DNA of 64,000 nucleotides from Escherichia phage Bp7. The number at the start of each line of letters is the position of its first letter. Position 1 is the first letter of the stretch. The notes beneath the pieces were generated by a model that was not told where the DNA came from, searched no databases, and was given only the letters and a program-made list of their open reading frames with translations. Location of the stretch: sequence record NC_019500.1, one strand, 5' to 3'. The translations under genes and the position numbers were made by a program. Positions 1 through 64,000 of the stretch are shown piece by piece.

Positions 1-586
1 AAAGTATTAATCGACCAAGCAGCTGCTGAGTTCGTAAGTAATGCCGAAGAGATTGCCGCGCTTCAAGCAGAGCTTGATAAAATCGTCTCTACCAAATCCA
101 CATTGGTAATGGAAAAATATCATCGTGGAATTCTGACAGAATGTTGAAGGATACTGGTATTAAAGGTTCCATTATTAAGAAATACATCCTATCTTTAATA
201 AGCAGATAAATTCTTATTTGAAGATTATGGAAGCCGACTACGTCTTTACACTAGACGAAGAGTTCAATGAGACGATTAAATCACGTGGACGTGAAGACTT
301 TAGTTATGCTTCATTTTCACAGGGTGAGAAAGCACGTATTGATATCGCACTACTTTTTACATGGCGTGATATTGCTGAAAAAGTCAGTGGAGCCACATTA
401 GTACATTAGTGTTGGATGAAGTTTTGATGAGCAGTTGACGCTGAGGCTGTTAAGGCGATTGCAAGTATTCTTAATAATCTTGAAGACAGTAATGTTTTTA
501 TAATCAGCCACAGGGACCATGACCATCAAGCATATGGCCAGCATTTACAAATGAAAAAGGTTGGTCGATTTACAATTATGGAATAA
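1..586 (+). pseudogene. 46: gene 46 recombination endonuclease subunit (SbcC/Rad50-like ATPase), 3' end; reading frame interrupted at about 141, 189, 395-410 and 420-430
   Basis: Conserved segments HRGILTE / MLKDTGIKGSIIKKYI / PIFNKQINSYLKIMEADY / SQGEKARIDIALLF (signature motif) / LVLDEV (Walker B) / NVFIISHRDH lie in three different frames, with stops in every frame around 407-430. Confidence 0.6.
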
Positions 587-591
587 GCCTC

Positions 592-1308
592 TTATTGAGG
601 CTTCATTTTACAGTTATCGAAATGCCAACGATTCATATTACCGGAATTCCCTTGTTTACCACAATGAGGGCATTCTACCTTCTTTTCTGATTTTTTGCGC
701 CCGTTAGGATTTTTCTTACAAAAAACTTTATGAGCCGCAATAACACAGGATTTTCCTGAAAGGCCGCAGAATTCACATTCCACAATTTTATAGACCATGT
801 TTTCTAGGCCTTTCTTTATTTTTAATTTTTGCTCCTCAGATATAGAGCGGTCCACTTTATTAGGGCCTTTAGGGCAGTTATCGAAATGCCATCTGTTCAT
901 ATTGCCTACCAATCCAGTTTTACCGCAGTGTGGACAGGTAACTCTAGGCTTTTTTAAAGCGGAAATTGACATTTTCTTTCTGGTTTCTTCCGAGAATTCT
1001 TTATCCTTTTGGACTTCTGAATTCTTACGACGAAGCCATCCAAATAATTTATTTTTAGACCTATCAGCTTTTGGTGAGCTAACTGTCATCATTCTTGCTG
1101 CATAGACTAACGATGCATTATCTGGATGGATTTTAACTAACAACTGATGAGCCAAGTAATGTTCTTCAGGTGTTAAGTCTACCAAGTTTAAAGCGTCGTC
1201 CGTTCCACCCATGCATTGTGGTATAATGTGATGACGTTCTTTATAGGTAGTTAAATTTCTATTAACTGCTCGTTGAATAAGCTTTTCGTATATTGATTTA
1301 TAATTCAT
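592..1308 (-). CDS. HNH homing endonuclease (Mob-like) with repeated C-terminal CPHCGK...NMNRWHFDNC zinc-finger-like motifs
   Basis: ORF track 592..1314 begins on TTG; the first ATG is at 1308 behind an AAGGA RBS; HHIIPQCMGG motif; inserted between 46 and 45.2. Confidence 0.65.
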   Translation of the reverse strand: MNYKSIYEKLIQRAVNRNLTTYKERHHIIPQCMGGTDDALNLVDLTPEEHYLAHQLLVKIHPDNASLVYAARMMTVSSPKADRSKNKLFGWLRRKNSEVQKDKEFSEETRKKMSISALKKPRVTCPHCGKTGLVGNMNRWHFDNCPKGPNKVDRSISEEQKLKIKKGLENMVYKIVECEFCGLSGKSCVIAAHKVFCKKNPNGRKKSEKKVECPHCGKQGNSGNMNRWHFDNCKMKPQ

Positions 1309-1344
1309 TATCAAATCCTTATTTGATACAGCGACCGATAAAGA

Positions 1345-1352
1345 TATTTATA
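1345..1352 (-). promoter_or_regulatory. T4-type late promoter (TATAAATA) upstream of the minus-strand HNH gene
   Basis: Reverse complement of tatttata at 1345-1352, about 35 nt upstream of the ATG at 1308. Confidence 0.35.
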
Positions 1353-1546
1353 TGGCTTCCAATTTTATAACAGGCCAGCATTTGTTGGCCGTTCCTGAAC
1401 TAAAGCGGTATGTTTTAGTTAATAACTTCTCTGGAGACGAACATCTTGTTACTGAAGATTATCTCCGAAATGCTTTTAAGTCAGAGTATGATAGAATCAT
1501 GTCGAACAGGAATCCTGCCTGGTTCGTTTATGAATACTTTGATTAA
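1352..1546 (+). CDS. small hypothetical protein, positional equivalent of T4 45.2
   Basis: 64-aa ORF between gene 46 and rpbA. Confidence 0.4.
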   Translation: MASNFITGQHLLAVPELKRYVLVNNFSGDEHLVTEDYLRNAFKSEYDRIMSNRNPAWFVYEYFD

Positions 1547-1552
1547 ATTAAG

Positions 1553-1576
1553 TGCTTTAAAATATTGATTTATAAT
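1553..1576 (+). promoter_or_regulatory. MotA-dependent middle promoter (MotA box TGCTTTA, 11-bp spacer, TATAAT)
   Basis: tgcttta at 1553-1559 and tataat at 1571-1576, upstream of rpbA/45. Confidence 0.4.
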
Positions 1577-1606
1577 ACATCTACCAACCAAATGAGAGAA
1601 AATATT

Positions 1607-2020
1607 ATGTTTGCTAACGCTATTACTGTTAAAGATATCCAAGTTAAAACCATTCGTACTGATTCCAACCCACATAATCAAAACCGTATCCGTAAATCAT
1701 GGGTACTGAATATTGATACCGACTCTGCACGTCGTCTGCAGTCTCTTCCACAAGAAACTAAGTTCATGCTCTACGGTATCATTGATAACGACGTATCCGA
1801 TAAGTGGGTAGAAATTATGCGTCGCCACTATAATGATTCACTGGCCGCAGGTGCTAAACTGGTTATCGACCGTGATGGTTCTGAACGTCTCGAAGATGAT
1901 TATTGTGTAGATTTTGACGAACAACTGCTTGAAGCTGGTGCTATTGTTGCTTCCCAGATTCCAGAGTATATTGAATCTCTGCCTGAATCCATTCGTAAAC
2001 AAATGATCGTTATTGCTTAA
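1607..2020 (+). CDS. rpbA: RpbA RNA polymerase-binding protein
   Basis: MFANAITVKDIQVKTIRTD N-terminus resembles T4 RpbA; sits immediately upstream of gene 45. Confidence 0.6.
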   Translation: MFANAITVKDIQVKTIRTDSNPHNQNRIRKSWVLNIDTDSARRLQSLPQETKFMLYGIIDNDVSDKWVEIMRRHYNDSLAAGAKLVIDRDGSERLEDDYCVDFDEQLLEAGAIVASQIPEYIESLPESIRKQMIVIA

Positions 2021-2048
2021 TTAATTTTTGACTTGATAAGGAAACATT

Positions 2049-2747
2049 ATGAAATTCTCTAAAGAAACTCTGAACATTCTGAAAAACTTCTCCGGTATTA
2101 ACCCAGGTATCATGCTTAAACCTGGTAACACTATTCTAACTCGTTCAGTAACGGGTGCAAGTTATGGTGAAGCTACTGTAAATGACACCTTTGATATCGA
2201 AGCCGCAATCTACGACCTGAACGGCTTCTTAAGTATTCTGTCATTGGTATCTGATAGTGCTGAAGTTTCGGTAAGTGAAGACCAAACCACCTTAATTATT
2301 AAAGACCAACGTTCAACTATTAAATGGCCTATTGCCGACCCAAGTACAATTGCATTCCCAAGCAAAGCTATTCCATTCCCGGTGGCTGAAGTTATTTTCG
2401 ACCTTAAAGCCGAAGATTACCAACAGTTGATGCGTGTGTCCTCTGGATTGAGTATTGATACATTTGCTATCACTGTAGACAACGGTAAAATTGTAATCAA
2501 TGGCTACAAACAAGTTGATGATAAGGACCTGGCACGTCCATTGTATTCCTTAGTGGTTGCAGACCATGATGGTCCTGAATTCAAATTCATTATCAACAAA
2601 ACTAATATGAAAATGATGCCTGCCGATTACCATGTATTGTTATGGGCTCGTGGTGAAGGTCAGGACGCTCGTTTCGCAGCCAAGTTTGAAGGTTCACAAG
2701 CTTCTTATGTATTGGCTATGGAAGCAGGCTCAAGCCACTCGTTCTAA
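2049..2747 (+). CDS. 45: gp45 sliding clamp
   Basis: 232-aa ORF alignable along its length with T4 gp45 (T4 is 228 aa). Confidence 0.9.
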   Translation: MKFSKETLNILKNFSGINPGIMLKPGNTILTRSVTGASYGEATVNDTFDIEAAIYDLNGFLSILSLVSDSAEVSVSEDQTTLIIKDQRSTIKWPIADPSTIAFPSKAIPFPVAEVIFDLKAEDYQQLMRVSSGLSIDTFAITVDNGKIVINGYKQVDDKDLARPLYSLVVADHDGPEFKFIINKTNMKMMPADYHVLLWARGEGQDARFAAKFEGSQASYVLAMEAGSSHSF

Positions 2748-3325
2748 TGTATATATGTTATCATAATACGATAACCAACACTAAAACCAAGTGTGTCTAT
2801 CATTATTTTGGTAGACACCGTGTTACTGCTGAAGAATACTACGGTACAGGTAAGTTTGTTAAGAAATGCAAACGAGAAAATGCTATTACTCCAGGTCTTT
2901 GGGAGTTTTGTGTTGAAGTTATCCATACAGTGGATACGTTTAAAGAAGCCAAGATTATTGAAGAAGAGCTTGTTAAAGAAGGCATATCAAAATATGGTAT
3001 CCTTTGTGTTAATAAGAATCCTGGTGGTGATGGCGGTGTGGATTACCACACCGAAGAATCTAAACGTAAAATGTCAGAAACTAGAACAGGAAAATCAAGA
3101 ATATTTTCCGAAAGTCATAAAGAAAATTTAAGTAAACGAGCCAGAAAATACTCTGATGTTTGGTCCGAACCTGTATATTCAAATCTTAAAACCATTTGGC
3201 TGGAAACAGGTATGTTAAAACGCGGACGGTTTAGTACGCTTTTACAAAAATATGGGTATAATTATTCTGCGAATGAATTGAATAAAATTGTTAAACATTT
3301 TAATGAGGAAAATAATAATGAGTAA
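2747..3325 (+). CDS. GIY-YIG homing endonuclease (Seg-like) with NUMOD3-type repeats
   Basis: N-terminal YICYHNTITNTKTKCVYHYFG; repeats SKRKMSETRTGK and SHKENLSKRARK; start overlaps the gp45 stop (TAATG); inserted between 45 and 44. Confidence 0.55.
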   Translation: MYICYHNTITNTKTKCVYHYFGRHRVTAEEYYGTGKFVKKCKRENAITPGLWEFCVEVIHTVDTFKEAKIIEEELVKEGISKYGILCVNKNPGGDGGVDYHTEESKRKMSETRTGKSRIFSESHKENLSKRARKYSDVWSEPVYSNLKTIWLETGMLKRGRFSTLLQKYGYNYSANELNKIVKHFNEENNNE

Positions 3326-4295
3326 AGTAGTAAATGGTTTAACTATTAATGAAAACGACTTCATGTGGGAACAGAAATATCGTCCAGGTACTTTATCTGA
3401 GTGTATTCTGCCAGCGCATGATAAAGAAACCCTCCAAGCCATTGTTAATAAGGGTCTAATCCCTAACATTATCCTAGTCTCTGCTTCACCAGGCACAGGT
3501 AAAACTACCGTAGCTAAAGCATTGTGTGCTGATACAAATTCAGATATGCTTTTTGTTAACGGTTCCGACTGCCGTATTGATTTCGTTCGTAATGAACTTA
3601 CTCGTTTTGCATCTTCCAAATCTATCGAAGGTAAACGTAAGGTAATTGTTATCGACGAATTCGACCGCGCCGGTGTTGCTGAAGCTCAACGTCACCTTCG
3701 TTCGTTCTTAGAAGCCTATTCCTCAAACTGTTCTGTAATTATTACAGCAAACAATATTGATGGTATTATCGGTCCACTTCAATCCCGTTGTCGTGTTATT
3801 AAATTTGGTGAAGCCACTCCGGCCGACCAAACAACCATGATGAAAGAAATGATTCATCGTGCTGTAGCAATCTGTAAAAACGAAAATATCGAAGTCGAAG
3901 ACCTTAAAGTTATTGCTGCCTTAGTTAAACAAAACTTTCCTGACTTCCGTAAAACAGTTAACCAACTGGACCGTTACTCATCCAGTGGTAAAATCGATAC
4001 AGGCATTTTGAGTATTGTAATGAATACCAATTCGCCTATCGATGAAGTAGTGGCTGCACTTAAAGATAAAAACTTTAAAGAACTCCGTGCATTAGCTCCA
4101 CGTCATGTCAACGATTATTCCAACTTTATTATGTCGCTGGCTAACGAACTCTATGGTAAATTGCCTGGGCCAAGCATTGTTAGAATGTACGAAATTGTCG
4201 GTGAAAATAACCAATACCACGGTATTGCGGCTAACCCAGAAATTCACATGACTTATCTGTTCATCCAACTTGCTCTGGAGCTCCAATGGCTATAA
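3318..4295 (+). CDS. 44: gp44 clamp-loader large subunit (AAA+)
   Basis: Walker A SPGTGKTT, VIVIDEFDR, SRC motif; matches T4 gp44; ATG at 3318 after a GAGGAAA RBS. Confidence 0.9.
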   Translation: MSKVVNGLTINENDFMWEQKYRPGTLSECILPAHDKETLQAIVNKGLIPNIILVSASPGTGKTTVAKALCADTNSDMLFVNGSDCRIDFVRNELTRFASSKSIEGKRKVIVIDEFDRAGVAEAQRHLRSFLEAYSSNCSVIITANNIDGIIGPLQSRCRVIKFGEATPADQTTMMKEMIHRAVAICKNENIEVEDLKVIAALVKQNFPDFRKTVNQLDRYSSSGKIDTGILSIVMNTNSPIDEVVAALKDKNFKELRALAPRHVNDYSNFIMSLANELYGKLPGPSIVRMYEIVGENNQYHGIAANPEIHMTYLFIQLALELQWL

Positions 4296-4858
4296 GTCTT
4301 TTTGATGATGACGTTGAACTGAACGAACATGAAGTTGCTTGGAAATCACGTAACGACGCTGCAATTCAAGCCTTGGCCGATTCATTTAAAGAAAAGGCTG
4401 AAAACGAACTGTTCGCCATTATGAACGATATCACATATGGTAAAAACCAACGTAACTTGGCTCAATCGGAAAACTACAATCAATTTTGGCTCGATAATAG
4501 TTTGAGCCAACATGTGGATTGCATTATGCAAGCTGCAATGGTTAACTGTCTGAAACTTGATGACCAAAGTCATTTCAACTATCTTTTACATGCTGTTCCT
4601 AAGGGTAAGAGATTTGGTAAATGGGCTAAGGCCCATGATGATGAAGTTAGTGTAGTTTTTATTACTCGTTTATTGATGAAATACCATTCAATTAATAATG
4701 ATGACGCTTATCGTTATCTCGAGACTTATAAAATTAAAGGCCATCTTCCGGCGGTGCTTAAGAAGATGAAAGGGTTGGTTACTGACGAGTTCCTGAAATC
4801 CGTAACCAAAAATGTTAAAGAACAAAAAGACTTGAAAAAGAAAGCATTGGAATGGTAA
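4286..4858 (+). CDS. 62: gp62 clamp-loader small subunit
   Basis: 190 aa; MAISLFDDDVELNEHEVAW ... KNVKEQKDLKKKALEW resembles T4 gp62. Confidence 0.85.
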   Translation: MAISLFDDDVELNEHEVAWKSRNDAAIQALADSFKEKAENELFAIMNDITYGKNQRNLAQSENYNQFWLDNSLSQHVDCIMQAAMVNCLKLDDQSHFNYLLHAVPKGKRFGKWAKAHDDEVSVVFITRLLMKYHSINNDDAYRYLETYKIKGHLPAVLKKMKGLVTDEFLKSVTKNVKEQKDLKKKALEW

Positions 4859-4863
4859 ATTAA

Positions 4864-5226
4864 ATGATTGAAATTACTCTGAAACAACCTGAAGACTTCT
4901 TGAAAGTGAAAGAGACCCTAACTCGTATGGGTATCGCTAATAATAAAGAAAAGAAACTATATCAATCCTGCCACATTCTGCAAAAGCAAGGGCTGTATTA
5001 TATAGTCCACTTTAAAGAGATGTTACGTATGGATGGTCGCCAAGTTGATATCGATGGTGAAGACTATCAACGTCGAGATTCAATTGCCCAGCTTCTTAAG
5101 GAGTGGGGACTGATTGATATTGTAGATGAATCTGAACTGTTCGAAATCACCAATAACTTCCGTGTCATTTCCTTTAAGCAGAAAAATGACTGGGAACTAC
5201 TGTCTAAGTACACCATTGGTAATTAA
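4864..5226 (+). CDS. regA: RegA translational repressor
   Basis: 120 aa; MIEITLKQPEDFLKVKETLTRMGIANNK is near-identical to T4 RegA. Confidence 0.9.
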   Translation: MIEITLKQPEDFLKVKETLTRMGIANNKEKKLYQSCHILQKQGLYYIVHFKEMLRMDGRQVDIDGEDYQRRDSIAQLLKEWGLIDIVDESELFEITNNFRVISFKQKNDWELLSKYTIGN

Positions 5227-5227
5227 T

Positions 5228-5443
5228 ATGATTCTTGAAATTGAAACGTGTGAACGTCTTAAAGAGGTATACGGACTTTCTCCAACTCAAACTGTTTTTG
5301 ACCTTTCCGAAGAGCTCCAAATAGAATTTCAAAAGGACCTCCATAAGTTGCTACATCCAGGTCAGAAAGTCTTCCAGGCTATGATTAAAACTAAAGACGA
5401 AGATGGTAATTCAACCATTAAACGTCAAACAATAGAAATTTAA
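5228..5443 (+). CDS. small hypothetical protein between regA and 43
   Basis: 71-aa ORF with its ATG directly after the regA stop. Confidence 0.3.
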   Translation: MILEIETCERLKEVYGLSPTQTVFDLSEELQIEFQKDLHKLLHPGQKVFQAMIKTKDEDGNSTIKRQTIEI

Positions 5444-5446
5444 GCA

Positions 5447-5468
5447 AAGGGACTTCGGTCCCTTTTGG
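5447..5468 (+). terminator. UUCG-tetraloop hairpin followed by a U-run (intrinsic terminator or gene 43 leader structure)
   Basis: aagggacTTCGgtccctttt. Confidence 0.45.
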
Positions 5469-5524
5469 AGTATAATGATTCATCAACAAACAAAAGACAA
5501 TCACTCGTCTATAAAGGAAATGAA

Positions 5525-8236
5525 ATGCAAGAATTCTATTTGACAGTCGAACAAATCGGTGATAATATTCTCGAACGTTACATCGATAAAAATGGTAACG
5601 AACGTAGTCGTGAAGTTCCATACAAGCCTACAATGTTTATGCATGCTAATCCAGAGCAAGCCGTAAAATACATTGATATCTACGGTAAGGGTTGTGTTAA
5701 GAAAGAATTCGACTCTATGCGTGATGCATCCCAATGGATGAAACGTATGGACGATATGGGTCTCGAAGCCCTGGGTATGGACGACTATAAATTAGCCTAT
5801 TTGTCTGATACCTATCGTAAAGAAATCAGATATGATTCTTCTAAGATTCGTATTGCTAACTTCGACATCGAGGTAACATCTCCTGATGGATTCCCTGAAC
5901 CAGCTCAGGCTAAACATCCTATCGATGCCATTACCCACTACGACTCGATTGACGATAAATTCTATGTATTCGACCTTTTAGTTTCGCCTTATGGTACTGT
6001 TGAAGAGTGGTCGATTAAAATCGCTGAGAAACTCCAAGACGAAGGCGGTGACGAAGTTCCACAAGAAATCATTGACAAAATCGTTTATCTTCCGTTTAAT
6101 TCTGAAGAAGAAATGATGCTTGAGTACTTGAATTTCTGGCAACAGAAAACTCCTGTGATTTTGACTGGATGGAACGTTGAGTCGTTTGACGTACCATACG
6201 TTTATAACCGTCTGAAAAATCTGTTCGGTGAGAACACTGCTAAGCGATTAAGCCCACATCGTAAAACTCGTGTTAAAGTTATCGAGAACATGTACGGTGC
6301 TCGTGAAATCATTACATTGTTCGGTATCTCTGTTCTGGATTATATCGACCTGTATAAAAAATTCAGCTTTACCAACCAGCCTTCTTATTCTCTGGATTAT
6401 GTTTCTGAATATGAATTGAAAGTAGGTAAGTTGAAATATGATGGCCCAATCTCCAAGTTACGTGAGACGAACCACCAACGATATATTTCCTATAACATTA
6501 TCGACGTATATCGTGTAGTGCAGATTGATATGAAGCGTCAGTTCATTCTTCTGAGTTTGGACATGGGTTATTATGCCAAGATGCAGATTCAGTCGGTGTT
6601 CAGCCCAATTAAGACTTGGGACGCTATTATCTTTAATAGCCTTAAAGAACAAGGCAAGGTAATTCCACAAGCTCGCTCACACGTGGTCCAACCTTATCCT
6701 GGTGCTTTCGTTAAGGAACCGATTCCTAACGCTTACAAATATGTAATGAGTTTCGACCTTACATCTCTGTATCCGAGTATCATTCGACAAGTGAATATAA
6801 GCCCAGAGACCATCGCAGGGACATTCGCTAACGCACCGATACATGAATATATTGCCGGAACTGCTCAGCGTCCTAGCGACACCTACAGTTGCTCTCCTAA
6901 CGGCATGATGTACTATAAAGACCGTGAAGGTGTGATTCCGACAGAAATCACCAAGGTATTCTTGCAGCGTAAAGAACATAAAGGTTACATGCTTGCAGCT
7001 CAACGTAATGGTGAGTTAATTAAAGAAGCATTGGAAAATCCTAATCTCTCAGTTGATAGTCCACTGGATATCGATTATCGTTTTGACTTCTCTGACGAAA
7101 TCAAAGCCCAGATTAAAGCACTGTCAGCGCCTTCTTTAAGAGAAATGTTGAAGAAAGCCGAGCTCACTGAAGTTGCAGGTAACACTGCTCAGATTAACCG
7201 TAAGTTGCTTATCAACTCCCTTTACGGTGCACTTGGTAACGTATGGTTCCGTTACTATGACCTCAGGAACGCAACTGCAATCACACTGTTTGGTCAAATG
7301 GCCCTCCAATGGATTGAACGTAAGGTTAACGAATATCTGAATAGCGTGTGTAAGACTGAAAATCAGAAGTTCGTGCTCTATGGTGATACTGACTCCATTT
7401 ATGTTAAGGCAGATGCAATCATCAATAAAGTAGGCGAAGATAAATTCCGTGACACTAACCACTGGGTCGACTTCTTAGATAAATTTGCACGTGAACGTAT
7501 GGAACCAGCTATTGATGCAGGCTTCCGTGAGATGTGTGAGTACATGAACAACAAACAACACTTGATGTTCATGGACCGAGAAGCTATCGCTGGTCCTCCA
7601 CTTGGTTCTAAAGGCCTTGGTGGATTCTGGACAGGCAAGAAACGTTATGCACTTAACGTTTGGGACATGGAAGGTACTCGTTATGCCGAACCACACTTGA
7701 AAATCATGGGTCTCGAAACTCAGAAATCAAGTACACCTAAAGCAGTTCAGAAAGCTCTGAAGGAATGTATCCGTCGTATGCTTCAGGAAGGCGAGGCATC
7801 TTTGCAAGAATATTTCAAACAGTTTAATAAGGAATTTAACGAACTCGATTATGTAAGCATTGCAGCAGTATCCAGTGCTAACAACATCGAGAAATATAAT
7901 GAAGGTGGATTCCCTGGCTCTAAATGTCCGTACCACATCAAAGGTTGCTTAGCTTACATGCGTGCTTCTGCAGGTGATTTGACTATGCCTCGTATCGTTG
8001 ATGGTGAAAAGGTATATGTACTGCCGCTTAAAGAAGGCAACCCGTTCGGTGAAGCTTGTATGGCATGGCCGTCAGGTATTGAACTTCCGGTTCAGATTCG
8101 TGACCAAGTCCTCCGTTGGATGGACTACAACGTACTGTTCCAAAAGACCTTTATCAAGCCTCTGACTGGTTTTACTGAGTCCGCTAAAATCGACTACGAG
8201 AAAAAAGCAACATTATTTGACATGTTTGACTTTTAA
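5525..8236 (+). CDS. 43: gp43 DNA polymerase (family B) with 3'-5' exonuclease
   Basis: 903 aa; Exo motifs FDIE and YNIIDV, polymerase motifs DLTSLYPSI, KILINSLYG, YGDTDS; start chosen at MQEFYLTVEQ (5525), not the upstream ORF-track ATG. Confidence 0.95.
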   Translation: MQEFYLTVEQIGDNILERYIDKNGNERSREVPYKPTMFMHANPEQAVKYIDIYGKGCVKKEFDSMRDASQWMKRMDDMGLEALGMDDYKLAYLSDTYRKEIRYDSSKIRIANFDIEVTSPDGFPEPAQAKHPIDAITHYDSIDDKFYVFDLLVSPYGTVEEWSIKIAEKLQDEGGDEVPQEIIDKIVYLPFNSEEEMMLEYLNFWQQKTPVILTGWNVESFDVPYVYNRLKNLFGENTAKRLSPHRKTRVKVIENMYGAREIITLFGISVLDYIDLYKKFSFTNQPSYSLDYVSEYELKVGKLKYDGPISKLRETNHQRYISYNIIDVYRVVQIDMKRQFILLSLDMGYYAKMQIQSVFSPIKTWDAIIFNSLKEQGKVIPQARSHVVQPYPGAFVKEPIPNAYKYVMSFDLTSLYPSIIRQVNISPETIAGTFANAPIHEYIAGTAQRPSDTYSCSPNGMMYYKDREGVIPTEITKVFLQRKEHKGYMLAAQRNGELIKEALENPNLSVDSPLDIDYRFDFSDEIKAQIKALSAPSLREMLKKAELTEVAGNTAQINRKLLINSLYGALGNVWFRYYDLRNATAITLFGQMALQWIERKVNEYLNSVCKTENQKFVLYGDTDSIYVKADAIINKVGEDKFRDTNHWVDFLDKFARERMEPAIDAGFREMCEYMNNKQHLMFMDREAIAGPPLGSKGLGGFWTGKKRYALNVWDMEGTRYAEPHLKIMGLETQKSSTPKAVQKALKECIRRMLQEGEASLQEYFKQFNKEFNELDYVSIAAVSSANNIEKYNEGGFPGSKCPYHIKGCLAYMRASAGDLTMPRIVDGEKVYVLPLKEGNPFGEACMAWPSGIELPVQIRDQVLRWMDYNVLFQKTFIKPLTGFTESAKIDYEKKATLFDMFDF

Positions 8237-8238
8237 GT

Positions 8239-8268
8239 GTTTACATACCACAAGGAACGTGGTAGTAT
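8239..8268 (+). promoter_or_regulatory. early promoter cassette
   Basis: gtttac, 18 bp, tagtat, then cctatcaact and gaggaa RBS. Confidence 0.4.
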
Positions 8269-8298
8269 CCTTCCTATCAACTACATGAGGAAATTACA

Positions 8299-8535
8299 AT
8301 GGAAGCTTTAATCGTTAGTGCTGGTGTTTTAGGATTCGGTTCTCTGGTTATTATGTTCATCGGTTACTTTTTACCATGGATTCTGGCTCTTCTGCGAGGC
8401 ACTCGTAGTAATGTCGGAATTTTCTTCCTTAATCTCCTGTTAGGCTGGACGATGATTGGTTGGGTAGTGGCTTTAATCTGGGCCATCGTCGCTGAACGTA
8501 AATCAAACGCTCAAATCATTATTGTTAAACAATGA
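8299..8535 (+). CDS. imm: small two-helix membrane protein, Imm-like superinfection immunity candidate
   Basis: 78 aa, hydrophobic, GW...GW pattern; located between 43 and the 42-like gene as T4 imm is. Confidence 0.4.
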   Translation: MEALIVSAGVLGFGSLVIMFIGYFLPWILALLRGTRSNVGIFFLNLLLGWTMIGWVVALIWAIVAERKSNAQIIIVKQ

Positions 8536-8669
8536 AAATAATTATTTTATTTCTTATAATGGCCGCCTTTACCATTTACTGGGCAGTGGCAATTCCACCA
8601 ATGATTCCGACACTAATCATCGGATGGATTATTCTTATAGCACAAATTAAGTATAACTGTTTTAATTGA
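8532..8669 (+). CDS. small hydrophobic membrane peptide (45 aa)
   Basis: ATG overlaps the upstream stop (ATGA); MKIIILFLIMAAFTIYWAVAIPPMIPTLIIGWIILIAQ. Confidence 0.3.
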   Translation: MKIIILFLIMAAFTIYWAVAIPPMIPTLIIGWIILIAQIKYNCFN

Positions 8670-8676
8670 GGATATT

Positions 8677-9177
8677 ATGAAAAAGTTAATTATCGCAATG
8701 AGTATGCTCCTATCAGGTTGCGCAGTCCAGTACGGTGATGCAGTTTCGGCTGATGAAGTTGGTAAAGCTCGTATCGCAGCTGAACAGAAACAATTCGATG
8801 GCGAAATGAAATTCCGTGCAGGTTCAGGACTTGTGTATACCCGAGCTAATAATCAATGTGGTAATAACTGTGCAAAATATGCTCAACGAGAAATTGAATT
8901 CCAACGTGAACAAGAGTCTAAGCGTGAAGCGGTACTAGCCAAACGCCAGGCAGAAATGAAGCGCCAAGATGATTTGTATAAAAAGCAGAAACTGTATGCG
9001 ATGTGCGTAAACCATATCAATCTACAGATTTCTATCCATGAGGCTCGTTATTACGAAATGCTCGAAACCGAAAGCTTTGATAAGGCCCGTGATTATAAGA
9101 AACAAATCAATAAGCTCAAGACCAAAGTGCCGGCAGCAATAGAACAGTGCATCGAAATCGGTAAAGATAAGATTTAA
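8677..9177 (+). CDS. lipoprotein (signal peptide plus lipobox LSGC) with coiled-coil C-terminal part
   Basis: MKKLIIAMSMLLSGCAVQ. Confidence 0.45.
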   Translation: MKKLIIAMSMLLSGCAVQYGDAVSADEVGKARIAAEQKQFDGEMKFRAGSGLVYTRANNQCGNNCAKYAQREIEFQREQESKREAVLAKRQAEMKRQDDLYKKQKLYAMCVNHINLQISIHEARYYEMLETESFDKARDYKKQINKLKTKVPAAIEQCIEIGKDKI

Positions 9178-9180
9178 GCA

Positions 9181-9209
9181 GTATCAATTTATTAAAAATA
9201 GTGTATAAT
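9181..9209 (+). promoter_or_regulatory. sigma70-type promoter with extended -10
   Basis: gtatca, 17 bp, tgTATAAT, upstream of the nucleotidyltransferase-kinase gene. Confidence 0.35.
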
Positions 9210-9237
9210 GTACCTACATTCACTTGAGGAACAGATA

Positions 9238-10911
9238 ATGAAAAAGGTTGTTATTTTAGGCGCAGGTCTTGGCTCACGGTTGTATCCAATTACTAACGAA
9301 ATCCCGAAGGTATTGGTTAACTACAAACAACATACAGTACTAAAACATTTGTATGATTTGTATAGTAACCAATCAGATGAAATCATTTTGGTAATTCATA
9401 GCAAATTTAATGACCTTGTTAAGGGTTACATTAAATCCATTAACATGATTACCAGTGATAAGCCTAAATTCATTATTCGTAACGTAGATGTTGCCAATGG
9501 TTCAGCTCATGCTATCGATTGCATTGCTGAAGATATCATCGGGCACAACGTCCTGTTTAACTGGTGTGACATCATTCCTGAGGGTCATAAAGTTGAGTGG
9601 GATAACGACTACTGTTATACCTACGGGACTGACTGTCGTTTTACATTTGAAGAACCGTATTTGCGTGAAATTGGTACCGGCGGTGGTGTGGTTGGTTTGT
9701 ATCAGGTGGCTAATTGGACAGGTTTCGACCGTTCTAATTATGGTGAAGACCTTGCCGACAACCTGGATTCGATGGTCTATTTGACTGAACGTAAGCTGGA
9801 CTTTGTAGTTGATGTAGGTGACAAACTGAAACTGGCTAAGGCCCATGAAGATTCCGAAATTAACCGTGAATTTAATAAATTAGAGTTCACTGAGAATCTG
9901 GCTATTAAAGTACCAACTAACGAATTAGGTAAAGAAATCCAATCTAAAGAAATCAATTGGTACAATTCTATTGATTCTGAATTCGTTCCGAGCATTGTAG
10001 ACTTTGCTCCAGGTGAATTCATTAAAATGGAACGTATCTTTGGACGCACCATGGCAGATGCCTACCGGTTTATGTCTAAAGAAACTAAAGTCCTCATGGT
10101 TTATAAGGTCATTAGTGCATTACGTTCATTTGGTGGAACCATCGATAATCCATCTGATGAGCAATGGTATTCTGATGTTAAGAAAGAAGTATTGGACAAG
10201 GTCCTTATTCGTAATGCTTCTATTGCTGGATTGATTGAAGGCTTTGCTCCACAGGGCATTACCCATGTCAATGACTTTAAGGTAGGCGACCCGGAAAAAC
10301 TTCTTCGTCACGCCTTAGAAATTCTGTCTGAACATAAAGAACCGTACCAACTTATTCATGGCGACCCGCACTACAGTAATATTATGTTGTCGGACGAAGG
10401 TAATATTAAAATCATCGACCCACGTGGTTATTTTGGTAATAGTTCTAAAGGCCCTGCGATTTATGATGAAGCTAAGGTGCTTTATTCTATCGATGGCTAT
10501 GACAAATTTAACTCTGACCCTCTATGGGGTGGCTTAACTCGTAACGGAACTCGTGTATTCGTTGATATTGAAAAGGTTATGCCTTTAGATGATATTCCAA
10601 TGTGTACATTTAAGCACAAGCTCTGGATTGCTGTTATCTGGATGGCACTGGCAGGTTACTTTAAAAATAACCCTCTGAAAGCTCTGGGTGCTTATTACAA
10701 TGGGCTATATCAACTGAGTGTGCTGCTGAAGCGGCATCCTCGTAAGCGTAAGCTTATCACAGGTGAATTCGTCGATGAAGTTCGCGACCCTATCACGGCT
10801 CAAATTATCACTCGTTGTCCTGATAAGTGGGTTTTGCTTGACCAGGAAACTGGTGTAAAATATAAACCTACAGGTTCTACCGAACTCCACAAACAATGGA
10901 AGAAAATTTAA
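9238..10911 (+). CDS. bifunctional nucleotidyltransferase (N-terminal) / APH-like kinase (C-terminal) fusion
   Basis: N-terminal ILGAGLGSRL (G-x-G-x-R-L sugar-phosphate nucleotidyltransferase motif); C-terminal HGDPHYSNIMLSDEGNIKIIDPRG (Brenner-type kinase catalytic loop). Confidence 0.55.
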   Translation: MKKVVILGAGLGSRLYPITNEIPKVLVNYKQHTVLKHLYDLYSNQSDEIILVIHSKFNDLVKGYIKSINMITSDKPKFIIRNVDVANGSAHAIDCIAEDIIGHNVLFNWCDIIPEGHKVEWDNDYCYTYGTDCRFTFEEPYLREIGTGGGVVGLYQVANWTGFDRSNYGEDLADNLDSMVYLTERKLDFVVDVGDKLKLAKAHEDSEINREFNKLEFTENLAIKVPTNELGKEIQSKEINWYNSIDSEFVPSIVDFAPGEFIKMERIFGRTMADAYRFMSKETKVLMVYKVISALRSFGGTIDNPSDEQWYSDVKKEVLDKVLIRNASIAGLIEGFAPQGITHVNDFKVGDPEKLLRHALEILSEHKEPYQLIHGDPHYSNIMLSDEGNIKIIDPRGYFGNSSKGPAIYDEAKVLYSIDGYDKFNSDPLWGGLTRNGTRVFVDIEKVMPLDDIPMCTFKHKLWIAVIWMALAGYFKNNPLKALGAYYNGLYQLSVLLKRHPRKRKLITGEFVDEVRDPITAQIITRCPDKWVLLDQETGVKYKPTGSTELHKQWKKI

Positions 10912-11270
10912 TGCATCTGTGTTTTGATATCGATAATACCATTACTCACTGGCAAGATGACCGTGATTACGAAAACTTTAAACCGGACACCGAAATGGTG
11001 TCCATGATTAATAAGCTTTATGATGAAGGGTACGAGATTACCTTGTTCACTGCCCGTGGTATGACTTCATGCGGCCCAGGTCGAATCTTGGTTGAAGTAG
11101 TTCCTGCATTAGTTAAGAACCTTGAAAAGATTGGATTGAAATATCACAATCTGCTTACACATAAGCCGAGTTATACTTTTATCATCGATGACCGAGCAAT
11201 CCGTCCTGACCACTTTAAAGAAATGGTTCGTGAAGGAACTCTTGAAACCTATAAGGCATATCATCCGTGA
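10911..11270 (+). CDS. HAD-superfamily phosphatase (small)
   Basis: DxDxT motif in MHLCFDIDNTI, FTARG and IIDDR motifs; alternative start at 10896. Confidence 0.5.
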   Translation: MHLCFDIDNTITHWQDDRDYENFKPDTEMVSMINKLYDEGYEITLFTARGMTSCGPGRILVEVVPALVKNLEKIGLKYHNLLTHKPSYTFIIDDRAIRPDHFKEMVREGTLETYKAYHP

Positions 11271-11803
11271 AACCAAAAATCATTGTTATCGACGGCCCGG
11301 ATAATTCCGGGAAGTCTACTTTAATTGAATCACTTTTATCTGATAAGAAATATCGTCTTATTGATTTCCCTAAAAAGATTAATGGCAAATGCATTTCATT
11401 AGGGACTGATAATGACAAGGCTTTAGTCGAGACGTTGTATAAGTTTTTAGACCCTAATTTTGTCTACATCTTAGACCGTGGGTATCCTAGTAATATTGTT
11501 TACTCTGGATTCCTTCGTGGTGAAATGGACCCTTATGTAGAACTGGAAGATTGGAAAGGGTTTAAATCTGAATTCAATATTATTGAGGTTATTTTAACCC
11601 GTAATCCACTGGATAAAGACTTTGAAGATGACCTTATTAAATTAACCAAAGATGAGTTCAACCTAACTATCCGGCAATATGAAACATGTTTTGAAAACGT
11701 GTTTAAAATCTTAAATCACGACGGCCATAATAACTTGCTTAACGTCGATATGGTAGAATTAAAACGTCTGAATGAATATATTGAAAATAAGGTGAATAAA
11801 TGA
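11267..11803 (+). CDS. P-loop nucleoside/nucleotide kinase, thymidylate-kinase-like
   Basis: Walker A IVIDGPDNSGKST and a DRGY...S motif (TMPK DRY-like). Confidence 0.5.
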   Translation: MKPKIIVIDGPDNSGKSTLIESLLSDKKYRLIDFPKKINGKCISLGTDNDKALVETLYKFLDPNFVYILDRGYPSNIVYSGFLRGEMDPYVELEDWKGFKSEFNIIEVILTRNPLDKDFEDDLIKLTKDEFNLTIRQYETCFENVFKILNHDGHNNLLNVDMVELKRLNEYIENKVNK

Positions 11804-12498
11804 AACACATTACCGCTGTTAGTTTTGAAAACGCGTTTAAGCAAATGAACGAAGAAATCCTGGAAGCTCCACAGTTTGCAGTTGATTCTCGTATCGGCCG
11901 TTGTTATGAAATTGGTTCTGCTTCGGTAGAAGTACTGGATGCAAGCACCTATAAATTCACCGACCCTCGTATTAATCGTATCAACTATGATTATGCCGAA
12001 TCTTTCTGGAAGTTTATGATTTCTGGTGGTACTGACGCCACCGAAGCATTTAAGGAATACCCTAATGTTGCTAAGTTCATTGATAAGCCGAAAAGTGACG
12101 TATTGCCTGCAAACTTCAACACTTTCTATGGACCTAGAATTGTGGCCCAACTCCCAGCCCTACTTAAAGAGCTTAAAGAAAAGCCTAACTCGAGACGAGT
12201 TGTGTTCCAAATTCTCCAAGAACAAGACCAAGCCCTCCTTGATTCTGACGAATCCTTAGAATATCCATGTACCGATTCGGTGACATATTATATTCGTGAT
12301 GGACGTCTGTATGCACACACCCATATGCGTTCACAGAACTGTGCTATCGTTATGCAGCTGGATTTCTATCTGCAGGGTAAACTGATGGCCTTTATTGCTG
12401 AACAGTGTGGTGTTGGTCTGGGTACATATTCCCATACTATGGTTAGTGCACATGTATTTGAACGTGATTTTGACTACGTTCGAGGATTCCTGAAATGA
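11800..12498 (+). CDS. 42: pyrimidine hydroxymethylase, gene-42-like (thymidylate synthase fold)
   Basis: YPCTDSVTYYIRD and HMRSQNCAIVMQLDFYLQ resemble the T4 gp42 catalytic Cys region; lies between 43 and uvsX. Confidence 0.6.
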   Translation: MKHITAVSFENAFKQMNEEILEAPQFAVDSRIGRCYEIGSASVEVLDASTYKFTDPRINRINYDYAESFWKFMISGGTDATEAFKEYPNVAKFIDKPKSDVLPANFNTFYGPRIVAQLPALLKELKEKPNSRRVVFQILQEQDQALLDSDESLEYPCTDSVTYYIRDGRLYAHTHMRSQNCAIVMQLDFYLQGKLMAFIAEQCGVGLGTYSHTMVSAHVFERDFDYVRGFLK

Positions 12499-13388
12499 GT
12501 TTGTTTATCGTTCCTATTTTCAGTATGCGTAGTTACGAAACAGGTGAATATGCCGTCCTTAAGGACGGTAATTTTCAACTCCATTTAAACCGTGCTTGCC
12601 CAGGTGATTATCTGGCTTATCCTAGAAATTCGAGCGATATCAAAGAATGCATTGAATTATTTCCTGAACTGAATTTTGTACCTCTTTGGTATAAAGAAAA
12701 TGCTTATGAAACTCGTAAACATTTTTGGTCTGAAAATGAGTTCGTTGTTGATTCGTTAATCGAATACTATGACTGCTCAGGATTGGTAACCGATATCACA
12801 GGTTATGAGGGTACCCAGACTGTACAATTCAACTTTAACATTACAATGGACCCTGAAGTTCCTCGTTATTATATTGATGAGTTCATTGATATCGACGTGT
12901 CTTCAGTTGAACGTTCGATTTATACTACAGTCTTGAATCAATGTCAGAAAGACGTCCTGGTGACACGAGGTGCGTCCTCTGATAAGATTTTTGTAGACCA
13001 AAAGGTAATTAATCCGGCAGTAATTGAGCGTTACTCTGAAGGTCTAGCGCCTATTAAAATTGATGGTATTTTCCATCCATTCCGTATCTCTGATAAATGC
13101 TATCAATTCGAAAGAGTTGTAGACCAAGCTGCGGCTGAAGGTTCTCGCCTTTATATCACCGATCCGAATGATTCATTTAAACGTGAAGACTATCGTCCTG
13201 ATGTAGAGATTATTAAATTCAAACCGAGTAAGGTTGAATATTATCAGATTCTGAAATCAAGACCTCATATCATTTATCATGAGAATCCTGGTTTAGTATT
13301 CCATCCAGGTCTAGCCGAATTCATTTATTTCGGTGCCCATATCCATTCTGAGCACGAAATGCCAAGTTATGAGGACGTGGTCCTTTAA
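12495..13388 (+). CDS. hypothetical protein at the position of T4 beta-glucosyltransferase; candidate DNA sugar transferase
   Basis: 297 aa, start overlaps the 42-like stop (ATGA); no motif recognised, assignment is positional only. Confidence 0.3.
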   Translation: MSLFIVPIFSMRSYETGEYAVLKDGNFQLHLNRACPGDYLAYPRNSSDIKECIELFPELNFVPLWYKENAYETRKHFWSENEFVVDSLIEYYDCSGLVTDITGYEGTQTVQFNFNITMDPEVPRYYIDEFIDIDVSSVERSIYTTVLNQCQKDVLVTRGASSDKIFVDQKVINPAVIERYSEGLAPIKIDGIFHPFRISDKCYQFERVVDQAAAEGSRLYITDPNDSFKREDYRPDVEIIKFKPSKVEYYQILKSRPHIIYHENPGLVFHPGLAEFIYFGAHIHSEHEMPSYEDVVL

Positions 13389-13413
13389 CGCTGTAAATGT
13401 GAAGTGATATAAT
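13384..13413 (+). promoter_or_regulatory. promoter upstream of uvsX
   Basis: tttaac, 18 bp, tgaTATAAT, then ccctatc. Confidence 0.3.
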
Positions 13414-13465
13414 TACCCTATCTTAAAACGTGAGTAAAATATAATGATGCCTATGGAAAAATATA

Positions 13466-14647
13466 ATGTCTGATTTAAAATCCCGTTTGATTAAAGCTTC
13501 TACTTCTAAAATGACCGCCGACCTGACCAAATCTAAATTGTTTAATGGTCGTGACGAAGTTCCTACTCGTATCCCTATGCTGAATATTGCATTGGGCGGT
13601 GCGTTGAATGCAGGCTTACAATCAGGTTTGACAATCTTTGCTGCTCCATCTAAACACTTTAAAACGTTGTTTGGACTTACCATGGTTGCGGCATATATGA
13701 AGAAATATCCAGACGCAATTTGTTTGTTCTATGACTCTGAGTTTGGTGCTTCAGAATCTTATTTCCGTTCGATGGGTGTTGATTTGGAACGTGTGGTTCA
13801 TACACCAATCCAGTCAGTCGAACAGCTTAAAGTTGATATGACCAACCAGTTAGAAGAAATTACTCGTGGCGAAAAGGTTATTATCTTTATCGACTCCATT
13901 GGTAACACTGCTTCTAAGAAAGAAACCGAAGATGCTTTGAACGAGAAAGTTGTAGGTGATATGACTCGTGCTAAATCACTGAAATCTCTGTTCCGTATCG
14001 TAACACCTTATCTGACCATCAAAGATATCCCTTGTGTAGCAATTAACCACACGGCTATGGAAATTGGTGGAATGTACCCTAAAGAGATTATGGGTGGTGG
14101 TACTGGTATTCTGTACTCTGCTTCTACCGTGTTCTTTATCTCTAAACGTCAGGTTAAAGATGGTACTGAGCTCACTGGTTATGACTTCACACTGAAGGCC
14201 GAGAAATCTCGTACGGTTAAAGAGAAATCAACGTTCCCGATTACAGTGAACTTCGAAGGTGGTATCGACCCATTCAGTGGATTGCTTGAAATGGCTACTG
14301 ATATTGGCTTTGTCGTGAAACCTAAAGCTGGCTGGTATAATCGTGCATTCCTTGACGAAACCACAGGCGAAATGGTTCAAGAAGAAAAAGCATGGCGTGC
14401 TAAAGCTACCGATTGTGTTGAGTTCTGGGGACCGCTGTTTAAACATGCTCCGTTCCGTGAAGCAATCGAGAATAAGTATAAGCTTGGTGCAATTAATTCT
14501 ATTAAAGAAGTTGACGATGCGGTAAATGACCTTATTAACTCTCGTGTCTCTAAGAACGTTGCTGTTAAATTAAGCGGAAATACCCAAAGCGCCGCTGATA
14601 TCGAAAACGATTTAGAAAATATGAATTTTGTGAGCGACCATGACTGA
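13466..14647 (+). CDS. uvsX: UvsX recombinase (RecA-like)
   Basis: MSDLKSRLIKASTSKMTADLTKSKLFNGRDEVPTRIPMLNIALGG is near-identical to T4 UvsX. Confidence 0.95.
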   Translation: MSDLKSRLIKASTSKMTADLTKSKLFNGRDEVPTRIPMLNIALGGALNAGLQSGLTIFAAPSKHFKTLFGLTMVAAYMKKYPDAICLFYDSEFGASESYFRSMGVDLERVVHTPIQSVEQLKVDMTNQLEEITRGEKVIIFIDSIGNTASKKETEDALNEKVVGDMTRAKSLKSLFRIVTPYLTIKDIPCVAINHTAMEIGGMYPKEIMGGGTGILYSASTVFFISKRQVKDGTELTGYDFTLKAEKSRTVKEKSTFPITVNFEGGIDPFSGLLEMATDIGFVVKPKAGWYNRAFLDETTGEMVQEEKAWRAKATDCVEFWGPLFKHAPFREAIENKYKLGAINSIKEVDDAVNDLINSRVSKNVAVKLSGNTQSAADIENDLENMNFVSDHD

Positions 14648-14969
14648 TTTATCTGATTTAGATAATTTTGTTAAAGATACCGAAGAGGGTCCTAGTGACC
14701 CTCGTTATTATGAGAAATCGTTAGATATAATCCGTAAGTCAATGGGTTCTGTTAAGCAGGAAATTATGCTTACTTTACCCGATGGCACTGCTCACATCGT
14801 TTATGTGATGAATATTGTTATTGAGAAAGATGGAAAAGTGTCGGTTGATTTCGGAACACCTTCCGAAGACCGAAAAGAAGAGCTAGCGCTTCATGTAGAA
14901 AAATGTGTTACAATGCAAATACAAGAAGAACTGGATAAAATTAAATCTAAGAGGTGGTGGAAGTGGTAG
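14640..14969 (+). CDS. 40: gp40-like head assembly protein
   Basis: 109-aa ORF between uvsX and 41. Confidence 0.5.
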   Translation: MTDLSDLDNFVKDTEEGPSDPRYYEKSLDIIRKSMGSVKQEIMLTLPDGTAHIVYVMNIVIEKDGKVSVDFGTPSEDRKEELALHVEKCVTMQIQEELDKIKSKRWWKW

Positions 14970-16393
14970 AAACTATTTTGGCTCAACTGCTAGGCAATAG
15001 TGATTATTTCACTAAGGTCTGGCCTTATATGAATGATTCTTATTTTGACCAGGGTCCTGCAAAGACCCTTTTCAAAGAAATTAAAAAACACGTCAATGAA
15101 TATAATGCAGTGCCTTCTAAGAACGCGCTGAGCATTGCATTAGATAACAGTACGCTTTCAGAAGTTGAACATCAAGGCGCTAAAGAGCTTTTAAGTTCAC
15201 TGAATGCCGGACCTGAAGACCAAGAATGGTTGGTTAAAGAGACGGAGAAATACGTTCAGAAAGCAGCGATGTATAATGCAACTTCAAAAATCATTGAAAT
15301 CCAAACTAATGCCGACCTTCCGGTTGAGCAACAAAATAGAAAACTTCCAGGTATTGGTGCTATTCCGGATATCATGCGTGATGCATTATCGATTTGTTTC
15401 GATTCTGAATTAGGTCATGACTGGATGGATGACTATGAAGAACGTTTCAAAAGTTATTCTGATAAAGCACGTAAGGTTCCGTTCCGTCTTAATATTCTGA
15501 ATAAGATTACCAAAGGTGGTGCCGAGTTTGGTACTGAAAACGTATTGTTGGCAGGAACAAACGTAGGTAAGTCTCTTGGTCTTTGTTCATTGGCTGCTGA
15601 TTATCTTCAATCTGGTTACGATGTTCTTTATATCTCCATGGAGATGGCAGAGGAAGTATGTGCTAAGCGTATCGATGCCAACCTTCTGGATGTATCACTG
15701 GATGATATCGATGATGGCCACGTCTCTTGGCCTGAATATAAAGCTAAGATGGATAAATGGCGTTCAACTGCTACTTTAGGTCGTTTAAAGATTAAACAGT
15801 ATCCTACTGGTGGTGCTAATGCCGATACATTCCGTGCATTATTAAACGAATACAAGCTCAAACAAAACTTTGTCCCTCAGGTTGTTATCGTCGACTACTT
15901 GGCTATCTGCGCATCGTCTCGTACGAAAGTTTTCTCTGAAAACAGTTACGGATTGATTAAGATGGTTGCTGAAGAACTACGTGGACTTGCAGTAGAGAAG
16001 AAATTATTGCTGTGGACAGCCGCCCAGACTACTCGTGGTGCAAACGTTGCAGCCGAAATCGATATGGCTGATATTGCTGAATCATTTGGTATTGCACATA
16101 CTGCAGACTTCATGTTGGGTGTGGTCGAGACAGAAGAGTTTGCTCAGATGGGTATGCAGATGGTTAAGCAGCTTAAATCTCGTTATGGTGATAAGAGCTA
16201 CTACAACAAATTTAAGATTGGTGTTAAGAAAGGAAATCAGCGTTGGTACGAAGTTGAAGATGATTCCAACCCGGGCCCAGTGAACACTGTTCGTGAGGCC
16301 ACAGGTGAGATGAATCGTCAAGCCGAGGTCAATCGACAGACGCGTGTTAATAGAAGTGATTTGGACGATTTAGCAGCATCTATCAAATTTTAA
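14954..16393 (+). CDS. 41: gp41 replicative DNA helicase (DnaB-like)
   Basis: 479 aa; LAGTNVGKSLGLCSLAADYL Walker A; co-linear with T4 gp41. Confidence 0.95.
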   Translation: MVEVVETILAQLLGNSDYFTKVWPYMNDSYFDQGPAKTLFKEIKKHVNEYNAVPSKNALSIALDNSTLSEVEHQGAKELLSSLNAGPEDQEWLVKETEKYVQKAAMYNATSKIIEIQTNADLPVEQQNRKLPGIGAIPDIMRDALSICFDSELGHDWMDDYEERFKSYSDKARKVPFRLNILNKITKGGAEFGTENVLLAGTNVGKSLGLCSLAADYLQSGYDVLYISMEMAEEVCAKRIDANLLDVSLDDIDDGHVSWPEYKAKMDKWRSTATLGRLKIKQYPTGGANADTFRALLNEYKLKQNFVPQVVIVDYLAICASSRTKVFSENSYGLIKMVAEELRGLAVEKKLLLWTAAQTTRGANVAAEIDMADIAESFGIAHTADFMLGVVETEEFAQMGMQMVKQLKSRYGDKSYYNKFKIGVKKGNQRWYEVEDDSNPGPVNTVREATGEMNRQAEVNRQTRVNRSDLDDLAASIKF

Positions 16394-16417
16394 GGAGCTT
16401 CGGCTCCTTTTTTGTTT
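16393..16417 (+). terminator. intrinsic terminator with UUCG tetraloop
   Basis: aggagcTTCGgctcc followed by tttttgtttt. Confidence 0.6.
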
Positions 16418-16422
16418 TAAGG

Positions 16423-16451
16423 GTTTACATCTCCTGTAGGCGTGATACTAT
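16423..16451 (+). promoter_or_regulatory. early promoter cassette
   Basis: gtttac, 17 bp, tgaTACTAT, tagacctatcaact. Confidence 0.5.
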
Positions 16452-16475
16452 AGACCTATCAACTTGGAGAACAAA

Positions 16476-16793
16476 ATGAAAACCATCGACTGTAAAGCAG
16501 AATACAAAGTATATTATCACGGAAGTTGTAGTGTCGCTAATATCGGTAATATGCTTTGTCCTCCTGAGGAAACAGGAGTTCTGTCTGAAACCGGTCGTAA
16601 GAAAAACCTAAATCGTGTGTTCTTTACTGAAGATATCGGTTTGGCTAAGATTTATGCTGGACGTGCAGCTCGTTCAGTGGGAGGAGAACCTCGTCTTTAT
16701 CGTGTAATTGCTCCGGTAGATGTGGTTTGTTTAAATGATACTAAAGGCGCTACGGTTTATCATGCTGAATGGGCCTTCTGTGAGGAAATCTAA
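16476..16793 (+). CDS. small protein with Arr-like (rifampin ADP-ribosyltransferase-like) motif pattern
   Basis: YYHGS ... KIYAG ... LYRVIAPVD in a 105-aa protein; carried on its own promoter-terminator cassette between 41 and dmd. Confidence 0.3.
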   Translation: MKTIDCKAEYKVYYHGSCSVANIGNMLCPPEETGVLSETGRKKNLNRVFFTEDIGLAKIYAGRAARSVGGEPRLYRVIAPVDVVCLNDTKGATVYHAEWAFCEEI

Positions 16794-16988
16794 ATGTCTG
16801 AATCAATTAAAGTAAAATTTGTCGGCCATTTCGCCAACGGTGATACCGCTACCAAAGAAGCTTCAGTGCGTGAAAACGATATTGTGTGGGTGGCTACCCA
16901 ATTCGCTGAAGTCAATAGTATTCTAGTCAAGGCCTATGTCGACGACGTAGAAGTTTATGAACACGATGCTCGCATTGAGGAAATCTAA
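16794..16988 (+). CDS. dmd: Dmd-like antitoxin (inhibitor of RnlA/LsoA)
   Basis: 64 aa; VKFVGHFANG...VWVATQFAEVNSILVKAYVDD resembles T4 Dmd; position next to 41. Confidence 0.5.
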   Translation: MSESIKVKFVGHFANGDTATKEASVRENDIVWVATQFAEVNSILVKAYVDDVEVYEHDARIEEI

Positions 16989-17129
16989 ATGGAAGAATTT
17001 GAATGTGTAGTATGTGGTTGTTCGGTCTGTGAAGACCAGGCAGTATTTGATGCTTGGGACAACGCAACCTGTTTAGACTGTGACAGCGAATTCGAAGAAA
17101 TTGCCCATAAACATGAAGGTGAGGAATAA
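16989..17129 (+). CDS. small Cys-rich (CxxC...CxxC) zinc-ribbon-like protein
   Basis: 46 aa, MEEFECVVCGCSVCED...CLDCD; start overlaps the dmd stop. Confidence 0.3.
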   Translation: MEEFECVVCGCSVCEDQAVFDAWDNATCLDCDSEFEEIAHKHEGEE

Positions 17130-17369
17130 ATGAATATTACCTTAATGAAACCAACTCCTAGTTCTTTTTGGAATAAATCTTTCGGTAAGCATAATATGTT
17201 TATCCAACGTACCGTAAACAACTGGGAACTAGTTCTTTCAGTCGGTCACAACGATTATGAACAAGAATACGTAGAGTTCTTCGAATTTCCTGTGAAGCCC
17301 ACTAAGCGTCAGATTCGTCAGACAAAACGTAAATTCCGTAAAATTTCTTTGGAAGATTCATTAAAATAA
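17130..17369 (+). CDS. hypothetical protein
   Basis: 79-aa ORF. Confidence 0.35.
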   Translation: MNITLMKPTPSSFWNKSFGKHNMFIQRTVNNWELVLSVGHNDYEQEYVEFFEFPVKPTKRQIRQTKRKFRKISLEDSLK

Positions 17370-17370
17370 A

Positions 17371-17400
17371 GTTTACAACGGTCTATGGTAGTGATACTAT
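17371..17400 (+). promoter_or_regulatory. early promoter cassette
   Basis: gtttac, 18 bp, tgaTACTAT, ggacctatcaact, gaggag. Confidence 0.45.
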
Positions 17401-17428
17401 GGACCTATCAACTACCGAGGAGAACATT

Positions 17429-17722
17429 ATGAAAAAGTTATTAATCGCAGCAATCCTTACAGTAGCATCATGTGGCACAGCTCCAGTTACGGCTGGATTG
17501 GATAAAGACCTGTGTGAATGGTCTATGACTGCAGACCAAGAATCAGTCGAACATCAGATTTATGCCGATATCATGAACATCACTAAACGCGACCGCCCTG
17601 ATATGGTTAAAGAAGTGTCAGACCAATTGGCTTCAAGCGGTGTTATGCAATATAACTATGTTTTGTATTGCGATGCCAATTTCGATAACAAAAATATCGT
17701 TAAAGAGGTGACAGGTGAATAA
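17429..17722 (+). CDS. sp: Spackle (Sp) periplasmic superinfection-exclusion protein
   Basis: 97 aa; signal/lipobox MKKLLIAAILTVASC; DKDLCEWSMTADQ and QYNYVLYCD resemble T4 Sp. Confidence 0.6.
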   Translation: MKKLLIAAILTVASCGTAPVTAGLDKDLCEWSMTADQESVEHQIYADIMNITKRDRPDMVKEVSDQLASSGVMQYNYVLYCDANFDNKNIVKEVTGE

Positions 17723-18155
17723 GATTAACAGAAATTTAGTTATCAAAAAACTTCGTTGTAAAAATCCAAATGCACAAGCATACAGGATGTTTTGGAGCGA
17801 CGACCACCAGTACCTAGGTTATTTTCTTGTTGATAGTGATAATATAATTACGTTTGCTCATAAACTTCTTAACAAAGAATTAAACCATTGGCAAGAACTT
17901 ATTGCAGTGAGGTCTAAATTGTTTTCACGTAATGCAATGCACCAATTGGTTTATTTTTTCGCTGAAGGTATTCCTGACAAGGTCGAGTTTGATGGATTCG
18001 AATTTAAAGATATCCTCCCGGACAACGAATTGAACGACTGCATTAATATAGATGTCCCTAGCAAGTATATCAAAAATAGCCTGTTGAAAATTCTGGAAGC
18101 CCCAGTTTATTCAATTGACGACCAGATTTTTAATGCCTTTATGAATCGAGGTTAA
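17715..18155 (+). CDS. hypothetical protein (61.2 position)
   Basis: 146-aa ORF; GTG start overlapping the sp stop. Confidence 0.35.
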   Translation: MNKINRNLVIKKLRCKNPNAQAYRMFWSDDHQYLGYFLVDSDNIITFAHKLLNKELNHWQELIAVRSKLFSRNAMHQLVYFFAEGIPDKVEFDGFEFKDILPDNELNDCINIDVPSKYIKNSLLKILEAPVYSIDDQIFNAFMNRG

Positions 18156-18156
18156 T

Positions 18157-18348
18157 ATGAGTGCAATGTGTACGGGCTCTAAGATTTCTGTATTCGAATT
18201 ATTCGAAGAGTATGAAATCGTATCAAAGGACCAAGAAGCTATCCATATTATTGCCGGTGATGGTGTGACTTGGATTATCCCACTGTATCATGAAGATACC
18301 TATGAAGTCACTGATGCGAATGGTGATAAAGCTATTTTCGTAATATAA
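18157..18348 (+). CDS. hypothetical protein
   Basis: 63-aa ORF. Confidence 0.3.
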   Translation: MSAMCTGSKISVFELFEEYEIVSKDQEAIHIIAGDGVTWIIPLYHEDTYEVTDANGDKAIFVI

Positions 18349-18364
18349 ATAAGGCCAGGAGCCT

Positions 18365-18526
18365 ATGAAATCTTTTAAAGAAGTTATGAACGAAGATATG
18401 GTCGCAGGCGATGCAGGTGGTAACCCATCTAATATTGCCTCCGGAACTACCTCAGGCGTGGTCGTCAACAAAGGGCCTGAACAAATCCCATCTAAAAAGC
18501 GTAAAGAAAAATCCGAAAACGAATGA
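18365..18526 (+). CDS. small hypothetical protein
   Basis: 53-aa ORF with ATG after an AGGAG RBS. Confidence 0.25.
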   Translation: MKSFKEVMNEDMVAGDAGGNPSNIASGTTSGVVVNKGPEQIPSKKRKEKSENE

Positions 18527-18564
18527 TATAATGGCTCTATTAATTTAGAGCCCAAGGAAAAATA

Positions 18565-19593
18565 ATGTCATATGTCGATAAAGAATTTGCTGTACGTGCC
18601 TTGAATTACCAACCTAAATTCAGACAAGTAACTGGTAGTGATTTTAAATTAAACTGTCGTTGTCGTGTATGCGGTGACTCTCAAAAAGATGAGAACAAAG
18701 CTCGTTTTTGGGCCTATCCGGCTAATGACGGCTCTGTAATGCTGCACTGTTTTAACTGTGACTATTCAGCAGGAATTAAGAAGTATCTATACGAATACGA
18801 GCCTGATTTATATCGCGAATATATTCTTGAGAAACATAAAGAGCAATCGTTCGGGAGACAAGCTGCACCTAAGGTGGAGATATCTGAAAAAATTAAAGCT
18901 AAGATGCCTGTCATCGAAAAGCTTAATTTCTGTGAACGATTAGATAGGATGCCGAAGGACCATCCTATTATCAAATATGTGACGTTACGTTGCATTCCTG
19001 AAAACAAATGGAACCGGCTGTGGTTTACTAAAGAATGGCCTGCATTAGTTAACTCTGTGAATCCAGGGACCTATTCTAAAGAAATGCCTGAGCCTCGTTT
19101 GGTTATTCCAATTTTCAATAAGAATAAACAAATTGAAAGTTTTCAGGGTCGAGCCTTACGTAAAGATGCTCCACAAAAATATATTACAATAAAAGCTCAC
19201 GACCAAGCTACAAAAATATATGGAATGGATACAGTTGACGAACGTCAGTTGGTGTGGGTAATGGAAGGCCCTATTGACTCTTTGTTTGTTCCGAATGCAA
19301 TAGCAATTACTGGCGGGTCGTTGGACTTGGCTATGGTTCCGTGCAAAGAAACTAGGGTTTGGGCCCTTGATAGCGAAAGCCGCCACCCAGATACTATTTC
19401 AAGAATGAAAAAGCTTATCGAGGCTGGTGAAAAAGTAGTGTTTTGGGATAAGGTCCCTTGGCCTTCTAAAGATATTAACGATATGATTAGAAAAGACGGG
19501 GCGTCGCCGGAAGCAATACTAGAATATATGAAAAGTAATTACAGTCAAGGATTAATGGCTAAATTGAGATTACAACGGTATGCTAAAATATGA
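18565..19593 (+). CDS. 61: gp61 DNA primase
   Basis: 342 aa; zinc ribbon CRCRVCGD...CFNC; FQGRALRKDAPQKYITI resembles T4 gp61. Confidence 0.9.
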   Translation: MSYVDKEFAVRALNYQPKFRQVTGSDFKLNCRCRVCGDSQKDENKARFWAYPANDGSVMLHCFNCDYSAGIKKYLYEYEPDLYREYILEKHKEQSFGRQAAPKVEISEKIKAKMPVIEKLNFCERLDRMPKDHPIIKYVTLRCIPENKWNRLWFTKEWPALVNSVNPGTYSKEMPEPRLVIPIFNKNKQIESFQGRALRKDAPQKYITIKAHDQATKIYGMDTVDERQLVWVMEGPIDSLFVPNAIAITGGSLDLAMVPCKETRVWALDSESRHPDTISRMKKLIEAGEKVVFWDKVPWPSKDINDMIRKDGASPEAILEYMKSNYSQGLMAKLRLQRYAKI

Positions 19594-20345
19594 ATTATAA
19601 TAAAATTTATGACGATTTGGTTAATAGGGCCCTTGAAAGGGGTCTTATTAAAGAAAATTTAAAATACTATACAGAATCTCATCATATTATACCTGAATGT
19701 ATAGGTGGGCCTGATATAGATTCAAACAAAGTATTATTTACGGCAAGAGAGCATTTTATAGCTCACATATTATTGTATAAGATTTATAAGTTGCCTAAAT
19801 TAATATATGCTGTGCATATGATGTGCAATTCTAGTGAAAAGCACCAAAGAAATTCTAAGATGTATGACTGGCTTAGAAAGGACCATAAAGCAGCCTTAAG
19901 TAAGAAAATGACCGATGCTTGGAAAGCCCCTGAATTTAGGACCAAAATGGTGGCGGCCTTATACCAAAGGCACAAAGATAAGCCCGTCACAGAGGAGACT
20001 AGGGAAAAACAGTCTAATTCTCTAAAGAGGTATTATAAAGAAAATCCTATCTCTGAAGAAGCAAAAAAGAAAAATTCAGAAGCCCAAAAACAAAGGTTTA
20101 AAGATAGGCCTCAAACAGAAGAAACAAAAAGATTAAGGAAGGACTCATGCAGAAAAACCCAAGGCACCCCTATATGGTTATGTAATTCGAATGGGGTAGG
20201 AATAGAAAAGTTTTCTTCTGCGGCAGAAGCTAAAGAAATCTTAGGATTGTCCGGGCACACCCAAAATATATACACCGCTTGTAAGCGAAACAAAGAAACC
20301 GGGAGATTGTATAAATCCTCCGGTTTAATTTGGAAATATCAATAA
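19590..20345 (+). CDS. HNH homing endonuclease (Mob-like), paralogous to the 592-1308 gene
   Basis: HHIIPECIGGPD; N-terminus MNYNKIYDDLVNRALERG parallels MNYKSIYEKLIQRAVNR; AT-rich with AGA/AGG/ATA codons; start overlaps the gp61 stop (ATGA). Confidence 0.7.
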   Translation: MNYNKIYDDLVNRALERGLIKENLKYYTESHHIIPECIGGPDIDSNKVLFTAREHFIAHILLYKIYKLPKLIYAVHMMCNSSEKHQRNSKMYDWLRKDHKAALSKKMTDAWKAPEFRTKMVAALYQRHKDKPVTEETREKQSNSLKRYYKENPISEEAKKKNSEAQKQRFKDRPQTEETKRLRKDSCRKTQGTPIWLCNSNGVGIEKFSSAAEAKEILGLSGHTQNIYTACKRNKETGRLYKSSGLIWKYQ

Positions 20346-20351
20346 TGGCAT

Positions 20352-20552
20352 TTAAACCTGCATACCTGTAAAGAATCCAATGATGCTCAACACGTGTTCC
20401 ATAGTAACCGCAGGGAGAGTAATACCCTGACTAGCCGCAACAGGTACAACTAAAAGATTCCATAGGAACACATCTAAAGCAAGGAAGCCCATCATGAGCT
20501 TTTTATCTTTCTTGCTGGTTAATTTCCAAATTTGGTAAAATATACTACCCAT
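20352..20552 (-). CDS. small membrane protein with a late promoter (minus strand)
   Basis: 66 aa with two hydrophobic segments; GGAGGA RBS; reverse-complement TATAAATA upstream. Confidence 0.4.
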   Translation of the reverse strand: MGSIFYQIWKLTSKKDKKLMMGFLALDVFLWNLLVVPVAASQGITLPAVTMEHVLSIIGFFTGMQV

Positions 20553-20573
20553 GTTATCCTCCTGTTAAATTAA

Positions 20574-20581
20574 TATTTATA
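20574..20581 (-). promoter_or_regulatory. T4-type late promoter TATAAATA
   Basis: tatttata on the plus strand, about 22 nt upstream of the minus-strand ATG at 20552. Confidence 0.4.
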
Positions 20582-20584
20582 GCT

Positions 20585-20608
20585 TGCTTTACAAATTAAT
20601 GATATAAT
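20585..20608 (+). promoter_or_regulatory. MotA-dependent middle promoter
   Basis: TGCTTTA at 20585-20591, 11-bp spacer, TATAAT at 20603-20608; upstream of gene 56. Confidence 0.45.
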
Positions 20609-20651
20609 TATCTAACTTATTACCTAATATGAATCGAAAAGGAAAAATATA

Positions 20652-21167
20652 ATGGCTCATTTTAACGAATGTAGTGGTTTGATTGCAGGTGTTGATAAAG
20701 CTGAGGAAGCTTATGTTAGTGCAATTACCAAAGGTATCGACCCACTGCAGGTTATGCTTGATATGCAGAAATCTTTACAGGTTCGTCTGGCTAATGACCG
20801 TGATTATTGTTACCACCCGGATAAACTGGCTACTGCAGGTGATGTTGTTGGATGGATGCGCGAACAGAAAGACTGCATCGATGATGAATTCCGTGAACTT
20901 CTGACTTCACTTGGTGAAATGTCTAAAGGTGAGAAAGATGCTTCTGCCGTCTGGAAAAAATGGAAGGCACGTTACCCAGAAGCTCAGTCTAAACGTATTG
21001 ATGAAATGAGCCCTGAAGACCAGTTGGAAATTAAATTTGAACTTGTGGACATAATCCATTTCGTATTAAACATGGTTACAGGTCTTGGTATGACTTCTGA
21101 AGAATTGTTCAAACTTTATTATCTGAAAAATCTTGAAAATTTCAAACGTCAGGACAATGGGTATTAA
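20652..21167 (+). CDS. 56: gp56 dCTPase (dCTP/dCDP pyrophosphatase)
   Basis: 171 aa; MAHFNECSG...VMLDMQKSLQVRLAND...CIDDEFRELLTSLGEMS resembles T4 gp56. Confidence 0.6.
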   Translation: MAHFNECSGLIAGVDKAEEAYVSAITKGIDPLQVMLDMQKSLQVRLANDRDYCYHPDKLATAGDVVGWMREQKDCIDDEFRELLTSLGEMSKGEKDASAVWKKWKARYPEAQSKRIDEMSPEDQLEIKFELVDIIHFVLNMVTGLGMTSEELFKLYYLKNLENFKRQDNGY

Positions 21168-21170
21168 TCA

Positions 21171-21178
21171 GTATAAAT
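21171..21178 (+). promoter_or_regulatory. T4-type late promoter TATAAATA upstream of soc
   Basis: gTATAAATAc about 33 nt upstream of the soc ATG. Confidence 0.45.
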
Positions 21179-21210
21179 ACACCTGTAATTAAACAACAAA
21201 GGAGTTAATT

Positions 21211-21444
21211 ATGGGTGGTTTCGTTAATATCAAAACCTTTACGCATCCGGCTGGTGAAGGTAAAGAAGTTAAAGGTGTTGAAGTATCTGTTCCGTTTGAA
21301 ATCTATTCAAACGAGCATCGTATTGCGAATGCACACTATCAGACATTTCCTTCTGAAAAGGCGGCATACACTACTGTAGTAACTGATGCAGCCGATTGGC
21401 GAACTAAGAACGCGGCGATGTTTACGCCTACCCCAGTAGTTTAA
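21211..21444 (+). CDS. soc: Soc small outer capsid protein
   Basis: 77 aa; VNIKTF...AHYQTFPSEKAAYTTV resembles T4 Soc. Confidence 0.6.
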   Translation: MGGFVNIKTFTHPAGEGKEVKGVEVSVPFEIYSNEHRIANAHYQTFPSEKAAYTTVVTDAADWRTKNAAMFTPTPVV

Positions 21445-21449
21445 TTATA

Positions 21450-21477
21450 AGGAACCTTCGGGTTCCTTTTTTGGTTT
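21450..21477 (+). terminator. intrinsic terminator with UUCG tetraloop
   Basis: aggaaccTTCGggttcc followed by ttttttggtttt. Confidence 0.6.
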
Positions 21478-21482
21478 TAAGG

Positions 21483-21512
21483 GTTTACTTTCTAGGAAGG
21501 CCGTGTTAAGAT
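21483..21512 (+). promoter_or_regulatory. early promoter cassette
   Basis: gtttac, 18 bp, tgtTAAGAT, then gaggag RBS. Confidence 0.4.
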
Positions 21513-21538
21513 GGTCTTATCTTATAGAGGAGAACACT

Positions 21539-21736
21539 ATGTTAAATCGTTGGATTAAACCTAATAATGCAGTAGGTGCTTTGATTGCTCAAGAAGTTTC
21601 GCTTAAATACGGGTTAGGGTATCATGACGATGTTATTACGCATTCTTTTATGATGTATGAAGATAATTCTGTAGAATTTAATGCAGAAATCCGCTTAGAC
21701 AATGGCGATGTAAAATTTGTGAGAGGTTTCCTATGA
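21539..21736 (+). CDS. hypothetical protein
   Basis: ORF starting MLNRWIKPNN after a GAGGAG RBS. Confidence 0.3.
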   Translation: MLNRWIKPNNAVGALIAQEVSLKYGLGYHDDVITHSFMMYEDNSVEFNAEIRLDNGDVKFVRGFL

Positions 21737-22062
21737 TTCAGTGGCTTAAGAATTTATTCAAAATTACCCCAGGCGAAGGTCCGGTTCCTATTAGTCCATC
21801 AGACGTTAAGTTAAGGGAATATGTTTACGTGGGCGATGGTATGATGGAAGAAGTTATCAGGCAACCTGAAAAAGCTGGTAATGTGGGGCCAGGCGCTCTT
21901 CCTTTGAATTCTAAAAAGTTTAAAGAACATCTAGAAGCTCGTCGCACGAGCCATATTGATACCACTCCTATTATGGTTGCGGCGGCTGTTAGTTCATGGA
22001 CCGGTGATTCGTCTTATTCTGACTCAGGAAGCTGTGGCTCATCGTCCAGCTCGTGTGATTAA
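21733..22062 (+). CDS. hypothetical protein
   Basis: 109-aa ORF, overlapping start. Confidence 0.3.
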   Translation: MIQWLKNLFKITPGEGPVPISPSDVKLREYVYVGDGMMEEVIRQPEKAGNVGPGALPLNSKKFKEHLEARRTSHIDTTPIMVAAAVSSWTGDSSYSDSGSCGSSSSSCD

Positions 22063-22262
22063 TGAAACCTTTATCATGGCTTAAAGATTGGCTAGACCGT
22101 CCTGGCGATTATCTTGATGACGGATGGTTAGACCAAGCCAATGCAGAAATGAAACGTGACTCCGAAGAATGGATTCTTAAAGGTATCCGTGAAGAACGCG
22201 AAAAGAAATTAGAACGCAAAGCTCTTAGAATTATGCGTGACATCTATGGGGATAAATCATGA
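22062..22262 (+). CDS. hypothetical protein
   Basis: 66-aa ORF. Confidence 0.3.
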
Positions 22263-22426
22263 CTACTGAAGAGGCCGAAAAACAAGCTAAAGAGGCATTG
22301 GATTTGCTTCTTAAAATTGGTAGTAAAATGATGGAAGAAAACGAGAAATACATCCAAGAAAATAAAATTCCGGATGGTCCTTTAGCGGGTAAACTAAAAA
22401 GAGGAAAACATAATGAAAGTTTATGA
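22259..22426 (+). CDS. small hypothetical protein
   Basis: 55-aa ORF with ATGA overlap to the upstream gene. Confidence 0.25.
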
Positions 22427-22901
22427 ACTAGAATTCTTTGTTCGTGATTCTGCCGGACAAACGCGACCTTATGATGCTACGGCGTGTCTTATCCTTGTCG
22501 ATAATGGTACGAATTCTATAACCCAGTTAGAAACACGATTAAAAGATATTAAGCTTCCAGAAAATATTATGATGAAGGCTTACCATAACAAAAATGTTGA
22601 TGTTGCTGAAGATTGTCCTTTTAGCCTGGCTGAAGCATTGCATATCAAGGGTTATCGCCATCCGGACCCGGATGGCGAAGGAACAATGGACATTTTCTAT
22701 AAAGATACCGATAGAATGTCCAACGAACGTCTTAAAGGTCGTACTTATCTTATTTCCGCTACCGAAGACCTTATTGAAGTTGAACGTCAGATTTGGAAGC
22801 ACTTTGATATTGGATTGCGCTTTACCATGACTGAAGACGCTATTCGTGATGCTAAGTTACGAGCTCGTATGTACGGTTATGGTCCTATCGGTGGTTACTA
22901 A
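22413..22901 (+). CDS. hypothetical protein
   Basis: 162-aa ORF. Confidence 0.35.
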
Positions 22902-23089
22902 TGGACTTATTTGATATGTTTGTCATTCCGGACCCTGAGCCTGAAACAACTCAGGAGCCGCCTGTTGACCTTGTCAACGAACTTGATATGATTATACAGA
23001 AGCACGGTTTTAAGTTGCCTAAAGAGGTCCTTAGTGACCTTGCTTCTTATTACTTAGACCCTCCACCCTGGGCCCCTTGGGTAAAATAA
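22901..23089 (+). CDS. hypothetical protein
   Basis: 62-aa ORF. Confidence 0.3.
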   Translation: MDLFDMFVIPDPEPETTQEPPVDLVNELDMIIQKHGFKLPKEVLSDLASYYLDPPPWAPWVK

Positions 23090-23090
23090 A

Positions 23091-23120
23091 GTTTTACACC
23101 TCCTCCCTTCATGTTATAAT
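23091..23120 (+). promoter_or_regulatory. early promoter with RBS-pairing inverted repeat
   Basis: ttttac, 17 bp, TATAAT; acctcc (23097-23102) is complementary to the ggaggt RBS (23137-23142). Confidence 0.4.
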
Positions 23121-23144
23121 GACCTCTAAATCACTGGAGGTCAT

Positions 23145-23714
23145 ATGAACATCGAACAAAAATGTCTTTATCAAGACCGAATCAATTCCAAATTCTCAAA
23201 ACACGAACAGAATCTTTTAGAAAAATGTCTGGATGCTAAAAAAGACCCTAACTTCCATTACGACCTTGACAAACTGGTTCGCAAGCATGTTACTTCAGCG
23301 GTTCCAGTAGAGTTGTATCGTGGGATTACCACCAGAGAACTTGAGCAATTAGAGCTCCTTTCAGTAGGGTGTCAATGGTCTCCTGGTCGAGTTACTTCTT
23401 TTAGTACACAATACTCTCAGGCTCGTCAGTTCGCAGGGGCGTGGGAATATGGAACCAAAACCATTTTAAGTCTCAGGAATGCACCGTTCATTTTCGACTA
23501 CTACAACCATGCTATAGACCTTGTTCTTGCAGGGAATGTAGACGCCCTTGAAATTGATGAAACTCGTATTGACCTCTATGATATGGTCGAAACTGAATGT
23601 GAGTTCATGGTCTCTAGCCAATCGCGATTTGAGATTGTTGCAATCGAAACCGTCAAAAGAGACCCGTATGAAATCGAGTACAAAACAATTCATTTAAAAA
23701 TGTTGGATTTTTAG
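23145..23714 (+). CDS. ADP-ribosyltransferase, ModA/ModB family (R-S-E type)
   Basis: LYRG, SFSTQ and ECEF motifs. Confidence 0.55.
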   Translation: MNIEQKCLYQDRINSKFSKHEQNLLEKCLDAKKDPNFHYDLDKLVRKHVTSAVPVELYRGITTRELEQLELLSVGCQWSPGRVTSFSTQYSQARQFAGAWEYGTKTILSLRNAPFIFDYYNHAIDLVLAGNVDALEIDETRIDLYDMVETECEFMVSSQSRFEIVAIETVKRDPYEIEYKTIHLKMLDF

Positions 23715-23743
23715 TTTACAAGCAAGGATGCTTGTGGTACTAT
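23714..23743 (+). promoter_or_regulatory. early promoter cassette
   Basis: gtttac, 18 bp, TACTAT, ctttctatcaact, gaggag. Confidence 0.4.
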
Positions 23744-23768
23744 CTTTCTATCAACTGAGGAGAATAAT

Positions 23769-24383
23769 ATGTTATATCCAAGCCACCGATTATCAGAGTT
23801 CTATGACAATGTTAAGTGTGATGATTTCCGTGAAAACATCCAGTGCGAAATCAACCAGCAGTATTCTGATTTAGAACAGAGTACCCTCTGGCAGTGCATG
23901 GAAAATAAACCAGATTGTATCCAGGAAACTCTGAACAAAATTATTCGTAAGAACCTGACTTCTGTAGTGCCTGATAAGCTCTATCGAGGCATATCTAAAA
24001 AGACTATGAAGTATCTAGAGTCCACAATGTGTGTAGGTGCGGTAATTGAATTCGACCGCGTGATGAGCTTCTCTAAAGACTTCAACGTGGCAAGGAATTT
24101 CGCGTCTTATAACTTCTACGGCACATTTAATATCTTTTGTATTAATGATGCACCATTTGTGTACAATTATCAGGAAGAAATCTTTAAAATGTTATGTGCC
24201 GCGCCCCCTGAAGAGTTCCCAGGTGCATTTCCTGAATCTACCCGTGTAGCAAACTTACAATTAATCAATGATGAAGATGAGATGATGTTCCCTGCGGGAA
24301 CTACGCTGCGCGTAGACTCTATTGAGAGAAATCCTAAATGGAATAATTACACCATTTGGAATCTTTCCGTTCTTTCTTACTGA
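23769..24383 (+). CDS. ADP-ribosyltransferase, ModA/ModB family (R-S-E type), tandem paralogue
   Basis: LYRG, MSFSKDF and EDEMMF motifs. Confidence 0.55.
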   Translation: MLYPSHRLSEFYDNVKCDDFRENIQCEINQQYSDLEQSTLWQCMENKPDCIQETLNKIIRKNLTSVVPDKLYRGISKKTMKYLESTMCVGAVIEFDRVMSFSKDFNVARNFASYNFYGTFNIFCINDAPFVYNYQEEIFKMLCAAPPEEFPGAFPESTRVANLQLINDEDEMMFPAGTTLRVDSIERNPKWNNYTIWNLSVLSY

Positions 24384-24452
24384 ACCACCTGGTTTAATTG
24401 AAAGGCAAAGTCCTTGATTCATTATACCGTCGAAAATTTAAAGCAAAAAAGT

Positions 24453-24481
24453 GTTTACTTTACCGAGCAACATGATACTAT
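24453..24481 (+). promoter_or_regulatory. early promoter cassette
   Basis: gtttac, 17 bp, tgaTACTAT, tagacctatcagct. Confidence 0.45.
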
Positions 24482-24521
24482 AGACCTATCAGCTAATCGT
24501 CCGTAAGATGAGAAAAATATT

Positions 24522-25270
24522 ATGCCTACTATTAAAACTAACGATGAATTTGAGTTAAAGGTTTACAAACGTCGCGAACACACTAAAGCCTCTGCCAAAA
24601 AACGTGGTAAGGACTTTAACCTGTCTAGTAAGTACGTTCGTAGACTTCTTGAACAAAAAGTGTGTGCATATTCAGGCGAGCGCTTTGATGAGAATTCAGA
24701 TAAAGATAAGATTTCGTTTGAACGCTTTAACAACGATATAGGTTATATCGAAGGTAATGTAATCCCGGTTAAAGTTAAGTACAACGGGTTGCGAGCTGAT
24801 TTGTCTTTAGATGAATTGAAACGTGCACAGACTCGTTTAGCGTCCCGTATTTCAGGTGGTTCTAAAATGCCTAATAGTTTTAAAGTTACCCCAGATAATT
24901 ATTATAAAATTCGTAAAATAGTTAAAAATATTAAAGATACCCAAAGAGGTCTTAAAAAGCGTGAAAAACGTCTTAAGGACCTTATTAAATCAGGAGCCAC
25001 TGATAATACCCCTTCTGTCATCGCGGTTAAGGCCCGTATCCATGGTTCTAACGCTTCAATAGGTACTATGGAAAAGGGTCTCAAATCTATATTGGTGGGC
25101 CTGATTGGCGTGTCAAGTTTAAATTGTCTGAAGCAGAAACGCGTTACTATATGTATGATAAAATTATTCAAGGTCTGGAGCGTTTAGAACACCTTTCTTT
25201 TATTGACAAAATGAAGTTGAAAAAAGGTCTTCCGCTGAATGCTTCAATTTTTTCACTGATTAGAGGTTAA
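24522..25270 (+). CDS. hypothetical protein (srd position) with an apparent single-base frameshift near 25074-25079
   Basis: Frame-0 ORF 24522..25187 and an ATG-less frame-2 ORF 25052..25270 overlap; they join if one base is added in gaaaaggg. Confidence 0.3.
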
Positions 25271-25274
25271 CGTG

Positions 25275-25571
25275 ATGTACTATGCATACGTATTAGTTCA
25301 CAAGGACAAAGACGGGTACGAAATTCCATTAGAAGAGGCCGGTGAAGTGACTTTGTATTCGACAAAGATTGGAGCCGATACCGCTCTATCCGTTTATGAA
25401 ATGTCAACAAAAAGATATCTTCGGCTTGGACGCCTTGAAACGGTGTGCACACCTAGAAAATGGTGGTTTGATAAGTGGGAAACTAAAACAGTATATCCTA
25501 CCGAAGAACGAGCCCGAGAACTTAAATTAGTTTTAGACACTTTATATGTTAAGCGAGTAAAATTGGCATGA
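25275..25571 (+). CDS. hypothetical protein (dda.1 position)
   Basis: 98-aa ORF upstream of dda. Confidence 0.35.
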   Translation: MYYAYVLVHKDKDGYEIPLEEAGEVTLYSTKIGADTALSVYEMSTKRYLRLGRLETVCTPRKWWFDKWETKTVYPTEERARELKLVLDTLYVKRVKLA

Positions 25572-26899
25572 TTACATTTGAAGACTTGAACAACGGCCAG
25601 AGGACGGCCTTTAAAGAAATCATTGAAGCTATTAAACGACGTAAGGGCGAATGGATTACATTGAATGGTCCGGCCGGTACAGGTAAAACAACCCTTACCA
25701 AATTTATTCTTGACCATCTAGTCAAGAATGGTGAACTCGGAGTTATTTTGACTGCACCCACTCATGCGGCCAAAAAGGTGTTGTCGAAACTCGCAGGTCA
25801 AGAAGCATCAACAATTCACAGAATTCTAAAGATTAACCCTACTACATACGAAGACCAGGACATCTTTGAACAACGCGAAGCTCCTGACTTGAGCAAATGC
25901 AATGTGTTAGTTGTTGATGAAGGCTCGATGATTGATGGTAAGTTGTTTAAGATTATTGAATCTTCCGTGCCACCATGGTGTACTGTATTAGGGATTGGCG
26001 ACAGAGCTCAGCTACAACCGGTAGAACCTGGCTGTGATGGTAGTCCGCAGTTATCTCCGTTCTTTACTCATCCAAAAATCAAACAATTACATTTGACTGA
26101 AGTGATGCGTAGTAATGCTCCTATCATTGAGGTGGCTACTGAAATCCGTAATGGTGGATGGTTTAGAGATTGTATATTCGAAGACCACGGTGTCCATGGT
26201 TTTAAATCTCAGACTGCTTTAAAAGATTTTATGATGAATTATTTTTCCATTGTAAAAGATGCTGATGCTCTGTTTGAGAATAGGATGTTTGCTTATACAA
26301 ATAAATCGGTTGAAAAGCTGAATAGCATTATTCGTAAAAAGCTTTATGAAACCGATGCACCTTATATCAAGGGTGAAATCCTAGTAATGCAAGAGCCTTT
26401 TATGAAGGAACTTGAATACGATGGTAAGAAATTCTCTGAAACCATTTTTAATAACGGTCAAATGGTTCGTATTCTGGATGTGAACCATACCTCATTGTTT
26501 TTGTCTGCTAAGGATGTAGGCACTCGTCAAATGATTAATTACTGGGACCTGCAAGTAGAATCTGTTGATGAAGACGATGAGTACTATGTAGAGCATTTAA
26601 AGGTTATCGATGAGACTTCGGTCGAGAAGTTCCATTATTTCTTGGCTAAGGTTGCTACTGAGTACAAAGCCATGCGTGGTAGTGGTAAGAAACCTAAGTG
26701 GGCTGATTTCTGGAAAGCCAAGCGAATGTTCAGTAAGGTTCGAGCTCTTCCAGTGAGCACTGTTCATAAATCCCAAGGACTTACAGTCCAAAACAGCTTC
26801 ATCTATACTCCGTGTATGCACATGGCTGATGCGAATTTAGCTTCACAGCTGGCTTATGTTAGTATTACGCGTGCTCGTACCGACGCTTACTACGTTTGA
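25568..26899 (+). CDS. dda: Dda DNA helicase (SF1B)
   Basis: 443 aa; Walker A GPAGTGKTT; co-linear with T4 Dda. Confidence 0.9.
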   Translation: MITFEDLNNGQRTAFKEIIEAIKRRKGEWITLNGPAGTGKTTLTKFILDHLVKNGELGVILTAPTHAAKKVLSKLAGQEASTIHRILKINPTTYEDQDIFEQREAPDLSKCNVLVVDEGSMIDGKLFKIIESSVPPWCTVLGIGDRAQLQPVEPGCDGSPQLSPFFTHPKIKQLHLTEVMRSNAPIIEVATEIRNGGWFRDCIFEDHGVHGFKSQTALKDFMMNYFSIVKDADALFENRMFAYTNKSVEKLNSIIRKKLYETDAPYIKGEILVMQEPFMKELEYDGKKFSETIFNNGQMVRILDVNHTSLFLSAKDVGTRQMINYWDLQVESVDEDDEYYVEHLKVIDETSVEKFHYFLAKVATEYKAMRGSGKKPKWADFWKAKRMFSKVRALPVSTVHKSQGLTVQNSFIYTPCMHMADANLASQLAYVSITRARTDAYYV

Positions 26900-26906
26900 G
26901 GAAAAT

Positions 26907-27146
26907 ATGATTAAAGTAACTAAAGACCAATTTTATAAGTTGAAATTTGAAACCGAATATATTATTAAGGTCGACCAAGACGATACAAATATTCGTGGCA
27001 AGGCCCATAAGGTCTTGCATTCTCTTAAAGAGATTGAATACGATTTTATTGCAATACAGCGTCTAATGGACGACAATATCTCTTCGGTTTATATTGAAGA
27101 CTACATCGTTGGCCAAATCCGAGACCTTATGAGGTATGTTAAATGA
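26907..27146 (+). CDS. hypothetical protein
   Basis: 79-aa ORF with ATG after a GAGGAAA RBS. Confidence 0.35.
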   Translation: MIKVTKDQFYKLKFETEYIIKVDQDDTNIRGKAHKVLHSLKEIEYDFIAIQRLMDDNISSVYIEDYIVGQIRDLMRYVK

Positions 27147-27817
27147 AAGATATAATTATTGACTTCGAAACCTTTGCTACTACCCAAAATGCTGCGGTTA
27201 TCGACCTTGCAGTAATTGCTTACGACCCTAATCCAGAGGTTGTAGAAACGTTTGAAGAGCTTACTCAACGAGGCCTTCGTATTAAATTTGACCTCGCTTC
27301 TCAACGTGATAAACGTCTGTTTTCTAAAAGCACGTTGCAGTGGTGGAAAGAGCAAGGGCCTGAAGCACGTAAAAACCTGGCCCCATCCGAAATTGATGTG
27401 AGCACTTCTATCGGCCTTGGTAATTTCCTGGAATACTGCCGTAAAAACGAAGTGGACCAATGGAAATCACAGATGTGGTGTCGTGGAATGTCATTTGACT
27501 TTCCTATCTTAGTCGACCTTATTCGCGATGCTTATCGTTCTGAAGGTGTTCCTGAGAATGAAATTGATACCAGTAAATTAGAACCGGTTAAATTCTGGAA
27601 CCAACGTGATATCCGTACGGCCATCGAAGCATATTCATTGACTCGCGGATTGAGCATGTGTCCTCTGCCTAACGGAACATTGAGTGGGTTTGTAGCCCAT
27701 GACTCCATCCATGACTGTGCCAAGGATATCTTGATGCTGAAATATGCTCAACGTTATGCCTTGGGCCTGGAAGATGTCCCTGAGAATCCTGACCCGTTAA
27801 GTGTAAAAAATCGATAA
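27143..27817 (+). CDS. dexA: DexA exonuclease A
   Basis: 224 aa; IIDFETFATTQNAAVIDLAVIAYDPNPEVVETF is near-identical to T4 DexA. Confidence 0.85.
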   Translation: MKDIIIDFETFATTQNAAVIDLAVIAYDPNPEVVETFEELTQRGLRIKFDLASQRDKRLFSKSTLQWWKEQGPEARKNLAPSEIDVSTSIGLGNFLEYCRKNEVDQWKSQMWCRGMSFDFPILVDLIRDAYRSEGVPENEIDTSKLEPVKFWNQRDIRTAIEAYSLTRGLSMCPLPNGTLSGFVAHDSIHDCAKDILMLKYAQRYALGLEDVPENPDPLSVKNR

Positions 27818-27821
27818 AAGT

Positions 27822-27850
27822 GTTTACTTCTCCTCATGACATGATATTAT
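27822..27850 (+). promoter_or_regulatory. early promoter embedded in a 9-bp inverted repeat that includes the RBS
   Basis: gtttac, 17 bp, tattat; ctcctcatg (27830-27838) pairs with catgaggag (27863-27871). Confidence 0.45.
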
Positions 27851-27877
27851 CTACCCTATCAACATGAGGAGAACAAA

Positions 27878-28351
27878 ATGAAAATTTATCGAGTGGAGTC
27901 ATCGTTTAGTATCTTAGACAACAGCGATGTTATCACAATCACTCGTCATCAATGTCGCCAATTAACCCCGTATAGAGGCTCATTTGACGAATGGAGTGAA
28001 GGTTGGTTATTGGAAGTAGGTTTCGACAGACCTAATTTTAGACACCATCATACCAATAATAAAAATATTCCATTACCAAGTCAAGACGAATTGTTGGTTA
28101 AAAATTCTAATATGGTAATTAAAACCAAATTCGAACATGAAGATTATAAAGGTGTAGATAACTACATTCCAGGTTGGTTTGTCAATCTCTACCATTTTGC
28201 TTTTGCCAGCGAGTATGATATGATGCGCTGGTTCACTCGTGAAGAGCGTGCTGAATTATCTTCTAAAGGATTTTACCTTGCTGTTACGAAATACCTGAAG
28301 ATGAGTTGTCATTGGTGGCCGCCAAGTAAGGTTCCGCAAATCCCATGCTGA
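27878..28351 (+). CDS. hypothetical protein
   Basis: 157-aa ORF. Confidence 0.35.
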   Translation: MKIYRVESSFSILDNSDVITITRHQCRQLTPYRGSFDEWSEGWLLEVGFDRPNFRHHHTNNKNIPLPSQDELLVKNSNMVIKTKFEHEDYKGVDNYIPGWFVNLYHFAFASEYDMMRWFTREERAELSSKGFYLAVTKYLKMSCHWWPPSKVPQIPC

Positions 28352-28493
28352 ACTCGTAGATTTATGAATGAGAACAATATGAAATTTAATTACAACCCTA
28401 AATACACCCCGAATCCAGCAGCTAAACTGATTGATTTGATGTTTTAAGCACTTATGTATGCCTGTTAAACCACTGGAAATTAAGGAACCTGCT

Positions 28494-28928
28494 ATGAATA
28501 CTCAGACTATCGAAATCGGCAAAACCTACAAACTGGTTGAACGTGAAATTAAAACTAAGGCCTTGATTTCTGGCCATAAAACTCTGACTGAGGTTTTTGG
28601 CGAAGGCGAATTTATTGTTGAAGAATTTACCAAAAGTGACTGGTTTACTAAATCTTACGTCATCCACGGCCGTCGATTAGATAATAACAAAATAGAGAAA
28701 ATCTTGGTTTATGAAGCAGAGTTCATCCTGTTCCAAGAAGTTGAAGTCGAACAAGACCCTACTGACCTGCTGTGTGCTGCTGTGTCTATCCGTCGTCCTT
28801 TTGATAATCCTATCTGTGGATGGGTAACAGACCAATGGGTTGAAGATGGGGTTGAGCTGCTGAACGTTGTACATGCTGGTGATTTTAGTGTAGTACCTCG
28901 TAGTGCAGTGGTTAATGTATTGAATTAA
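28494..28928 (+). CDS. hypothetical protein, paralogue A (shared C-terminal WVEDGVELLNVVHAGDFSVVP module)
   Basis: C-terminus matches that of the 29002 ORF. Confidence 0.35.
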   Translation: MNTQTIEIGKTYKLVEREIKTKALISGHKTLTEVFGEGEFIVEEFTKSDWFTKSYVIHGRRLDNNKIEKILVYEAEFILFQEVEVEQDPTDLLCAAVSIRRPFDNPICGWVTDQWVEDGVELLNVVHAGDFSVVPRSAVVNVLN

Positions 28929-28930
28929 TA

Positions 28931-28959
28931 GTTTACTTTATCGAGGGCCATGTTATAAT
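28931..28959 (+). promoter_or_regulatory. early promoter cassette
   Basis: gtttac, 17 bp, tgtTATAAT flanked by gagggccat / atggctctc. Confidence 0.45.
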
Positions 28960-29001
28960 GGCTCTCATGGAGAATAAACCTTTAACCAAGAGAGAAAAAT
29001 T

Positions 29002-29568
29002 ATGATTACTATTTCCGATATCGGCGGTATTGTTCGTGTATCCAAAAAGTCTCGTTCAAAAGCTGCAGGCTGTTTAGTTGAAGTTGTTAGTATCCAACTT
29101 AAAGAAGGTGTCAGTGTAGAAAATTCTGAAGTAAAAGTGCGTATCATTCCTAAAAATGGTCAAACTGAAACTCAATTCGCTTATGTGCGTGCTAAATTCT
29201 TGGAATCGACTGAATTTACCGGATACATCGCTCCTGTAGTTGAAGAAGTTGAATCCCATGATGGGTATGTATGTGAAAGCAATGATATCCGTGGCGTAGT
29301 AGCTCAAGACGTTGAAACTATTGACCAATCTCATGTTGGTGTTGATTTCAAATGGAAATTAGGTAAAGGTGTCTTTTTCGTTTCACCTAAACCGTTTGAA
29401 TACAATTGCAAGTATGGTCCGACTTATGAAACCACTAGTATGTCCGGTTACATCACAGACCAATGGGTTGAAGAAGGTGTTAAGCTGTATAACATCGTGT
29501 TCCTTGGCACCTTTAAAGTAGTTCCTGAAAGTTTTATTGTTGAGTATGCTGATATTCATTTTGCATAA
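29002..29568 (+). CDS. hypothetical protein, paralogue B (C-terminal WVEEGVKLYNIVFLGTFKVVP)
   Basis: C-terminus matches that of the 28494 ORF. Confidence 0.35.
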   Translation: MITISDIGGIVRVSKKSRSKAAGCLVEVVSIQLKEGVSVENSEVKVRIIPKNGQTETQFAYVRAKFLESTEFTGYIAPVVEEVESHDGYVCESNDIRGVVAQDVETIDQSHVGVDFKWKLGKGVFFVSPKPFEYNCKYGPTYETTSMSGYITDQWVEEGVKLYNIVFLGTFKVVPESFIVEYADIHFA

Positions 29569-29580
29569 AGTTTAAAAACA

Positions 29581-29610
29581 GTATACAACAGGGTAGTAGT
29601 GTGATACTAT
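29581..29610 (+). promoter_or_regulatory. early promoter cassette
   Basis: gtatac, 18 bp, tgaTACTAT flanked by gggtagtag / ctattaccc. Confidence 0.4.
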
Positions 29611-29640
29611 TACCCTATCAACAAATGAGAGGAAAATAAA

Positions 29641-29865
29641 ATGGCTAAAGTTACTGTGAACTCTACTCGTGAAGAATTTGAAGATGTTCTGTTCAACCCT
29701 GATTTAATCGTGGTTCAAAAGGAACATTCTGATACGTTTTCTCATTTATCGTCAGTTTATGTATACGAAAATCAAGGCGATAAAAATCCTATCTATGCAG
29801 TGTTCCGTGAAATCACTGCTGAAGGCACCGACTTCTGGAAGGAAACTTACAATGCCACTTTATGA
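29641..29865 (+). CDS. hypothetical protein
   Basis: 74-aa ORF. Confidence 0.3.
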   Translation: MAKVTVNSTREEFEDVLFNPDLIVVQKEHSDTFSHLSSVYVYENQGDKNPIYAVFREITAEGTDFWKETYNATL

Positions 29866-30028
29866 TTACAAATGCCAATCTGAAGACTGTGCGAAAGAAT
29901 ACGAAAAAATCAAGAAAATCTCTGAAAGAGATAATGATGTTTGCCCTGATTGCCATCGGCTGGCTGTTCGGTTAGTCTCGGCTCCTAAACATGTTAATGG
30001 CGGTTTTTACGACCTGCTGACTAAGTGA
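29852..30028 (+). CDS. FmdB-type zinc-ribbon protein
   Basis: MPLYDYKCQSEDC...CPDCH. Confidence 0.4.
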   Translation: MPLYDYKCQSEDCAKEYEKIKKISERDNDVCPDCHRLAVRLVSAPKHVNGGFYDLLTK

Positions 30029-30034
30029 GAAATT

Positions 30035-30295
30035 ATGAAATATATTAATCGTTCTATTGCAGCTCTCGTATTAGCAGTTTCTTTGGTTGGATGTACTGAT
30101 GCCGATAATGCCACCCGTGTATTGGATGCAAATGGCTACGAACAAATCCAAATCACAGGATACAACCTATTTGGCTGCTCTGAAGATGATTTCCAACGTA
30201 CAGGCTTTATTGCTGTCGGTCCGACGGGTAAAAGGGTTGAAGGAACCGTTTGTTCTGGATTATTCTTTAAAAAGTCGACCATTCGATTTGATTAA
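30035..30295 (+). CDS. lipoprotein (lipobox LVGC)
   Basis: MKYINRSIAALVLAVSLVGCTD. Confidence 0.4.
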   Translation: MKYINRSIAALVLAVSLVGCTDADNATRVLDANGYEQIQITGYNLFGCSEDDFQRTGFIAVGPTGKRVEGTVCSGLFFKKSTIRFD

Positions 30296-30313
30296 GGGCT
30301 TCGGCCCTTTTCT
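30295..30313 (+). terminator. UUCG-tetraloop hairpin with a short U-run
   Basis: aagggcTTCGgccctttt. Confidence 0.45.
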
Positions 30314-30361
30314 TGTTAAGCAAAGTATCCAAATCCTTAAATCTATGTTATAATACATATT

Positions 30362-31042
30362 ATGAAATATATAACATACTTAACAATATATGATGGAACA
30401 AAGCTACCTCCATTTTATATAGGCTCCACTTATTTGGATAAACACCTAGCTGGATATCATGGTTCGGTTACATCCAAAAAGTACGAAGACCTATATAATA
30501 AAGAGCTTGAGGAACACCCTGAATTATTTGATAGCATGATTTTGGGTGAATTTGAAACCAGAGAAGAAGCTACATTTTGTGAGCTTTATTACCAAAAACT
30601 TTATAACGTTGTTAAAAGTAATTTATTTTTCAATATGGCATATGCTACCGTTGACGGATGTTTTGGTATGGATGTTTGTAAAGAAAATAATCCATTTTGG
30701 AACCATAAACATTCTGAAAGTACATTAAAAGCCCAATCTGATGCTAAGATTGGAGAGCTTAATCCTATGTACGGGACTAAACGCCCTGAGCATTCTAAAG
30801 CAATGTCAAAAGAAAATAATCCTTTTTATGATAAGAAACACACCGAAGAAGGATTGGTTAAGTGTGGAATTAAAAATCGTAAAAGTCCGGTATGGGAATA
30901 TGAATCTGCTTTAGAAAAATTATGGTTAGAATTAGATAAACCTAAATTGGCTATGTTTATGCGAGAAAGTATTAAACGCGGTTTTCCTGAAGGTTCATAC
31001 AAAAATATTTTACGACAATTCGAGAGAAGACATAATGATTGA
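30362..31042 (+). CDS. GIY-YIG homing endonuclease (Seg-like) with NUMOD3 repeats
   Basis: FYIGSTYLDKHLAGYHGS; NPFWNHKHSESTLKAQSD, NPMYGTKRPEHSKAMS, NPFYDKKHTEEG. Confidence 0.6.
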   Translation: MKYITYLTIYDGTKLPPFYIGSTYLDKHLAGYHGSVTSKKYEDLYNKELEEHPELFDSMILGEFETREEATFCELYYQKLYNVVKSNLFFNMAYATVDGCFGMDVCKENNPFWNHKHSESTLKAQSDAKIGELNPMYGTKRPEHSKAMSKENNPFYDKKHTEEGLVKCGIKNRKSPVWEYESALEKLWLELDKPKLAMFMRESIKRGFPEGSYKNILRQFERRHND

Positions 31043-32855
31043 TAATAAAATTGAAATGCTTAGTATTAAAGAACACGTTATTAAACGCCCTGGAATGTAC
31101 ATAGGAAGTGTATCATTCGAGGACCATGAACGTTTTCTCTTTGGTGAATTTAAAAAAATTCGTTATGTTGCGGGTGTTCTCAAATTAGTAGATGAAATCA
31201 TTGATAACTCTGTTGATGAAGCCATTCGTACCAATTTTAAATTTGCAAATAAAATCTCAGTTGATATTGATTTAAAAACTAATAAAGTTACTGTAGAAGA
31301 TAATGGTCGTGGCATTCCACAGGCTATGGTTATTACTCCTGAAGGTGAAGAAATCCCAGGACCTGTGGCGGCCTGGACCAAGACTATGGCAGGTGGTAAC
31401 TTTGGCGACGATAAAGAACGAGTCACGGGTGGGCAAAACGGTGTAGGCTCGAGCTTAACAAATATTTTCTCTACATTGTTTACAGGTGTAACTTCAGATG
31501 GCAAAAATGAGCTATCAGTAAATTGTTCTAATAACGCTGATAACGTTTCTTGGAAAACCAAAGCATCTAAAGCCAATGGAACAAAGGTTGAATTTATTCC
31601 AGATTTTACCCACTTCGAAATGTCAGCTTTTGACCAAATCTATTTAGATGTTACTTTAGACCGTTTGCAAACCTTGTCAGTGGTTTATCCCGACATAGAA
31701 TTTAAATTTAACGGTAAAAAGGTTCAAGGCCAGTTTAAAAAATATGCTAAGCAGTTTGATGAAGAAGTTGTAACTCAAGAACAAGAAACATGCTCTATTG
31801 CAATAGGTCGAAGCCCTGACGGATTCCGTCATTTAACTTATGTGAACAATATTCATACTAAAAATGGTGGCCATCACATTGAATGCGTAATGGATGATAT
31901 GTGTGATGAATTGATTCCAGCTATTAAAAAGAAATATAAAATCGAAGTAACTAAGGCTCGCGTTAAAGAATGTCTAACTATGTTGATGTTTGTCCGTGGA
32001 ATGAAAAACCTTCGTTTTGATTCCCAGACTAAAGAGCGTTTGACTAGCCCTTATGGCGAAATCCGTAGTCATATTAAGTTAGATACTAAAAAGTTGGCCA
32101 AAAGCATTCTGAATTCTGAAGCGGTATTGATGCCCATTATCGAAGCTGCTTTAGCACGTAAATTAGCAGCTGAAAAGGCAGCTGAAACTAAAGCCGCTAA
32201 GAAAGCTTCTAAAGCCAAGGTCCATAAGCATATTAAAGCCAACTTATACGGCAAAGATGCTGATACAACCCTGTTCCTAACCGAAGGTGATTCCGCTATG
32301 GGTCCTTTCATTGAAGTCCGTAATAAAGACCTTCAAGGTGGCTATCCATTACGTGGTAAGGTTATGAATACCTGGGGAATGACAGCAACAGATATCATGA
32401 AGAACAAGGAACTATTTGATATCTGTGCAATCACTGGATTGATTATTGGTGAACCTGCAGAGAAAACTAACTATCGTAATATTGCTATTATGACTGATGC
32501 TGATGTGGATGGTACTGGTTCGATTTATCCATCATTGCTAGCCTTCTTTAGCCAATGGCCTGAATTGTTCAAACAAGGCCGAGTACGTTTCTGTAAAACT
32601 CCGGTAATTATTGCCCAGGTCGGTAAAGAACAGGAATGGTTCTATGATGTTCCTAGTTATACCAAAGCTAAGGACTCTCTACCAAAACATTCTATTCGGT
32701 ATATCAAAGGACTAGGTTCTCTTGAGAAAGCTGAATACCGCCGAATGATTCAAGACCCTAAATTTGATGTTGTTCAATTACCTGAAGATTGGAAAGAACA
32801 GTTCGAAATGCTCCTTGGTAATGACCCTCAACTCCGTAAGGCCTGGATGTCGTAA
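31035..32855 (+). CDS. 39: DNA topoisomerase II large subunit, single fused gene equivalent to T4 39 plus 60 (GyrB-like ATPase)
   Basis: 606 aa, continuous; GHKL ATPase and TOPRIM motifs. Confidence 0.9.
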   Translation: MIDNKIEMLSIKEHVIKRPGMYIGSVSFEDHERFLFGEFKKIRYVAGVLKLVDEIIDNSVDEAIRTNFKFANKISVDIDLKTNKVTVEDNGRGIPQAMVITPEGEEIPGPVAAWTKTMAGGNFGDDKERVTGGQNGVGSSLTNIFSTLFTGVTSDGKNELSVNCSNNADNVSWKTKASKANGTKVEFIPDFTHFEMSAFDQIYLDVTLDRLQTLSVVYPDIEFKFNGKKVQGQFKKYAKQFDEEVVTQEQETCSIAIGRSPDGFRHLTYVNNIHTKNGGHHIECVMDDMCDELIPAIKKKYKIEVTKARVKECLTMLMFVRGMKNLRFDSQTKERLTSPYGEIRSHIKLDTKKLAKSILNSEAVLMPIIEAALARKLAAEKAAETKAAKKASKAKVHKHIKANLYGKDADTTLFLTEGDSAMGPFIEVRNKDLQGGYPLRGKVMNTWGMTATDIMKNKELFDICAITGLIIGEPAEKTNYRNIAIMTDADVDGTGSIYPSLLAFFSQWPELFKQGRVRFCKTPVIIAQVGKEQEWFYDVPSYTKAKDSLPKHSIRYIKGLGSLEKAEYRRMIQDPKFDVVQLPEDWKEQFEMLLGNDPQLRKAWMS

Positions 32856-32899
32856 TAAATATGTATGGTACTAATTGGTGCCATACAAAAGGAGACTTT

Positions 32900-33061
32900 A
32901 TGAGAAAGTACTGGGTTACGCTCGTCACAGGTGAATATGGTTATCTCTGGACAGATACACGTCCTCTTTTTGCAGAGTACGTTACTATCACAGTTGAAAC
33001 ATGGGACGGCGAAGTTTACCAAACCCGCGGACAAGTCTATAAGGTCGATTCAAGTAACTAA
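32900..33061 (+). CDS. small hypothetical protein
   Basis: 53-aa ORF after an AGGAG RBS. Confidence 0.3.
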   Translation: MRKYWVTLVTGEYGYLWTDTRPLFAEYVTITVETWDGEVYQTRGQVYKVDSSN

Positions 33062-33063
33062 TA

Positions 33064-33083
33064 AGGGCCTTCGGGCCCTTTTC
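33064..33083 (+). terminator. UUCG-tetraloop hairpin
   Basis: aagggccTTCGggccctttt. Confidence 0.45.
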
Positions 33084-33134
33084 GGGGTTTACAACTGATT
33101 AAAAGTATGATACGATTCTCTAAGAGGTGAGAAT

Positions 33135-33458
33135 ATGATTATGCAAGATAACAGTATAGTGAACACTGACAACCTGGCTCTATCCTTTATGGAAACAGCC
33201 ATTCGTAACTGTAACGACGAAGGAGTAGTGACTACAAGCGGTAAGGGACTTGAATACCTTAAGGCTGTAAAATCTATTGCCTTAAAGATTAAAGATAACC
33301 AGGCGCTCTCTCCTGTTGTCCAGGAAAAGGTTTTAGAGATAATGTATCGCCACAGAGAGCACAAAAGTACAATAGGTTCTATGAGAAGAATTCTGGCTGA
33401 ACTAGGTTCTACCAGAGAATATGTTCAACATGAGGTAGTTAAAAATGACAAACTTTAA
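33135..33458 (+). CDS. hypothetical protein
   Basis: 107-aa ORF. Confidence 0.3.
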   Translation: MIMQDNSIVNTDNLALSFMETAIRNCNDEGVVTTSGKGLEYLKAVKSIALKIKDNQALSPVVQEKVLEIMYRHREHKSTIGSMRRILAELGSTREYVQHEVVKNDKL

Positions 33459-33648
33459 AGTGAATATTGATTTGTTCGATAAAGCCGTCCATAAAGAATT
33501 CCGGTTAATCCAGCGATTTTTTGATATCAATGCGGCTGAGGATTTTAAAGAACGCTTTAAAGAAATCAGATATAAAATACTCAACGACATCGCTACTAAG
33601 GACGAGCTCCTTGAAGTGGCAGACATTTTTAAACGTAACCTGAATTGA
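33445..33648 (+). CDS. hypothetical protein
   Basis: 67-aa ORF. Confidence 0.3.
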   Translation: MTNFKVNIDLFDKAVHKEFRLIQRFFDINAAEDFKERFKEIRYKILNDIATKDELLEVADIFKRNLN

Positions 33649-33655
33649 GAAAAAT

Positions 33656-35866
33656 ATGATTATTGAAACCGAAAAAGAACAAATCATTGGTAATGGTGCT
33701 AAGTCCACAGGCTTTACTATTCAGGCATCGCCTAAGGTCTTTAAAATTTTGTCATCAGACCTTTATAGTAATAAAGTACGTGCCGTAGTTCGTGAACTAA
33801 TTACCAACATGATTGATGCCCATATTCTAAATGGTAATAAAGAACGTTGGAAAGTACAGGTTCCTGGTAAACTGGACCCTCGCTTTGTATGCCGTGACTT
33901 CGGGCCGGGTATGAGTGATTTCCAAATTCGTGGTGATGAAAACGAAACAGGTTTGTATAACTCTTATTTCGCGTCGTCCAAAACCGCTTCTAACGATTTC
34001 ATCGGCGGCTTTGGCCTTGGTTCAAAATCTCCGTTCAGTTATACCGAAACGTTTAATATTACCTCATGGCACAATGGCGAAGTTCGCGGTTATGTAGCAT
34101 ATATGGATGGTGATGGCCCGCAGATTAAACCTACTTTCGTAGAACCTATGCAGCCAGGTGATAAAACAGGTATCGAAATCACGGTTCCTGTTGATGAAGA
34201 AGATTTCCGTAAGTTTGAAACTGAAGTTCGTTATATCATGCGGCCTTTCATTGGTCTTGGTGATGTAGACGGTGTTGAAGTTGATTATTTCCCTGAATTT
34301 GATGATTACTATCCTGTAACCACTACAAATTATGGCAGCTTCGAACGTTCAGGACTTTATGCAGTTTATGGTGGTATTGTTTATCCATTGGATTCCGCCT
34401 ATAATAAAGGCACGTGGATGCGTACTCGCCATGATGTAGTTTATATTAAATTCCCTATGGGTTCACTGGATATTGCTCCTTCTCGTGAAGTGTTGTCTCT
34501 TGATAAACGTACGATGGAAAATATTTCAACCCGTATCGAAGCACTGGATGCAGTGGTCTTTAAAAATGATACGAAGGAATGGGTTGAATCTGATAATCCA
34601 CGCCATGTTTATCGTGACCTTTCTAACCTTGGTTACAGTGCTCGTGACTATCTTACCAAAAAAGGTGGAACTAGCCTGTTTACTACAGAAAAATTGACAT
34701 ATGAGAAATTATACCAGCGTTATACCCTTCAAAACGACCTTATTAATTTAGGTGTGGTTTACGAAATCATTTCAGACCCACGTTTGAAACGAATTAAGTC
34801 AAGTGGTAATACTTCTTCGGTAGCAGGACTTAGTAATTTATTAGGCATTAATAAGAAAGAAATCCATGTTGTTTATGATGATGAAAAGGGTCGTGTGCCA
34901 CTAGTTCGAGGACTTTGGGCTCTAGCAATGGACAACAGTGCTTCGGCTAAGAAAATTGTTAAAGAGAACAATATTCCTAAATACGGAACTGACCTTATTT
35001 TTGTCGACCCAAATTCAATGTTGCAAATGCAACAACTTGAAAAGGTTAAAGAACTTTTTAAAGGTGACACAATTCATTTTTATAAAGTCTCTGAACTGAA
35101 TAAAATTGTTAAGCCATGGATTCCGGTTACTGTCCGTTCATCAGAACCGCGTCCTAAAACACCGAGTGCTTATCGTTGGTTCATTAAAGACGGGCGCTGG
35201 CAACAAGAGACCATGTATTTGACTGCTGCCGAAGCAGAAGAAATTACAGGTTATGTTCTGTTTGGCAGTCGTTCTGATATTATGGGAATGGATGAAGCTT
35301 ATGGTATCTTTGACATCAATACCACTACCATGTGTCGTATGGCTAATTTGATTGGTGCTACCGAATTCCATATCATTCGCCCTCAGATTGCCAAAAAGAT
35401 TAAAAAGTTAGGCCAATGCGAATGCTTGATGGAAGCTACATTAGAAGCTTATGCTGAAGCCTTAGACGCGGTAGATGTTGATGACTACCTTGGTAGCAAT
35501 ACTCGAGCTCGGTATTACCTTGAAATCATTGCTAAGTTCCCTCAGCTTAATTTCATGACCAAGTATTTCAGTGATAAGCCGGTAACTGAAGCATATACTC
35601 GTCTGAGTAATTTCTATGATATATTCCGTTATATGAATTTCCATGGTTATATCACTGATGATAAGCTTTCCGTTATCAAGAAAATTTGTAACAATACTTT
35701 TTTTAAGTTGACTGATAATGCTTCAAGCAACAATGATAAAATGACTGTACAGTTTGAATCTGATTACCATTTAGTTTCGGACTACATGTATCGTCGTGGA
35801 ACATCCATTACCGAGGCTTCTGTAGCTCAAATTGTTAAATTCATGAAAGCCGTGGAAGCGGCTTAA
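33656..35866 (+). CDS. rIIA: rIIA protein
   Basis: 736 aa; MIIETEKEQIIGNGAKSTGFTIQASPKVFKILSSDLYSNKVRAVVRELITNMIDAH resembles T4 rIIA. Confidence 0.9.
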   Translation: MIIETEKEQIIGNGAKSTGFTIQASPKVFKILSSDLYSNKVRAVVRELITNMIDAHILNGNKERWKVQVPGKLDPRFVCRDFGPGMSDFQIRGDENETGLYNSYFASSKTASNDFIGGFGLGSKSPFSYTETFNITSWHNGEVRGYVAYMDGDGPQIKPTFVEPMQPGDKTGIEITVPVDEEDFRKFETEVRYIMRPFIGLGDVDGVEVDYFPEFDDYYPVTTTNYGSFERSGLYAVYGGIVYPLDSAYNKGTWMRTRHDVVYIKFPMGSLDIAPSREVLSLDKRTMENISTRIEALDAVVFKNDTKEWVESDNPRHVYRDLSNLGYSARDYLTKKGGTSLFTTEKLTYEKLYQRYTLQNDLINLGVVYEIISDPRLKRIKSSGNTSSVAGLSNLLGINKKEIHVVYDDEKGRVPLVRGLWALAMDNSASAKKIVKENNIPKYGTDLIFVDPNSMLQMQQLEKVKELFKGDTIHFYKVSELNKIVKPWIPVTVRSSEPRPKTPSAYRWFIKDGRWQQETMYLTAAEAEEITGYVLFGSRSDIMGMDEAYGIFDINTTTMCRMANLIGATEFHIIRPQIAKKIKKLGQCECLMEATLEAYAEALDAVDVDDYLGSNTRARYYLEIIAKFPQLNFMTKYFSDKPVTEAYTRLSNFYDIFRYMNFHGYITDDKLSVIKKICNNTFFKLTDNASSNNDKMTVQFESDYHLVSDYMYRRGTSITEASVAQIVKFMKAVEAA

Positions 35867-35880
35867 TCTAAGGAAATATT

Positions 35881-36849
35881 ATGTACAATATTAAGTGTTT
35901 GACCTCCGCTGAGCAAGTTGAAATCGTTAAGTTATATATTTCTGGTAATTATACTCAGAATGAGTTGGCTGACTGGTACAGTGTATCAGTTGATACAATC
36001 CGTAAAGTCCTGAAAAATGCTAAAGGAGCTGGACAGGCCCAGGTAGTTATTACCGGAAATATCAAAGTAACAGTTCCTAACGAGCCTCGTGAAGTTCCCG
36101 TTGAAGTTACTATTGGCGGCTCTCGCCCTGAAATTATCTGGAACGCGAGTTCTAAATTCGTATCCATCACTGAAGGTCGTACAGTATGGAACACCACTAA
36201 TAAGAACAAACATTTTGATGCCATCGTACAGGCTCTTAAAGAATCTCGTTTCGATGACGCGATTAAACTGATTTCCATTAAAGAAGCCGTTAAGGCCTTT
36301 GTTAAAGGCAACGTTCGTATTGAAGGTGGACGTCTGGTTTACCAAGGCATTGAATTGCGTTCAGGGTTGATTGACCGTATTATCACTTCAATGGAAAACG
36401 GTGAAGACTTCGAATTCTACCTGCCGTTCCTTGAGAACCTGTTAGAAAACCCAAGCGAAAAAGCTGTACAACGTTTGTTCGACTTCTTGGTGGCAAACGA
36501 CATCAAAATTACTGAAGATGGTCACTTTATTACGTGGAAGGTGGTTAACTCCGATTACACCGACTGCCGTACCGGTACGTTTGATAACTCACCAGGCAAA
36601 CCGGTTAAAATGCCTCGTTCTCGTGTAAATGACGATGATGAAGTAACCTGTTCAAGTGGTCTGCACGTTTGCTCTCGTAGTTATATCGGTCATTTTGGTA
36701 ACTCAAGCTGTAAAGTGGTTTCATGTAAAGTTAACCCACGTGATGTTGTTAGTATTCCGGTCGATTACGGTGATGCTAAAATGCGTGTATGTTATTATGA
36801 AGTTCTAGAAGACGTCACCGAACAGTTCGCAAACGAATACAAATACTAA
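35881..36849 (+). CDS. rIIB: rIIB protein
   Basis: 322 aa; MYNIKCLT...EFYLPFLENLLENPSEKAVQRLFDFLVANDI resembles T4 rIIB. Confidence 0.9.
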   Translation: MYNIKCLTSAEQVEIVKLYISGNYTQNELADWYSVSVDTIRKVLKNAKGAGQAQVVITGNIKVTVPNEPREVPVEVTIGGSRPEIIWNASSKFVSITEGRTVWNTTNKNKHFDAIVQALKESRFDDAIKLISIKEAVKAFVKGNVRIEGGRLVYQGIELRSGLIDRIITSMENGEDFEFYLPFLENLLENPSEKAVQRLFDFLVANDIKITEDGHFITWKVVNSDYTDCRTGTFDNSPGKPVKMPRSRVNDDDEVTCSSGLHVCSRSYIGHFGNSSCKVVSCKVNPRDVVSIPVDYGDAKMRVCYYEVLEDVTEQFANEYKY

Positions 36850-36858
36850 ATCAATAAC

Positions 36859-36874
36859 GGAGGCTTCGGCCTCC
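36859..36874 (+). other. UUCG-tetraloop hairpin directly abutting a TAATGAGGAA RBS (no U-run)
   Basis: ggaggcTTCGgcctcc then taatgaggaattATG. Confidence 0.35.
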
Positions 36875-36886
36875 TAATGAGGAATT

Positions 36887-37084
36887 ATGTTAGGTTACCA
36901 AGCACGTGTAGTTGAAGAATACGACCAGTTGGTTCTTAAAATTAACGCACTAGAAACCTTTATTGAAGGTGGTGTTTTTGAAACTCTTGATATCCGTCAA
37001 CAAGGGTTACTGATTGCACAACTGGATGCGATGGGCGCTTATGCTCATTGTTTAGAGGTTCGTATTTCTTATTTCGGTGAGTAA
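36887..37084 (+). CDS. hypothetical protein
   Basis: 65-aa ORF. Confidence 0.3.
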   Translation: MLGYQARVVEEYDQLVLKINALETFIEGGVFETLDIRQQGLLIAQLDAMGAYAHCLEVRISYFGE

Positions 37085-37385
37085 AATGATTAATTACCTG
37101 AATGTCGGTGAACGTGATATCAAGATTTCTAATTTGCGTGGATTCCATAAAGCAGGTACTGTTTATTGTGCTAAGCTCGTTAAACACCCGGGTGATGTTC
37201 ATTACGCTTTTCTAGAATGCGATGAGGTGGTCGAAGGCGAATTTCCTTTAGCAGATTCTGATACTTTAGAACCCGACGACCGAATTTATTACGGTGAACT
37301 TCATATTCGAGGCATTTATGGTGAAGACGAACCCGGGACTACTCCGATTGGCAGCGATGCCGACATTTACCCTGAAGACATCTGA
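37077..37385 (+). CDS. hypothetical protein
   Basis: 102-aa ORF. Confidence 0.3.
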   Translation: MSKMINYLNVGERDIKISNLRGFHKAGTVYCAKLVKHPGDVHYAFLECDEVVEGEFPLADSDTLEPDDRIYYGELHIRGIYGEDEPGTTPIGSDADIYPEDI

Positions 37386-37398
37386 TTTAACAGGTGAA

Positions 37399-37875
37399 AT
37401 GAAGGTTAAGATTAAGGATACCGTATTGTATTCCTTAAGCCAAGACCCGTCCCAAGATAAGAAAGAAGTATTGACTCGGTGTGTCATTGCAACGTATGCC
37501 GAGTACATGGTTGCTGATTGGTTGAAAGGATATGTTAACAGTGGTCTGGAAGACCATGACGACCCTTATACCTATGCATGGGATGTTTTAGCTCATCCTA
37601 TGTATTGTGGACTACGTGTAGAGGTCAAGACCCATCAGTCGGATTCTAAGTGGATTTCCTGCACTACAGGATACTCCGGTGACTTCCCTTATGGAACAGG
37701 GATTAACCTGGGGCCGCTCTTGAATCATAAAGTTGCAGATTGTATAATTATATTCGACACTTCGGTAAATGAGGCAGGCGATGTCCTGTTCACTCCTAAG
37801 TTCTCTGGTGACAGAGAAGCCATCACAAAGCTAGTCCGTAAGAGCAATTACAACGGCTGGTATCTCGCCTTATAA
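37399..37875 (+). CDS. hypothetical protein (denB position; not verified)
   Basis: 158-aa ORF from the ATG at 37399 inside ORF-track 37294..37875. Confidence 0.3.
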   Translation: MKVKIKDTVLYSLSQDPSQDKKEVLTRCVIATYAEYMVADWLKGYVNSGLEDHDDPYTYAWDVLAHPMYCGLRVEVKTHQSDSKWISCTTGYSGDFPYGTGINLGPLLNHKVADCIIIFDTSVNEAGDVLFTPKFSGDREAITKLVRKSNYNGWYLAL

Positions 37876-37890
37876 TTTTTTAAAATAAGT

Positions 37891-37920
37891 GTTTACATAC
37901 GCCATGGATGGTGTTACTAT
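37891..37920 (+). promoter_or_regulatory. early promoter cassette
   Basis: gtttac, 18 bp, TACTAT, cttcctatcaact, aatgaggag. Confidence 0.45.
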
Positions 37921-37948
37921 CTTCCTATCAACTAATGAGGAGAACAAA

Positions 37949-38215
37949 ATGGATATCAAATTATATTACGCTAAACACAAAGTTACAGGTATGGTTGTTG
38001 CCGCTATGTATGACGCGTCGGGTGAAGGTGATGATGTTACTACAGAGTTATCTCTTTCTGATTGTAAATTTCTCCGTCCCTTAATCGCATCAAAGGAAGA
38101 TTTAGAAAAGCTTATTGATGGAAAACTGGATAATGTTGACGGCATAGATATTCTTTATGACCTCCGCACGGCATTGTACAGGGGATTGATTGAGATAAAA
38201 GAGGTGGTGTTTTGA
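37949..38215 (+). CDS. hypothetical protein
   Basis: 88-aa ORF starting MDIKLYYAK after a GAGGAG RBS. Confidence 0.3.
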   Translation: MDIKLYYAKHKVTGMVVAAMYDASGEGDDVTTELSLSDCKFLRPLIASKEDLEKLIDGKLDNVDGIDILYDLRTALYRGLIEIKEVVF

Positions 38216-38305
38216 GTAGCAAAACGTGGTGCCTTATTTGGATGGCCTGTATCCCAGTGATTTGCGTGTGTTTTAGTTTATTGTTGTGGAAATTGGCATA
38301 AATCA

Positions 38306-38334
38306 GTATACATCTCCATTAATCATGATATTAT
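38306..38334 (+). promoter_or_regulatory. early promoter within a 10-bp inverted repeat that contains the RBS
   Basis: gtatac, 17 bp, tattat; atctccatta (38312-38321) pairs with taatggagat (38347-38356). Confidence 0.4.
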
Positions 38335-38360
38335 AGACCTATCAACTAATGGAGATGATT

Positions 38361-38471
38361 ATGAAAAACTTACTTAAAGCAATTTGGAACATGTTTGTGT
38401 TGTTAATGGTATTGAGCATTTTCCCAATCGTTTTTATGATTGACCATGTACGTGTATTCTTTAACTTCTGA
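38361..38471 (+). CDS. small hydrophobic membrane peptide (36 aa)
   Basis: MKNLLKAIWNMFVLLMVLSIFPIVFMIDH. Confidence 0.3.
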   Translation: MKNLLKAIWNMFVLLMVLSIFPIVFMIDHVRVFFNF

Positions 38472-38481
38472 GGAAAATATT

Positions 38482-38661
38482 ATGAAACTTTTTAAAGATG
38501 TGGTAGTCGGCGAGAGCTTTGTATTGCATAATGGCCAACAACTGATTCGCATTTCTCCTTTGCAAGTTGGGACCGAATTACAACCTGTTAATGCTACAGA
38601 CCTTTATGATTCAACTAAGCGGTTTTTGTGTAGGGCCAAGTGTACAGTGCCTTACTGTTGA
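38482..38661 (+). CDS. hypothetical protein
   Basis: 59-aa ORF. Confidence 0.3.
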   Translation: MKLFKDVVVGESFVLHNGQQLIRISPLQVGTELQPVNATDLYDSTKRFLCRAKCTVPYC

Positions 38662-38704
38662 TGAACTGATGGAATTTCTGTTGACGCTGAATAAGGAAAA
38701 TATT

Positions 38705-39049
38705 ATGTCTAAATTATTTTTTGGTAATCGCAACATTATGTTCTTTAAACAGATTAGCATGTCAGAAACATTTGATTTAAGTTATTCGGGTGACACAAAA
38801 GCTGTTAACCTTAAAAATTTGGTGTCTGCAGAATTTGCATTCTATCAGGACCCTGAAACTGGTTTCTATAAATTTATTAAGTTCCGCATGACTATGGACC
38901 GCGATTATCGCGATGTTTATTATACAAGTTATGAGAGTGCTATCAATGCAATTCGCGAAGCTTATGGATTGGATTCGTTGTCTCTTGACCGCCTGTATAA
39001 TGCAAGCCTTTACACCAGCGGATTTATTTTAGAACAACTTCAAAAATAG
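38705..39049 (+). CDS. hypothetical protein
   Basis: 114-aa ORF from the ATG after an AAGGAAA RBS. Confidence 0.3.
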   Translation: MSKLFFGNRNIMFFKQISMSETFDLSYSGDTKAVNLKNLVSAEFAFYQDPETGFYKFIKFRMTMDRDYRDVYYTSYESAINAIREAYGLDSLSLDRLYNASLYTSGFILEQLQK

Positions 39050-39077
39050 TTTACAACCTCGAGAATCATGTTATAAT
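39049..39077 (+). promoter_or_regulatory. early promoter cassette
   Basis: gtttac, 17 bp, tgtTATAAT flanked by cgagaatcat / atggttctcg. Confidence 0.45.
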
Positions 39078-39126
39078 GGTTCTCGTTGACTGGATAACAA
39101 AACATTAATCTACTGAGGAAATTGAT

Positions 39127-39576
39127 ATGAATACTTATATGACTCGCCGTAACGTTCTGTCTGCTGGTGCTACTACTGTTGCTTATGTTAAGAACGGTGA
39201 ATACCAAAATGGTAAACCTTCTAAAGAAATCTCTGCTCAGCCAGGCTTCTACTTCTTTGTTAAAGGTGGAGCTGATTCTCGTGTCGTAGCGGCTCGTTTT
39301 TATGTCGGTAATCAACGTTCGGCCCAAGGGCTCGACGGTATCGTGGCTAACATTCGTAAGAAACGTTCTCAATCAGCTCGCACTATGGCAGTGAACGGTG
39401 TTGTGTATGAAGTTCTTTATGTACCGGCTTCTAAGATGAAACCCCTGACTACAGGTTTTGGTAAGGGTCAAATTGCAATGGCTTTCACACGTAATCATAG
39501 TTCCGACCTCCAGACACTGGAAGAAATGAACCGTATGTTGGCTGATAACTTTAAATTCATCCTTCAGGCTTACTAA
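39127..39576 (+). CDS. ndd: Ndd nucleoid disruption protein
   Basis: 149 aa; C-terminal [43 protein letters not shown] resembles T4 Ndd. Confidence 0.75.
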
Positions 39577-39635
39577 TGAGTAATTTCCATAACGAACATG
39601 TGATGCAGTTCTATCGTAACAATCTTAAAACTAAA

Positions 39636-39650
39636 GGCGTCTTCGGACGC
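39636..39650 (+). other. UUCG-tetraloop hairpin abutting a TAATGAGGAA RBS
   Basis: ggcgtcTTCGgacgc then taatgaggaaaatATG. Confidence 0.3.
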
Positions 39651-39663
39651 TAATGAGGAAAAT

Positions 39664-39825
39664 ATGATTATCGTAGTTTTTATTGAACTTATTACGGCTA
39701 TAGTCTGTTCGGTTTGCTTCTTTTTAGGTGTGTGGACCCCTGGTCCGATATTCTTAAGTTTTCTGCTTATTGGTTGGGTTCTTTCTACTTTTGTCGGTTT
39801 ACTTAAGACGATTAAAAATGATTAA
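39664..39825 (+). CDS. small membrane protein (53 aa)
   Basis: MIIVVFIELITAIVCSVCFFLGVWTPGPIFLSFLLIGWVL. Confidence 0.3.
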   Translation: MIIVVFIELITAIVCSVCFFLGVWTPGPIFLSFLLIGWVLSTFVGLLKTIKND

Positions 39826-39958
39826 TAAAATCCTGGGCTACTCGTTAGCCCTTGCTGCTTTATTAGTAGCGCTGTATTACGGAGTAATGTTCGGACTTAT
39901 CCAAGTTGTGCTTTTTATTTCCGATGTTATTATGGCTATTCATTCACTAGTATGGTAA
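39818..39958 (+). CDS. small membrane protein (46 aa)
   Basis: MINKILGYSLALAALLVALYYGVMFGLIQVVLFISD. Confidence 0.3.
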   Translation: MINKILGYSLALAALLVALYYGVMFGLIQVVLFISDVIMAIHSLVW

Positions 39959-39962
39959 AATT

Positions 39963-41291
39963 ATGGAATTAACATCTCGTGGTTTAAAAAGTATTATCGA
40001 CAACGAAGCATTGGCTTATGCAATGTATACTGTCGAAAACCGAGCCATTCCGAATATGATTGATGGCTTTAAACCTGTACAACGGTTTGTAGTTGCTCGT
40101 TGTCTTGATATGGCTCGTGGTAATAAAGAAAAATTCCACAAACTAGCTTCTATTGCTGGCGGCGTAGCCGACCTTGGATATCACCACGGTGAAGGTTCTG
40201 CTCAGGAAGCAGGGGCTTTGATGGCTAACACATGGAACAACAACTATCCATTGTTAGACGGTCAAGGTAACTTTGGTTCCCGATTGGTTCAAAAAGCTGC
40301 AGCCTCTCGTTATATCTTTGCACGTATTGGAAGTAACTTTGCAAAAGTTTATAAGGACACAGAATATGCTCCGGTTCATGCGGATGTCGAACATAAGCCA
40401 CCGGCTTTTTATCTGCCTATTATTCCTACTGTTCTTCTTAATGGCGTTTCCGGTATTGCAACTGGCTATGCAACTAATATTCTTCCTCATAGTTTTGATT
40501 CTGTTAAGAAAGCTGTATTGCAAGTTCTTCAGGAAAAACGAGTAACCAAACCCAAAGTGGCTTATCCTGAATTCCGTGGTGAAGTTGTTGAGATTGAACC
40601 TGGTAGTTATGAGATTCGTGGAACGTATAAGTTCACATCCCGAACCCAAATGCATATCACGGAAATCCCATACAAATACGACCGTGAAACATATGTGGCT
40701 AAGGTATTAGACCCTCTGGAAGACAAAGGGTATATCACATATGATGATGACTGTGACGAGAACGGTTTTGGCTTCAAGGTTAAGATTCGTAAAGAATACG
40801 AATTGCCTACTGATGAAAACAAGAAGCATGAAAAAATCATGAAGGACTTCGGGTTAATCGAACGTCGTTCACAAAACCTGACTGTCATTAATGAAAAAGG
40901 TAAACTTAAGGTTTACGAAGATGCAGTTGAACTGATTCGTGATTTCGTTGAGGTCCGTAAGACCTTTGTACAGAAACGTATTGATGGTAAAATCATCGAA
41001 ACTGAAGAAGCTTTCAAACTGGCATTGGCTAAAGCCACATTTATCAAAGATGTTATTGATGGTGTAGTGGTTATCCAAGGTAAGACCCGTAAGGTTTTAA
41101 CCGAAGAATTGACCGGTAATAAAGTCTATGGCGAATATGCCGATAAACTAGTGGCCATGAACATTTTCCATATCACTTCTGACGAAGCCAAGAAACTGGC
41201 CCTCGAAGCCAAGGCTAAGAAAGAAGAGCATCAATATTGGAAAACCACTGATGTTGTAACTGAGTATGTTAAAGATTTGGAGGCTCTATGA
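39963..41291 (+). CDS. 52: gp52 DNA topoisomerase II medium subunit (GyrA-like)
   Basis: 442 aa; SIIDNEALAYAMYTVENRAIPNMIDGFKPVQRF is near-identical to T4 gp52. Confidence 0.9.
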   Translation: MELTSRGLKSIIDNEALAYAMYTVENRAIPNMIDGFKPVQRFVVARCLDMARGNKEKFHKLASIAGGVADLGYHHGEGSAQEAGALMANTWNNNYPLLDGQGNFGSRLVQKAAASRYIFARIGSNFAKVYKDTEYAPVHADVEHKPPAFYLPIIPTVLLNGVSGIATGYATNILPHSFDSVKKAVLQVLQEKRVTKPKVAYPEFRGEVVEIEPGSYEIRGTYKFTSRTQMHITEIPYKYDRETYVAKVLDPLEDKGYITYDDDCDENGFGFKVKIRKEYELPTDENKKHEKIMKDFGLIERRSQNLTVINEKGKLKVYEDAVELIRDFVEVRKTFVQKRIDGKIIETEEAFKLALAKATFIKDVIDGVVVIQGKTRKVLTEELTGNKVYGEYADKLVAMNIFHITSDEAKKLALEAKAKKEEHQYWKTTDVVTEYVKDLEAL

Positions 41292-41391
41292 GCCTTGGAG
41301 TCGAGTTCTTGTTACTCTGTATCTTTGCTGTTATCCTAGGCCTGGCGACAGGCTTAGCTATAGGTTTAATAGCAGCCAACTTTAAAAAGTA

Positions 41392-41417
41392 AGGAACCTT
41401 CGGGTTCCTTTTTTGGG
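41392..41417 (+). terminator. intrinsic terminator with UUCG tetraloop
   Basis: aggaaccTTCGggttcc followed by ttttttgggttt. Confidence 0.6.
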
Positions 41418-41432
41418 TTTAGTGCAAAAAGA

Positions 41433-41461
41433 GTTTACATCTGCTTTAAACATGATACTAT
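41433..41461 (+). promoter_or_regulatory. early promoter cassette
   Basis: gtttac, 17 bp, tgaTACTAT, tagacctatca. Confidence 0.45.
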
Positions 41462-41499
41462 AGACCTATCAAAACAACAGAGTGAAATGGAGATACAAA

Positions 41500-41715
41500 A
41501 TGAACAAGATGAAAAATACCCAAAACGCTACCGTCCGTTTCGGTAAAGTTAAACCTGGCATGAATGCTAAACGTAAAGAACTAGTTGAAAAACTAAATTG
41601 GTTGGAAGTAGAGATAAATTCCTTAGTAGTTCGCGGCTCTAATGGTCGTGAACTGGAAAAACTCCGTGAAGGAAAAGCTGCTTTAATCGCCGAGATTAAA
41701 GACCTATCAATCTAA
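41500..41715 (+). CDS. hypothetical basic protein
   Basis: 71-aa ORF. Confidence 0.35.
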   Translation: MNKMKNTQNATVRFGKVKPGMNAKRKELVEKLNWLEVEINSLVVRGSNGRELEKLREGKAALIAEIKDLSI

Positions 41716-41726
41716 GTAATTTTTAC

Positions 41727-41747
41727 CAGAGCTCTTGAAAAAGAGCT
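41727..41747 (+). other. GNRA-loop hairpin (8-bp stem) between two cassettes
   Basis: gagctctt GAAA aagagctc. Confidence 0.3.
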
Positions 41748-41755
41748 CAAAATAA

Positions 41756-41784
41756 AGTTTACTTCTGCTTTAAACATGATACTA
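41756..41784 (+). promoter_or_regulatory. early promoter cassette
   Basis: gtttac, 17 bp, tgaTACTAT, tagacctatca. Confidence 0.45.
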
Positions 41785-41820
41785 TAGACCTATCAAATAA
41801 ATGGTTATCGGAGATACAAA

Positions 41821-42455
41821 ATGTCTAAAATTACTTATATCATCAAAGCTTCTGAAGACGCCCTGAATGAAAAAACGGCTTCGATCTTAGTACATATCAT
41901 CAAGCATAACTTCATCACTTCAGGCGAAGTCCGTGAAGCCCTGAGTGAGCAATTTAGTGCTGCGGTAGTTAACTCTAATATCGGTGTATTAATTAAGAAA
42001 GGATTCATCGAAAATCTGGTGACGGACTAGTGGCTACAGGTGAAGCAATGGACCTAGTTCAAAAAGCTGCTGACTTGTTCGCTTCTGAAAATGCTCCAGA
42101 GATGTTGGAAAAACGTAAAACGCGTAGTTCACGTGGTGTTACTCCTGAAATGGTAACACTGGCTGATGAAGTTAAAGCTTTATTAGAAGACCGTATCGAG
42201 ATTCGTGAAATTGCTGAAAACCGTAGCAACCTTGAAGTTCGATTCGCTAAACGTACCAACGGTATTCGTCAAATCGAAGTCCGTCGTGATGGAATGATGC
42301 GTATCTTCGGTTATAATATGACTGATAAAGAAAAACAAGTGTTTACTTCCTTGAATCTTGATGTTAAGATTAAGACTGGTGGTAAGAATACTTATATCGA
42401 CTTCCAAAACGTATCATCTGAAGTTATCAAAACCGTAACCAACGCAATTATCTGA
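41821..42455 (+). CDS. motA: MotA middle-transcription activator, split by a -1 frameshift in an A4 run at 42011-42014
   Basis: N-terminal part MSKITYIIKASEDALNEKTASILVHI...GVLIKKGFIE, then KSGDGLVATGEAMDLV... in the -1 frame; C-terminal part RIFGYNMTD; T4 MotA is 211 aa. Confidence 0.6.
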
Positions 42456-42469
42456 CTGAGGAAATTATT

Positions 42470-42799
42470 ATGAACAAGCTGAATATTGTTAATGAACTTC
42501 GTCGTTGTGCAGAACCTACTCAAGAAGGTTGGGACATTTGGTACCATGGCGCTTATCTTGGAACTATTGTCAAGGTTAAAGCAGGTAAATACTTAATCAT
42601 CCGTGGTGGTTCTGAAGCTTCTATGGGAATTCGCAAAAACTTTATGGCGGCAATCAGCACCTTTGTCCCAGCGGCTTATGAAGTCTATAAAGCGGACTAC
42701 AAAGAATACCAAGAATCACAACCGGTTATCCGTTCAATTGGTGTTAATAAAGCTCAACAGAAATCTTTATGGCAGCGTATTAAAGGATGGTTCAAATGA
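42470..42799 (+). CDS. hypothetical protein
   Basis: 109-aa ORF. Confidence 0.35.
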   Translation: MNKLNIVNELRRCAEPTQEGWDIWYHGAYLGTIVKVKAGKYLIIRGGSEASMGIRKNFMAAISTFVPAAYEVYKADYKEYQESQPVIRSIGVNKAQQKSLWQRIKGWFK

Positions 42800-43134
42800 T
42801 TCCGATGGAACTTAACTGGGACGGTGAAGGTCATTCCCTTAAATTGATTGAAGAACAACGTAATGATTGGGACGAGCGTGTAGCTTTGGTAAGCGGTATT
42901 AAGAAAATTTACCAACTCGATCTCCAGATTGATAACGTTTATCTTGAATTTGGTATGCAGTTATTACGATTTCTTGAGATTATTTTTATTGAAAAGGTAA
43001 ATATAACTTCGTATGGCGAGGGCCAAACAGTTAATATTAAATTATCATCCTATTATAAAGGTGATTTAATTGAAACTGCCACCAAAATTCAAGAATTTGC
43101 TAAAGATAACGGCCATAAGGTGATTTTCAAATGA
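42796..43134 (+). CDS. hypothetical protein
   Basis: ORF with ATGA overlap to the upstream gene. Confidence 0.3.
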
Positions 43135-43619
43135 ATCTATTAAAAGGTAAAGCATTATCCTTTAAAGACCGTATGGCTTTATTAGATAAAGCTCTTTCTC
43201 GTGAGACGCCTGAAAGTCTAGCAGCTAAATTACGGGCATATGGTGATTACACCGAATATACAGAAGAGGATGTTTTAGAAGAGGTTCCTGAAATATGTTG
43301 GCAGATTGCTTATTGGAACAACAATGAAAAATATCAGCGCAGGATTGTGTGTGCAGCCAACCGCTTTAAGTTAAAAGACGGTGGGACTCTGGTTATTCCT
43401 GGTGCTCGTCATTATTCTAAAGATATGGCTGAAGTTCTCGACCAGGTAAGTGATAAACTTGTATCAGACCATGTTTGTGGTGATGACCAAGGATTTATTG
43501 ACCAATATTCAAACTATTGGACTCGCGAAGAAGCAATGATTATTGCGACTTATGCTAATCAAGTTCGTATTGAACGTGGCGGTAGTGAAAAAGAACTTTA
43601 CTCTGAGGACCTTTACTAA
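43131..43619 (+). CDS. hypothetical protein
   Basis: 162-aa ORF. Confidence 0.35.
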
Positions 43620-43900
43620 TGAATCTTAAACAACTCCAAATTGATGCAATCGAAGCCCATATTAATCATGTTAAACGACTGAATGTTATGGTGGAAGACA
43701 ACTGGGGAACTTATGTCAACCAGCCGGCTTGGGATGCCTTAGACCATGAATATATAAAGAATATTAGTTCTAAGACAATCCATGGTAATATGGAAGGGTT
43801 GAAGCCATTCCTACGTGATATGTATATTGCAACTAATAAAGAAATTATCAGCTCTCTTGAATATCAACTAAGGAAATTACGTGAACAATCTGGTAGCTAA
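43619..43900 (+). CDS. hypothetical protein, possible Arn-like anti-restriction protein (size and position only)
   Basis: 93-aa ORF between motA and asiA. Confidence 0.25.
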   Translation: MNLKQLQIDAIEAHINHVKRLNVMVEDNWGTYVNQPAWDALDHEYIKNISSKTIHGNMEGLKPFLRDMYIATNKEIISSLEYQLRKLREQSGS

Positions 43901-43989
43901 GCACGATTTCAATAAGGCTTCTGTCCATAAGGATAAGAAGAAAAATCTTAAAGAGTCTAAACGTAAACAGAAACATAAGGGTAAAGGCT

Positions 43990-44148
43990 ATGAGTCATAA
44001 CTTAGAGAATACCGTAACAGGCATGCGTACACGTGAGCAGGAGTGCTTTGAGGAATTCCTGGGAGCTGATTTTAAGTTCCAGGAACCAATAGAAGAGATG
44101 TATCAGGAATATGTTAAAAAGAACGAAGAACATGTTTACAATCCCTAA
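43990..44148 (+). CDS. small hypothetical protein
   Basis: 52-aa ORF. Confidence 0.25.
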   Translation: MSHNLENTVTGMRTREQECFEEFLGADFKFQEPIEEMYQEYVKKNEEHVYNP

Positions 44149-44162
44149 GGATATGTTAGTAT
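44134..44162 (+). promoter_or_regulatory. early promoter upstream of asiA
   Basis: gtttac, 17 bp, TAGTAT, agccctatcag. Confidence 0.35.
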
Positions 44163-44203
44163 AGCCCTATCAGATAATGACGTACTGAATTGAAGAGAAT
44201 ATT

Positions 44204-44479
44204 ATGACTAAAATTGAAATTGTTTCCGAAATTGCTACTATTGTTTCCATTTTGATTAAAACGGATTGTGAAGACATCATGCAACGTCGTGATGAGTTTA
44301 TTGCCTTTTTGAATGAGTTAGGTATTCGTAATGAACATGGAAAGGAACTTAATGGTTTGTCTTATAACAAATTATTTAAGTCATTAACTGAAGATGAACG
44401 TGATACTCTTATTGAGCAATTTAATGAAGGGTATGAAGATATACACCGCTATCTAATGATGTATACCTCCAATTTTTAA
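44204..44479 (+). CDS. asiA: AsiA anti-sigma70 factor
   Basis: 91 aa; EFIAFLNELGI...LIEQFNEGYEDIHRYLMMYT resembles T4 AsiA. Confidence 0.7.
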   Translation: MTKIEIVSEIATIVSILIKTDCEDIMQRRDEFIAFLNELGIRNEHGKELNGLSYNKLFKSLTEDERDTLIEQFNEGYEDIHRYLMMYTSNF

Positions 44480-45129
44480 CGAGTTCGACCTAATGTCCTC
44501 CCGGCTTGACCACACATAGACGAAAGTCTAGGAAATCCTAAATCCGGTTTGACATCGTACCAGTACAACGATATCGAGCCGGAGTAGACGTTATCCAAAT
44601 TAAAAAACGGGCACGAAAACATATACGTGAATTGTGTTTTCTTCTTTGTAGGAAGGAACACAGTTTCGGTACTTGATTCAAAATAGTTCCCGTTAACTCC
44701 CGCCATATATTCTATTGACGTTTTGTCAATTGGAAACCCTCCCGTGTTTTTTGCGTCTACCGTTTCCGGTAATTTACCCTCATAAGCCACCATATCCACA
44801 AAATAATTCATGTTGGTCGGCCTAAAAGAATATATTGCTGTGAAGTCTGCACCTGAAGAAGAATGCACTATTCGGAGCTGCTCGATAGCCGCAATTTTAA
44901 ATCTATTGTCCTGGTCTTGTCTAATCATTTCAGTATAAGAGGCATAAGTAGTCTCTTTATAAAAGTTTAGAATATACTCGCCTTTATACCAAACCAATGC
45001 CATAAAGAACAATAATATTACGACTAGGACCCGGGAAAAAACTACTTTCCCGGAAGAAGTATCTTTAAAAATTCTATCAAGAAGTCCAAAAAGTAGGTCT
45101 GATAATGAAAATCCTACTTTTGGTTCCAT
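44476..45129 (-). CDS. t: holin T
   Basis: 217 aa; SDLLFGLLDRIFKD, one N-terminal TM, FAVYSFRP-like and ICAQAARILGR-like motifs resembling T4 gpt. Confidence 0.85.
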   Translation of the reverse strand: MEPKVGFSLSDLLFGLLDRIFKDTSSGKVVFSRVLVVILLFFMALVWYKGEYILNFYKETTYASYTEMIRQDQDNRFKIAAIEQLRIVHSSSGADFTAIYSFRPTNMNYFVDMVAYEGKLPETVDAKNTGGFPIDKTSIEYMAGVNGNYFESSTETVFLPTKKKTQFTYMFSCPFFNLDNVYSGSISLYWYDVKPDLGFPRLSSMCGQAGRTLGRTR

Positions 45130-45157
45130 ACTTTTCTCCTTTAAAGATATTTATAAT

Positions 45158-45949
45158 TTAATACTTTCGTATTATAACCAAGAGCCATAGATAGCGCCTG
45201 TAGCGCCCCACGTTGGAGACTTCCGAATACCGCTCTACCAGGAGCACCACCGCCAGATCTAGATAAGTGATTATCCCATCCTCTCCGCCCCGACCTCCAG
45301 CATCACCGCCATTGCCTCCGCCGAATTGGGAAGTGTAACCGGCACCACCCGGGGCGTCATAACTAGCATTACCACCCGGCCAATTAACGCCGCCTCCACC
45401 GATGCCAAATGGTCTACCACCACCGCCACCTGCTGTAGCATTTGGCGCCCAGCTATTCTGTAATGACACTGCACCACCACCGCCGCCGCCTGATGCAATA
45501 ACGCCATAGTTCCAAATACGAAGTCTTCCGCCGATATCATTTTGGATTACATCGCCGCCATTTGTGCCAGGGTTTCCGTTTACAGTACCGTTACCACCTC
45601 GTCCCCACATATGAACTCCACCATGAATATTCAAAGTAACATATTCGTTAGGGGTATCACCGTACATAAAGAACAATGGAACATCTTTAGTATATGATAC
45701 TAAGTTGCCTGTGATATTAAACACTATAGGAGCACCACCAGCTTCAAAACAACGGTCTCTAAACCACTGCCCGTTAAAGTTATGGTCTGCTCCGAGCGTG
45801 TGAATAATCTCACGAGACCGACCTGCAAATTGAGACATCCAAGATGGGTTACCAAGACGCAATTCTCTAGAAGCGGCCGTCATCCAACGTTGACCTGTTT
45901 CAGCCACTGCTGATGTTCCAATCCAACCAGGAATTCCTACTACTGCCAT
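45158..45949 (-). CDS. 38: gp38 receptor-recognising adhesin, T2-type with glycine-rich repeats
   Basis: 263 aa; multiple GGGGG tracts separated by short variable segments; immediately downstream of gene 37. Confidence 0.7.
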
Positions 45950-45959
45950 AAAAACCTCC

Positions 45960-45975
45960 AGGGCCCGAAGGCCCT
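45960..45975 (-). other. intercistronic UUCG hairpin between 37 and 38, directly before the gp38 RBS
   Basis: minus strand agggccTTCGggccct then ggaggtttttATG. Confidence 0.35.
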
Positions 45976-45978
45976 TTC

Positions 45979-48900
45979 TTATAATAATGATTTAATTAAT
46001 GCTTTCAATTCAGCAATTTCAGATTTCAATTCCTTGATTTCGTCAGTATGCTCATTGATAGTAGCAGTATTTAAACCGATAATACCGTTATAGTTTAAAC
46101 GAAGTAAGCCAGTCTCTTTATCTTCGGTCACAAGTTCAGGCAATACTTCTTGAACTTCCTGAGCAATTAAACCTGCTGACGGTTTAACTTCGTCAGTAAC
46201 AGAGTTTTTAAGCAGATAAGTATAACCACCTAAGAGTTTGGATTTCTCTTGAGCGTTATCAATAAGCTTAATTTCAGACTTACAACGAATATCAGAACGA
46301 ATATAAACGTCGTTAACATCAATGTTATCACGAACATACATACCAGCGTTAACGTTAAGGGCCACGTCGCCAAATGTCTGGGCAAGTCCGGCTCGAATAC
46401 TGAATACACCTTGGCCATTAGCATACATGTTGTATATACCATCGGATTCCCAGACCAATCCAGTGTCAGCGTCACCAATTGCTATGCATGGCCCAGTCCA
46501 GGCGGGTTCAACACCTACGCCAATACCCGCCCAACCCGAAACAATTCTTCCCGGGGAAGTAAACTGCCCGTTGGCCAAAAATTGATAAATCGCCGCAGGA
46601 TGACCACTTTCCGGGGTATTTTCTGATGAACGGACAATTATACAACCAGTACCCCAGTCAGCATTACCACTGCGTAACGAGCCTAGTTCTACGCTTGTGT
46701 GATATCCATGCCCTGCTGAAGAACTTCGTCCTTTAATAATAGGATAGTACACGTTCCCGTTTAATTCGCCGTGTTCTACAAATATAGGGGCTTCAAGGCC
46801 ATACTGTGGATTAATAGCCCCAGCGTTTTGAGAGACCCATCTAGTAGCATTAACGTACATGCGGTTTTGGCTCATATTAACCAAACCAAACCCGCCCGGG
46901 CTAAATCCGATTGTCCTGTTATCTGATAAATCAATACCGGTAGTTGTTTTGTAGTTATAAAAAGATACTGAACCGCTTTCACCACCTTTACCAACAAACC
47001 AACTATTAGCACCACCAACTTCTGAACGAATATGCGAACTATTAGTGGCATTAGGTGCTCTAATTACTAAAGCATCATCGGCCGCAGCAATAGTCAGCTT
47101 ACCGGTCATCGTGTCACCTTCTTTAGAAACACGAGTAGCTATTGCATCACGAATGTTAGTTATATTACCTGCACCATTAAATCCGTTCCAAATGTCAGAG
47201 AAAATATTACCATTTCCAGCAATAATAGCTTTGCCGCCGCCGACCTCCACGTGTTCCGGGAAGTTAACTGTACCGTCAGCATTAAATCTTGAGGTATGAC
47301 CTCCGGTCCCGTCTTCTTTTAAATGATGTAAAACAAAAGTACCAGATTCTATTTCAGTACCTAAAGACCAAACTGCTTTTCCTTGTAAGAATTTCTGCTT
47401 GACAATAGGATAATATTTACTTACTGCGTCATCATCGATTTCCTGGAAAATAGGAGCTGCTTGAACATATTGAATATCATATCCACCGGCACCGGCGCCG
47501 TGACCAGTAAATTTAATATACCCGTTTGCTGCGAACGTATTGTAACTTGATTGTAAATCTGGAATAGTAACTTTACCAGTATCTAAAGCCAAACTAAATG
47601 GACGAAGTGGTCCGATATCACCAGTTTTACCTTCGCCAAAGGCGGTAGGAATAATATGAAGACTTCCTTCCGAACGGCGGAAAATGGCACCGTAGTCGTC
47701 GTTCCAAATTCTAAGGGCATTGACAGCATTACCAGCAATAGTACCGGATACGTTAACTTCTTCACCTACATTTATGCTTTCGTTTACACCTAAGGTGCCG
47801 TTTAAATGGCTTTGAATAGCACCTGAAGTCAGACGTTGATAATATTGAATCCAACTAGTGGCATCAGATATTTCCATTACGTTTTTGCGGTCACCTGCGA
47901 CATTAGTAAACGTATTACCCCATACAGAAATTGTCATATTATCAACTGAACTGCTACCAGTTGTGTTACCTCTAAACATCAGCGTAGAAGCATTATTTCG
48001 ACCATCAATATTAACCGAACCACCAACAACATCAATATTACCAGGAGTAACTAACAAACCGCCGTGAGTATTAACGTTTGTAGTACCTTTACCACGGAAA
48101 TAGTGGTGATAATTACCGCCTTGATAATAACCTAAAAGAGTTTGTCCGTCACCTACCGCGTTATTATCATGATAAGTGACAACTGTCGCCAAAGCATAGT
48201 TTTCCGACGGAGGAGTGGTTAAATCGGTACCGTTTACAGAATAACCCATAACCATTTTTCTAAGACTGGTGGTTTCTGCCGGGCCGCTCAGGAAAGTTCT
48301 TGTGCCGTTGTTTACACTAAAGAAATAACCATCTTGGTGCCATTGTAAGCCGGTATCATTATCACCAAGAGCAATTGAAGCCGTTCCTAATTCAGAATAT
48401 CCTTTAGAGCCACCTGGAAGACCTACAGAAATAGAATGACCTGCTTTCAATCCGCCCGACCATGTAAATGACCAAAGATAGGCGTCTAATCCATCTCCAG
48501 CATACCAGGTTATTCCATCATTATCTTTAACTTCATGGAAAATGCCCGAACCAACTGCATTTCGCATAACACGGAGATGGTTAATAGCTGTTTCACTTTC
48601 TGCCAATGGGGTATTATCGGCCAATGAATAGATATCATAATCTCCTGCAACTTTACCGTTGGTAATAACTTTATTGGTATAAATTACCGGAGTTGATACA
48701 GATTTCCATCCAAAAACTTCAGGAGAAGAAAACACACCATTGCCTGAAAACGCATAAGTGCTTTCGCCACTTGTCGCATAATCTTGTACGCGAATATTAA
48801 CTACCTGAGTGGTCGCTCCAGCATTATTTGGCGAAAAGATAATGCCACGTTCGCGGTTATTGCCATCGAAAAAACGAACATGTGATGTACTTGAACTTTT

Positions 48901-49239
48901 TGTAATAAGTTCTCCACCCTCAGTCATAATCTGCCCGGCGGCAATAATGTCACGAGTTACACGAGCAATACCGGTTAAATTAAAATCACCGGTTTGGGTA
49001 AAGGTACCATTTAGGGTGTAATCGCCTGTCTGGTTATAGTTACCGTTATGAATAACATTGCCGTCAATATTACCACCTTTAGCAAAGCCAAGGTCGATAA
49101 TCGCTCCGGTATCGTCTTTAGTAAAAAGTAATCGGTCCTTTAAGTTAATAGCCAGTTCGCCTTCAGCCAACTGTGCCGGTGTCGGACGTACACCGGCTAC
49201 TTTACTTCTTTTAAATTGGATTTGCTTTAAAGTAGCCAT
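45979..49239 (-). CDS. 37: gp37 long tail fibre distal subunit
   Basis: 1086 aa; N-terminus [36 protein letters not shown] typical of gp37; gene order 34-35-36-37-38. Confidence 0.8.
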
Positions 49240-49247
49240 AATGCCTC

Positions 49248-49895
49248 TTAATAATAACCAAAATCTTGAATAGAATCTTTAATAACAATCTGGTCAAAAC
49301 GAGGAACGTGTCCTGCGTCAGAGGCCGGATTCAGCGAAATAAAGTTAGGAGCAGCAAGTACTCCGGTCATTGTTTGCATGTTAGTATTATTTATTTGGAC
49401 CTGTTTTGCGTTATCTACTAACGATAATCCTACTTGAGCTTTAGTAGGGGTGTTGCCTGGGCTGAATACACGACCTGATTCGTCATAAACTTGACGGAAT
49501 AATGAATCACCCATTACTGTAAGGCGTTTAGCACCTACTACTGTACTTGGGTTGAATATTATGAACGGAGTAGCGTCTTCCGTTTCATATCCAAAAGCGC
49601 CTTTAATACGGAAAGAAGCCGTGAACGGTGCTCCGCCAGTTCTTGCTCCTAATTTAATACCGTATCCATTAGTATCATTAAAGGTCAGCCCTTTTTCAAA
49701 ATACACGTTATTCTTATAATTACCACCATTTGCTTTTGAAACAAAGTCGTTATCAGTGGCTTGTGGTTTATTATATTCTGTGTAAACTTTATATGTTTTG
49801 TAAAGAAGGTCATTTGATACAGGCGTTAAGGGGAAATTACCTTGGTGCCATAATACTGAACCTCCTGCTGTAGAACCTAATTTTAAATCTGCCAT
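49248..49895 (-). CDS. 36: gp36 tail fibre hinge connector
   Basis: 215 aa; MADLKLGSTAGGSV...; position between 35 and 37. Confidence 0.65.
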   Translation of the reverse strand: MADLKLGSTAGGSVLWHQGNFPLTPVSNDLLYKTYKVYTEYNKPQATDNDFVSKANGGNYKNNVYFEKGLTFNDTNGYGIKLGARTGGAPFTASFRIKGAFGYETEDATPFIIFNPSTVVGAKRLTVMGDSLFRQVYDESGRVFSPGNTPTKAQVGLSLVDNAKQVQINNTNMQTMTGVLAAPNFISLNPASDAGHVPRFDQIVIKDSIQDFGYY

Positions 49896-49940
49896 TTGAG
49901 TTTCCTTTGGGAGTTATAGCCTTTTATATATTTATGGCTG

Positions 49941-49970
49941 TAAAAACGAAAAAGGAACCCGAAGGTTCCT
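49941..49970 (-). terminator. intrinsic terminator (UUCG tetraloop) after gene 35
   Basis: minus strand aggaaccTTCGggttcct followed by ttttcgttttt. Confidence 0.5.
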
Positions 49971-51091
49971 TAATATTTTTCTCTAAATTCGGCGACCCAA
50001 ACCTGACCAGGTTTAGTGCCTGTTTTATCATATAGCTGGGCTATGGTAGTACCCATATTTTTAGTTTCTGTACCAAAGTTCATACGAATACCGTTAACAC
50101 CAAATTCAGCAGGTTTTGGCTGAGGTTCTGATTCAGATATCTCACCGAACATAACATTTCGAACTCCGCCTTGGCCAGCCGAAGCTGTTTTTCTGGCATA
50201 AAGGGTAAAGTCTGTAGTACCTTCAGGAACCATTACTACCCGTTCAAATGTCATCCATGCACCAGCAGGAACATTGGAAGGAACTTCCATATTAACTGTC
50301 CCGGTTAAAGCACCTGAGGCATTAAAAAATCTAACAGACATCTGAGAGGTCCCGACGTCTTTTAAAGCTTGGTCACACATTAATTGAAACTTAAGGTAAA
50401 AGAATTCACCTGGCTTCATGTTATAATCTGTTAATGGGGTGGTAGGAGATTCGGTAGGAAATCGCTTAATTTCATCTCCCTCATTGCTTAGATAAGTGCT
50501 TTCGTCTTCAACAATTCTGACAGGATATCCTGTACCGCCAACGTCGCTGATATCATCAAATACCACTTCTAATGGAGTAGAAACATCTTCGACCAATACC
50601 CCATCATTATAAAGCACATGTTCCATTACTATAGCATTCCTTCCTGAAACATAAAATGCAGAATAAGATGGCTCAAACCGGTCTATTAACCATTTAGTCG
50701 GGAATGCGGTACTTCCTGCTGCACGGAACCAATCGATAAGTTTTTGTGAAGCATTTAATCTACCAGAAGATACTAAACAAACTATTCTATTGGCCGGTAT
50801 AGAATTTATATACATTATAAAAGCTTCAGAAATAACATCAAAATCTTTTGTAAAACTATAAGTTTTGTTAGCCACTATTTTAGGTTCAGCACTAACATCA
50901 ATTTCTATAAGGTTTAATCCATTTTGAAAATTCTGGGAACCGAAGTTCCCATCTTGAAATTTAACATATGCTTTTGTGGTAGACTTAGTACAACTACCCG
51001 CTATACTAAGTTTATACCTTACAGCATTGTTTTCAGATAATGTAGGAACCTGGACATATCCTTGTCCAAATTCTGCCATAAATCTTTCCAT
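49970..51091 (-). CDS. 35: gp35 tail fibre hinge
   Basis: 373 aa; position between 34 and 36. Confidence 0.65.
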   Translation of the reverse strand: MERFMAEFGQGYVQVPTLSENNAVRYKLSIAGSCTKSTTKAYVKFQDGNFGSQNFQNGLNLIEIDVSAEPKIVANKTYSFTKDFDVISEAFIMYINSIPANRIVCLVSSGRLNASQKLIDWFRAAGSTAFPTKWLIDRFEPSYSAFYVSGRNAIVMEHVLYNDGVLVEDVSTPLEVVFDDISDVGGTGYPVRIVEDESTYLSNEGDEIKRFPTESPTTPLTDYNMKPGEFFYLKFQLMCDQALKDVGTSQMSVRFFNASGALTGTVNMEVPSNVPAGAWMTFERVVMVPEGTTDFTLYARKTASAGQGGVRNVMFGEISESEPQPKPAEFGVNGIRMNFGTETKNMGTTIAQLYDKTGTKPGQVWVAEFREKY

Positions 51092-51102
51092 AATACCTCC
51101 TC

Positions 51103-54100
51103 TTATTCAATCCACTCAAACTTAACGGATTTAGTGACCGGGTCAGGAATAATACGAACGTTACCAATACGTAACCAATCAAGGATTGTAATGTTACCCA
51201 TTGTAGCGTTATCAGCAGGCAATGCACCAACCTCTTCCGCAGAAGGAGGGTTATCTGCCGTATAGACCATAGAGAACGTAGTCCATGCGTTTTTATTTTT
51301 CTGCCAGGTACGTGTATAACGAATAGTACCACCATTCAGTCCTGTAGGATAGCACACCCAATCTTGATAACATGAATCCAATGTATTACCAAACTGAGTT
51401 AACGTACCAGGATATTTAACTTCCTTATCACGAACAGAATAATCAAACCAAGTACCACGTAATTTCTGACCCGTCGTACTGAGAACTTCGTCACCAAAAC
51501 TACCGTCTTCGTTACGATAACGAATAGCCGGAGAACTAAATGCACCCGTTTCTGTCAACCAACCAGAAGCATTCCATATCTCATCAGAAACACCGGCAGG
51601 TTTAGTTTGGACCGTATCGATATTAACCTGACGTTTAGTTTTCATCGTCCAATAACCAGGGAACAGGTTAAATGTAGCCGAATCATTGATATCGACAGAC
51701 CAGAAGCCAACGGTTTCTGCAGTAGGGGCCTGGGATGCTAATGTAGGTTTAACACCAACAGAACGGACGTATTTTTGAGCAACCAAACCATTATTTGCCG
51801 ATACCTGCCCGGTAGAAACGATAGTACCTGAAGTAGTTACGTTTTGTAATGAAGACAGAGCAGAAGCATTTAATGTAGTTGTAGAAACACCGTTAGAAGT
51901 AGTTGTACCGGTGATATTAGCGTTCTTGGAAATACTAATAGAACCACTATTAACAGCAAAATCACCGGTCGTATTAAAGGTCCAGTAGAAAGATTCTAAA
52001 GAACCCGGCGATGGAAGATAATGTATTTTAAAATCACGAGTTCCGTCGTTTACAGTGCCTAAAGAGAATGTACCTTGCCCTAAACGTTGTTTAACAATAG
52101 GATGGAACTTGGCATCCGGGGTCGAATTTATCTCGGCAAAAATCGGAGCTAAAGTATCACCTTGAGAGTTCCAAGTACCTGCACCAGATTGGGGTCCTAC
52201 AAATTTAATAGATTTACCTGAGCTAACAGATACATCATTTTTAAAAGTAGAATTTCCAGTTACTTCTAGAGAACCTAAAATAGTGTTGCCGGTAATATTA
52301 GCCGTACTAGAAGACACCAGAGGAGCGGCCAGGTTCAATTGTTTTGTCAACGTTAAAGAACCATTAACCGTTTGGTCAACGTCTCTACGAATGAACTGGA
52401 GTGAATCTAGGCCATCCAATTTCTCGGAGTTCACAGCCGTAGCATTTATAGGTAAAAAGTTCTGTAAAGTTTTATTCATCTCGTAAGATGAAACAGCATA
52501 ACCTGTTTTAGGGTAGTTAGCTGCGTTCAGAACAGTATCGTCGTTCTCATAAAGGCCTGTACCTGAGTTAAATTTAACACCAGAACCGGTAACTTTATTT
52601 CCTGAATAGGTTAAAGCACCTTCGGTTAATTTAACAAATCCACGACGAAGTGCAGTAGCTTCCCAAGTGGTTTCGGTCTGTACTACATATTTTAAACCAG
52701 AAGGGCTTACAGCCAGAACTTTAGAAGTTCCTGCGGTTGTTTCGGTATTCGTTGCAACACGAATAATACCTTCAGAACTTTCAGTAGATTTTTTAGAATG
52801 TAATTTCAAAGGAGTGACGATAGTTTTATCATCAGTACCAACGTTGACTTCGGTCTGGGTCGCCAGGCGAGCAGTACCACGTTGAGTCTCATTTGCTTCT
52901 CTAATATCTAGTGTATAATGGTTCCATAAGGTTCCTGATTCAACCAAACCACTGGCTGCTGAGACAGAAGTTCTAGCGGTATCATTAAATCTTGTTTTAA
53001 TTTTCAACGGAGTTGAAATAACATTATCTAATACACCTGCATCAAATTCTACCTGTGTTGCAATTCTAGCAATACCAGTCAATCTTTCCGTAGCTTTCCT
53101 ATCATTTAACGTCTTAGGCGTTACCGCACGAGTATAATCTGTTCCAGTATCAGTCTCTGTTTGCGTAGCAATTTCAATTAACCCTGTACGAGTATCAAGA
53201 GCCACACGAGCATGTAATGTTTCAGGAGAAACAGCACTGTTGGCAAATCCACTTGCAGTTTGACCTGCGTTAACTTCAGATTGGTTAGAAAGATATACTG
53301 TACCCTGTTGAACTTGGGTAGCTTTATACTGGTCGAGAGCTTTAGGAGAAATAACCAAATTGCCTACGTTCTTATTATAAACGTTAGTACCTACAGTGTC
53401 TCTAGCAGTCGCAGGAGTGGTTCCTACAGTAGAGGTATATGTTACAATACCTGAAAGACTTTCCGAACCCTGGCGTGCTTGTAGCTTCTTAGGAGTGATG
53501 ATTGTAGTATCATCTGTACCCGTGTTAGTTTCAACTTGCGTAGCAATTTCAGCAACACCACGGCGAGTTTCGGTTGCAGTACGTTCGTTTAATTTCTTAG
53601 GAGAAATAATCAAATCGTCCTGGAATGCGAAGGTTGTGTCCTGGTTCACCTGAGCAGTAGTAGCAATACGAGCAATACCACGACGAGATTCAGTCGCTAC
53701 ACGATTAGCTAAAGTCTGTGGAGTAATTGCAAGTTCTTTCTCAGGGTTATTTTCATGGTCAACGTTTGCCTGAGTCTGCGACGCAAGGGCAATAACACCT
53801 AAACGAGCACGAGTTAAATCATCTTTAGAATCTACACGTTCTATAGTAGGAACGTTCTGAGCAACAACCCAATATTTGCCACCTGTAGTGGTGTCTTCGA
53901 TATAACTCAGTTCAATAACCGGAGTATAACTTATATCGCCATTAAAGGTCAGTACATCATTCAACACCCATTCAGTATCCGGCGGATATTCAGAACGTTT
54001 AGGGAACTGGAGCAATTGAACTGAAGAAGCAATTTTATATCCTACAGCAGCCTTAATATTTACCGTCTGAGCTTTACGGAGATAGTTCAGAGCAATCTTA

Positions 54101-55152
54101 ACGACATCACCCTGGGCTACGCCTGTAGGTAATGTGATATTAATCGTCTGCGGCGTTGTATTATTAGGACCAAAAACAATAATACTTTCGTTAGCCAAGA
54201 GTTCAACATCATCGCGAATTACACGTAAACGGGTTTTAAGGTCACCGTCCCAAACATACCATAATTTTTCGGTAGAGTTATAAACAAAGAATCCATCACC
54301 GGAGGTACGGAATTCCATGCTATGCTGTCCGGGTTTACCTAATGCAGACGAAGCATCAAACGTTTCAACGATTAAATGGAATTTACTTCCTAAACCATCG
54401 ATATCAGCGGTTTTAATAATATCGCCTTGGTTCGCATACTTAGGAAGAGTAAACTTAATTACTGCACCTGAAGTATAACGACGGAGGATGTTATCACCAG
54501 CTTGAGCTTGGAACTGGGCGGTGTTAGGTTCTACACGGATACCACGTTCTTCGTTACCTGATTCCCAGAAATGCCATAAACGGTTGGCAAAGATAATCAT
54601 ATTATAGGAAAAAGGCTTCGTAATTAAGGTCTCAGTGAACTGGTTACCGAAACGGACAATTTTCTGGTTACCACCGCCCGGAGCAGAACTAGACTGAACC
54701 TTGATTTCATTATAACCAACACGTCCACCGATATCTTTAATTACAACGGTATCGCCATCTGTAGGGTTAGGAGGCAGGGTAAATGTAGTAAAGCTAGCAG
54801 CAGAATCCACTGCAATATATTCACCAGAAGCCAGTTGGCGTGTAGGAGATGCTACGGTAATCCATTTAGGGTCAGTACGGGTAGCAGTCCAATAACCAGG
54901 TACAAAGGTTCCTGCTGGAGCATTGATATCACGTTGAGCAACCCAGATACGTTGGTCATGGATTACGGCAAACCCTTTCTTATATCCGCGCGTCTCGTCG
55001 TACGCCTGGATGGTGTTCTCATCTATAAAGAATTCAACGTTGACGCCGTCGTCTAATACATTGTAATCGGCTTTGGCAACATTGATAACTTTCTCGCCTG
55101 CAGCATCGAGTCCGGATGTAGCACGGAAGGCAGGTTTTAAAATATCGGCCAT
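51103..55152 (-). CDS. 34: gp34 long tail fibre proximal subunit
   Basis: 1349 aa; MADILKPAFRATSGLDAAGEKVINVAKADY; adjacent to rnh as in T4. Confidence 0.85.
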   Translation of the reverse strand: MADILKPAFRATSGLDAAGEKVINVAKADYNVLDDGVNVEFFIDENTIQAYDETRGYKKGFAVIHDQRIWVAQRDINAPAGTFVPGYWTATRTDPKWITVASPTRQLASGEYIAVDSAASFTTFTLPPNPTDGDTVVIKDIGGRVGYNEIKVQSSSAPGGGNQKIVRFGNQFTETLITKPFSYNMIIFANRLWHFWESGNEERGIRVEPNTAQFQAQAGDNILRRYTSGAVIKFTLPKYANQGDIIKTADIDGLGSKFHLIVETFDASSALGKPGQHSMEFRTSGDGFFVYNSTEKLWYVWDGDLKTRLRVIRDDVELLANESIIVFGPNNTTPQTINITLPTGVAQGDVVKIALNYLRKAQTVNIKAAVGYKIASSVQLLQFPKRSEYPPDTEWVLNDVLTFNGDISYTPVIELSYIEDTTTGGKYWVVAQNVPTIERVDSKDDLTRARLGVIALASQTQANVDHENNPEKELAITPQTLANRVATESRRGIARIATTAQVNQDTTFAFQDDLIISPKKLNERTATETRRGVAEIATQVETNTGTDDTTIITPKKLQARQGSESLSGIVTYTSTVGTTPATARDTVGTNVYNKNVGNLVISPKALDQYKATQVQQGTVYLSNQSEVNAGQTASGFANSAVSPETLHARVALDTRTGLIEIATQTETDTGTDYTRAVTPKTLNDRKATERLTGIARIATQVEFDAGVLDNVISTPLKIKTRFNDTARTSVSAASGLVESGTLWNHYTLDIREANETQRGTARLATQTEVNVGTDDKTIVTPLKLHSKKSTESSEGIIRVATNTETTAGTSKVLAVSPSGLKYVVQTETTWEATALRRGFVKLTEGALTYSGNKVTGSGVKFNSGTGLYENDDTVLNAANYPKTGYAVSSYEMNKTLQNFLPINATAVNSEKLDGLDSLQFIRRDVDQTVNGSLTLTKQLNLAAPLVSSSTANITGNTILGSLEVTGNSTFKNDVSVSSGKSIKFVGPQSGAGTWNSQGDTLAPIFAEINSTPDAKFHPIVKQRLGQGTFSLGTVNDGTRDFKIHYLPSPGSLESFYWTFNTTGDFAVNSGSISISKNANITGTTTSNGVSTTTLNASALSSLQNVTTSGTIVSTGQVSANNGLVAQKYVRSVGVKPTLASQAPTAETVGFWSVDINDSATFNLFPGYWTMKTKRQVNIDTVQTKPAGVSDEIWNASGWLTETGAFSSPAIRYRNEDGSFGDEVLSTTGQKLRGTWFDYSVRDKEVKYPGTLTQFGNTLDSCYQDWVCYPTGLNGGTIRYTRTWQKNKNAWTTFSMVYTADNPPSAEEVGALPADNATMGNITILDWLRIGNVRIIPDPVTKSVKFEWIE

Positions 55153-55186
55153 TTTATTTCCTTTTCGTTTTCAGGGTATAGAACTA

Positions 55187-55194
55187 TTTATAGC
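55187..55194 (-). promoter_or_regulatory. T4-type late promoter TATAAATA for gene 34
   Basis: reverse complement of tatttata, about 35 nt upstream of the gene 34 ATG. Confidence 0.45.
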
Positions 55195-55199
55195 AAGAT

Positions 55200-55228
55200 G
55201 TTTACTTCCTTAAAACCCATGATATAAT
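55200..55228 (+). promoter_or_regulatory. early promoter upstream of rnh
   Basis: gtttac, 17 bp, tgaTATAAT, ggacctctcaact. Confidence 0.45.
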
Positions 55229-55259
55229 GGACCTCTCAACTACTTGAACAGAGGTTCAT

Positions 55260-56207
55260 ATGAACGATTTAGATTTTTTACTTCCTGAAGAAGACCAACA
55301 AAAAGATGGATTTTTACTCCTAGATTTCAGCCAAATCATTATGGCGGCGGCTTTCCAAGAGTTTGGTGAGAATGCTGGATTTCCTAAAGTAACTACCGCA
55401 ATGCTTCGACACCTCGTGTTGAATTCAATTAAGAAAAACATTAAAGACTTCCGTAAACAAGGTTACAACCAATTAATTATTTGTGTTGATAACTCCAAAT
55501 CAGGTTATTGGCGTCGTCGTTATTCTTCTTATTATAAGAAAAACCGTGCTAAGGCTCGTGACGAATCACCATTTGATTGGGAAGGTTTATTCACAGCAAT
55601 GCATATTATTGTTGATGAACTGGAACAAAACATGCCTTATATTGTTATGAATATCGATACAATCGAAGCTGACGACCATATTGCTGTTTTAACCCGAATC
55701 CTTACGGCTTTAGGCCACCCTGTTATGATTGGTTCTTCTGATGGTGACTTTACCCAACTTCATAAATTCCCTGGTGTAAAACAATGGTCCCCAATGCAGA
55801 AAAAATTCGTCAAAACAAAATCTGGTGATGCATTGCTTGATTGCGTGACTAAGGTTGTTAAAGGTGACCGTAAAGATAACGTCGCGAGTATTAAAGTTCG
55901 TGGTGATTATTGGTTGACCATGGTTGAAGGCGAGCGTACTCCTAGCACTCGTGCCAAGGAACTTGAAGCAATTGCTCTTAATTATTATGACCATGATATA
56001 ATTAAAACACTTCTTACTGAAGAACAATATGAACGTTTCTGTGAAAACCAAATCTTAATTGATATGGACTTTATTCCGGATGATATTGTTGCTTTAATTA
56101 CTGAAAGATATAATACGTATAACAAACCTTCGAAATCTAAAGTTTATCCTTATTTCGTTAAATCGGGTTTGTCTAAACTAACCGCTACAGTAGCTGATTT
56201 TTATTAA
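55260..56207 (+). CDS. rnh: RNase H (FEN-1-like 5'-3' exonuclease)
   Basis: 315 aa; LLDFSQI..., CVDNSKSGYWRR, IGSSDGDFTQLHK resemble T4 RNase H. Confidence 0.85.
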   Translation: MNDLDFLLPEEDQQKDGFLLLDFSQIIMAAAFQEFGENAGFPKVTTAMLRHLVLNSIKKNIKDFRKQGYNQLIICVDNSKSGYWRRRYSSYYKKNRAKARDESPFDWEGLFTAMHIIVDELEQNMPYIVMNIDTIEADDHIAVLTRILTALGHPVMIGSSDGDFTQLHKFPGVKQWSPMQKKFVKTKSGDALLDCVTKVVKGDRKDNVASIKVRGDYWLTMVEGERTPSTRAKELEAIALNYYDHDIIKTLLTEEQYERFCENQILIDMDFIPDDIVALITERYNTYNKPSKSKVYPYFVKSGLSKLTATVADFY

Positions 56208-56217
56208 GGTGAATATA

Positions 56218-56487
56218 ATGGCTAAAGAAAAAGTGAAAGTTGAATTCAATCAAGAAGAACATGGTAACACATTGGCACAACTGATTAAGTCTGCTTCCGA
56301 TACTAAATTAAAAATGGAAGCTTACGGCGACGAAATTAAAGATATCAAAGACCGTGCTAAGACTGAACTTGGCGTAGACGGTAAAATGTTTAACCAACTG
56401 TTCTCTCTGTACCATAAAGGCACTCGTGAACGTTTCGAAGACGAAAAAACTGAAGTGGTAGAACTGTATGACACAATCTTTGAATGA
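56218..56487 (+). CDS. dsbA: DsbA double-stranded DNA-binding protein
   Basis: 89 aa from ATG 56218; position between rnh and 33. Confidence 0.55.
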   Translation: MAKEKVKVEFNQEEHGNTLAQLIKSASDTKLKMEAYGDEIKDIKDRAKTELGVDGKMFNQLFSLYHKGTRERFEDEKTEVVELYDTIFE

Positions 56488-56770
56488 TTTTGATGGAGCG
56501 GTTAATACCGCTTCCGAACCTGTCCATGTGCTCGTAAACAAACAACAGAACGGTCTTGATATTGAGGCCTTTGTTGAAGCTGAAGGTTGTAGCTATCTCG
56601 AAGCGGCTACCGCATGGTTGGAAGAGAACAGCATCCCTGAAGGTAACTTTGCTCGTTATTTGCCTGCAGGAATTATTGATAAAATTATGAACGAAGCCAT
56701 TGATGATAACTTGCTTCGACCTTCAATGGCTCGAACGCAAAAAACTAATACTCTGGATTTCTTGTTATGA
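56468..56770 (+). CDS. 33: gp33 late-transcription co-activator
   Basis: 100 aa; LDIEAFVEAEGCSYLEAATAWLEENSIPE and C-terminal LLRPSMARTQKTNTLDFLL. Confidence 0.6.
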   Translation: MTQSLNDFDGAVNTASEPVHVLVNKQQNGLDIEAFVEAEGCSYLEAATAWLEENSIPEGNFARYLPAGIIDKIMNEAIDDNLLRPSMARTQKTNTLDFLL

Positions 56771-57420
56771 TTAAGATTCGCATGCCACCAAACAATAACC
56801 GTATGGTGAACGGCAAAAGTGTATATTCCCTATATTTGATGTTAAAGCATCATTTCAACGCCAAATACGACGTTATCAAATACAACTGGGTCATGCGAAT
56901 CTCTGATACGGCTTATCAAAAACGTCGTGACAAATATTTCTTTGAGAAATTGAGTGATAAATACACTTTGAAAGAGCTTGCTCTTATATTCATGAGTAAC
57001 TTGGTAGCTAACCAAGACGCATGGATTGGCGACATCAGTGATGCTGACGCCTTAGTCTTTTACCGAGAATATATCGGTAGACTTAAAAGAATAAAACAAG
57101 TTTTTGAGGATGATATCAAAAACATTTATTATTTTAGTAAGAAAGTGGAAGTTCAAGCGCTTTCTGAAATTTTTGATTATAATAAAAAAGTTAACTCGAG
57201 CTATATTTTTAAGCTCCTTCAATCGAATGTTATTTCATTCGAAACGTTTATTTTGCTTGATTCATTTATGGATATAATTGATAAGCACGATGAAAAGACT
57301 AACGATTTAGTGTGGTCTAAGTATTCGACTAAATTAAATGCTTACAAAAAAATTCTTATAGTAGATTCTATTGAGGCTCGTAAATTGTTCATTGAAACAA
57401 TTAAGGGTTGTAAATTTTGA
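56767..57420 (+). CDS. 59: gp59 helicase loader
   Basis: 217 aa; MIKIRMP...KYDVIKYNWVMRISDTAYQKRRDKYFF is near-identical to T4 gp59. Confidence 0.85.
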   Translation: MIKIRMPPNNNRMVNGKSVYSLYLMLKHHFNAKYDVIKYNWVMRISDTAYQKRRDKYFFEKLSDKYTLKELALIFMSNLVANQDAWIGDISDADALVFYREYIGRLKRIKQVFEDDIKNIYYFSKKVEVQALSEIFDYNKKVNSSYIFKLLQSNVISFETFILLDSFMDIIDKHDEKTNDLVWSKYSTKLNAYKKILIVDSIEARKLFIETIKGCKF

Positions 57421-58052
57421 ATATAGTTTATAAAATGACTTGGCTTAATCGTCAGGCTAATAATATTAAGCCGTTTTCGTACATAGGTTCTAAAACTAAT
57501 TGTACTTTTGAAAATGGCGTGATTATTGACTGTAAAGGTAAAGAGTATTGGACCTCTTGCGAGCAATCAAGATTTAAAGAGGCCATCGAAGAAGAAAAAC
57601 CTATTGTTGAAATTTTGGCTATAACGCCATTTGATATTGTTATTAATATTGAACGTTCAGAACAATTGGAAGTTCAAGCTAGAGATAATGATGATTATTT
57701 TAATTTGGTTTATGCCGGTGGCGGATTTGGAGTCTTTGGATGCACTCACCCAGCCAAACGTCCTGAAGTTAGAGCCCATATGAAAGCTGCTAACTATATG
57801 AATCAACCCGATTACCGTCCTTGGAAAACTTCTAGAGCAAACCCTTTAGATTGGATGCTTAGTGATATTGCTTATACTAATTATTGTATAATTAATTCTA
57901 GTGGAAGAGCTTGTGGATGGAGGCGTCTCATTAACTCTGGTATAAATGTTAGTGAAACTACATCAAAGAGTATGATTAAACAATTTAATGAGGGTTGGGT
58001 TCCTAATGATGACCCTGAATTCATTAAGTTAAAAATGCTTTATTCGAAGTGA
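57417..58052 (+). CDS. possible GIY-YIG homing endonuclease, SegG-like by position (between 59 and 32)
   Basis: N-terminal IVYKMTWLNRQANNIKPFSYIGSKTN; TTG start overlapping the gp59 stop. Confidence 0.35.
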   Translation: MNIVYKMTWLNRQANNIKPFSYIGSKTNCTFENGVIIDCKGKEYWTSCEQSRFKEAIEEEKPIVEILAITPFDIVINIERSEQLEVQARDNDDYFNLVYAGGGFGVFGCTHPAKRPEVRAHMKAANYMNQPDYRPWKTSRANPLDWMLSDIAYTNYCIINSSGRACGWRRLINSGINVSETTSKSMIKQFNEGWVPNDDPEFIKLKMLYSK

Positions 58053-58060
58053 TATATAAT
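58036..58060 (+). promoter_or_regulatory. MotA-dependent middle promoter for gene 32
   Basis: TGCTTTA at 58036-58042, 12-bp spacer, TATAAT at 58055-58060. Confidence 0.4.
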
Positions 58061-58080
58061 TACTTCATCTTCAAAACCTA

Positions 58081-58150
58081 GTTATCAAGGTAAACGTGAT
58101 AACAACAACTGTTAATAAATTTATTAAATATATCAAATAAGGTAAATAAT
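58081..58150 (+). promoter_or_regulatory. gene 32 5' leader: hairpin plus AU-rich unstructured tract, candidate autoregulatory translational operator
   Basis: gttatca-aggtaaacg-tgataac hairpin, then ttaataaatttattaaatatatcaaataaggtaaataatATG. Confidence 0.3.
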
Positions 58151-59062
58151 ATGTCTATGTTTAAACGCCGTAATCCTGCTGAACTTGCTGCTCAACTGTC
58201 TGCAATGAAAGGTGGCTCTTCTTTCTCGTCTGATGACAAATCCGAATGGAAATTGAAAGATGACAATGGCGTAGGAACCGCAGTTATTCGATTCCTTCCT
58301 TCGAAAAACGAAGCTAATCCATCCCCATTCGTTAAGCTTGTTAACCATGGTTTTAAGAAAAATGGTCAGTGGTATATCGAATCATGTACGTCTACTCATG
58401 GTGATTTCGATTCATGTCCTGTATGTAAATACATGAACCAGAATGATACCTTTAATACTAATAATGCCGAATACAAACTGATGAAACGTAAAACTTCCTT
58501 CTGGGCTAACATCCTTGTTATTAAGGATAGTGCAGTGCCTGCTAACGAAGGTAAAGTGTTTAAATTCCGTTTCGGTCAGAAAATTATGGATAAAATCAAC
58601 CAGATGGTTGAAGTTGATACTGATATTGGTGAAGTGCCGGTTGACGTAACATGTCCGTTTGATGGTGCGAACTTCGTACTGAAATCTAAGAAAGTTGGCG
58701 ACTTCAAAAACTACGACGATTCCAAATTCATGGGTCAGTCTGAAATTCCTAACATCAATGATGAAGCTTACCAAGCTAAATTGATGGAAGAAATGCACGA
58801 CCTTTCTAAACTGCTCGATTTCAAATCATTCGAAACTAACGAAGCCAAGTTTAAGAAAGTTGTTGGTACAGCTGCTCTTGGTGGTGCTGCCGCTAAAGCT
58901 TCTGCTGCCGCTGATAAGATTGGTGATGACCTGGACGCATTCAGTGCAGACCTTGATGCATATGATTCCAAACCGTCTACACCTGCTCGTTCCACCACTC
59001 CTGAGCCGTCAGTAAGTCCTTCTGATGACGATGGTCTGGACGACCTGTTAGCTGGTCTATAA
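58151..59062 (+). CDS. 32: gp32 single-stranded DNA-binding protein
   Basis: 303 aa; [37 protein letters not shown], acidic C-terminal tail. Confidence 0.9.
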
Positions 59063-59077
59063 GTTATTGATTTATAA

Positions 59078-59104
59078 TGGGAAGACTTCGGTCTTCCCTT
59101 TTTG
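59078..59104 (+). terminator. intrinsic terminator with UUCG tetraloop after gene 32
   Basis: gggaagacTTCGgtcttccc followed by tttttgg. Confidence 0.6.
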
Positions 59105-59113
59105 GCATTTAAT

Positions 59114-59142
59114 GGTTTACAATGCCTTTAAACATGATACTA
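59114..59142 (+). promoter_or_regulatory. early promoter cassette
   Basis: gtttac, 17 bp, tgaTACTAT, tagaccttatcaact. Confidence 0.45.
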
Positions 59143-59173
59143 TAGACCTTATCAACTACATGAGGAAATAAAA

Positions 59174-59536
59174 ATGGAAACTGGTAAAACTTACGCATTA
59201 GACCCTTCTTCTAAAAGAAAATTCATTGAGGGTAGTCCTGACGATAACTCACGTATGGTCAAACTGATGGAACAACACGGTGGTTCCTTTAAAGTCCTGG
59301 ATATGTGTTATATCGACGGTGATTATTTTGTTGAAAAAGTTGAAATGAAAGACGGTACTATCTTAGATAGCCTAGATAATGCTGATGAATATTTTGAACT
59401 CGCTGAATGGGAATTCAAACACTTCATAGAAGTAGATGATACCCCTGTAATAGATATCCAAACCATTCATGTACAAGTCAATCATAAAAATGCGGCAGAA
59501 GTTGTTGCCTTGATTAAAGCTACCTTTGGAATTTAA
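59174..59536 (+). CDS. hypothetical protein
   Basis: 120-aa ORF. Confidence 0.35.
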   Translation: METGKTYALDPSSKRKFIEGSPDDNSRMVKLMEQHGGSFKVLDMCYIDGDYFVEKVEMKDGTILDSLDNADEYFELAEWEFKHFIEVDDTPVIDIQTIHVQVNHKNAAEVVALIKATFGI

Positions 59537-59537
59537 C

Positions 59538-59798
59538 ATGACTAAAGATGATTTCCTGGATGCAGTAGAAAAAGCCAGCGAACAATTCGAAGTTATGGGT
59601 GTACGAGTCCATAAAGACAGAAATTACGGGCTCGATATCCAAACGTATTCATTATGGCTTGTAGGTGAACATAGTCTTGTAACCACCTTAGTTATGGGTG
59701 TTGATGCACAACCTTTACTGGTTAAATTCAGAAGTATGGAAAAAGCTACCAAAGAAATGATTAAACTTGGTAAATGGCTCGATAAAATTCAAAAATAA
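59538..59798 (+). CDS. hypothetical protein
   Basis: ORF starting MTKDDFLDAV. Confidence 0.35.
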   Translation: MTKDDFLDAVEKASEQFEVMGVRVHKDRNYGLDIQTYSLWLVGEHSLVTTLVMGVDAQPLLVKFRSMEKATKEMIKLGKWLDKIQK

Positions 59799-59800
59799 GC

Positions 59801-59829
59801 GTTTACATCTGCTTTAAACATGATACTAT
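59801..59829 (+). promoter_or_regulatory. early promoter cassette
   Basis: gtttac, 17 bp, tgaTACTAT, tagacctatcaact. Confidence 0.45.
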
Positions 59830-59861
59830 AGACCTATCAACTAATGAGTGAGGAAAATAAA

Positions 59862-60089
59862 ATGGCTAAGGTTAATATTGATATCGTTGATTTTGAATAC
59901 ACTTACGAAGTTATCCGTAATCGTTATCCTTCTTTAGTTATGACCCATATTAAAGATACTCAATTCTGTAGTATGCAAATTGAAGTCCAAGGTCCTCTTG
60001 AAGACCTTACCCGCTTTATGGCTGACGAGTATTGTGACGGTATGCACCCGGAAGACGCTAAATTTTATACGGGCTTAATTCAAAAATAA
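59862..60089 (+). CDS. hypothetical protein
   Basis: ORF starting [13 protein letters not shown]. Confidence 0.35.
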
Positions 60090-60119
60090 GTTTACACCAG
60101 GCTATGGTAGTGATACTAT
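60090..60119 (+). promoter_or_regulatory. early promoter cassette
   Basis: gtttac, 18 bp, tgaTACTAT flanked by aggctat / atagcct. Confidence 0.45.
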
Positions 60120-60144
60120 AGCCTTATCAACTAAGGAGAATAAA

Positions 60145-61830
<1,686 letters not shown>

Positions 61831-61891
61831 AAATTCAAATAATCTGTACTCTGTTTTTGGTTATTATGGTTGGGCTGAATTTGGTGCTATA

Positions 61892-62185
61892 ATGAGAGTT
61901 TGCAGAGTTGTTAACAAGTATAAAGAAGACTTTGATGTCAATATCCAACGTGGAACTATGTGGGGTAATCCATTTAAAGTTGGAACCCGCGAGGAAAACA
62001 TCAAGAACTTTAAAGAATACTTTATTGCTAAAATAAAATCGGGCGAAATTAAAAGAGAACATCTTGAAACCCTTAGAGGTATGCGTATAGCGTGTACCTG
62101 TAAACCTAAGGACTGTCATGGGGATGTGATAGCCCTGGTTGTTAACAAACTTTTCAAAGACACGTTCTCATTAGAAGACCTATAA
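61892..62185 (+). CDS. DUF4326-like protein
   Basis: WGNPF ... LRGMRIACTCKPKDCHGDV pattern. Confidence 0.4.
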   Translation: MRVCRVVNKYKEDFDVNIQRGTMWGNPFKVGTREENIKNFKEYFIAKIKSGEIKREHLETLRGMRIACTCKPKDCHGDVIALVVNKLFKDTFSLEDL

Positions 62186-62251
62186 ATATCAGTCCATGCT
62201 TAACAGGTTCTATGATAGAATAATTATAGAACCTAACATATTGAGGAAATT

Positions 62252-64000
62252 ATGCAAGTACAAAAAAGTAGTGGTGTATCCCAAGATTTTGACGCACAAA
62301 AAATTATTAAAGTTCTGACTTGGGGCTGTGAAGGAACCCAAATCGACCCCTATGAATTATACGAAGAAATCAAATCCCATCTTCGTGACGGTATGACTAC
62401 CAAAGATATCCAAAATCTGACTGTTAAGGTAGCAGCCAACCTTATCTCGGTTGAAGAGCCTGATTACCAATATGTTGCTGCAAAAGAATTGATGTTTGCA
62501 CTGCGTAAAGAAGTTTATGGGCAGTTCGAACCACGTAGCTTTATCGACCATATTTCCTATTGTGTTAACGAAGGTAAATATGACCCTGAATTGTTGTCTC
62601 GATATTCTGCAGAAGAAATTACTTTCTTAGAATCTCATATAAAGCATGAACGCGATTTCGAATTGACTTATGCTGGTGCGATGCAGCTTAAAGAGAAATA
62701 TCTGGTTAAAGATAAAACAACCGGTAAAATCTACGAAACCCCTCAGTTCGCTATCATGTGTATTGGTATGGCCTTACACCAAGACGAGCCAGGTAATCGT
62801 TTAGCACATATTATTCGTTTTTATGATGCTGTAAGTACCCGTCAGGTTTCATTACCAACTCCTATTATGGCTGGAGCACGTACACCAACCCGTCAATTTA
62901 GTTCTTGTGTGGTTATTGAAGCAGGCGACTCACTGAAATCTATTAACAAAACTGCTAACTCAATAATTGAATACATTTCTAAACGTGCCGGTATTGGTAT
63001 CAACGTTGGTATGATTCGTGCTGAAGGTTCTCGTATTGGCATGGGCGAAGTCAAGCATACCGGTGTTATTCCATTCTGGAAACATTTCCAGACTGCTGTT
63101 AAATCATGTTCACAAGGTGGAATCCGTGGCGGCGCTGCTACTGCTTATTATCCTATTTGGCATTTGGAAGTTGAAAATCTGCTCGTTCTGAAAAACAACA
63201 AAGGTGTCGATGAGAACCGTATTCGCCATATGGACTACGGAATCCAGATGAACGACCTTATGATGGAACGTTTCGGTAAAAATGATTACATCACGTTGTT
63301 TAGTCCTCATGAAATGGGTGGTGAGCTTTACTATTCTTATTTCGAAGACCAAGACCGTTTCCGTGAATTGTATGAAGCCGCAGAAAAAGACCCTAGTATT
63401 CGTAAGAAACGTATTAAGGCACGCGACCTTTTCGAATTGTTCATGACTGAACGTTCAGGCACTGCACGAATTTATCCTCAGTTCGTTGATAACACTAACA
63501 ACTTCACACCATTTATTCGTGAAAAAGCTCCTATTCGTCAGAGCAACTTGTGTTGTGAAATTGCTATCCCGACTACTGACGTGAATAGTCCTGACGCTGA
63601 AATTGGTTTGTGTACGTTGTCTGCATTCGTATTGGATAACTTCGATTGGCAGGACCAAGACAAAATCAACGAGCTGGCTGAAGTACAAGTACGTGCACTT
63701 GATAACCTGTTGGACTATCAAGATTATCCTGTTCCTGAAGCTCTGAAGGCTAAGAAACGTCGTAACCTGGGTGTTGGTGTTACGAACTACGCCGCTTGGT
63801 TAGCAAGCAACTTTGCTTCTTATGAAGACGCTAACGATTTAACTCATGAATTGTTTGAGAGATTACAATATGGACTTATCCGAGCATCCATCAAGCTGGC
63901 CGAAGAAAAAGGACATTGCGAGTATTATTCAGACACTAAATGGTCTCGAGGCGAATTACCTATCGACTGGTACAATAAAAAGATTGACCAAATCGCAGCC
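62252..64000 (+). CDS. nrdA: NrdA aerobic ribonucleotide reductase large subunit (5' part; continues beyond the window)
   Basis: ATP-cone N-terminus VQKSSGVSQDFDAQKI; open frame to the window end. Confidence 0.9.
   Translation, partial: MQVQKSSGVSQDFDAQKIIKVLTWGCEGTQIDPYELYEEIKSHLRDGMTTKDIQNLTVKVAANLISVEEPDYQYVAAKELMFALRKEVYGQFEPRSFIDHISYCVNEGKYDPELLSRYSAEEITFLESHIKHERDFELTYAGAMQLKEKYLVKDKTTGKIYETPQFAIMCIGMALHQDEPGNRLAHIIRFYDAVSTRQVSLPTPIMAGARTPTRQFSSCVVIEAGDSLKSINKTANSIIEYISKRAGIGINVGMIRAEGSRIGMGEVKHTGVIPFWKHFQTAVKSCSQGGIRGGAATAYYPIWHLEVENLLVLKNNKGVDENRIRHMDYGIQMNDLMMERFGKNDYITLFSPHEMGGELYYSYFEDQDRFRELYEAAEKDPSIRKKRIKARDLFELFMTERSGTARIYPQFVDNTNNFTPFIREKAPIRQSNLCCEIAIPTTDVNSPDAEIGLCTLSAFVLDNFDWQDQDKINELAEVQVRALDNLLDYQDYPVPEALKAKKRRNLGVGVTNYAAWLASNFASYEDANDLTHELFERLQYGLIRASIKLAEEKGHCEYYSDTKWSRGELPIDWYNKKIDQIAA

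Follow-up and report, generated by a model that had tools for sequence, protein, structure and literature searches.

The window analysed here, a 64,000-nucleotide stretch of Escherichia phage Bp7 DNA, is that of a T4-like Dhakavirus. As shown in Table 1, the plus-strand open reading frame (ORF) that an earlier reading of the letters alone (the sequence-only reading) had placed behind gene 61 and called an HNH endonuclease gene is indeed there, and its product matches the annotated 'homing endonuclease' of Escherichia phage Bp7 (AEN93825.1) at 100% identity. The assignment to the HNH endonucleases held, on the strength of a match to PHROG 655 ('homing endonuclease') with an E value of 1.6e-52, HNH residues that are invariant in 58 homologues and matches of the family profile. 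When the T4 paralogues were compared by blastp, MobB was closest (40% identity over 168 aa, E 2e-40), followed by MobD (39%, E 2e-30), MobE (E 3e-29) and MobC (E 1e-13), and the homology to the Mob family includes the N-terminal MNY...HHIIP...N..LT..EH domain. The gene is a separate ORF with gene 61 on one side and a convergent ORF on the other, and because no Rfam family, group I and group II introns included, was found in the window, it is not intron-borne. All of its orthologues are intact (248–257 aa); dN/dS between those of phages RZ and P8 is 0.18, with dS saturated between lineages.

Table 1. Features in and around the endonuclease gene (positions are those of the window).
Feature	Position	Strand	Basis
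Gene 61 (DNA primase), chimeric	18565..19593	+	Annotation in relatives; weak Pfam DNAG_N match
Tract near-identical with phage PSD2002, ~1.95 kb	19294..21242		Mismatch boundaries
Imported gene 61 3' segment, linked to the endonuclease gene	19345..19587	+	Identity breakpoint
ATATGA, rebuilt last codon (Ile) and stop of gene 61	19588..19593	+	Junction comparison
Mob-type HNH homing endonuclease gene, free-standing, 251 aa	19590..20345	+	Sequence comparison
HNH catalytic domain, aa 1–88	19590..19853	+	Conserved residues, AF2 model, family profile
Five-helix A/K/E-rich linker with NUMOD3-like repeats, aa ~90–191	19857..20162	+	AF2 helices, sub-threshold Pfam NUMOD3
C-terminal NUMOD1-like DNA-binding module (putative), aa ~193–251	20166..20342	+	Sub-threshold Pfam, alignment
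Vestigial ATTTAA, former last codon and stop of gene 61	20349..20354		Colinearity with empty sites
Convergent 66-aa ORF, phrog_2024	20352..20552	-	PHROG 2024, E 5e-28
T4-type late promoter motif TATAAATA	20574..20581	-	22 nt upstream of the ATG of the convergent ORF
Gene 56 (dCTPase/dUTPase), imported allele	20652..21167	+	Pfam dUTPase_2, E 7e-7

The start codon of the endonuclease gene overlaps the stop codon of gene 61 by 4 nt (ATGA, 19590–19593), as the sequence-only reading had stated. The junction, AAAATATGAATTA, is identical in the window and in phages PSD2002, RZ, P8 and MHG19, and in the metagenomic locus L017 it reads ATATAAttATG, with a 2-nt gap in place of the overlap; phages with an empty site have AAAAT/GTTTAG there. 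The gene lies in a 761-nt cassette (19588–20348), whose insertion point is precisely the final codon plus stop of gene 61. At its right end, the vestigial ATTTAA is colinear with ATTTAG followed by GCAGG in the empty sites (fDHCT2, WG01, JS98 and L024) and with a remnant 3' of the gene in L017, marks the end of the insert and supplies the stop of the convergent ORF (TTA in the complement). The cassette rebuilds the Ile-stop of the primase as ATA TGA, from which the ATG of the endonuclease arises, so that the gene is without a Shine-Dalgarno sequence of its own; low-level translation would probably proceed by termination-reinitiation coupled to gene 61. An RNA hairpin at the start codon was unconvincing as a translational regulator (z -2.1), and promoter and terminator scans gave counts at chance, with no plus-strand terminator inside the endonuclease gene.

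The sequence-only reading had named gene 61 as the upstream and gene 56 as the downstream neighbour, and both are on the plus strand; however, gene 56 is not adjacent, because the convergent ORF intervenes. In relatives, the latter is annotated as a 'hypothetical protein' and its stop overlaps the primase stop; its product here has 86% aa identity to that of WG01 and 85% to that of L017. Other matches to the late promoter motif lie upstream of soc, holin t, gene 61.1 and another endonuclease gene, and the count is not above chance (7 found versus 6.65 expected). The interval 61-56-soc is a hot spot: AnYang and T4 have segF in the gap from gene 56 to soc, another HNH gene is found upstream of gene 56 in IME08, and MX01 and T4 have dam in the interval.

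Domain architecture and known endonucleases

The order of domains in the endonuclease appears to be HNH, NUMOD3-like helices and NUMOD1-like tail. The HNH domain follows the pattern MNY...Y27-x-E29-x-H31-H32-I-x-P35...G40...N46...E54-H55...H59, in which Y27, E29, H31, H32, P35, G40, N46, H55 and H59 are invariant in the 58 homologues and E54 is conserved in at least 90% of them; the H-N-H arrangement is thus present as H31-H32, N46 and H55/H59. Residue 50 is F in the Bp7 protein and L in at least 90% of homologues. In the AF2 model, strands at residues 29–32 and 47–50 are followed by a helix at 52–66 (pLDDT 95–98), forming a predicted beta-beta-alpha core (pLDDT >95). The family profile matched solved HNH structures, namely the HNH domain of McrA (E 2.6e-5, aligning E-HH-I-P...GG...N-V-L...H) as well as those of a group II intron maturase and Cas8-HNH, whereas the single protein had no phmmer match among PDB sequences. 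The curated Pfam HNH model (PF01844), which some homologues carry, scored below its gathering cut-off (14.4–14.8 bits versus 21.4; E 0.03–0.04), which reflects the sensitivity limit of that model for the Mob subfamily.

The linker is predicted to form helices at residues 90–112, 114–130, 135–151, 156–172 and 177–191 and contains the repeats VTEETREKQS, ISEEAKKKNS and QTEETKRLRK, of the xTEETKxK type; it also has the top A over T skew of the window. Pfam NUMOD3 matched it below the cut-off (E 0.064), PF07460 being present in most homologues and PF07453 or PF22083 in some. The tail, which ends in the family motif WKY, matched Pfam NUMOD1, again below the cut-off (E 0.054), and aligns with the NUMOD1-bearing homologue P0060 and with similar tails. 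Model confidence in the tail is low (pLDDT 48–74), and the two sub-threshold matches fall in the expected order, NUMOD3 then NUMOD1.

In T4, mobE overlaps the stop of nrdA, and its product nicks the neighbouring nrdB and co-converts the flanks (Wilson & Edgell 2009, PMC2790892; PMC2988022). MobE and the Bp7 protein share the N-terminal HNH segment MNYxKIY...ExHHIIPxCxGGxDxxxNLVxLTAREH (40% identity, E 3e-29), and mobE is likewise free-standing and rich in AGR and ATA codons. As in Bp7, its start and the stop of the essential gene before it overlap (UAAUGA for mobE, AUGA for the Bp7 gene), an arrangement that suggests coupled translation (PMC2988022), and it is also absent from close relatives, the flanks of the conserved neighbour gene being co-converted (PMC2790892). 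In contrast, MobE has just 141 aa and is without the long NUMOD3-like linker and the NUMOD1-like tail; mobE lies in the nrd cluster between nrdA and nrdB and targets nrdB, whereas the Bp7 gene lies behind the primase gene; mobE has an internal terminator, whereas none was found on the plus strand of the Bp7 gene; and the strand-specific nick of MobE was mapped in vivo (PMC2790892), whereas nicking by the Bp7 protein is predicted.

MobB (264 aa) and MobD (259 aa) resemble the Bp7 protein in length, low GC and AGR/ATA-rich codons, but their genes occupy other sites (after a-gt and after nrdC.11, respectively), and the similarity stops at about residue 170, so that the C-terminal DNA-binding parts differ. 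To our knowledge, neither has been characterised biochemically. I-HmuI of Bacillus phage SPO1 (PDB 1U3E) is an HNH nicking endonuclease encoded in an intron, unlike the free-standing Bp7 gene, and it had no phmmer sequence match to the Bp7 protein, with a structural match too weak to be informative. SegF and SegG of T4, also free-standing, share the lifestyle, namely homing without an intron and co-conversion that starts from a cleavage site in a neighbouring gene, and segF shares the neighbourhood, being flanked by gene 56 and soc in T4 and AnYang; their catalytic fold, however, is GIY-YIG, unrelated in sequence to the Bp7 protein. As cited in PMC2790892, Liu et al. (2003) described localised marker exclusion by SegF and SegG and co-conversion of up to ~2 kb.

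The shared tract and the empty sites

Most Dhakaviruses have an empty site at this position. Among 463 phage records matching a 4-kb query, PSD2002 alone covers at least 80% of it; the Dhakavirus carriers are Bp7 (the window), PSD2002 and L028, whereas fDHCT2, JS98, WG01, MX01, AnYang and others are without the gene, and in the empty sites of the first four of these the primase stop overlaps the convergent ORF. Orthologues with 55–60% aa identity occupy the same site in three further lineages, namely Gaprivervirus (RZ, P8 and DK-13), Yersinia phage MHG19 and the metagenomic L017, and those of RZ, P8 and MHG19 keep the ATGA overlap. Gapriverviruses are mostly without the gene (VR20, SP18 and others), and L024, a relative of L017, has an empty site, so that presence or absence at one precise site is polymorphic among closely related genomes. 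The phage collection searched contained no close relatives of MHG19 without the gene, and a scan of IMG/VR for relatives returned three distant loci only. Among 5.8 billion proteins, relatives with >50% identity were found only in T4-like phages, beside gene 61.

The window and PSD2002 differ by 4 substitutions (19835, 19883, 20582 and 20635) across a tract bounded by mismatches at 19293 and 21243 (99.8% identity), whereas the flanks outside it are 94.8–96.9% (left) and 88.2% (right) identical, in backbones of 88–97%. Within the tract, genomes without the gene share just 60–80% identity with the window. Comparison with WG01 puts the left recombination junction at 19341–19354, and comparison with PSD2002 puts it after 19293; Dhakaviruses without the gene have 87–100% identity up to 19344 and 60–68% beyond. 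The first 259 codons of gene 61 are native Dhakavirus (99–100% aa identity to JS98 and WG01; 100% to JS98), and the last 83 are an imported allele (65–66% to JS98/WG01 and 75% to L017), which makes the primase of the window a chimera. The product of gene 56 (GC 0.397) has 92% aa identity to that of L017 versus 73–74% to those of JS98/WG01, and the region of this gene has 52–94% nucleotide identity per 50-nt bin to Dhakaviruses without the endonuclease gene.

The same 3' allele of gene 61 is found in PSD2002 (100%) and L028 (94–97%), and L028, a third backbone, shares the endonuclease gene and this allele but has a different right flank. Between RZ and VR20/SP18, and between L017 and L024, the divergence is confined to the last 125–250 nt of gene 61. 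Divergent flanks linked to the gene, with sharp breakpoints, were thus found in three lineage pairs, a historical footprint of co-conversion and not an observed cross. A single tract takes in the final ~250 nt of gene 61, the endonuclease gene with the convergent ORF, and gene 56 in full; it came from a T4-like phage that has not been sampled, the nearest relative among those sampled being L017. Except for PSD2002, nothing in the phage collection was closer to the flanks than 77–82%, and the donor itself is absent from the databases searched.

The sequence-only reading had found the composition consistent with a recent horizontal acquisition. The acquisition is supported, albeit on other grounds: because most relatives have an empty site and the 1.95-kb tract is 99.8% identical in backbones of 88–97%, these comparisons argue that another T4-like phage recently donated the endonuclease gene along with ~1.2 kb of adjoining sequence.

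Codon usage and rival explanations

The sequence-only reading had also described the gene as visibly more AT-rich than its neighbours, odd in its codons and compositionally foreign. The codon usage is odd: among the 60 window ORFs of at least 100 aa, the gene ranks second in deviance (synonymous-codon z -5.75), with AGA and AGG making up 15 of its 16 Arg codons versus 92 of 690 (13%) in non-endonuclease ORFs (p = 3e-12), ATA 9 of its 16 Ile codons versus 92 of 1058 (9%; p = 3e-6) and GGG 4 of its 10 Gly codons versus 63 of 1062; the example string that had been quoted lies at ~20130–20161. The AT-richness stands in part, as overall GC is lower but modestly so (0.353 versus a gene mean of 0.394, sd 0.030, z -1.35; fifth lowest of the 60 ORFs and at the 3.7th percentile of 756-nt sliding windows), whereas silent GC3 does not differ (0.337 versus 0.339, z -0.04). 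The deficit lies wholly in codon position 1 (GC1 0.369, z -2.8), because of AGR and TTR codon choice and 13.5% lysine, and the most unusual compositional trait is an A over T skew of 0.231, the highest in the window. AGR/ATA-rich codons are common to the four other endonuclease genes of the window, to T4 mobB–E and to the orthologues of three other phage lineages, which have a GC of 0.36–0.37 while their neighbour genes have 0.38–0.43; the AGR excess is larger here than in the other window endonuclease genes (p = 8e-4). To infer from this that the gene is foreign is unsound, given that silent-site composition matches the genome, the co-imported flanks (the 3' end of gene 61 and gene 56) are ordinary for phage DNA and the bias is common to long-resident, long-separated orthologues. 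AGR/ATA-rich, A-rich usage is, on these comparisons, an intrinsic trait of the gene class and not the mark of a foreign donor; because it is class-wide, it cannot date the acquisition, and deviant codons in such genes are useless for dating or sourcing a transfer.

We therefore consider it improbable that the gene came recently from a donor with another base composition and codon usage. The synonymous-codon z, the AGR and ATA counts, a GC in the lowest 4% of windows and the AGR excess over the other window endonuclease genes all fit such a donor, but it would have to have the GC3 of this genome and to share its codon bias with T4 mobB–E, the four other endonuclease genes and orthologues with saturated dS; moreover, the DNA transferred with it is made up of T4-like core genes, whose composition is normal, and the relatives with >50% identity are all T4-like phages. 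Still harder to credit is a gene ancestral to the Dhakaviruses, inherited vertically and deleted in most of them. Occupation of the identical site in four lineages makes an old association with gene 61 certain, and L024 might descend from an L017-like genome by loss of the gene; however, the flanks of the gene are 20–40% divergent from every Dhakavirus without it while the rest of the region is 90–100% identical, a pattern that deletion would not create. Neither would deletion fit a tract that is 99.8% identical across backbones differing by 3–12%, nor empty sites so precise that the stops of the primase and the convergent ORF still overlap.

Unlikely, though less so than either of these, is that the gene is a passenger, or a now inactive or re-purposed nuclease, in a tract moved by ordinary recombination or by a neighbouring endonuclease, in which case the protein might serve mainly to exclude competing phages, or might home no longer. 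The 61-56-soc interval hosts a SegF-type and a second Mob-type gene in relatives, but the interval of the window contains no SegF-type gene. T4 itself has a defective mobA and I-TevIII, and the Bp7 protein has F at residue 50, where L is usual, yet the catalytic residues have all been kept, and every lineage has a full-length ORF that is under purifying selection. Homologous recombination of the usual kind during co-infection could in principle also have produced the imported tract, the endonuclease gene being carried along; against this, the unit that stays linked in three Dhakavirus backbones and in Gaprivervirus is the gene with the 3' end of gene 61, and not gene 56. The explanation that we consider, taken as a whole, to be probable is that the ORF is real and constitutes an intact T4 Mob-type gene for a free-standing HNH homing endonuclease. 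By its sequence it is an ordinary selfish homing endonuclease, and it is already annotated as such in Bp7 and PSD2002.

Proposed homing and its target

By analogy with MobE, SegG, SegF and I-HmuI, we infer the following homing mechanism. In a mixed infection, the protein would bind a long, asymmetric site in a genome without the gene, using the NUMOD3-like helices and the NUMOD1-like tail, and the HNH domain would then nick or cut. Recombinational repair from the carrier genome would copy the cassette and flanking DNA into the broken genome. The target would most probably be the last ~125 nt of gene 61 or the junction of gene 61 with the convergent ORF, and for the junction we propose AAAATTTAG followed by GCAGG as the candidate.

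We rejected the conserved Toprim motif DNEPRHPD of gp61 (~19387–19410) as a cleavage site with immunising substitutions. All four carrier lineages have S or A at position 2 of this motif, but so do 18 of 102 gp61 clusters, so that the substitution is not specific, and the four such variants checked (P0123, P0144, P0148 and P0157/L024) were all without the gene. In addition, L024, which has no gene, is nucleotide-identical to the carrier L017 through the motif, and the two diverge only ~127 nt before the stop. What survives is that, in the genomes compared, the last ~125 nt of gene 61 always travels with the endonuclease gene.

The locus provides a clean natural case of an endonuclease gene at the boundary of a recombination tract inside an essential gene. 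Its practical weight is small, as the gene behaves as T4 biology predicts. We further suggest, tentatively and at somewhat less than even confidence, that endonucleases of this 251-aa type, 55–60% identical among four phage lineages, form a Mob sub-lineage that has specialised, in several genera of Tevenvirinae, on the 3'-terminal codons of the primase gene, with a cassette that duplicates the Ile-stop, recodes it into a start codon and leaves a vestigial stop in use by the convergent late gene, and that this sub-lineage has repeatedly swapped the C-terminal ~40–85 residues of the essential primase, and sometimes the whole dCTPase gene, between genera. If characterised, the enzyme would join the small group of Mob enzymes whose sites are known, as one that targets the primase, and if the suggestion is true, the sub-lineage drives intragenic chimerism in the replisome.

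The gene 61-proximal endonuclease gene

The 4-kb neighborhood of the 251-aa ORF directly after primase gene 61 matched T4-like coliphages of the genus Dhakavirus (JS98 group), with Escherichia phage PSD2002 as the top match (95% identity). As read from the ORFs and the annotation of relatives, the local gene order is sp, small ORFs, 61.1, gene 61, the flagged ORF, a convergent 66-aa ORF, gene 56, and soc (see table). The ORF, its coordinates, a string quoted from it, and its ATGA start/stop overlap with gene 61 were all as the sequence-only reading had described them. The encoded protein and 'homing endonuclease [Escherichia phage Bp7]' (AEN93825.1 / YP_007004149.1) share 100% identity, and the gene already carries the GenBank label 'homing endonuclease'; we found no published account of an endonuclease at the stop codon of gene 61. 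The feature is genuine but ordinary.

The protein matched PHROG 655 'homing endonuclease' (E 1.6e-52), and Pfam HNH, NUMOD3, and NUMOD1 follow one another along it, each under its curated threshold. In alignments of 38 and 58 homologues, Y27, E29, H31, H32, P35, G40, N46, H55, and H59 were invariant and E54 was conserved at least 90%. When the family profile was compared with solved structures, it hit the HNH motifs in McrA (E 2.6e-5), in a group II intron maturase, and in Cas8-HNH. In the AlphaFold model (mean pLDDT 85), a beta-hairpin and helix at residues 29-66 (pLDDT above 95) are followed by five long helices at residues 90-191 and then by a less confident beta/alpha tail; global fold searches returned nothing informative. 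The closest T4 proteins are those of the Mob family of free-standing HNH endonucleases, of which it is a member by sequence: MobB (40% identity over 168 aa, E 2e-40), MobD (39%, E 2e-30), MobE (40%, E 3e-29), and MobC (E 1e-13). The gene is not intron-borne, because no Rfam family was found within the window, and its lifestyle matches that described for MobE, SegF, and SegG. It is an intact Mob-type HNH gene.

Features of the locus, of related loci, and of other endonuclease genes in the window
Feature	Position	Strand	Remarks
Gene 61 (primase)	18565-19593		between 61.1 and flagged ORF
Flagged ORF	19590-20345	+	between gene 61 and convergent ORF
Convergent 66-aa ORF	20352-20552	-	between flagged ORF and gene 56; phrog_2024
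Gene 56 (dCTPase)	20652-21167		before soc
Putative homing endonuclease gene	592-1308	-	PHROG 655, HNH, same family; 38% identical to flagged protein
Putative homing endonuclease gene	2747-3325	+	PHROG 314
Putative homing endonuclease gene	30362-31042	+	PHROGs 10820/314
Putative homing endonuclease gene	57435-58052	+	PHROG 7504; directly after gene 59 homologue
IME08 (L004)	2200-2856		second Mob-type HNH gene, unrelated site, overlaps start of gene 56
AnYang (L003)	3062-3757		segF between gene 56 and soc, as in T4
MX01 (L011)	3079-4418		dam and extra ORF between gene 61 and gene 56
T4 (L008)	3847-4626		dam between gene 61 and gene 56, segF between gene 56 and soc
L023 (metagenomic, T4-like, without endonuclease gene)	3513-3917		31-aa ORF and ~300 nt non-coding after gene 61
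L022 (metagenomic, T4-like, without endonuclease gene)	3509-4216		167-aa ORF after gene 61, no Pfam hit

Insertion at the gene 61 stop

Of 463 matching phage records, only that of PSD2002 spans 80% or more of the 4-kb query. At the empty sites of the Dhakaviruses fDHCT2, JS98, WG01, and MX01, the stop codons of the primase gene and the convergent ORF overlap directly (...AAR ATT TAG|GCAGG); the occupied site in the window reads ...AAA ATA TGA-(endonuclease gene)-TAA TGGC ATT TAA|ACCTG. From this comparison, the insert is therefore 19588-20348 (761 nt). It carries a recoded copy of the last primase codon and stop, with the endonuclease ATG inside that copy, and the original ATT TAR is retained at 20349-20354, still as the stop of the convergent ORF.

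Across 19294-21242, the window and PSD2002 differ at 4 positions; outside this tract they are 94.8-96.9% identical on the left and 88.2% on the right. Dhakaviruses without the gene match the window at 87-100% identity as far as 19344, at 60-68% over the final 249 nt of gene 61, and at 52-94% (per 50-nt bin) across the convergent ORF and gene 56, with identity back at 96-100% from 21196. Residues 1-259 of gp61 are 99-100% identical to JS98 and WG01 and the last 83 residues are 65-66% identical, so gp61 of the window is a chimera. The empty sites, the tract shared with PSD2002, and the chimeric gp61 thus support the recent acquisition that the sequence-only reading had proposed. Downstream of the imported tract, 21243-21900 is a mosaic region: between 21446 and about 21700 the window matches fDHCT2 at 100% identity, but over 21546-21700 it shares only 54-70% with PSD2002, JS98, and WG01, and the 3' half of soc (21250-21400) is variable in every comparison. 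These breakpoints mark additional recombination boundaries that have no connection with the flagged gene. At ~18150-18160, between ORFs 17715-18155 and 18157-18348, the window is without ~196 nt present in PSD2002, fDHCT2, and the metagenomic locus L028, where the relatives have an extra small ORF (73 aa, with an overlapping one of 63 aa).

Apart from PSD2002, no flank relative in the phage collection was above 77-82% identity, and a search of 5.8 billion proteins returned no endonuclease relative between 60% and 90% identity. The donor is thus unsampled, and the nearest pointer to it is the metagenomic locus L017 (endonuclease 60%, gp61 C terminus 75%, gp56 92% aa identity). L028, a third Dhakavirus backbone with the gene (~96% nt identity), has the same gene 61 3' allele and a different convergent-ORF and gene 56 allele; the endonuclease gene and the 3' end of gene 61 are therefore the constant linked unit.

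Orthologues at 55-60% aa identity directly follow gene 61 in the Gapriverviruses RZ, P8, and DK-13 and in Yersinia phage MHG19; the three checked for the ATGA overlap (RZ, P8, and MHG19) all have it, and a 2-nt gap replaces it in L017. The duplicated primase end in RZ is 18 nt long and forms the C terminus of the endonuclease itself (KYAKV-stop). Most Gapriverviruses have no orthologue. The divergence of RZ from two of these, VR20 and SP18, is 13-28% and confined to the final 250 nt of gene 61; immediately right of the gene, RZ is near-identical to them. Similarly, L017 and L024, a relative without the gene, are 97-99% identical across the 500 nt of gene 61 preceding its last ~127 nt and diverge from there to the stop. 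Overall, the alignments show that the gene was inserted precisely at the gene 61 stop, that its presence is polymorphic, and that linked flanks were exchanged.

Proposed mobility and neighboring elements

By analogy with T4 MobE (PMC2790892) and its family (reviewed in PMC2988022), the endonuclease would be transcribed from gene 61 promoters and translated by ribosomes that terminate at the gene 61 stop and then reinitiate; the overlap is similar to that of nrdA and mobE in T4, the endonuclease gene has no Shine-Dalgarno sequence, and upstream of 61.1 there is one TATAAATA late-promoter motif (18344-18351). During mixed infection, the enzyme would nick or cut the allele without the gene, and recombinational repair would then copy the cassette with flanks of variable length. 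Because the left flank is always exchanged (at least ~125 nt) and exchange on the right ranges from 0 to ~900 nt, we place the putative target, with slightly better than even confidence, within the terminal ~125 nt of gene 61 or at the gene 61/convergent ORF junction; it may instead lie in a more upstream part of gene 61, within the convergent ORF, or within gene 56. The conserved Toprim motif DNEPRHPD was tested as a cleavage target and rejected.

The convergent ORF is conserved in Dhakavirus, Gaprivervirus, and metagenomic relatives, and its product, judged by eye, may be a small hydrophobic membrane protein. It is preceded by a strong Shine-Dalgarno sequence and, 22 nt upstream, by a T4 late-promoter motif (20574-20581, minus strand). 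Late transcription initiated at this motif would proceed antisense into the endonuclease gene; at 20288-20275 (minus strand) there is a weak terminator-like hairpin. As an insertion hot spot, the gene 61-56-soc interval is of a known kind; in T4 it holds dam and segF. What follows gene 61 in L023 and L022 may be remnants or a different cargo carried at that site. Four further putative homing endonuclease genes lie in the window; that at 57435-58052 occupies the position of T4 segG, and the minus-strand gene at 592-1308 has a TATAAATA motif 37 nt upstream (1345-1352, minus strand).

Codon usage of the endonuclease gene class

Set against the window's 59 other ORFs of 100 aa or longer, the flagged ORF has a GC content of 0.353 (others' mean 0.394, sd 0.030; z -1.35, fifth lowest; 3.7th percentile of 756-nt windows) and a GC3 of 0.337 versus 0.339 (z -0.04), and its AT-richness is therefore modest. 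The deficit is confined entirely to first codon positions (GC1 0.369, z -2.8) and reflects AGR (AGA/AGG) and TTR codon choice together with 13.5% lysine. Synonymous codon usage, however, is strongly deviant (z -5.75, second of 60): AGR encodes 15/16 arginines, against 92/690 in non-endonuclease ORFs (p 3e-12) and 19/42 in the other four endonuclease genes, and ATA encodes 9/16 isoleucines, against 92/1058 (p 3e-6) and 15/47, respectively. The A over T skew reaches its window-wide maximum in this ORF (0.231). Thus, of the compositional claim in the sequence-only reading, the unusual codons held and the greater AT-richness was weak.

The same bias is found in same-site orthologues (AGR 12/16 in MHG19, 7/18 in RZ, 8/18 in P8, and 6/16 in L017; GC 0.36-0.37, with neighboring genes at 0.38-0.43), in a different HNH gene of IME08 and segF of AnYang, in T4 mobB-E (AGR 64-75%, ATA 33-54%, GC 0.28-0.35), and in the four other endonuclease genes of the window, all AT-rich (GC 0.33-0.37) and AGR/ATA-enriched. 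The orthologues are all intact (248-257 aa), synonymous sites are saturated between the gene of the window and every orthologue outside its own 90% cluster, and dN/dS is 0.18 between the close pair RZ and P8. Non-endonuclease codon-usage outliers also occur in the window, at 44476-45129 (-), 37318-37875 (+), 45158-45949 (-), and 23145-24383 (+); these are the genes for holin t (z -5.8), for a denB-like endonuclease IV (z -5.2), and for the gp38-type adhesin, which has the window's top GC content (0.496; z -4.1), together with two ModA/ModB-like ADP-ribosyltransferase genes. In this window, mobile genes cannot be recognized from deviant codon usage alone. Because the bias is shared across the gene class, composition was the wrong basis for recent acquisition: the codon bias is not a mark of foreign origin but an old trait of the endonuclease gene class.

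Follow-up and report, generated by a model that had tools for sequence, protein, structure and literature searches.

The small leftward gene between gene 61 and gene 56 of Escherichia phage Bp7 is, by sequence comparison, the ortholog of T4T dam.1 and RB69ORF029w. We analysed it within a window of 64,000 nucleotides (NC_019500.1), to which all coordinates refer unless another record is named. Considering the locus as a whole, we lean towards the explanation that this dam.1 ortholog is a late leftward gene whose product resides in the inner membrane and has an accessory role at the end of the infection cycle. The gene is already known: it is catalogued as PSD2002_0015, T4T dam.1, RB69ORF029w and PHROG 2024, and it is annotated as hypothetical in many records. 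Since the small gene is the counterpart of T4 dam.1, the layout is an ordinary, conserved T-even genome organization. It is also a neat case of T4-type promoter logic, in which a late promoter and a MotA-type middle promoter lie back to back within about 35 bp and serve the two directions at separate times.

Sequence identity over the region 19500-21500 is 98% with Escherichia phage PSD2002 (Dhakavirus, Tevenvirinae) and about 80% with JS98-type phages; the window as a whole is a Dhakavirus (T4-like) genome. The plus strand carries early and middle genes, and the minus strand carries late genes, which include the tail fibres and holin t according to the PSD2002 annotation. On the plus strand, the primase gene 61 (18565-19593) is followed by an HNH homing endonuclease gene (19590-20345; phrog_655, E=2e-52). 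Further along are gene 56, encoding a dCTPase (20652-21167; phrog_173, E=3e-42; labelled dCTP pyrophosphatase in PSD2002), and soc (21211-21444). The small gene occupies 20352-20552 of the minus strand, including the stop codon, and lies between the endonuclease and gene 56. The sequence-only reading of this DNA had described an oppositely oriented gene embedded in an early region, and this description holds, as the ORF sits within the early/middle block and shares its strand with the tail fibres and holin t. The MotA and anti-sigma genes of the window are known through the annotation of the nearly identical PSD2002, which lists a 'MotA activator of middle period transcription', an 'anti-sigma factor' and gp33; the positions of the first two map inside the window. 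In our reading, the anti-sigma factor occupies the position of T4 asiA. The start of the homing endonuclease gene overlaps the gene 61 stop, and among the matches this endonuclease is shared with PSD2002 only. In IME08 (L003 3247-3903), the small gene is flanked on its opposite side by a different endonuclease gene, mobE, and in T4 dam and segF are found near the gene 61-56 junction. The junction looks like an insertion hot spot.

Judged from sequence conservation, the small ORF is a genuine protein-coding gene under strong purifying selection. Its translation (MGSIFYQIWKLTSKKDKKLMMGFLALDVFLWNLLVVPVAASQGITLPAVTMEHVLSIIGFFTGMQV, 66 aa) matches phrog_2024 with E=5e-28 (5.1e-28), residues 1-64 being aligned to profile positions 1-64 of 65, and PHROG 2024 is annotated as 'unknown function'. 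PSD2002_0015, which is annotated as a hypothetical protein, has exactly the same sequence (100% identity). Comparison with JS98-type orthologs gives a pN of 0.09-0.10 and a pS of 0.75-0.79 (0.09 and 0.79 against JS98 itself), with synonymous sites saturated, and dN/dS of the small gene is 0.09-0.2. Tequatrovirus orthologs compared among themselves give dN/dS values of 0.12-0.22. This purifying selection, together with the conservation, led us to reject a chance ORF. A tblastn search with the window ORF found relatives in 126 phage records (Dhakavirus, Marfa-like Klebsiella phages, Gaprivervirus, Kanagawavirus, Moonvirus and Gelderlandvirus), and a search with the T4 ORF found relatives in 693. 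Family members adjoin the primase gene at every locus examined from these matches. The Shine-Dalgarno sequence AGGAGGA (20557-20563, minus strand) lies 5 nt before the ATG, and GGAGG or AGGAG is kept at the orthologous loci of T4-like phages. The earlier proposal of a 66-aa minus-strand membrane protein with a GGAGGA ribosome-binding site is borne out by the profile match, the pN and pS values, the hydrophobic product and the presence of this site.

The T4 ortholog is missing from the reference annotation. NC_000866 and AF158101 leave a 310-bp unannotated gap between gene 61 and dam, which contains a 66-aa opposite-strand ORF (NC_000866 17738-17938 (+), corresponding to L004 2739-2939 (+)). 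This ORF matches phrog_2024 with E=4.6e-31 and is preceded by an AGGAGGA site and by GATAAATA, and its stop overlaps the gene 61 stop in the palindrome TTTAAA. The ortholog is named dam.1 in T4T, RB69ORF029w in RB69 and RB32ORF030w in RB32. Because it is left unannotated in NC_000866 and AF158101, studies that rely on the annotation of these records miss the gene. Our literature search found no paper naming dam.1, RB69ORF029w, RB32ORF030w or phrog_2024, and it found nothing relevant on ribosome profiling or small proteins in T4.

The genomic position is a family feature. The gene is convergent with gene 61, on the opposite strand and upstream of gene 56, in T4, T4T, RB69, VR25, Marfa, CIP9, Moon, CGG4-1 and one further locus (L022), and the annotated ends of gene 61 and dam.1 overlap by 4 nt in T4, RB69, VR25, Marfa, CIP9 and Moon. 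The same position is seen in the window, with the homing endonuclease gene inserted between gene 61 and the ORF. The window gene shares with T4T dam.1, RB69ORF029w and RB32ORF030w the family profile, the size (63-74 aa among the T4-like members aligned) and the motif W-N-x4-P...P-x-V. It also shares with them place and orientation (divergent from gene 56 or its inserts), the ribosome-binding site and the late-promoter core. However, the window gene belongs to an 'MGSIFYQIWKL...' subtype that is only about 20% identical to the T4 subtype. T4 also differs in that dam has been inserted on the far side of the gene and that position -13 of the late motif is G, whereas in the window the HNH homing endonuclease parts the gene from gene 61. 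Gaprivervirus VR25 (L007) has two members in tandem (1495-1692 and 1701-1901), a single one for each of the T4 and window subtypes, and the second lacks its own promoter motif. In phage ESCO47 there are likewise two members, with consecutive gene numbers (130 and 131). No member was found downstream of gene 61 in six T4-like groups examined, represented by Acinetobacter phage 133, an Aeromonas phage, Klebsiella phage PhiK2046, RB43, vB_Eco_SAP (listed beside a Krischvirus among the ranked primase matches) and phiR1-RT. This absence indicates that Dam.1 does not serve a core function.

The signal for late transcription is found immediately upstream of the small gene. The reverse-complement late motif proposed earlier at 20574-20581 proved to be a perfect minus-strand TATAAATA at a distance of 21 nt from the ATG, with a predicted transcription start near 20568, a little ahead of the ribosome-binding site. 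By analogy, it would be a T4-type, gp55-dependent promoter. The window contains 7 copies of TATAAATA against 6.65 expected, and because this count is at chance level the motif alone is no proof and needs outside support. Such support comes from the TAAATA core, which is about 3-fold depleted in the window on both strands (27 copies against about 90 expected under a first-order Markov model). As the core is under-represented while the full motif occurs at the expected level, the depletion suggests selection against stray late-promoter cores. The minus-strand copies of ATAAATA in the window are mostly located just 5' of a ribosome-binding site and ATG of late-strand ORFs. In each of the 15 T4-like loci compared, which represent about 11 distinct lineages, the end of TAAATA is 15-22 nt away from the ATG of the ortholog, and a GGAGG-type ribosome-binding site follows it; the remaining upstream sequence at these loci has diverged and is unrelated between genera. 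The late motif at the small gene is therefore supported by the scarcity and placement of the core, by the enrichment of the MotA pattern described below, and by the conservation of both signals in relatives.

The motif is not identical in all orthologs. The base at -13 is T in the window, Marfa and CIP9, A in JS98, RB69 and one further relative (L032), G in T4, and C in VR25 and L022, and position -12 also varies in two lineages. Since the T4 copy is GATAAATA and the copy in Moon and CGG4-1 is ATTAAATA, promoter strength may be low in some lineages. Position -13 is the least conserved position of late promoters, and single deviations occur among 50 listed T4 late promoters (PMC2988020, PMC1524935). 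The variation among T, A, G and C at -13 fits this published variation. The small gene resembles the T4 late genes that lie on the late strand within early regions and are transcribed with gp55, gp33 and gp45. The likeness extends to the 8-bp TATAAATA that lacks a -35 element, the short leader, the strength of the ribosome-binding site, and an orientation shared with the tail-fibre genes and t. The present case differs from that class in that late expression is predicted from sequence signals and in that the motif varies at -13 and, in two lineages, at -12. A T4 dRNA-seq study reports 150 phage start sites, 22 of them antisense (bioRxiv 10.1101/2024.04.04.588121).

The middle promoter of gene 56 lies on the plus strand at 20585-20608, separated from TATAAATA on the minus strand by 3 bp. 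It consists of the box TGCTTTA (20585-20591), an 11-nt spacer and the -10 element TATAAT (20603-20608), and it ends 43 nt before the gene 56 ATG (20652). This agrees with the MotA promoter consensus of (a/t)(a/t)(a/t)TGCTT(t/c)A near -30 and a -10 element TAnnnT 11-13 bp downstream. The pattern TGCTTNA-N11-13-TANNNT is enriched in the window, with 13 copies against 3.3 expected (none of 100 shuffles reached 13), and the plus strand, which carries the early and middle genes, holds 11 of them. The textbook MotA promoter that the sequence-only reading had placed beside the gene can thus be upheld, as TGCTTTA-N11-TATAAT is present, its pattern is enriched, and it is orthologous to the T4 gene 56 promoter.

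The close pairing of the two promoters recurs in related phages. A (T/C/G)GCTT(T/C)A box, an 11-12-nt spacer and TA(T/G)AAT abut the late core wherever the divergent neighbour is gene 56 or a homing endonuclease before it, namely in the window, three JS98-type phages, RB69, VR25, CGG4-1 and one dam-less Tequatrovirus, where the late core falls within the spacer of the middle promoter. The MotA-type promoter beside the small gene is conserved in JS98, RB69, VR25, CGG4-1 and L032, and it recurs in four genera. In T4, in contrast, dam lies between the middle promoter and dam.1 and keeps the two promoters apart. An alignment pairs the window sequence TTGCTTTAcaaattaatGATATAATTATcTAACTTATTA with T4 TTGCTTAcatactcaaatGATATAATTATtTAACTTATTA ahead of gene 56, and the middle promoter and leader are clearly orthologous (window 20585-20651, T4 L004 1786-1850 (-)). 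Because abutting promoters recur in relatives and the window promoter aligns with that of T4, the back-to-back layout is taken as ancestral, and the insertion of dam split it in T4. In the T4 records, the gene 56 transcript is the primer RNA of the origin oriA. By analogy, the back-to-back promoter region of the Bp7 window may coincide with a candidate oriA-like origin.

The product has the layout of a small membrane protein: a basic N-terminus and an uncharged stretch are followed by a conserved acidic residue and a tail of about 13 residues that is hydrophobic. Among seven members, the net charge of the N-terminus ranges from +2 to +7 and the uncharged stretch is 24-34 residues long (24 here, 34 in T4). 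In the window protein this stretch covers residues 28-51 and the hydropathy maximum is at residues 24-38, and together with a model helix at 14-41 they point to at least one transmembrane segment. The basic cluster is N-terminal, while the C-terminus is hydrophobic (EHVLSIIGFFTGMQV, net charge -1). An alignment of 21 diverse members, down to 20% identity, shows W31, N32, P37, P47 and V49 to be invariant, and G43 and G63 to be conserved in at least 90%. The window protein carries the family motif W-N-x4-P-x5-G-x3-P-x-V after the basic N-terminus and before the short hydrophobic C-terminus. The AlphaFold2 model contains helices at residues 2-10, 14-41 and 51-62, with a mean pLDDT of 71. The N-terminus is predicted to be cytoplasmic by the positive-inside rule. 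The Asn and Pro buried in the helix suggest that the protein may associate with itself through helix-helix contacts.

Searches beyond the family returned little. Sequence searches of Pfam, NCBIfam and the PDB yielded no meaningful match, and lenient thresholds did not change this; the best PDB match, NqrE (E=0.025), probably reflects hydrophobic composition only. Foldseek comparison of the AlphaFold2 model with the PDB and viral models returned family members or insignificant matches only. When 1.8 billion representatives were searched exhaustively with the profile, no more than 19 proteins were recovered (cluster representatives, E<0.001), all of 45-82 aa, with no link to a characterized family. 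Scans for related loci with single proteins gave 14 loci.

Seven distant members were found outside T4-like genomes, and a soluble lysozyme is encoded within a few kb in three of these seven contexts. In one operon (L012), the member is followed by genes for proteins of 180 and 109 aa and then by a soluble T4-type lysozyme gene, while no lysozyme is in view in L015, L016 or L020. On four metagenomic phage contigs, a gene for a large tail protein comes first, followed by those for a membrane-anchored coiled-coil protein (94-98 aa) and endonuclease VII and then by the family member. The large tail protein is a tail-tip homolog in L015 and L016, and the member starts at or overlaps the end of endonuclease VII in three contexts (L015, L019 and L020/L021). 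A tblastn search with the distant members P0131 and P0135 and with the L020 tail protein found no relative in a cultured phage. The steadiest neighbours of the distant members are a very basic protein of 180-196 aa, weakly similar to phrog_1924 'minor tail protein' (E=2e-7), and another of roughly 106 aa. With these two uncharacterized genes the member makes up a three-gene module whose order varies by phage type, seen at L012 6001-7123, L015 6001-7089, L016 6001-7082 and L044 6980-8213. On a small metagenomic contig (L018 129-1383), the member has CTAAATA just upstream and is immediately followed by a gene for a 352-aa RelA/SpoT-domain protein.

One distant member belongs to a prophage of E. 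coli (NZ_LR882990, about 1,814,950-1,848,680; L049 and L051). This partly degraded element of about 34 kb splits yegD, with a serine recombinase gene at one end and the Dam.1-family gene last at the other. The member overlaps the preceding ORF of the late operon and lies 1.5 kb from the only annotated lysozyme gene of the prophage and 2 kb from a gene for a DUF2730-like anchored coiled-coil protein. Of 5426 complete E. coli genomes, 25 contain the right-hand end of the prophage (3.2-kb query) in full. The lysozymes near distant members are without an N-terminal membrane segment and hence need a holin, and the only membrane proteins encoded near them are the coiled-coil protein and the family member.

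From these features, the following course of events can be proposed for the T4-like gene. Late in infection, RNA polymerase with gp55, gp33 and the sliding clamp would start near 20568 and transcribe the small gene leftward, antisense to the early-strand genes. The product would insert in the inner membrane and keep its basic N-terminus on the cytoplasmic side. Its long helix (about residues 20-41), which carries the invariant Trp-Asn pair and Pro, would span the membrane; the chain would turn at the conserved G-x3-P-x-V loop and end in a short hydrophobic helix. The buried Asn could permit self-association. The protein might then serve at the end of the cycle as an accessory inner-membrane factor in lysis timing or envelope events. 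Among specific functions, an accessory role in lysis or the envelope is the one we favour, tentatively, as a possible rather than a probable assignment. The proximity of lysozyme genes to distant members is a weak hint in this direction. The sequence-only reading had suggested a lysis regulator or a virion/membrane factor; the link to lysis comes solely from gene context in distant relatives and is weak, and the neighbours found there (the minor tail-like protein and the protein of about 106 aa) could point to morphogenesis equally well. In T4-like phages, dam.1 is not adjacent to e, t, rI or the spanin genes, or to any annotated lysis gene. Since these phages have holin T, Dam.1 is not the main holin.

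A bolder proposal is that the Dam.1 family (PHROG 2024) forms an unrecognized class of late, oligomerizing inner-membrane lysis factors. Such proteins, acting as holin partners, antiholins or lysis-timing modulators, would be common to T-even phages including T4, to unrelated tailed phages and to E. coli prophages with soluble endolysins; we regard this proposal as rather doubtful. Small class II holins and pinholins, such as S21 (68 aa) and T7 gp17.5, have about 65-75 aa. Dam.1 is similar to them in size, helical-hairpin appearance, late expression signals and the polar residue in the membrane helix, and some of its distant relatives have a soluble endolysin encoded nearby. The differences are that the charged segment of Dam.1 is N-terminal, its C-terminus is hydrophobic, its second hydrophobic segment is too short to cross the membrane fully, and a holin, T, is already present in T4-like phages and is not adjacent to dam.1. 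Membership among the classical holins was rejected, as Dam.1 has its charged end at the N-terminus in place of a charged C-terminal tail. No match to a holin, antiholin or spanin family was found in Pfam, PHROGs or NCBIfam, lenient thresholds included, and fold matches to named holins all had E>1. One family member is labelled 'Holin' in UniProt, which is an automatic name. Dam.1 is one of many conserved T-even genes without an assigned function, and if it modulates lysis or another membrane step it would be an added component in one of the best-studied phage systems.

A membrane helper of assembly and a factor related to exclusion or defence are live alternatives to an accessory lysis or envelope role. 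T4 prohead assembly begins on the inner membrane, and a small late membrane anchor could organize head, packaging or tail assembly there. Relatives outside the T4-like phages place the gene inside structural-gene operons, directly after endonuclease VII and overlapping its end in L015, L019 and L020/L021, and in the company of the basic phrog_1924-like protein and tail chaperone-like genes. However, the protein matches no structural or chaperone family and no solved structure, the T4 virion assemblies included, and several T4-like genera that build the same virion have no copy of the gene. An assembly function is unlikely in our estimate. The protein might instead block superinfection or re-adsorption of progeny, or counter a membrane-acting host defence. 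The gene is the very last one by the attachment junction in the E. coli prophage, a typical place for an accessory 'moron'; the family has two divergent subtypes, in tandem in Gaprivervirus, as is often seen for specificity-type genes; and the patchy distribution among T4-like genera fits an accessory role. Yet the known T4 exclusion genes imm and sp are early, whereas the Dam.1 gene has late signals only, and the prophage copy overlaps the preceding late-operon ORF and has no obvious promoter of its own. Pfam, PHROGs and NCBIfam give no signature of such a function, and we consider a protective role distinctly unlikely.

The remaining explanation concerns the RNA and treats the coding sequence as incidental: the late leftward transcript would act as antisense RNA, or by transcriptional interference, against gene 61 and in this phage also against the homing endonuclease gene. 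The gene does converge on gene 61, with annotated ends that overlap by 4 nt in most relatives, and the ORF is followed by no convincing terminator, there being only a weak 5-bp hairpin at 20288-20275. [quoted passage not shown] Nevertheless, strong purifying selection is seen at the amino acid level with synonymous sites saturated, lineages at only 20% identity have invariant residues in common, homologs occur in unrelated contexts without gene 61, and a near-perfect ribosome-binding site is conserved. A purely antisense role of the transcript, with incidental coding, is very improbable, and this constraint at the protein level led us to reject it. An antisense effect could be present besides, though not as the main reason that the ORF is kept.

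Further copies of the promoter motifs are found elsewhere in the window. A perfect TATAAATA at 18344-18351 (+) lies 13 nt before the ATG (18365) of a gene 61.1-like ORF, with its predicted start inside the ribosome-binding site of that ORF. Another copy, at 21172-21179 (+), is found just past the gene 56 stop and 31 nt before soc, and it is expected to be the late promoter of soc on the early strand, as in T4. At 62181-62221 (+), TATAAATA is followed after 8 nt by a MotA-type promoter on the same strand (TGCTTAA-N12-TAGAAT), and the two may be tandem late and middle promoters.

Follow-up and report, generated by a model that had tools for sequence, protein, structure and literature searches.

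Results

The srd locus and the family of its product

The window, by which we mean the whole analyzed stretch of 64,000 nucleotides from Escherichia phage Bp7 (NC_019500.1), is by its sequence an early-gene region of a T4-type, JS98-like Dhakavirus phage. The gene considered here lies on the plus strand in the following order of genes and features.

23145-23714, + strand: modB
23769-24383, + strand: modA
24453-24481, + strand: possible T4-type early promoter, GTTTAC-17 nt-TACTAT, upstream of srd
24522-25270, + strand: srd orthologue interrupted by a -1 frame break; the intact form is 750 nt and 249 aa
25275-25571, + strand: dda.1
25568-26899, + strand: dda

The promoter is a candidate taken from reading the sequence, and a generic sigma-70 scan did not list 24453-24481. 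The position of srd in the early region, between modA and dda.1/dda and on the same strand, matches by window ORFs and tblastn the annotated genomes of WG01, FB, LHE83, and JS98, all of which have an uninterrupted 750-nt CDS here that is annotated as Srd, putative anti-sigma factor, or decoy of sigma70. The terms anti-sigma factor and decoy of sigma70 are an older label in annotation usage. Over 24400-25400 the closest DNA was that of FB, LQ5, and LHE83 (99.6% identity), followed by WG01 (99.5%) and QL01 (99.2%).

With the frame repaired, the 249-aa protein matched PHROG 1400, “Srd anti-sigma factor”, with an E value of 2.3e-92 across residues 8-249 and profile positions 3-249 of 251, and it was 99.2% identical to the Srd of WG01; Pfam has no model for the Srd family. 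Reading from sequence alone had already put the interrupted ORF at the srd position and described the frame downstream of it as resembling a natural C-terminus, and PHROG 1400, synteny, and identity at 58 of 59 downstream residues bear out both points. The Srd family was matched in 1172 phage records, in 1074 of which 80% or more of the protein is matched at a single location, and orthologues from Tequatrovirus have about 46–49% identity over 95–100% of the length. Among 20 clusters of Srd homologues, reaching down to about 37% identity, 19 are 241-259 aa long. An uninterrupted ORF of about that length is absent from the window as written and is obtained after one A is put back at 25090-25092. 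A natural short isoform of Srd was considered and is ruled out by these cluster lengths, the sole short cluster being a 155-aa fragment.

T4 Srd is described, in passages of PMC13232886 and PMC9409239 that cite Qi et al. 2015, as an early protein that binds the N-terminal half of RNase E and stimulates decay of host mRNA. By orthology with T4, the same RNase E binding and host mRNA decay role is expected for the Srd of Dhakavirus.

Several features of the N-terminal half of Srd were recorded in addition. Residues 6-128 (24537-24905) match PHROGs 3118, 3322, and 1035 (E values from 1e-16 to 2e-6), which are annotated as HNH endonuclease or endonuclease VII, and by our own reading there is an N-terminal motif, S(F/L)ER.NN..GY..GNVI.VK.KYN, with E-R where the D-H of an HNH enzyme would be expected. 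Structure was considered through an AlphaFold2 model of a 96%-identical homologue (P0001, pLDDT 86.5), in which this half consists of short strands followed by a helix at 64-91. The N-terminus of Srd may be a degenerate HNH-like domain. With the model as query, Foldseek reached E ≤ 0.001 for no PDB entry and brought up just generic coiled coils, and searching PDB sequences with Srd gave a single marginal hit. Elsewhere in the window, the strand opposite to gene 46 has, just downstream of that gene, a 240-aa ORF (592-1314, - strand) whose HNH-type motif reads ERHHIIPQCMGG...EEHYLAH, and a region after the primase gene (19590-20126, + strand) matches the same LHE83 homing endonuclease at 34–38% identity. 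Both regions appear from sequence to be mobile endonuclease genes whose presence varies between relatives.

Two frames and one missing base

The break itself involves the following features.

24522-25187, + strand: frame-0 ORF, 221 aa, ATG start (ORF list and protein alignment)
25073-25079, + strand: heptamer A_AAG_GGT, of the pattern X_XXY_YYZ in frame 0, within the two-frame overlap
25082, + strand: private T>C, synonymous in frame 0 (CTT>CTC), changing a frame-2 TAA to CAA
25089, + strand: T>A, TTA>ATA, Leu190Ile, also found in an intact-frame contig
25090-25092, + strand: missing base, ATAATT to ATATT, one A of AA (DNA alignments with five relatives)
25091-25270, + strand: native C-terminus in frame 2, 59 residues, I191-G249, with the stop TAA at 25268-25270 (translation)
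25148, + strand: private G>T, Asp210Tyr in repaired numbering, in a column variable across the family

As the sequence-only reading had described, the ORF list contains a frame-0 ORF that ends at 25187 and an ATG-less open frame of 73 codons at 25052-25270, the two overlapping by 136 nt. In the frame-0 product the first 190 residues are native Srd; the 31 that come after them (LVGLIGVSS...KVWSV) are out of frame and lead to a stop. Frame 0 tracks the family as far as ...MEKGLKSI (residue 190) and frame 2 picks it up at IGGPDWRVKF..., and correspondingly tblastn placed query residues 1-193 in frame 3 and 185-249 in frame 2. Addition of one base yields the 249-aa protein, which agrees with the length of about 249 aa predicted earlier.

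The same reading had attributed the split to a single base missing from gaaaaggg (25071-25078). That a single base is missing is well founded; the site is not. The run gaaaaggg is identical in WG01, FB, and LHE83, the true gap falls about 15 nt downstream, and a base inserted in the run would bring back the full length, yet with SQIY at the position of the family's LKS(L/I). At the true site the deletion is a private net loss of one base against five of five relatives, with local identity of 97%. Relatives read TCT TTA ATT GGT here and the window reads TCT ATA -TT GGT, while a natural intact relative (protein P0002, from a contig of SRR21291490) reads TCT ATA ATT GGC. From the alignment gap together with the ATA ATT allele of P0002, it follows that the event was loss of one A from a two-base run, and not from the A4 or the G3 of gaaaaggg. 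The description of the srd lesion as a homopolymer deletion is accordingly too strong, as the run is only the dinucleotide AA. The lesion was probably misplaced because the T>C at 25082, by removing a frame-2 TAA that relatives have as TCT TAA, extends the downstream opening back to 25052.

Only four changes separate the window from FB and LHE83 over the kilobase that surrounds srd, and all fall within 25082-25148; the lesion has three private or rare substitutions no more than 68 nt away, and the rest of the kilobase is identical. The T>A at 25089 occurs in the intact natural allele of the SRR21291490 contig (L014), which reads TCTATAATTGG, and is therefore a real polymorphism.

Conservation beyond the break

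The frame-2 segment is still open and is identical at 58 of 59 residues to WG01, FB, and LHE83. It contains, intact but in frame 2, the C-terminal motif YDKIIQGLxRxExLSFIDKxKLKKGLPLNASIFxLIRG, one of the best-conserved parts of the Srd family, kept down to 36% overall identity. A stricter form of the consensus for this segment is ...AE...YDKIIQGLxRFExLSFIDKLKLKKGLPLNASIFxLIRG. Separate expression of this C-terminal piece was considered, and the only candidate was a TTG ORF at 25124-25270, before which no Shine-Dalgarno-like sequence was seen.

Fifty-eight phage records match 25060-25165; 49 of them align across the site and the other nine align from 25090 onward only. All 49 have one base more than the window, and their annotated srd is intact at about 245-249 aa. 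The consensus sequence is also found in the two IMG/VR contigs retrieved with a degenerate pattern. The exact 30-mer over the lesion was not found in viral, metagenome, or genome contig collections, no protein on record is identical to the 221-aa product, and no other assembly sharing the lesion was found in phage, viral, metagenome, and genome collections. Comparison with relatives thus revealed no stop at the same place and a highly conserved downstream frame, in keeping with the proposal of a broken gene.

The overlap of the two frames raises the question of programmed -1 frameshifting, i.e. that the deletion is real and is bypassed by slippage at A_AAG_GGT, producing a 249-aa Srd with SQIY for LKSI together with the truncated form. 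The full-length product would then contain the peptide MEKGSQIYIGGPDW. The heptamer, which lies in the overlap, does conform to X_XXY_YYZ in the zero frame, slippage by -1 at this point would produce exactly 249 aa, and the private T25082C removes the only -1-frame (frame-2) stop between the heptamer (25073-25079) and the deletion, as a suppressor opening that frame would. Such a substitution would have to be read as part of a recoding mechanism newly arisen in a gene for host takeover, which we consider extremely improbable, and slippage as the source of full-length Srd is equally hard to credit. The heptamer is also present in relatives whose srd is an intact single frame, where it merely encodes E-K-G, and it is judged to be a chance result of those codons rather than a recoding site; the two-frame arrangement occurs in none of the 49 relatives aligned across the site. 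No stimulatory structure was found in the 81 nt downstream of the heptamer (25080-25160), which have a minimum free energy of -11.6 kcal/mol and a z score of +1.21, with 176 of 200 shuffles folding at least as well, and Rfam gave no match. Furthermore, a -1 slip at GGU obliges the A-site Gly tRNA to re-pair to GGG, which is unfavourable. Removal of a nearby stop by a private substitution is not improbable by chance (a rough estimate is about 1 in 10), and we judge the change at 25082 to be a coincidence.

Private indels across the window

Indels were counted when their length was not a multiple of 3, they were private to one genome, and their context was at least 93% identical, among the window and the genomes LHE83, FB, ABTNLS3, IME540, and PSD2002. 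The window had 12 such indels, comprising 11 one-base deletions and one insertion. By the same test LHE83, ABTNLS3, IME540, and PSD2002 had one each and FB (MT682711.1) had five. The deletions in the window are mostly contractions of 2-5 identical bases. These and neighboring events are as follows.

141 (AAA>AA) and 187 (TT>T), + strand: private -1, 3′ part of gene 46 (window 1-586)
4861 (4861-4864): private -1, just upstream of the regA start
25091: private -1, srd
28283, 28304, 28434, and 28460: private -1, two MotB-like ORFs
38672: private -1, paired with a +1 at 38621, 50 nt apart in a small ORF, a compensated frameshift
42014 (A5>A4), + strand: private -1, motA
49942: private -1, between tail-fibre genes
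59149: private +1, downstream of gene 32

In tblastn searches with LHE83 proteins, the reading frame switched within gene 46, srd, the 169-aa and 182-aa MotB-like ORFs, and motA, and the splits of the broken genes are also visible in the ORF lists. In gene 46 the frame is also shifted over about 392-436, a stretch that holds three in-frame stops and corresponds to ...STLILDEVFD... in relatives. By our own reading of the sequence, a conserved LVLDEV motif of gene 46 is still encoded in another frame, and its retention is as expected if the lesions are sequence errors and not decay. The motA gene (41821-42455, + strand) is split into 41821-42030 and 42030-42455 and is otherwise 98–100% identical to the MotA of LHE83; its lesion, A5>A4, is a homopolymer deletion just as the sequence-only reading had it. 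The two adjacent MotB-like ORFs (27878-28928, + strand) are broken in the window and intact in relatives at 169 and 182 aa, the 169-aa ORF being annotated there as a transcriptional regulator or as MotB.2-like. Three more one-base losses lie at 28360-28368, giving seven deletions in 180 nt (28283-28460). Each of the seven shortens a run of T, G, or C, and together they form the densest lesion cluster in the window; 28283-28460 looks like a locally low-quality stretch.

Substitutions had a different character. Private substitutions were 127 synonymous to 33 nonsynonymous, and polymorphisms shared with some relatives were, in a similar proportion, 1679 to 573. The preponderance of synonymous private changes indicates a lineage under ordinary purifying selection. 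As judged from these sequence comparisons, base substitutions in the record are trustworthy and only one-base deletions are in excess.

Two further observations concern variation outside the broken genes. One of the private indels of FB, at position 2135 of locus L009, coincides with the boundary between the short CDSs FB_0001 and FB_0002, where relatives have a single 2211-nt rIIA, a hint that indel errors are present in other public Dhakavirus records as well. The 5′ end of the gene 52 topoisomerase ORF (39967-39984) has about 51 nt fewer than that of LHE83; FB and IME540 annotate the same shorter 1329-nt form of gene 52, and the difference in start looks like natural variation rather than a lesion.

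Discussion

The identity of the gene, the exact lesion, its absence from all relatives, and the surplus of private one-base deletions across the window being established directly, we put at roughly 80% the probability that the break in srd is a sequencing, base-calling, or assembly error that under-called a short homopolymer, as opposed to a biological change. An ordinary Dhakavirus srd would have been recorded with one A short in ATA-ATT (25090-25092). With that A missing, frame 0 would terminate at 25187, leaving the last 59 codons, which are conserved, in frame 2, while the actual phage would have an intact 249-aa Srd. An excess of one-base deletions alongside normal substitutions implies a deletion-prone process, of which the srd lesion is most economically another instance. 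Gene 46 is essential in T4 and motA is needed for normal T4 growth, and a viable phage could therefore scarcely carry all of these lesions. The proposal, made originally from sequence alone, that these lesions follow a pattern typical of sequencing errors is consequently upheld by 11 private one-base deletions against one insertion, mostly in short homopolymers, with one to five private indels in each relative.

Two counterpoints to an artefact should be considered. With just two bases, the run at the srd site is a weaker setting for an error than the A5 of motA, and the three nearby private or rare substitutions could be the sign of an allele that differs locally, not of poor sequence. The idea that base-calling errors cluster around the lesion was also entertained, and it is weakened by the natural occurrence of T>A at 25089 and by the mostly synonymous character of private substitutions.

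The alternative is that the deletion is a genuine strain-specific mutation, in which case srd would probably be a recent pseudogene with a frameshifted 221-aa product of 190 native and 31 nonsense residues. In the AlphaFold2 model, residues 190/191 fall where helix 164-192 turns into helix 194-223, and the truncated product, without the third long helix and the C-terminal motif, would probably be inactive. Since srd is dispensable in T4, a genuine frameshift could be tolerated, and the setting of the lesion amid three private or rare substitutions could reflect an allele with its own history, in a window whose natural-looking substitutions show that the sequence is not uniformly poor. A real mutation of this kind would nevertheless have to have left the downstream frame open and 58/59 identical, with no decay, and to have occurred in a record where at least eight more -1 deletions stand uncompensated in conserved genes, gene 46 and motA among them; that all of these are real is not possible. 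Given that error process, a single private -1 most likely belongs to it, and no other assembly in the searched collections carries the lesion. We therefore regard a genuine mutation as unlikely, if considerably less far-fetched than frameshifting. If the deletion were real, it would mean that loss of srd is possible in Dhakavirus, fitting its dispensability in T4.

Under the preferred explanation of an error in the record, srd itself is an already known gene, and its frame break, seen in this record alone, most likely has no biological origin. Taken as written, the record gives an Srd that is truncated or split, and the products of gene 46, motA, and the MotB-like ORFs are likewise broken. Protein-level annotation and pseudogene counts taken from it are untrustworthy until the sequence has been re-polished.

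The pattern resembles homopolymer under-calling in phage assemblies in that one-base deletions far outnumber insertions and fall in short runs of identical bases, downstream frames are shifted but conserved, essential genes are affected, and substitutions are normal. It differs in that several of the runs are only two bases long, shorter than the classic pyrosequencing or ion-semiconductor context. Compared with the Srd of WG01 (AND75689.1), LHE83 (WEY10179.1), FB (QLF81355.1), and JS98 (ABX11041.1), the window has the same modB-modA-srd-dda.1-dda order, with DNA identity over 1 kb of 99.5–99.6% for WG01, FB, and LHE83 and 91.9% for JS98. In those four phages srd is a single frame, whereas in the window it lacks one A (25090-25092) and has the substitutions at 25082, 25089, and 25148. 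With the Srd of bacteriophage T4 (Qi, Alawneh, Yonesaki and Otsuka 2015, Genetics 201:977), whose function is taken here from passages in the papers citing that work, the Dhakavirus protein shares PHROG 1400 and the modA/dda map position, while about half of the residues differ.

Follow-up and report, generated by a model that had tools for sequence, protein, structure and literature searches.

Three early genes of Escherichia phage Bp7, motB.2, ndd.4 and modB, each appear to have a sigma70-type early promoter embedded in an RNA hairpin, the 3' arm of which would be the translation initiation region (TIR) of the next gene. We consider it probable that this arrangement makes translation promoter-selective, with the ribosome binding site (RBS) hidden in RNA that reads through from upstream and free in RNA that starts at the embedded early promoter. 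Fold predictions, chimera controls and covariation across lineages agree with the original prediction that read-through RNA occludes the RBS, while the consequence for translation is one that we infer.

Genomic context

The window (64,000 nucleotides of the phage genome, NC_019500.1) is about 94% identical to coliphages of the JS98/IME08 group and belongs to the genus Dhakavirus in the family Straboviridae, making the phage a relative of T4. A T4-type early region occupies the + strand from position 1 to about 44000, where the gene order is uvsX ... 61 ... soc ... modB, modA, srd, dda and dexA, followed by motB.2, motB.1, motB, cef, goF, 39, rIIA, rIIB and the ndd cluster. The hairpin sites stand before motB.2 (site 1), ndd.4 (site 2) and modB (site 3), and the coordinates of their parts are collected in Table 1. 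When the whole window was compared with Rfam, there were no matches at the gathering score. Upstream of modB, within coding sequence of the modA.3 region, two perfect 11-nt arms form a palindrome around a 2-nt centre (tcgccatccgg cc ccggatggcga, 22655-22678).

Among the products of the three genes, toxicity to the host and attachment of RNA chains to host proteins have been reported for ModB. T4 proteomics places ModB among the early proteins (PMC9697503).

Table 1. Positions of the genes, hairpin elements, early promoters and terminator-like hairpins in the window
Feature	Position	Strand	Remarks
motB.2 homolog	27878..28351	+	157 aa; phrog_1106; starts directly after the dexA stop at 27817
Site 1, -35 element GTTTACT	27822..27828	+	early promoter before motB.2; position weight matrix and consensus scan
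Site 1, 5' arm ttctcctcatg	27828..27838	+	in promoter spacer; 11-nt perfect inverted repeat and fold
Site 1, -10 TATTAT with TG extension	27845..27850	+	in hairpin loop; predicted start site ~27857-27858
Site 1, 3' arm catgaggagaa	27863..27873	+	holds Shine–Dalgarno GAGGAG/GGAG
ndd.4 homolog	38361..38471	+	36-aa hydrophobic membrane protein; phrog_3098; start likely
Site 2, -35 element TATACA	38307..38312	+	
Site 2, 5' arm catctccatta	38311..38321	+	in promoter spacer
Site 2, -10 TATTAT	38329..38334	+	in loop; predicted start site 38341
Site 2, 3' arm taatggagatg	38347..38357	+	holds Shine–Dalgarno GGAG
modB	23145..23714	+	ADP-ribosyltransferase; phrog_832
Site 3, -35 element TTTACA	23093..23098	+	modB early promoter
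Site 3, acctcc	23098..23103	+	originally predicted 5' arm, in spacer; weaker alternative anti-Shine–Dalgarno partner; absent from MFE structure
Site 3, -10 TATAAT	23115..23120	+	last two bases within the 5' arm
Site 3, preferred 5' arm atgacctc + ta	23119..23128	+	spans -10 end and discriminator; predicted start site ~23127-23129
Site 3, 3' arm tg + gaggtcat	23135..23144	+	Shine–Dalgarno and the whole spacer up to the AUG
Early-promoter cassettes	16424, 17373, 23093, 23715, 24454, 27823, 28932, 37893, 38307, 39050, 41434, 41758, 44135, 55201, 59116, 59802, 60092	+	
UUCG terminator-like hairpins	16392-16409, 21449-21468, 30294-30309, 41391-41410, ~59080-59100		

Early-promoter cassettes

Using a position weight matrix built from the obvious cases, we located 16 early-promoter cassettes on the + strand, and a consensus scan added the modA promoter at 23715, which brings the number to about 17. 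These cassettes are T4-type sigma70 early promoters (GTTTAC-N17-TAnnAT). They share an A/T-rich tract, GTTTAC, a 17-nt spacer that often begins with tctcc or tctgc, then CATGA, TAcTAT, agacc and TATCAAC, and finally a leader ending in GGAGAAcAAAATG. The consensus is unusually long, since it continues beyond the -10 and takes in part of the leader (GTTTAC-N17-TAcTAT-agaccTATCAAC...GGAGAAcAAAATG), and the cassettes look like paralogous modules of promoter, leader and Shine–Dalgarno sequence (SD) of the promoter-early stem-loop (PeSL) kind discussed below.

Transcription start sites are predicted and were placed by sigma70 spacing, with the A of TATCAAC as +1. All three hairpin sites match the phage's own early-promoter consensus strongly, and each has its 5' arm ahead of the predicted +1.

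Five cassettes have local hairpins that surround or abut the -10 and stay clear of the RBS (17382-17408, 60101-60127, 28945-28968, 39061-39086 and 23718-23738), with arms such as ggtctatggta/tactatggacc and gagggccat/atggctctc; in the modA promoter the stem lies within the spacer (acaagca/tgcttgt). None of these five local hairpins is followed by a T-run.

Structure of the three hairpins

At sites 1 and 2 the perfect inverted repeats are found exactly where the original prediction had placed them, and in both cases the perfect arms extend to 11 nt (at site 1, beyond the ctcctcatg/catgaggag first described). Because the 5' arm of site 1 lies in the promoter spacer, it is predicted to be missing from promoter-proximal RNA. 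The -10 had been expected to lie in the hairpin loop, which is true of these two sites but not of site 3, where the end of the -10 belongs to the 5' arm.

Site 3 requires further correction. The repeat that had been described there exists, but each of its halves is off by one position (ggaggt is at 23136-23141), and acctcc is not the favoured partner of the RBS. The thermodynamically preferred 5' arm is atgacctc (23119-23126), located after the -10 and before the start site. It pairs with gaggtcat (23137-23144) directly before the ATG; the stem comes to 10 bp when the G·U and the A-U pair are counted.

Folding and specificity within the window

The energy required to open the region from -15 to +3 is predicted to be 3.5, 1.9 and 3.3 kcal/mol in the promoter-proximal RNAs of motB.2, ndd.4 and modB, respectively, and 19.4, 15.4 and 17.8 kcal/mol in read-through RNAs with 60 nt of upstream sequence, a picture that is unchanged with 120 or 200 nt. 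The comparison of folds that had been suggested as a check of the prediction came out in its favour, the stretch from SD to AUG being predicted to be buried in read-through RNA only (15-19 vs 2-3.5 kcal/mol). Compared with dinucleotide shuffles, the read-through segments fold better (z of -2.5, -4.6 and -3.9 for motB.2, ndd.4 and modB) and the promoter-proximal leaders fold worse (z of +1.4, +0.5 and +1.7).

Since many spacers carry tctcc and most RBSs contain GGAG, we joined each promoter half to each leader in a 16x16 chimera matrix. The native combinations of motB.2, ndd.4 and modB gave 18.0, 15.9 and 17.8 kcal/mol, and the best foreign promoter reached 10.2, 9.5 and 9.5 kcal/mol; in the other 13 cassettes, the native promoter half ranks anywhere from 3rd to 15th of 16. 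Among 99 window genes, which were called heuristically, motB.2 and modB are first and second for occlusion in the long transcript (19.5 and 17.1; median 5.2, 95th percentile 12.0), and soc was recovered as a positive control (10.4 in long context, 3.0 in short).

The design had been described as apparently used systematically, and this did not hold up. Site-specific occlusion is confined to three of the 16-17 early cassettes; among the 99 called genes, those behind the remaining cassettes behave like ordinary genes and do not differ from genes without a cassette (Mann-Whitney p=0.41). Moreover, perfect inverted repeats of at least 9 nt are not enriched over the whole window (13 found; 10.9 +/- 3.4 expected), so that the three repeats are unremarkable by themselves and the signal is their position, not their number. 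What is above chance is the placement, with the SD in the 3' arm and the 5' arm ahead of where transcription is predicted to start, the site-specificity, and the conservation with covariation.

The rnh cassette (55201) was considered as a fourth member and rejected, as its pairing is non-specific (rank 5 of 16 in the chimeras); it is also divergent from gene 34 and so has no co-directional upstream gene. Its sequence (55201-55262) contains a modB-like atggacctc/gaggttcat repeat of 9 bp with one G·U, in which the discriminator pairs with the SD.

A separate case is the primase gene 61 (start 18565), for which opening the TIR is predicted to take 12.8 kcal/mol in long context and 2.5 in short. 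Here an upstream TGATATAAT-like box pairs with the AUG region and the hairpin ggctcta/tagagcc lies in between; no clear -35 or MotA box is seen in the region from 18520 to 18575.

Conservation in related phages

All three hairpins (motB.2, modB and ndd.4) are present in T4, with arm sequences that differ from those of the window. The T4 arms are tcctcggt(t)agttgtgg / ccatagctactgagga at motB.2, with the -10 TACTAT in the loop; gatagcttc / ggaggctatc at modB; and ctgttcttccgtggt, in the spacer, / actatggaggaacag at ndd.4 (15 bp, of which 3 are G·U). A ranking of the 46 genes in the first 30 kb of T4 again puts motB.2 and modB first and second. Since T4 shows hairpins at the same three genes, the design is not peculiar to the window phage.

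For a wider comparison we used the modB upstream regions of 13 lineages (11 named genera and two phages without genus assignment), the genera being sampled one by one from a phage collection; a search with the MotB.2 protein gave only 11 loci. The modB hairpin is found in 12 of the 13 lineages, namely Dhakavirus, Tequatrovirus, Mosigvirus, Gelderlandvirus, Gaprivervirus, Karamvirus, Winklervirus, Kanagawavirus, Jiaodavirus, Tegunavirus, a Citrobacter phage and a Klebsiella phage. In these, the SD, the spacer and usually the AUG lie within a stem of 14-19 bp, and their partner is the end of the -10 together with the discriminator, the hexamer TATGAT pairing with AUCAUG. With this degree of conservation, the modB hairpin should be testable directly in T4.

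Across the 12 lineages, each stem position is occupied by two to six types of pair. An unfitted MAFFT alignment of the leaders has 85% of its cells paired, vs 32-55% in slid controls; six pairs change on both sides, a U·G is present at one position in 11 of the 12 sequences, and the covariation score was attained by none of 500 shuffles. This alignment mis-registers four sequences, and we therefore added chimera tests that are free of alignment. Chimeras between lineages average 10.3 kcal/mol vs 16.6 for the native combinations (the 3' half alone gives 1.8-7.6), and the native partner ranks first in 7 of 12 (permutation p ~5e-6).

The thirteenth lineage, Krischvirus, deviates in having a terminator-like modB hairpin with a T-run, the 3' arm of which is the SD. 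Upstream of modB in Krischvirus ECD7 (L023:650-700), the hairpin between -10 and TIR is replaced by a stem gcctcc...ggaggc, after which TTTTTTATT leads straight into the ATG.

At ndd.4, a 14-bp stem persists in Gaprivervirus, the arms of which differ from those of the window and show a T-A to G-C swap; the Kanagawavirus hairpin is weak. In motB.2, the two substitutions seen within the T4 lineage preserve the pairing, one turning C-G into U·G and the other G·U into A-U.

In the window, the likely start of ndd.4 is 38361 rather than 38349, the start of the ORF. The annotated ndd.4 start of T4, ATGGAGGAACAGAAAATG, contains the SD, and the second ATG is the likely start, so that the annotation is probably wrong. 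The ModB of Citrobacter phage Ursula (L018:632) is probably misannotated as well, its annotated start lying inside the -10 (TGATATGAT) with the real start 30 nt downstream. We flag the ATG-like -10 region as a cause of such start-codon misannotations.

Transcription from upstream and alternative explanations

The early promoters at 24454 and 37893 should feed motB.2 and ndd.4, respectively. MotA-box-like matches on the + strand at 20585, 22305 and 35717 (TGCTT with a correctly spaced -10), which are pattern matches only, are candidate middle promoters whose transcripts would cross modB and the rIIB/ndd region. A terminator scan found no terminator between the three sites and the co-directional genes that precede them.

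Elsewhere in the window, UUCG-tetraloop hairpins with a T-run form clear terminators at 21449 and 30294 and just ahead of the promoters at 16424, 41434 and 59116. The three that stand immediately 5' of early promoters make up terminator-promoter modules. The idea that the hairpins of the three sites take the place of upstream terminators proved only partly true, as about eight cassettes without a hairpin are also without a terminator.

One alternative is that the hairpins are attenuators of the PeSL type, that is, stem-loops of a mobile cassette that stop or reduce transcription from upstream and overlap the RBS merely as a by-product of the very short leader. In early promoters of RB49 and phi1, stem-loops overlap the -10 or lie between it and the -35; one of them lowered lacZ expression as a strong terminator would, and PeSL-like sequences are mentioned for JS98 (Arbiol et al. 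2010, PMC2839356). The five local hairpins around the -10 in other cassettes of the window, and the T-run behind the modB hairpin of Krischvirus ECD7, also speak for such a role. We nevertheless regard it as unlikely. None of the three hairpins has a T-run or appears in the terminator scan, and those of sites 1 and 2 differ from intrinsic terminators in their 24-25 nt loops as well; such loops bring the stem to the SD, even though a local hairpin clear of the RBS would be feasible, as the cassettes at 17373, 28932, 39050 and 60092 show. In the 12 modB lineages the 3' arm always covers the SD and spacer, and usually the AUG. Furthermore, the phage's terminators elsewhere are of the UUCG type and lie upstream of the -35.

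Protection of the RNA is similarly unlikely as the main function. On this account, the hairpin mainly hides the GGAG of the SD from RegB (or RNase E/G) in long polycistronic RNA, which would stay whole for the downstream genes, with any control of translation being secondary. RegB needs a single-stranded GGAG and is inhibited by structure; Durand et al. (2006) reported RegB cleavage at the SDs of T4 motB.2 and modB in vivo, and resistance of modB RNA in vitro, apparently through a stable structure (PMC1702504). The window leaders match the RegB consensus GGAGAAnAAAA, yet most cassettes with an identical GGAGAAcAAAA leader have no such shield, and pairing of the AUG and of the spacer before it is left unexplained. 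In any case, a shield against RegB is compatible with promoter-selective translation and does not replace it.

The sequence comparisons make an element that acts at the level of DNA, such as a cruciform, a palindrome whose bound protein controls the promoter, or a hotspot where recombination shuffles cassettes, very improbable. It is true that PeSLs have been proposed as recombination sites (PMC2839356) and that the repeats bracket or overlap the -10, but the arms are wholly different between sites and genera while the pairing persists, and hence there is no common binding motif. Many of the pairs are G·U, which in DNA would not match and would read A·C in the opposite strand. Folding is better in the sense than in the antisense strand for 15 of 18 orthologous hairpins (mean 5.2 kcal/mol, p = 5e-4), which, given the G·U pairs, argues for selection on RNA of mRNA sense and not on DNA. 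Finally, an accidental meeting of C/U-rich spacers and GGAG-type RBSs, suggested by the frequency of tctcc after the -35, the unremarkable window-wide count of inverted repeats and the ~5 kcal/mol of generic promoter/leader chimeras, is rejected by the covariation across the 12 modB lineages and T4, and runs against the two 11-nt perfect arms in about 1 kb of cassette sequence and the 6-8 kcal/mol by which native pairs top every chimera.

Proposed mechanism

We thus return to promoter-selective translation as the preferred explanation. Transcripts that begin upstream would come from the srd/dda/dexA promoter at 24454 in the case of motB.2, from 37893 in the case of ndd.4, and from RNA running through modA.2 in the case of modB. 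In such RNA, the two arms would fold as soon as the 3' arm is synthesised, burying the SD and, at modB, also the spacer and in most lineages the AUG, so that modB, motB.2 and ndd.4 would be poorly translated from it. RNA from the embedded promoter would start downstream of the 5' arm and carry an unstructured leader that can be translated. From this fold it follows that synthesis of ModB, MotB.2 and Ndd.4 would be tied to each gene's own immediate-early promoter and insulated from delayed-early and middle read-through. Because RegB needs a single-stranded GGAG, only the promoter-proximal mRNA would be open to it, and this mRNA may later be cut by RegB.

The analysis itself shows the repeats, the predicted folds with their energies, the site-specificity and the conserved, covarying pairing on the sense strand; where transcription starts, whether and in what amount read-through RNA exists, how strongly translation is affected and what biological purpose this serves are what we infer. 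Several points should be weighed against promoter-selective translation. The loops of sites 1 and 2 are long, ribosomes that finish at the dexA stop come as close as about 11 nt to the stem of site 1, and 13-14 other early cassettes do without such a hairpin. The benefit of silencing read-through RNA is not obvious when a gene's own promoter and the upstream early promoters fire together. Durand et al. suggest that RegB cleaves nascent modB RNA before it folds (PMC1702504), and cleavage before folding would give ribosomes a kinetic window too. On our reading, the cleavage of modB RNA in vivo and its resistance in vitro fit a model that has promoter-proximal RNA as the sole unfolded form in vivo.

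A broader proposal, which we hold to be less likely than not, can be put forward tentatively. It is that these sites are conserved "immediate-early-only" gates across the sampled Straboviridae, in which the sigma70 promoter doubles as an anti-RBS, either through its spacer or through a -10 TATGAT that pairs with AUCAUG. Shut-off of the early promoters would then end the synthesis of toxic takeover proteins of the ModB type despite persisting read-through RNA and, together with RegB, would form a two-step off-switch. If true, this would explain why T4 modB RNA resists RegB in vitro and is nonetheless cut in vivo.

The end of early protein synthesis in T4-type phages is understood only in part; RegB provides some of the explanation, and the shut-off of early promoters still lacks one (PMC3014915, PMC2988021). 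If translation hinges on a gene's own early promoter through such a hairpin, this would add a simple cis-acting layer to the control of early shut-off, including that of modB.

Comparison with known systems

The original prediction equated the design with a mechanism known for a few T4 genes, and this has to be qualified. A sequestered RBS that is relieved by an internal late promoter has been described for e, soc, 49, I-TevI/II/III, segB, mobE (Aeh1) and 25/26 (PMC3014915, PMC2988022), and all the genes regulated by a hairpin and an internal promoter are late genes (PMC2988022). The likeness is that the SD or AUG lies in a stem of upstream-initiated RNA and that RNA from the gene's own promoter is without the 5' arm, which is predicted for the sites described here. 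The difference is that the T4 gates have gp55-dependent late promoters (TATAAATA), whereas the promoters here are sigma70-type early promoters and the genes are early. For this reason, the gates of the three sites would confine translation to the immediate-early burst, where the late gates delay it. A further difference from the T4 late-gene gates is that the -10 hexamer of modB is itself part of the arm that pairs with the TIR.

The window contains the late type as well. At soc (21170-21225), the late-promoter motif TATAAATA stands directly before a hairpin, acctgtaattaa/ttaattATGggt, that pairs the spacer and AUG, which is the classical T4 late-gene design.

In the accessible literature, we did not find such a gate in sigma70 early promoters of early genes, nor a -10 hexamer acting as the partner of the AUG, as in modB of 12 lineages; older descriptions of either are possible, for the former for example in Liebig & Rüger 1989. 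The logic of a promoter within a hairpin is known from T4 late genes and IS10, and the early sigma70 version with its reversed temporal meaning is new in so far as it was not found in that literature.

The 3' arms resemble RegB target sites in having GGAG followed by an A-rich tract. RegB sites differ from the hairpin sites in being defined by sequence and single-strandedness, and the hairpin would confine RegB to promoter-proximal RNA.

With the PeSL cassettes of RB49 and phi1, the sites share a strong sigma70-like early promoter, an A/T-rich upstream tract, an SD and ATG on the 3' side, and many copies in the early region (PMC2839356). A stem-loop in the promoter is also common to both, its 5' arm lying here in the spacer (sites 1 and 2) or overlapping the -10 (site 3). 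PeSL stems are local, often pair a G-tract with a C-tract, and have been read as terminators or attenuators and as recombination sites; the word "translation" is absent from the main text of that paper (PMC2839356). Unlike PeSLs, the hairpins described here have the RBS as their 3' arm, have no T-run, and have arms that covary with the RBS. This suggests that some PeSL stem-loops, so far taken as terminators, may act on translation.

A parallel outside the phages is fold-back inhibition of IS10/Tn10 against external promoters, the reference for which (Davis, Simons & Kleckner 1985, Cell 43:379) is given in PMC13181058. In IS10, a sigma70 promoter reportedly lies inside a hairpin, and only transcripts from this promoter have a free RBS, read-through from outside being translationally silent. 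The likeness is that of a promoter within an RBS-blocking hairpin. The IS10 gene, by contrast, is the transposase of an insertion sequence without any sequence relationship to the phage sites, and its hairpin insulates it from host transcription, whereas that of the phage would serve the timing of the phage programme.
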